This document shows positions 1-13,999 of a DNA stretch of 13,999 nt, piece after piece. Below the pieces are notes generated by a model. It was given only the letters and a program-made list of their open reading frames with translations. It was not told the origin of the DNA and made no database searches. Position numbers and translations under genes: made by a program. Where the stretch lies: positions 1 to 13,999 of the forward strand of contig CBFDTJ010000038.1 in the NCBI GenBank assembly GCA_965612865.1, read 5' to 3'. The stretch comes from an uncultured bacterium. GTDB lineage: Bacteria; Caldisericota; Caldisericia; B22-G15. Each line of letters starts with the position of its first letter. Position 1 is the stretch's first letter.

Positions 1-59
1 AAGACGGCATACGAGATCATGCCTAGTCTCGTGGGCGCGGAGATGTGTATAAGAGACAG
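1..59 (+). other. Illumina Nextera P7-side adapter: P7 tail, i7 index, Read-2 primer site and Tn5 mosaic end (technical artefact)
   Basis: AAGACGGCATACGAGAT (1-17, P7), CATGCCTA (18-25, index position; matches Nextera N706 as I recall it), GTCTCGTGGGCgCGG (26-40, one T>G mismatch at 37), AGATGTGTATAAGAGACAG (41-59, 19-bp mosaic end). Confidence 0.99.
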
Positions 60-1291
60 AGAATAAAGAGATTTCTTGCGTTGTTTAGGTTTACAAACTG
101 AAGATTTGAAAGTCCTACTGCAGCAATTAATCCAAAGAGTCCAACGTACATTGCACCTACTACTGGTTGTGGAAGCGTTGCAAGAACAGCACCAACTTTT
201 GCAATGATTGGAATTATAATCATAAGGGTTGCACCTGCTCTAATTGCCCTACGGGATGCAACTCTTGTAATTCCTATTGCTCCGATGTTTTCAGAGTAAG
301 AGGTTGTTCCATTTCCGCTCTGAAGAATTCCTGCAATAAGGCAACCAACTCCCTCTGCACCAAGACCATAGGAAATCATCTTTTCAGTTGGAACAGGTGC
401 CTCGGAAATTCTTGCACAGGAGTAGTAGTCTCCAATGGACTCAACCATAGATGCAATATAACCTGCAAGCATTCCTATGGTGGCGGAAAGAGTAAGAGAT
501 GAAAGCTCTGGGAATCCCCACTTAAATGGAATTATTGGTTTAATCCAGAACCATGGAGAATTCTTAATTAATTCGAGTCCTTTGGTTAAGTTTGCTGCAT
601 TGTCAGGTGGAATCCAGCCAGCGAGTGTTCCAATAAGTGCAGCAATCCATCCTGTTGCAATAGCAAGAATAACCGGGAATAATAGGAACACCCTTGAATA
701 TCTTGAGAAAATCTGAGAGTAAACAATAAGTGCAACGAGAGTAATGATTGAGATTGTCCAGTTAGATGCCATATATGGGGCACCAACTCCATAGAGTGAA
801 AGTCCTATCATTGTAATTGTTGGAGCAATTGCAAGAGGTCCAATTGCTCTCTTTACATAACCCATTAATCCACTGTAACCAAGAATAATTTCAAAGAATG
901 AACCAAACATGATTGCAGCAGCAACCTGCTGAATCATAATCTGCCAGTTTCCGCCCTGGGCTGAAACCATACCAATGGTAGCAAAGGTTGGTCCAAGGAA
1001 TGAGAAACTACCGCCCTGAACAATTGGGAGCTTGTTTCCAATTGTCTGCTGAACCCATGTTGCAAGTCCACTTGCAAGGAACACTGTAGAAATTAAAAGA
1101 GCAAGCTCTTGAGGTGGAAATCCCATTGCGCCACCGATTAAAAGTGGAATACTTACGGTAGCGCCAAACATTGTTAGATAATGCTGAAAACCAAGTACGA
1201 ATGCTAATGGCCATTTCGGCTTACTTCCGATTGGGTAAAGTACCCAACCTGTTACACGCCAATCAGTAGTTTGAGTCTGCTCATTTGCCAT
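60..1291 (-). CDS. NCS2 / SLC23-family nucleobase:cation symporter (uracil/xanthine permease), 3'-truncated by the contig end
   Basis: Many hydrophobic helices; TM1 GFQH motif, LPIVQGGSFSF, ESIGD and the NCS2 signature SYSENIGAIGITRVASR. SD AAGGAGG at 1307-1301. The ORF-track C-terminus CLLYTSPRPRD is translated adapter. Confidence 0.95.
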
Positions 1292-1389
1292 TTTTGCTTC
1301 CCTCCTTCAAAAAATTGTTTTTGAAAAATTGAACTGGAAATTTTGCCGTCCTCTCTCAACCTCCTTTCATAAATTATTTCTTTGATAAG

Positions 1390-1418
1390 ATTTTATAAAA
1401 ATAAATAGAATTTGTCAA
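1390..1418 (-). promoter_or_regulatory. Sigma70-type promoter of the permease gene
   Basis: On the minus strand TTGACA (1418-1413), 17-nt spacer, TAAAAT (1395-1390); implies a leader of about 90 nt. Confidence 0.75.
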
Positions 1419-1428
1419 GTACTTATAT

Positions 1429-2100
1429 TTATATTTCTTTAATATCCTCCTCACCCTCTATCTCTCTAACTTTACTTTCTCCCCCATGCATCTCAACATA
1501 AAATATCTTGTCTCCTGCCTCCATAAGAATTCTGTCATGGGTTATAAGAATTATTTGCCTTTTCAGTACCTCGCTCACTTTTCTCAAGAACTCCACCATC
1601 GCTCTTTTGCTTCTCTCATCAAGGAATGTAAGAGGTTCATCAAGAATTAGGGGCCCATCAAGCTTCGGATTTACACTTTTCTCAAGAACACTGATTCTTA
1701 AAGCCAGGGATATAATCTGGGATACACTTCCACCGTGTATATCTACAGGGTTCCCCTCAAAAATTAGATTTTCGCTTAAGTTCTTTACAACAAACCTTGC
1801 TGTATTTCTATTCCTTTTATCTTCCAGCTCTATTCTAAAGCTAAGATCTTTATATATTGGTTCAAGTGCTTTATTTACCAGTCTCTCAATACCACTCATT
1901 GTCTCCCGTCTCAACTTTTCATATGCTAATTCAAGTACTCTCTTTGCTTGGGTGTATATCCTTTTCCTATTCTGTAAATCTTTTAATAATTCTTCCCTAA
2001 TATTTATTTCCTTTTCTATTCTTTGCTTTTCACCTAATCGTTTTTCTACCTCCCTTATTCTTTTAAAAACTGCCTCATTGATCTTTTCTATTGAGTTCAT
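1429..2100 (-). CDS. Rad50/SbcC (SMC-like ABC ATPase) C-terminal half: short coiled coil plus signature, Walker B, D-loop and H-loop
   Basis: About 80 aa of N-terminal coiled coil, then DIHGGSVSQIISLALR (variant ABC signature), LILDEPLTFLD (Walker B/D-loop) and ILITHD (H-loop); no Walker A. ATG at 2100 is preferred because SD AAGGAG (2113-2108) lies 7 nt upstream. Confidence 0.92.
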   Translation of the reverse strand: MNSIEKINEAVFKRIREVEKRLGEKQRIEKEINIREELLKDLQNRKRIYTQAKRVLELAYEKLRRETMSGIERLVNKALEPIYKDLSFRIELEDKRNRNTARFVVKNLSENLIFEGNPVDIHGGSVSQIISLALRISVLEKSVNPKLDGPLILDEPLTFLDERSKRAMVEFLRKVSEVLKRQIILITHDRILMEAGDKIFYVEMHGGESKVREIEGEEDIKEI

Positions 2101-2350
2101 TATCAATCTCCTTCAGAGACTCCTCTATCATCATTTTTTTCTTTACTATCTCCTTCTCAATTCTTTCTATCTCTCTATCCAGTTCTTCTATACTATTGAT
2201 ATTAAAATTCTCCTTGAGCTCCTTTATAATCTCGTCCTTTGCATTTTTCAAGGCATTCAAAGTTCCAGTTATCTCCTGCCTTTTTTCAACATACTTTTTA
2301 ATCCTTTTGTTTAGTTCATCAAGTTCCTTTATAATCTTTTCAATATCCAT
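2075..2350 (-). CDS. Small (91 aa) all-coiled-coil protein between the two Rad50 halves
   Basis: K/E/I/L-rich heptad pattern with a short break (NFNINS); SD GGAGGT (2360-2355) 4 nt before ATG 2350; starts 2 nt after the upstream stop and overlaps the downstream start by 26 nt. Confidence 0.85.
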   Translation of the reverse strand: MDIEKIIKELDELNKRIKKYVEKRQEITGTLNALKNAKDEIIKELKENFNINSIEELDREIERIEKEIVKKKMMIEESLKEIDNELNRKDQ

Positions 2351-2352
2351 AT

Positions 2353-3522
2353 TTACCTCCACATCCTCTTTATGTTTTTCTTCACTTCCTCCATCAACTT
2401 ATTATCCACTTCTCTTAGACACACCGGGCAAACTCCCTCTCTTCTTATAACGGAAACATACTTTTCTATAAGCTTATTTATGGTAGTTTCTATTTCCCTT
2501 TTTTCTTCTTCCTCCTTTTTCTTCCTTTCAATGATATTTTTTAATTCTAATTTTTTGTTTTTAAAAAAGATATAGCGTTCCTTTAAACCATTTATCTTAT
2601 CTACAGTCTCTTCTTTAACAATATCTTTATTTAACACTTTATATAACTTCTCAAAATTTTTAATCTTATATTCATTGTCGGTATAGTTACGCTTAATCCT
2701 TTTAAATTCATGCAGTCTGAGCCTCTCATTCTGTACCTCACTCATAATCTCATTTATTTTCTCCACCTTATTCAGTGCTTTAAATTGATCTTCAAGAAAT
2801 TTCAATTTTTTATCTATATCTTCTAATCTCTCCTTCAGATTTAAGAGTCTCTCTTTTTTAGTGTAAAGATTCTTCAAGTTCTCTGCTTCACCCTTCAAAA
2901 CTAACAGTTTGTCTCTCTTTTCATCAATTCCTTTAAATTCTTCGAGTGAAGTTTTGAGGTTTTCTATCTCTTCTAAGTTCTCTTTCTCTTTCCTCTGAAT
3001 TTTAATTATGTCAGTTGCAAGTGATTTAACTGCTTCGTCTATTATATGTCCTCCAGAGATTGTAAGAAGGGTGGTATGAACAATAGAAGGGGTCTCATCC
3101 AATAGATACAGAGAATCCATCTGCTCTTTTATCTGAGGTGAAAGTCTTCTCCCATGTTCTATAGGAAGGATTCTGATCTTTAAAGCTTTTTTAATATCCT
3201 CTGGAACATCCCTTCCAAAACTTGAATATTCTTTTCTGTCTCCCTCTTTTGTTATAAGGATATATTTGTTTGTACCCTTACCCCTCTCTCTAATAACAGT
3301 AGTTCCGTCACTTAATGTAATAGTTACTCTTGCAATGCTTTTTCCTTTTCTTATAAAAGCATCTCCCTGTGGTTCATTAAAAAATACCCAGAGTATAGCT
3401 CTTATTATTGCAGTCTTCCCTCTATTTCCTCTTCCAAGAAAAACATTTATATTAGGTGAAAGCTCAATAGATGTAAATGGATGAGATTGGAAGTTCTCTA
3501 AAGTAATTCTTCTAATCCACAT
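2353..3522 (-). CDS. Rad50/SbcC N-terminal half: Walker A head lobe, long coiled coil and CxxC zinc hook
   Basis: IRRITLENFQSH start motif, Walker A GRGNRGKT, Q-loop-like IKEQ, about 200 aa of coiled coil, CPVC at aa 365-368 (nt 2430-2419), then a stop after 21 more residues; no Walker B. Confidence 0.93.
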   Translation of the reverse strand: MWIRRITLENFQSHPFTSIELSPNINVFLGRGNRGKTAIIRAILWVFFNEPQGDAFIRKGKSIARVTITLSDGTTVIRERGKGTNKYILITKEGDRKEYSSFGRDVPEDIKKALKIRILPIEHGRRLSPQIKEQMDSLYLLDETPSIVHTTLLTISGGHIIDEAVKSLATDIIKIQRKEKENLEEIENLKTSLEEFKGIDEKRDKLLVLKGEAENLKNLYTKKERLLNLKERLEDIDKKLKFLEDQFKALNKVEKINEIMSEVQNERLRLHEFKRIKRNYTDNEYKIKNFEKLYKVLNKDIVKEETVDKINGLKERYIFFKNKKLELKNIIERKKKEEEEKREIETTINKLIEKYVSVIRREGVCPVCLREVDNKLMEEVKKNIKRMWR

Positions 3523-5287
3523 CTTTTACCTTCCAGATTGTAAAAATGCCATTGTCTACCTCTTCAATCTTTCCATTGTTTGAGAGCCTTGAAAGAATGT
3601 TTATAAGCTCATCCTCACCAGAGAGCATAAGTCCTCGTCTTTCTAACTCTTTAAGAGCAATGTGAAGCATATTCTCTTCAATCAAGCCTTTTTCTCTTAT
3701 ATAGCTTAATACAACTTCATCCTCTTTTTCTTTTTCTTTTTTTAATTCCTCAAAAGGATTCTCTGTATAGGGAGTTTTTGTAAACGAAAGTCTTATTCTA
3801 ACCGGCAAACTTCTTTGAAATATCGCAGAGGATACAAAACAGTCTCCAGACTTAAGATAAGGCAACCTTTCTATGTCACTTTTCGAAAGATCCGTTTCTT
3901 TCTTTATCGTTAAAAGATCAGTTTCTCTAACGGTTCTAAAGATAAATTTAGTGTTAAGTTGAGCTGTTATGGTATCATCGAGAAGGGATGGTCTCTGAGT
4001 GGCAAGAATAAGAAATATACCATATTTTCTTCCCTCTTGTGAGATAAGTTTGATTACCCTTTTTGATGGAATGGTAAAGGTGTATTCCTTTGGAGCAAAA
4101 TTGTGTGCTTCATCTATAACAACAAAGAAAGGTGGAAAGTATTCCTCAATTTGTCCTTTTTTTAGACCATCCTTATATATTCTTCTCTTATCCACCAATT
4201 TTCTAAGTAAAAATGACACAAAAACCTTTAATGTATCGAGGTTTCCCCAGACCACTGCAATTTTTTTATCCTTCATCCAGCTTATAATCTCCCTGTCTCC
4301 TTTTCCAAAAATTCCAAGCCTTATCAGGTAATTTAGCTTTCTTAGTACTGCTCTTGCGCTTGAAGGATTCACATTTGTCTTAATCTCCCCCTCCGCTTTT
4401 TTCTCACCTAAACTTCTTAGATTTTCTCTAAAATTTGATAAGTTTTTTTCTTCCCCCATCATACTGTATGCAACGTATATTGCTTCCATCTGGGGAGGTT
4501 CAATTTCACTTATAGTAGAAAACAACGACTCCACCTCACCTTCAGATAACTCAGAAAAATCTATACCAATATCCTCTCCCACAGTGAACACTCTTACAGT
4601 TTCTTTTATATTTTTGTAAACGCCCTTAACGCTTTCATCTACTATATCAAAGATCATTTCAAAATGTGGATCAAATACAATAGCTGGATAACCTTTCTTA
4701 GCCATCTCTTCGAGAATTACTCTTAAAGAGAAGGATTTACCGGAACCACTACCGCCAAATATACCAATGTGTGGATACTCTGCCATTTCTCTGACACCGA
4801 ATATAAATGGGATCTCTCTTTGATCTCTTTTCCTTCCTTCTTCAAGAATTTCCACAAGGTCTTTAAATTCACCGGGTAGAGAGTTATAAAATCTATCTGT
4901 ATTTTTAATAACTCCCACCACAAGACCATCGGGTTTTAGCTTAAAGATATGCTTTATCTCAGAAAAGTTTGCTCTTCTTACTCTACTTCCTACTTTTAAA
5001 GGATACGGTGGTTCATCTAAGAACCTGAGTTTTCCTATGTTTATTTCTTCCTCTTCAATTTTAAAACCAAGGGTTTTTAAGTGAGAGATTATTCTCTCCT
5101 CCCTCTCGTTTCCACTTCCAGGAAGAGGAAGGAAGGAATTTATACTGTAAGACTCAACGACCTCTGCAAGATACTCTTTCCCATCACCTTTCACAAAGAA
5201 AAAATCATGATAGGAAAATTTTTCCTCTCTTGATGCTACAAAAACCTCAAATTGATTGGATTCACCTACAACTAATATATCGCTCAT
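3512..5287 (-). CDS. herA: HerA-family (FtsK-HerA) DNA translocase/helicase ATPase
   Basis: N-terminal beta-rich HAS-barrel-like region, HIGIFGGSGSGKS (Walker A), VFDPHFE, VVIDEAHNF (Walker B), EGRKYG (arginine finger), LATQRP; ATGA overlap with the nurA stop at 5284-5287. Confidence 0.95.
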   Translation of the reverse strand: MSDILVVGESNQFEVFVASREEKFSYHDFFFVKGDGKEYLAEVVESYSINSFLPLPGSGNEREERIISHLKTLGFKIEEEEINIGKLRFLDEPPYPLKVGSRVRRANFSEIKHIFKLKPDGLVVGVIKNTDRFYNSLPGEFKDLVEILEEGRKRDQREIPFIFGVREMAEYPHIGIFGGSGSGKSFSLRVILEEMAKKGYPAIVFDPHFEMIFDIVDESVKGVYKNIKETVRVFTVGEDIGIDFSELSEGEVESLFSTISEIEPPQMEAIYVAYSMMGEEKNLSNFRENLRSLGEKKAEGEIKTNVNPSSARAVLRKLNYLIRLGIFGKGDREIISWMKDKKIAVVWGNLDTLKVFVSFLLRKLVDKRRIYKDGLKKGQIEEYFPPFFVVIDEAHNFAPKEYTFTIPSKRVIKLISQEGRKYGIFLILATQRPSLLDDTITAQLNTKFIFRTVRETDLLTIKKETDLSKSDIERLPYLKSGDCFVSSAIFQRSLPVRIRLSFTKTPYTENPFEELKKEKEKEDEVVLSYIREKGLIEENMLHIALKELERRGLMLSGEDELINILSRLSNNGKIEEVDNGIFTIWKVKDVD

Positions 5288-6246
5288 CTCAGTCTCCTTT
5301 TTGGTGTGAAGAATGTTTCAAATATTCTCTCATCAATAAATTGTTTCCCCATAAGCCGTATTTCCTTCTCCGTTAGTTTAACCTCTCTATCAACCATATC
5401 CAGAAACATAGGAATCCCTCTCCCTCTCTTTTCTGTTATGAACATTATAAAAGATGCAATCTCTCTATATCTATCTTTAAAATCAGACGGAATGTCAAAA
5501 GCAATAGGAATAGGATCATTAGAACTCCTCAAATACACCATTGAGAAACCATGTTTTTTCTTTGGATATGGAAGAAAAATCATCTCTCCTATTGACAGTT
5601 TTCCTGTAAGTAATTCCTTGTCAGATAAATCTAAATTTGAAAGCTCCCTGCCATATATATCCTCTATTACACCAACGATGGTAATGTCTTTAGATTTGCA
5701 CCTATTCAGAAGATCATCAAATTCCTTGCTAACCTGTTTTTGGAAATGTGTTAGGGAACCATCCATAATTAAGATGTCACCCTCTTTTAAGAAATCAACT
5801 GAGTCTATTGCCACAAGAACCTCTAATTTTGCCATTCTTTCATATCTTATCCTCTCCTCTGCGTATGTTAAATCTGAAAGTAGATACTCTTCTCTCCTTT
5901 TTATCTCATTTAAGATTCTCTCAAAATAGGTTCTATCCTCTAGGAGAAGGGGAGAAAAAAGGTCATACATGAATATTTTTTTTCCACTAAAGGGATTTAC
6001 AGCAAGTGAACGGAATATATAAAAAAAGTTTGGGTAGTTACCACCCATTTTCATAAGGGATCCATCAATGAAGAAGGGAGAAAAGTTAAATTCACTTTTT
6101 TCTTTCACAGTTTCCTTTGATTTCAAGACATCCAGAACAACGCTATCTCTTAAAAGAATACTCTCTTTAAGTTTTTCATTTAAACCACTGAATTTCCTTT
6201 TAAAATCATCAAGATTTTTTATAAATTCTTTCCCTTGCCTCTTCAT
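5284..6246 (-). CDS. nurA: NurA-family 5'-3' nuclease
   Basis: FFIDGS, LEV and ILIMDGSL acidic motifs, C-terminal RGIPMFLDMVD (counterpart of the NurA GYPxxLxxAH motif); translationally coupled to herA. Confidence 0.88.
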   Translation of the reverse strand: MKRQGKEFIKNLDDFKRKFSGLNEKLKESILLRDSVVLDVLKSKETVKEKSEFNFSPFFIDGSLMKMGGNYPNFFYIFRSLAVNPFSGKKIFMYDLFSPLLLEDRTYFERILNEIKRREEYLLSDLTYAEERIRYERMAKLEVLVAIDSVDFLKEGDILIMDGSLTHFQKQVSKEFDDLLNRCKSKDITIVGVIEDIYGRELSNLDLSDKELLTGKLSIGEMIFLPYPKKKHGFSMVYLRSSNDPIPIAFDIPSDFKDRYREIASFIMFITEKRGRGIPMFLDMVDREVKLTEKEIRLMGKQFIDERIFETFFTPKRRLR

Positions 6247-7165
6247 ATCTCCTCAACGCCTCTCTTCTTACCACCTCATCCACGTCTTCATTTTTAGAAA
6301 TCATCTCTATTATTTTTTCTGGATCAAAACTTGCATTCTCTCTCTCTGTAAGAGAGGAAAAAAACTCTCCAAAGAGAACTCTATCAATATCATTTAACTT
6401 CTTACTCTCAATTTCTTCCCTTTTTTTTACTCTTTTAAGTTTTATTAATTTTGGTTCCACTTTTGTATTTTCAATGGTTAACAATACGACCTGTGGAATT
6501 CTATCAAATTGAGTTATACTATCCCTGGCAACACTTCCTGGAGATATAAATATTTTTCCATTCACTCTTCTTACTCCATATCCATCATGATAGTGACCTA
6601 CAAGTATTATATCTGCTTCGGTAACACCTGCCACTTCTTCCAGTGAAAGACACGAAAAATTTGCCTTAAATGGTAGAACATAGGAATGTACCATTTCTAT
6701 TGCAATAAGATTCATGTTTCTCTTCTCTATCCTTAGAAAATCAGGATTCTCATCAACACCATCTCTATAATTAACCCCATGTATCTCAATCTCTGTATCA
6801 ACTGGAGGAAAAACTTCACCATCCTTTAGAAACTTAACAACACCAGCCTCCTCGAGTATTTTTGCCGACTTTCTGTTATAAGTTTCAGGATTCCTCCCTT
6901 CTATGTCATGATTTCCCAAAATACTAATTATAGGTCTTGCATTAAATTTTTTTAATGTTTGAATAAGTTTAATTACAACTTCGTCACTGGGAGAAGGACG
7001 AGAGAACCAATCTCCACCAAATAAAACATAGTCCACATTATTAGAATTAGCTATTTCTCCTATCTCCTCAATTTTTTCAAGAACTGACATAAGAAAATTA
7101 TCCTTCCTGGATGAAAGCTCTTTGCTTTGAAGATGAGTATCCGTGAAATACAGGATTTTTCTCAT
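6209..7165 (-). CDS. Mre11/SbcD-family calcineurin-like metallophosphoesterase nuclease
   Basis: All five phosphoesterase motifs: DTH, GGD, GNHD, MVH, GHYH; SPGS after motif V; helical C-terminus as expected for a Rad50-binding domain. ATG 7165 (MRKILYFTDTH) is preferred over GTG 7183. Confidence 0.93.
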   Translation of the reverse strand: MRKILYFTDTHLQSKELSSRKDNFLMSVLEKIEEIGEIANSNNVDYVLFGGDWFSRPSPSDEVVIKLIQTLKKFNARPIISILGNHDIEGRNPETYNRKSAKILEEAGVVKFLKDGEVFPPVDTEIEIHGVNYRDGVDENPDFLRIEKRNMNLIAIEMVHSYVLPFKANFSCLSLEEVAGVTEADIILVGHYHDGYGVRRVNGKIFISPGSVARDSITQFDRIPQVVLLTIENTKVEPKLIKLKRVKKREEIESKKLNDIDRVLFGEFFSSLTERENASFDPEKIIEMISKNEDVDEVVRREALRRYEEARERIYKKS

Positions 7166-7216
7166 ATTTTTATTATACCTCACAAAAATTGTATAATTCT
7201 CTTTGAGGTGTTAAAA
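7166..7216. promoter_or_regulatory. Compact divergent promoter region (mre11 operon / nnr)
   Basis: 51-bp gap containing TATAAT on the minus strand (7177-7172), TATAAT on the plus strand (7192-7197) and SD GAGGTG (7205-7210) for the plus-strand gene. No good -35 is visible for either direction. Confidence 0.6.
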
Positions 7217-8788
7217 ATGAGAGTAGCAACAGTAGAAGAAATGAGAAATCTTGACAGAGAAGCAGTTGAAAGGTTTGGAATTCCTGAAGAAATGTTGATG
7301 GAAAATGCAGGAAACAGTGTTTATTATGTAATTTTAAAGGAGGTAGGGGTAAAGAACAAAAAATTTATTGTAGTATCTGGCACAGGAAACAATGGTGGTG
7401 ATGGATTTGTTGTGGCAAGAAAACTCTATTCTCAAGGTGGTCATGTAAAGGTCTTTGTATTTGGGAATATAGAAAAAATTAAGGGCGCATCTAAAAGAAA
7501 TCTTGAGATACTCAAGGGTATGAATTTGGACATTTCTTTTAACCAGGAAATTGAAGTTTTTAAAGATGCAGTTAGGAATTCTGATGTAATAGTGGATGCG
7601 CTTTTGGGAACAGGGATATCAAGAAAGATAACAGGTATCCTAAGGGATGTAATAGATATTATAAATAAAAGCGGAAAGGCCGTCGTTAGTGTGGATATTC
7701 CTTCTGGTGTCAATGGAGATACTGGAGAGATTATGGGAACATCTGTTAAAGCAAATTATACAGTAACTTTTGGTCTTCCAAAAGTTGGAAATATCTTTTA
7801 TCCAGGTTTTTATTTTAATGGAAAAGTCTTCTTATCACATATTTCCTTTCCTCCAGAACTTTACGAGAAAGAAACAATAAAGCTCTTTATAAATGAAATA
7901 CTTCTTCCGCCCAAAAGAAAGGAAGATGGTCATAAAGGGGATTTTGGAGATACTTTATTTATTGCCGGTTCGAAACTTTATTTTGGGGCTCCAGTTTTCT
8001 CCTCACTTTCTTTCTTGAAATCAGGGGGAGGATATTCAAGACTCGCTACAGTAAAATCTATAATTAACTCTGTCTCTCAACAAGCAAGCGAGGTTGTATT
8101 TATACCTCTTGATGAAACTGAGGAAGGTTCTTTATCTATAAAAAATCTGGATAAACTTATTAATATCTCCAAAAAGGTTGACTTTGTAGTGATTGGTCCA
8201 GGACTCTCCTTAAATCAGGAAACCCAGGAACTTGTGAGAAAGTTTGTAAAAGCGGTTGAAAAACCAATTCTTATTGATGGTGATGGATTGACTGCCATCT
8301 CCAAAAACTTAGAAATTTTATTGGAGAGAAAATGCCCTGTAATCTTAACTCCGCATCCAGGGGAAATGAGTAAACTTGTTTCTCTTCCAAAGGATGAAAT
8401 ATTGAAAGATAGGATTAAGATTTTAAGGGATTTTACCAAAAAATTTAACTCAATTATAGTTTTAAAAGGTGCCCATTCCTTAATAAGTTATCCAGACGGA
8501 AACATCTTTATAAATGTTTCTGGAAATTCTGGAATGGCAACACCTGGATCTGGAGATGTTCTCTCGGGAATTATTCCTGCAATGTATGGGATTGGATTTA
8601 ATATAGAGGAAGCTGTAAGAATGGGTGTTTTTGTTCATGGATTTTCTGGTGATCTTGCAAGAGAAACTATTGGAGAGGACGGAATTACTGCAAGAGATAT
8701 AATGAATCATATTCCTGAAGCAATGAAAAGATTAAGAGATGATTTTTTATCTGTAAAGGAGAAATACAAACTTATAAATTTCATTTAA
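7217..8788 (+). CDS. nnr: Bifunctional NAD(P)H-hydrate epimerase / ADP-dependent dehydratase (NnrE-NnrD, YjeF), 523 aa
   Basis: YjeF_N motifs LMENAG, GTGNNGGDG, DALLGTG, SVDIPSG; dehydratase motifs GHKGDFG, GPGL, DGDGL, TPHPGE, LKGA, GMATPGSGDVLSG. Start reassigned to ATG 7217, which follows SD GAGGTG. Confidence 0.97.
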   Translation: MRVATVEEMRNLDREAVERFGIPEEMLMENAGNSVYYVILKEVGVKNKKFIVVSGTGNNGGDGFVVARKLYSQGGHVKVFVFGNIEKIKGASKRNLEILKGMNLDISFNQEIEVFKDAVRNSDVIVDALLGTGISRKITGILRDVIDIINKSGKAVVSVDIPSGVNGDTGEIMGTSVKANYTVTFGLPKVGNIFYPGFYFNGKVFLSHISFPPELYEKETIKLFINEILLPPKRKEDGHKGDFGDTLFIAGSKLYFGAPVFSSLSFLKSGGGYSRLATVKSIINSVSQQASEVVFIPLDETEEGSLSIKNLDKLINISKKVDFVVIGPGLSLNQETQELVRKFVKAVEKPILIDGDGLTAISKNLEILLERKCPVILTPHPGEMSKLVSLPKDEILKDRIKILRDFTKKFNSIIVLKGAHSLISYPDGNIFINVSGNSGMATPGSGDVLSGIIPAMYGIGFNIEEAVRMGVFVHGFSGDLARETIGEDGITARDIMNHIPEAMKRLRDDFLSVKEKYKLINFI

Positions 8789-8819
8789 GCTCAACCTACA
8801 AGGAATTCTAAAATAAAAA

Positions 8820-8895
8820 TTGGGTGCGGATGGTCGCTATTTTCTTTTTTCCTCTATTTACCCTAAGGTCGGGCTCCCCTCGACCCCGCACCCAA
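8820..8895 (-). ncRNA. Candidate structured small RNA (or unusual bidirectional terminator) between convergent genes
   Basis: TTGGGTGCGG (8820-8829) is the perfect reverse complement of CCGCACCCAA (8886-8895), extended by GGTCG/CGACC; a minus-strand promoter lies directly upstream and a U-rich tract downstream. I recognise no RNA family. Confidence 0.5.
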
Positions 8896-8899
8896 GTAT

Positions 8900-8927
8900 A
8901 TTATAACAAATTCCAGCACCTATTCAA
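8900..8927 (-). promoter_or_regulatory. Extended -10 promoter pointing into the 8820-8895 element
   Basis: Minus strand TGtTATAAT (8908-8900), with TTGAAT (8927-8922) 16 nt upstream of the -10 hexamer; predicted +1 near G at 8893. Confidence 0.6.
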
Positions 8928-11900
8928 ATCTAAATCCTTTTTTAAAAAGTCTAATACAAGCTTCAACTACCTTAGGATCATACAGTATTCCTTTGTTCTT
9001 CTTTATCTCCTCAAGAGCTTTATCTATACTAAAGGCAGGCCTGTAAGGCCTATTGGATGTCATAGCTTCAAGAGTATCAGCAACTCTAATTATCCTGGCT
9101 TCCAAAAGAATTTCATCTCCTTTAAGTCCCTCTGGATAACCAGAACCATCAATATTCTCGTGATGTTCAAGGACTATTTGAGCTACAAAGTGCAGAAATT
9201 CAATGTTCTTTAAGAGATCGTATCCAACCTTTGGATGCATTTTTATAAATTCCCATTCTATTCTTGATAGATTCCCCGGTTTATGTAGAATTTCATTGGG
9301 AATAACGATCTTTCCTATATCATGAACAAGAGAGGCAACCCTTATAACTTCAATTTTTTCCTTACTCAACCTCATTTCCTTGGCAATCTCTGTGGCAATT
9401 TTTGTCACTCTCTTTTGATGTCCAGCAGTGTAAGGGTCCTTTGTTTCAACAATTCTTCCAAGGATGGCTATTGTATCATTAAATGCCCTTTTTAATCTCT
9501 CATGACTTTTCTTAAGCTCTTTTTCTTTCTCCTCTTTTAGTTTCTCAAGATATTTCTCCTTGGTAACATCTCTTGCACTTCCAACAGTTCCAATAAGATT
9601 TCCATTCTCATCCCAGAGTGGAGCTTTATACACATCAAGGTGGAGGTATTTTCCCTTTACATAACCAAACTCATCAAACCTTCCCGGTTTCTTTGTCTTA
9701 AGAACAACTTCATCTGAATTAACACAGAGTTCTCCAAAAGTGTGCCATTTTGGATTATCAGGATGACTCTTTCTCTCCCTATCTGCAAAGTAGAGGTCAG
9801 TTTTCCCAATGGGCTCCTCTGTACTCTTCGCATTCAAAAGTTTCTCACATATAGATTTGTTTACAAATATGTATCTACCTTCCAAATCCTTAGCCCATAT
9901 CATATCTTGAACATTGTCTGCCAAAAGTCTGAACAATCTATACATCTCTCTATATCTCTTTTCCTCTTTTTTAAGTTCTTCAAAAGCCCTTGCCCTCTCA
10001 ATAATTACACTACACATGTTCACAAATGGTATAAGTTTCTCAACGTCTTCCTTTGAGAATTGATTTATCCTATCCCCATCAATTTTCAAAAAACCTATAA
10101 CTTTATCTTTAACTATTATTGGAATGGATATATGTGATTTGATCCACTCAGTTTCCTTGTATGTTATCCAGTCAGGATGTCTTGATGTATCAGAAATAAT
10201 AAGGGGTTTCTTTGTTTCAATAACTTTCTCATCAGTTGGATACATATCTATAGGTATTCTTAGATTTGAAACGAATTTTTCTATACCATATTTTTCATAA
10301 CCTGTTGAAGCAATAACAACTATTTCATCATCTTCAATCAAAGATACATTGCCTGATACAAAAGGAACAAGTCTCTTTGCCTGAATAAGCATTTCATTGA
10401 GTAGTTCTTTCAAATCTGTTTTGGTTGTAAGTTTTAAAGCTGCATCCTTTAATGTATCTGAGAATGTTTTCTCTTCCTTAAGCTCCTTCAATAACCTCTC
10501 CCTTTCAATCTCCTCTTCTTTCTTTGATGATATATCCTCTATAGTTGCAACTTCAAATAGAAAGTTTCCTTTTTCATCAAAGGCTGGAGATACTATAACC
10601 TTTGCCCAGAATACACTACCATCTTTTCTTATAAGGCGTTTCTCACTAACAAAGGTTTTAAATGTCTTTCCATCCTTAACCTCTTTAAGGTATTTTTGGT
10701 ATAAAAGGGTATCTCTCTTAAGATCTTCTGGATGAGTAATATCCATCCATGTCTTCTTTCCAACAACCTCCTCTCTCTTGTATCCAAGCATTCTCTCCCA
10801 TTGAGGATTAACATCAAGAAACACTCCCCTCTTATCTGTTAAATTTATTCCCAAAGGTGTTGCCTCAAAAAGGTTCCTGAATTTTTTAAAACTAAATTTT
10901 AACTCTTCTTCTAACCTCTTCTTATCGGTAATATCCTCTATCATCAGTATGAGATATTCAACTTCAGTTTCTTCATATGAATTTAATATGGGTGAAATGT
11001 AAACATTTAAAAATATCTTCTCTCCTTTTCTCTCTATGTATGTTTCACATTTAAGATTTTCATTATTCTTCAATTTGCTAAAATCAATGGAATGAGAATC
11101 AATCTTATTACATGGAAATACATTAGTTATATTTTTATTTATCAGATTCTCCCTCTTAAAATCTGTAATCTTGAGGAATCTTTGGTTTACATTCAATATT
11201 TCTCCATCTTTATCTATTAAGGCAATTCCAAGGGGAGAATTTTCAAAGATTGTCCTATATCTTACCTCTCCCCTCATCAATCTATCCTTCTCCTCAATCC
11301 ACCTCTCCATGAGTTTCTCATTGAAGTATCTAATGGTGTTGGGACCGAGTTCTTTTGCTGTATACATGGCTATATCTGCCTTCTTTAAGAGAGTATCTAA
11401 ATCTTCAGCATCATCGGGGAATATAGTTACACCAACATTCACTCCCACTCTAAACTCCATCGTTTCATATTTTATAGGTTCGTTGAAAGAATCTATGATT
11501 CTCAACACAATTCTATTAAGATCACCATTTTTCTTAATATCTGTTAATAAAATTACAAACTCATCTCCCCCAAGCCTAAATATAATGTCAGATTTTCTAA
11601 ATATATCTGTGAGTTTTCTTGCCACTTCCTTCAACAGGATGTCTCCAACATCATGACCAAATCTATCATTTATATCTTTAAAGTTGTATAAATCTATAAG
11701 AAGCAGGGCTAATTTTTTCCTCTCCCTCTTTGCCCTTGCAGATTCTAAATCAAACATGTATTTCAATAGATTTCTGTTTGCAAGACCTGTGAGAGTATCA
11801 TGAGTAGCTTTATACTTTATATCCTCCTCCATCCTTTTTCTCTCTGATATGTCCTGATATATAACCACCACACCTTTCGTCTTAACCCCCACTTTCACAG

Positions 11901-12231
11901 GACTTGCTGAGATACTCACATGAATTAATTTTCCATCCTTTCTCTTTCTTACAGTTTCATAGGTTAAATAGGGTTCTTTAAGAGATTTCTTTGTGAGTCT
12001 CCTTCCCTCTTCAATAAGATAGTCTGGATGGAGGAATCCTTCATCTATATTCTTTCCCTTAATCTCTTCAAGGGTATAACCAAACAACTCTGTAAATTTT
12101 GGGTTTATATCTATAATTCTACCTTTATCATCTAAATACACCACTGCTTCAGGAAGACTGTAGAAAAGGGTTTTAAACTTCTCCTCACTTTCCCTCTTTT
12201 GATTAACATTTGAATTAGATTTATCTTTCAT
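8920..12231 (-). CDS. Multi-sensor c-di-GMP enzyme: PAS - GGDEF - PAS - PAS - GAF - PAS - HD-GYP (1103 aa)
   Basis: HDTLTGLANR, FKDINDRFGHDVGD, RKSD-IIFRL-GGDEF (GGDEF at 11571-11557); PAS/PAC ends QDIS, EDIT, EDIS, RDVT; GAF SHISIPIIVKDKVIGFL...F; HD-GYP motifs KDPYTAGH, HDIGK, HHENIDGSGYP, RPYR. No transmembrane segment evident. Confidence 0.95.
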   Translation of the reverse strand: MKDKSNSNVNQKRESEEKFKTLFYSLPEAVVYLDDKGRIIDINPKFTELFGYTLEEIKGKNIDEGFLHPDYLIEEGRRLTKKSLKEPYLTYETVRKRKDGKLIHVSISASPVKVGVKTKGVVVIYQDISERKRMEEDIKYKATHDTLTGLANRNLLKYMFDLESARAKRERKKLALLLIDLYNFKDINDRFGHDVGDILLKEVARKLTDIFRKSDIIFRLGGDEFVILLTDIKKNGDLNRIVLRIIDSFNEPIKYETMEFRVGVNVGVTIFPDDAEDLDTLLKKADIAMYTAKELGPNTIRYFNEKLMERWIEEKDRLMRGEVRYRTIFENSPLGIALIDKDGEILNVNQRFLKITDFKRENLINKNITNVFPCNKIDSHSIDFSKLKNNENLKCETYIERKGEKIFLNVYISPILNSYEETEVEYLILMIEDITDKKRLEEELKFSFKKFRNLFEATPLGINLTDKRGVFLDVNPQWERMLGYKREEVVGKKTWMDITHPEDLKRDTLLYQKYLKEVKDGKTFKTFVSEKRLIRKDGSVFWAKVIVSPAFDEKGNFLFEVATIEDISSKKEEEIERERLLKELKEEKTFSDTLKDAALKLTTKTDLKELLNEMLIQAKRLVPFVSGNVSLIEDDEIVVIASTGYEKYGIEKFVSNLRIPIDMYPTDEKVIETKKPLIISDTSRHPDWITYKETEWIKSHISIPIIVKDKVIGFLKIDGDRINQFSKEDVEKLIPFVNMCSVIIERARAFEELKKEEKRYREMYRLFRLLADNVQDMIWAKDLEGRYIFVNKSICEKLLNAKSTEEPIGKTDLYFADRERKSHPDNPKWHTFGELCVNSDEVVLKTKKPGRFDEFGYVKGKYLHLDVYKAPLWDENGNLIGTVGSARDVTKEKYLEKLKEEKEKELKKSHERLKRAFNDTIAILGRIVETKDPYTAGHQKRVTKIATEIAKEMRLSKEKIEVIRVASLVHDIGKIVIPNEILHKPGNLSRIEWEFIKMHPKVGYDLLKNIEFLHFVAQIVLEHHENIDGSGYPEGLKGDEILLEARIIRVADTLEAMTSNRPYRPAFSIDKALEEIKKNKGILYDPKVVEACIRLFKKGFRFE

Positions 12232-12239
12232 TTATTAAA

Positions 12240-12268
12240 ATTTTAAAATTTTTTAAGTGAAATTTCAA
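12240..12268 (-). promoter_or_regulatory. Sigma70-type promoter of the GGDEF/HD-GYP gene (probably leaderless transcript)
   Basis: Minus strand TTGAAA (12268-12263), 17-nt spacer, TAAAAT (12245-12240), 8 nt, then ATG; no SD. Confidence 0.6.
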
Positions 12269-12274
12269 CACATT

Positions 12275-12323
12275 TTTACCTTTAAAAAGTTTTTGCTATT
12301 ATTTAATTGACGGTCAAAGGAGG
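12275..12323 (+). promoter_or_regulatory. Promoter, palindrome and RBS upstream of PEPCK
   Basis: TTTACC (12275-12280), extended -10 TGcTATTAT (12294-12302), palindrome TTGAC-G-GTCAA (12307-12317), SD AAGGAGG (12317-12323). Confidence 0.55.
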
Positions 12324-12330
12324 ATAAATT

Positions 12331-13928
12331 ATGGGAGACGATATTTTATCATCTATAAGAGGTAGGCTGGGGGAGGAAAATTACAAGAAGCTAAGGAAAA
12401 TAAAAAACAAGAAACTCTATGATTTTGTGGTAACCTATATCGAATTAATGAATCCGAGTAGCATATTTGTCTGTTCAGACTCAGAATTAGACAGAGACTA
12501 CATAAGAAAAAGGGCAATAGAACGAAATGAAGAAATTCCTCTAAAGATTCCCGGACACACTTTACACTTTGACGGTTACTATGATCAGGCAAGGGACAAG
12601 AAAAACACAAAGTTCCTTGTGAGTAAGGGTGTAGATCTTGGTCCAAATATAAATCAAATTGATAGAGAAGCAGGAGAAGAAGAAATTCATGAAATTATGA
12701 AGAACATAATGAAAGGTCATGAGATGTATATTCTCTTTCTTTCTCTTGGTCCAACAAATTCAAAGTTTACAGTTCCATGTGTCCAAATAACAGACTCTCC
12801 CTATGTGGCACACAGCGAGCAGATTCTTTATAGAACAGCATATGAGGAGTTTGTAAAACTTGGTGAAGAATCAGATTTTTTTAGATTTGTTCATTCAGAG
12901 GGAGAACTTGATGAGAACTTTGTGAGTAAAAATATAGAGAAGAGAAGAATATACATTGATACAGAGGAGAATATAGTTTATAGCGCAAACACTCAATATG
13001 GTGGAAATACAATTGGACTTAAAAAACCAGCTTTTAGATTAGCCATAAACAAAGGTGCAAATGAAGGATGGCTTACAGAACACATGTTTGTTATGGGAGT
13101 GAGTGGTCCAGGTGGTAGAATTACCTATCTTCTTGGTGCCTATCCCTCAATGTGTGGAAAAACATCAACTGCAATGGTCGTTGGTGAAAGAATTGTTGGA
13201 GATGACATTGCAATGATAAGAAATATAGAGGGAGAGGGAAGAGCGGTAAATACTGAAAAAGGCATATTTGGAATAATAGGTGGGATAAATGAAAAAACAA
13301 ATCCAATTCTGTGGAAGGCATTAAATTCACCAGGAGAAATAATATTTTCAAACGTTTTACTTACTGAAGATGGAGATGTCTTCTGGAATGGAAAGGACGA
13401 AAAAATTCCAGAGAGAGGAAAAAATCATTCAGGAAAGTGGTTTTTGGGTAAAAGGGATAAGGATGGCAATGAAATACCTCCTTCTCACAAAAACGCAAGA
13501 TGTACATTGGAATTATCTCTCCTTGAAAATCTTGACCCAAGATACAACGACCCCAATGGTATACCTGTGGGAGGAATTATATATGGTGGAAGAGACCCTG
13601 ATACAAGCGTTCCTGTGGAAGAAAGCTTTGATTGGGTTCATGGAATAATAACAAAGGGCGCTTCTCTTGAATCTGAAACTACAGCAGCAACTCTTGGAAA
13701 AGAAGGGGTCAGGAAGTTCCAGCCTATGGCAATTCTTGATTTTCTCTCAATCCCTATAGGAAGATACATAGAACATAATCTAAATTTTGGTAAGAATCTA
13801 AAGAAAAAACCAAAAATCTTTGGTGTAAATTACTTTCTTAGAGATAAAGAGGGAAATTGTCTTAACGACATTCTGGATAAAAAGGTGTGGTTAAAATGGA
13901 TGGAGTTAAGAATCCATAATGATGCTTC
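12331..13928 (+). CDS. pckG: Phosphoenolpyruvate carboxykinase (GTP), 3'-truncated; absent from the ORF track because the frame has no stop in the window
   Basis: Manual translation from ATG 12331 (MGDDILSSIRG...) stays open for 532 codons: DQAR, QITDSPYV, QYGGNTIGLKK, GWLTEHM, GAYPSMCGKTS (kinase-1a), IVGDDIA (kinase-2), SHKNAR, IIYGGR, SETTAA, FGVNYF. Confidence 0.96.
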
Positions 13929-13999
13929 CTGTCTCTTATACACATCTGACGCTGCCGACGAAGGCTTAGGTGTAGATCTCGGTGGTCGCCGTATCATTA
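13929..13999 (-). other. Illumina Nextera P5-side adapter: mosaic end, Read-1 primer site, i5 index and P5 (technical artefact)
   Basis: CTGTCTCTTATACACATCT (13929-13947), GACGCTGCCGACGA (13948-13961), AGGCTTAG (13962-13969; reverse complement CTAAGCCT, matches index 508 as I recall it), GTGTAGATCTCGGTGGTCGCCGTATCATT (13970-13998). Confidence 0.99.

Follow-up and report, generated by a model that had tools for sequence, protein, structure and literature searches.

The Rad50/SbcC ATPase of the window (the whole stretch of DNA analyzed here, a complete 14-kb contig of 13,999 nt from a genome that is 88% complete) is encoded by three separate genes, and this split Rad50 is a real and widespread variant of Mre11-Rad50, the surprising part of which is its modular, probably tiled arm. 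The products are referred to as N (the N-half, with ATPase lobe I, the outgoing helix, and the zinc hook), M (a small helical protein), and C (the C-half, with lobe II). As in the Mre11-Rad50/SbcCD complexes (P. furiosus and M. jannaschii Rad50, E. coli SbcCD, and phage T4 gp46/47), there is a bipartite ABC head, a long helix tipped by a CxxC hook, and an adjoining Mre11/SbcD nuclease, and the closest sequence and fold matches of the split Rad50 are archaeal Rad50 proteins. Known Rad50 is described as a single chain folding back at the hook (PMC7752040), whereas here three genes are found, the chain ends soon past the hook, and the arm consists of 47-residue units; with three genes, the single-chain intramolecular antiparallel coiled coil that is a feature of Rad50/SbcC is absent. 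The word “split” does not occur in the available text of PMC7752040, and a literature search at the level of listings and abstracts found no description of a naturally split SbcC/Rad50, prior mention being possible.

On the minus strand of the window, the genes follow the order Mre11/SbcD nuclease, NurA, HerA, N, M, and C (Table 1). All four functions of the archaeal herA-nurA-mre11-rad50 operon are likewise adjacent in the window and its family, but the host here is bacterial and the Rad50 is split. HerA and NurA accompany the nuclease and the ATPase in the window and in loci L132-L134, L291, and L293, a minority of the wider family. HerA is nearby in only 28/111 cellular loci with 4.7 kb upstream and in 0/105 viral loci, whereas SbcD is found in 111/111 of the cellular ones, which places SbcD in the core and HerA outside it; overall, SbcD is linked to split Rad50 in 174/184 cellular and 150/178 viral loci. 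N, M, and C occupy two reading frames. N and C share one of them, with more than 10 stops between them in that frame, so that a single indel could not rejoin them. The reading of M and C as closely coupled genes, each with its own SD and ATG, is borne out, the SD and ATG overlapping the preceding gene in both cases. Promoter and terminator scans of the window yielded no more than scans of shuffled sequences.

Table 1. Coordinates of the split Rad50 genes, their motifs, and the adjoining nuclease and ATPase genes in the window.
Feature	Position (nt)	Strand	Evidence
C, Rad50/SbcC C-half, 222 aa: ~75-aa return helix, degenerate signature, Walker B, D-loop, H-loop	1429..2097	minus	NCBIfam Rad50 E 2.1e-14; profile match to Rad50 C-lobe structures
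H-loop LITHD, aa 184	1534-1548	minus	motif place
Walker B LILDE, aa 150	1636-1650	minus	motif place
Degenerate signature IHGGSV	1723-1740	minus	motif place
M, 91-aa helix-turn-helix protein, putative multi-copy arm subunit	2075..2350	minus	model H3-49, H54-90, pLDDT 90, pTM 0.47; no Pfam family above cut-off (window protein); conserved family
SD of C, AAGGAG, 7 nt before ATG, within M	2105..2110	minus	sequence
SD of M, GGAGGT, 4 nt before ATG, overlaps N stop codon	2355..2360	minus	sequence; computed pairing -9.9 vs -6.8 (N), -9.2 (C)
N, Rad50/SbcC N-half, 389 aa: ATPase lobe I, outgoing helix, zinc hook, 21-aa tail	2353..3522	minus	Pfam AAA_23 E 1.9e-16; NCBIfam Rad50 E 2.9e-16 (below cut-off); Foldseek best match Rad50 ATPase 1f2u
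CPVC zinc-hook motif, aa 365-368	2419..2430	minus	C365, P366, C368 invariant (66 sequences); profile match to Rad50 hook structures 1l8d, 6zff
Arm unit 3, 47 residues, aa 297-343, starts LNK; model helix break 298-304	2494..2634	minus	unit frame from hook and family ladder; model
Arm unit 2, 47 residues, aa 250-296, starts LNK	2635..2775	minus	unit frame from hook and family ladder
Arm unit 1, 47 residues, aa 203-249	2776..2916	minus	unit frame from hook and family ladder
Head-proximal helix, aa ~158-224, putative antiparallel partner of the C-half helix	2851..3051	minus	covariation pairs, antiparallel sums 57-65; charge contrast r -0.31
Walker A GRGNRGKT, aa 30-37	3412..3435	minus	G30, G35, K36 invariant (66 sequences)
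HerA ATPase, 591 aa, overlaps N start	3512..5287	minus	Pfam DUF87 E 3.8e-21; NCBIfam HerA
NurA nuclease, 320 aa	5284..6246	minus	Pfam NurA E 8.8e-13
Mre11/SbcD nuclease, 318 aa, first gene in run; alternative GTG start 7183	6209..7165	minus	Pfam Metallophos E 1.6e-14; NCBIfam Mre11 E 3.1e-14

In N, the Q-loop residue Q134 is invariant in 66 sequences, and the long helix starts at aa 158, giving an outgoing helix of ~205 residues. The hook CP is kept in 347 of 362 N-halves, a set selected for CxxC from which ~8 hook-less N-halves were dropped. Across the split family the chain ends 2-45 residues past the hook (21 here), and the tail is shorter than 15 aa in 164/178 viral sequences. The predicted structure of N (pTM 0.40) has helix breaks at 195-198 and 298-304 and a 99-residue unbroken helix spanning a unit border. 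The signature, Walker B, and H-loop had been assigned to C in the first-pass annotation, and all three are indeed located there, but the signature is degenerate. Walker B residues D153 and E154 are invariant in 121 sequences, and H187 of the H-loop is kept in at least 90% of the 121 and invariant in 66. The canonical ABC signature is LSGGE/Q; that of the split family is xGG(G/S/T), with GG retained and the remainder unlike the canonical form (RGGG in 145 relatives and SGGG in 39, as read by a pattern that takes whichever GG comes first and errs in some phages). Unlike known Rad50, most relatives also lack the D-loop aspartate, which is kept here (PLTFLD); the residue is S in 223, D in 13, and K in 9 of 245 relatives. 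The separate pieces fall far short of the whole-protein Rad50 cut-offs of NCBIfam. Assignment to the anti-phage ATPases of MADS or Lamassu was rejected: the PADLOC matches, mad3 for C (E 4e-17) and LmuB for N, each cover half an ATPase, and the neighbors in the window are HerA, NurA, and SbcD, not the partner genes of those systems. MAD3 is described as an OLD-type ATPase with the MAD4 nuclease (PMC13662399).

Adapter sequence is present at both ends of the contig, and adapter remnants occur on 80 of the 111 contigs of the genome, so assembly error needed testing. Contigs from 4 public runs (Logan) cross the junctions at 2075-2100 and 2350-2355 without indels: X1, which may be the source sample, has a single uninterrupted piece over positions 1400-2844 (0 gaps), X3 and X5 each bridge the two junctions with separate gap-free pieces, and X2 bridges the N/M junction alone. 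The same break points are kept in relatives at 42-60% identity. Within the window's family, the N/M/C split, with N ending in MWR, recurs in 7 of the 8 other genomes (M identity 42-91%), of which 5 are complete (389, 92, and 223 aa) and 2 have N cut by a contig end. No N+C fusion occurred among 400 loci screened, a set biased by its split-form queries, and such queries found no full-length Rad50 in the window's genome, 88% complete. The view that these are three genuine genes is upheld by the gap-free contigs of the 4 runs and by the conservation of the split in the family, which together confirm that the three-way split is real and is neither decay nor assembly error.

The three-gene Rad50 occurs in hundreds of bacteria and phages and is widespread in Bacillota, with the same three genes recurring well beyond the window's family. 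M was found in 8 of 41 genomes searched, namely the window's own and 7/8 of its family, and in 0/32 genomes of four other families; in a 93-genome search of the phylum, C-half was strong in only those 8 genomes and one phage-like locus. A broader C-half search gave 469 representatives at E <=1e-10, and ~133 of the best 150, counted by eye, are 195-245 aa long, the longest being 368. In species genomes, pattern scans confirmed 493 places for C-half and 259 for N-half, with at least 540 more on viral and at least 537 on metagenome contigs; 80 loci were kept from each scan. Named records with split Rad50 are nearly all Bacillota, and cultured, harmless carriers include Halalkalibacterium halodurans, Thermoactinomyces, and Acetivibrio, while the window's family forms its own well-supported branch outside Bacillota in an unrooted tree. 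In phages vB_BboS-125, phBC6A51, and 0305phi8-36, unrelated genes are interposed among the three. C-half stands alone in 13/80 loci, and in 5/5 such genomes tested, a contig other than that of C carries N and M together. These insertions and separate contigs indicate that the pieces are independent genes acting in trans and that M goes with N. M is a conserved partner and, as the earlier proposal required, is not missing from homologous loci: it is present in 183/184 cellular and 143/178 viral loci with a complete N-half.

We measured arm length as the distance from the conserved D162 (the anchor) to the hook in 362 distinct complete N-halves, 184 cellular (including metagenome contigs of unchecked origin) and 178 viral; the final 240 loci were reduced by 56 duplicates, 22 truncated sequences, and 4 without a hook, and 4 broken or cut ones had been dropped earlier. 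The distances fall on rungs at 203, 248-251, 293-298, 344-345, 391, and 438, with 178/184 cellular sequences lying within 2 of 203+47k, against ~11% expected by chance. All 58 metagenome sequences collected later are on rungs except one at 257, and a separate phage lineage has a ladder of its own (147, 194, and 241). In 71 N-halves, the Walker A-to-hook distances are 335, 381-384, 428-431, 473-478, and 572. The arm is a 47-residue sequence repeat, with autocorrelation peaks at lag 47 (0.73) and lag 94 (0.53). The number of units changed at least 18 times on a tree of 126 bacterial sequences, 88% identical M proteins accompany arms one unit apart, and the window's family has the shortest arm among cellular sequences. 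The N arm is thus shown to be built of 47-residue units whose number varies by species, with M and C constant. As the arm grows in 47-residue steps and its partners do not, a single M is not enough to complete a long arm. Of the suggestion that M is the missing middle of the arm, what stands is that M most likely supplies the missing return strand; that a single copy does so is ruled out for long arms by its length.

M is steady at ~77-93 aa across the family. It had been described as pure coiled coil, and it is helical, but the model shows two helices, the first of 47 residues, joined by a conserved turn, rather than one straight helix; in fold comparison the monomer model resembles long helices, not a tight hairpin. 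Searches of Pfam, PDB sequences, folds, and the Atlas matched M to just generic coiled coils or unnamed clusters. XseB, the small subunit of exonuclease VII, is absent among the matches listed for M, namely 7 Pfam matches of the window protein, the best 25 of 217 families, 60 PDB sequence matches, and 50 fold matches (best Z 6.4). Helix 1 of M aligns with the C-half helix at an hhalign probability of 86%, against 16% for a reversed control; an earlier comparison of shallower alignments gave just 16%. From this likeness we infer that helix 1 is a relative of the C helix.

The C helix served as a positive control for covariation, which places it antiparallel along ~62 residues starting from the anchor; the top-ranking pairs are salt bridges (C R22:N D+36, E9:K+55, and K16:E+48). 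Subtracting 62 residues from the arm leaves 141 (3 x 47) in the window and 235 (5 x 47) in most Bacillota. For M on a unit, the register of C predicts 22-30 of 47, and the best antiparallel value observed is 26; covariation of Bacillota-type M is weak, with 26/116 control windows as high and the parallel register at 2.14 vs 1.68 for the antiparallel, and for that reason the register match is weak alone. The phage lineage (46 sequences) has its top diagonals at 109, 157, and 208, vs 110, 157, and 204 predicted, ranking first of 47 (tied) with 1/150 permutations as high; the first two peaks were seen before the prediction was fixed, and the third alone was predicted beforehand. The strongest M covariation pair (R30:pos 43, z 6.3) falls in the hook-most unit, and covariation gave no placement for M helix 2.

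The charge of M is anticorrelated with that of the arm (rho -0.50 in 326 sequences), also in phylogenetic contrasts (r -0.31 over 276 contrasts; 0/3000 sign flips) and for the hook-proximal 47 residues (r -0.18, p 0.010), with no anticorrelation to the N head (+0.12) or the C-covered part (-0.05). The charges of arm segments correlate with one another, and in long arms alone neither the first nor the last segment is significantly related to M charge (r -0.08 and -0.12). The SD of M is stronger than that of C in 146/156 cellular loci (45/49 clusters), and compared with that of N it is stronger in 104 and weaker in 47 (39/49 clusters), the cellular median pairing being -10.6 for M vs -7.4 and -6.4 for the other two genes. 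This bias is weak in viral loci (56 vs 46 for C) and small in the window (-9.9 vs -9.2). Codon bias (C-ending Phe, Tyr, Ile, and Asn) did not separate M from N (0.312 vs 0.309).

Taken together, the anticorrelated charges of M and the arm, the strongest SD on M, the association of M with N, and the weak covariation at predicted registers make it likely that the arm is tiled in the manner of XseB on XseA, with the C helix on the first ~62 residues and M once per 47-residue unit, amounting to ~3 copies here and 5 in most Bacillota. According to this model, N and C would rebuild the ABC head, and the C helix would pair antiparallel with the N helix over its first ~62 residues; past this stretch, helix 1 of M would bind each 47-residue unit in the same register, so that the return strand would be a stack of n = (anchor-to-hook - 62)/47 copies, and helix 2 of M would probably lie as a third helix over the neighbor. 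The copy number per protomer is what we infer from the sequences. The CPxC near the end of N would dimerize two protomers through zinc, and the complex would work with SbcD, and here HerA-NurA, on DNA ends, which, judging from the wider family, would be recognized and nicked in an ATP-dependent manner and handed to HerA-NurA for resection.

The main rival, which we consider unlikely, posits a single M per protomer beside the C helix, beyond which the two N helices of the dimer would pair in parallel up to the hook, with each 47-residue step amounting to half a superhelical turn, so that hook and heads stay in phase. It would agree with Smc, whose arm function is reported to recur every 91 aa, close to the superhelical period of 99 aa (PMC5344682), with the parallel register scoring above the antiparallel one in the Bacillota set, and with the failure of segment-wise charge tests in long arms. 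Against it are the position of the strongest M covariation pair in the hook-most unit, the M-arm charge anticorrelation beside the hook, three phage-lineage peaks ~48 apart, and the SD bias to M in cells, and it leaves the length of M helix 1, one unit, without explanation.

The first-pass annotation had favored a 1:1:1 heterotrimer in which the tail, M, and the C helix add up to one continuous return strand matching the outgoing helix, an arrangement that is now improbable. Tight coupling of the three genes would suit it, and in the window's family alone the sum (~15 + 84 + 75) comes within ~30 of the 205-residue outgoing helix; yet it is ~25 short even here and fails in relatives, where the same M and C are carried by arms of 250-438 residues and viral tails are mostly under 15 aa, and covariation confines the C helix to just ~62 residues. 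As a family rule the model is already contradicted, with the outgoing helix extending ~140-438 residues past the head anchor and no matching growth of M or the C helix. We give equally little credence to M as a chaperone or regulator (an assembly factor, or an inhibitor released on DNA binding) of an N arm that folds back in 47-residue zigzags: short helical units with breaks, such as those in the N model, could bundle, and a strong SD would suit an abundant helper, but that same model contains the unbroken helix across a unit border, and M is like the C helix both in sequence and in predicted register. An assembly artefact, a pseudogene, or recoding into one chain is scarcely credible despite the adapter sequence and the broken N-half in a few relatives (L111, L164, L168, and L191), given the gap-free junctions, the identical break points in distant relatives, the phages with unrelated genes between the pieces, the location of C on a different contig, and the lack of fusions even in a screen biased toward split forms.

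The tiled arm has its nearest counterpart in exonuclease VII (XseA4-XseB24), in which six XseB hairpins sit on each XseA helix and the length of the XseA tail changes by increments that match XseB sites, and which its authors likened to SbcCD (PMC10835039). In both, the long helix varies in steps, with segments of ~44 aa in exonuclease VII (PMC10835039), and the small subunit is constant; if the arm is tiled, both would also have a long helix dimerized at its tip and bound by several small two-helix subunits. As described there, exonuclease VII differs in that it lacks an ATPase and a zinc hook, carries two XseB on each segment, and has an XseA without a clear sequence repeat; the resemblance would be an architectural analogy, not kinship. 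In prokaryotic Smc, arm lengths likewise cluster at intervals, but with a period of ~91 aa and both strands on one chain (PMC5344682). That period has been attributed to geometry (PMC5344682), and 47 is half of it, a counterpoint to tiling. The Smc survey dropped sequences whose strands differ by more than 25% (PMC5344682), which puts split forms outside its scope.

In models of Rad50 and SMC proteins, the ATPase heads are coupled to the hook by an unbroken intramolecular coiled coil, and the role of arm length and continuity is left open for Rad50 in PMC5344682. A natural family without a return strand, in which close relatives differ by exact arm-length modules, offers a ready series for such questions; the split also explains why these genes are annotated as fragments, and a function can be proposed for a family of unnamed 80-90 aa proteins found in hundreds of genomes. 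If the tiled arm is correct, an SMC-family arm would be built like exonuclease VII. On balance, we think it fairly probable that these proteins form a widespread class of Mre11-Rad50 complexes without a continuous return strand, in which a repeat helix is tiled by ~2 to 8 small subunits derived from the C helix and its length is set in 47-residue (~7 nm) modules by repeat duplication, so that assembly, stiffness, and head-hook signaling may be controlled by the supply of M.

The C-halves of the split Rad50 carry departures from the canonical motifs. Among the relatives, serine occupies the position of the D-loop aspartate in 223 of 245 C-halves, and the signature reads RGGG in most of them. 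The ATPase cycle may accordingly differ from that of canonical Rad50, judging from these two motifs. The window's own family, unlike most relatives, keeps the aspartate.

The placement of the genes also varies between genomes. In Acetivibrio-like Clostridia (L072, L074, L087, L091, L093, L100, L103, L106, L108, L110, L114, L116, and L123; L126-L130), the C-half gene stands alone, preceded by what we take to be a folD-like gene and followed by a presumed rny-like gene, and the N-half and M genes lie elsewhere in the genome, presumably ahead of a rimO-like gene. A phage-like copy of the module is present at L020 (G081:C180), in a genome from another family of the same phylum as the window; it comprises the nuclease, an 86-aa M-like ORF, an unrelated ORF, and a 208-aa C-half.

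Within the window, the nuclease gene that opens the operon and the divergent gene, which we take to be of the NnrE/NnrD type, likely start about 50 bp apart. A TATAAT element lies 6 nt 5' of the nuclease ATG and is absent from the promoter-scan calls; by its position, it could yield a nearly leaderless nuclease transcript. A terminator scan of the window found no terminator-like site 3' of the operon. The 1103-aa protein appears, from motif recognition, to join PAS, GGDEF, GAF, and HD-GYP domains. Both window ends consist of assembled-on sequencing adapter and index sequence, and an adapter end is present on 80 of 111 contigs. The C-termini of the permease ORF and of the last ORF are false, because their reading frames run into the adapter.

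Features of the window
Feature	Position	Strand	Remark
Adapter and index sequence	1-59; about 13940-13999		
Permease ORF	23-1291		
Sigma-70 match, 11/12	1390-1418	-	just beyond C-half stop, ahead of nucleobase permease gene
Carbohydrate-kinase/epimerase-like gene	7127-8788	+	divergent to nuclease gene (7165, -)
1103-aa protein	8920-12231	-	

In four bacterial genomes (L111, L164, L168, and L191), the N-half ends short of the zinc hook and M is intact; frameshifts, sequencing errors, and a fourth piece are candidate explanations. At locus L080, a 324-aa ORF (7674-8648) immediately follows the N-half gene and no separate M was called, so that this ORF is possibly a natural M-C fusion. Such a fusion, if true, would agree with M and the C-half sharing a strand.
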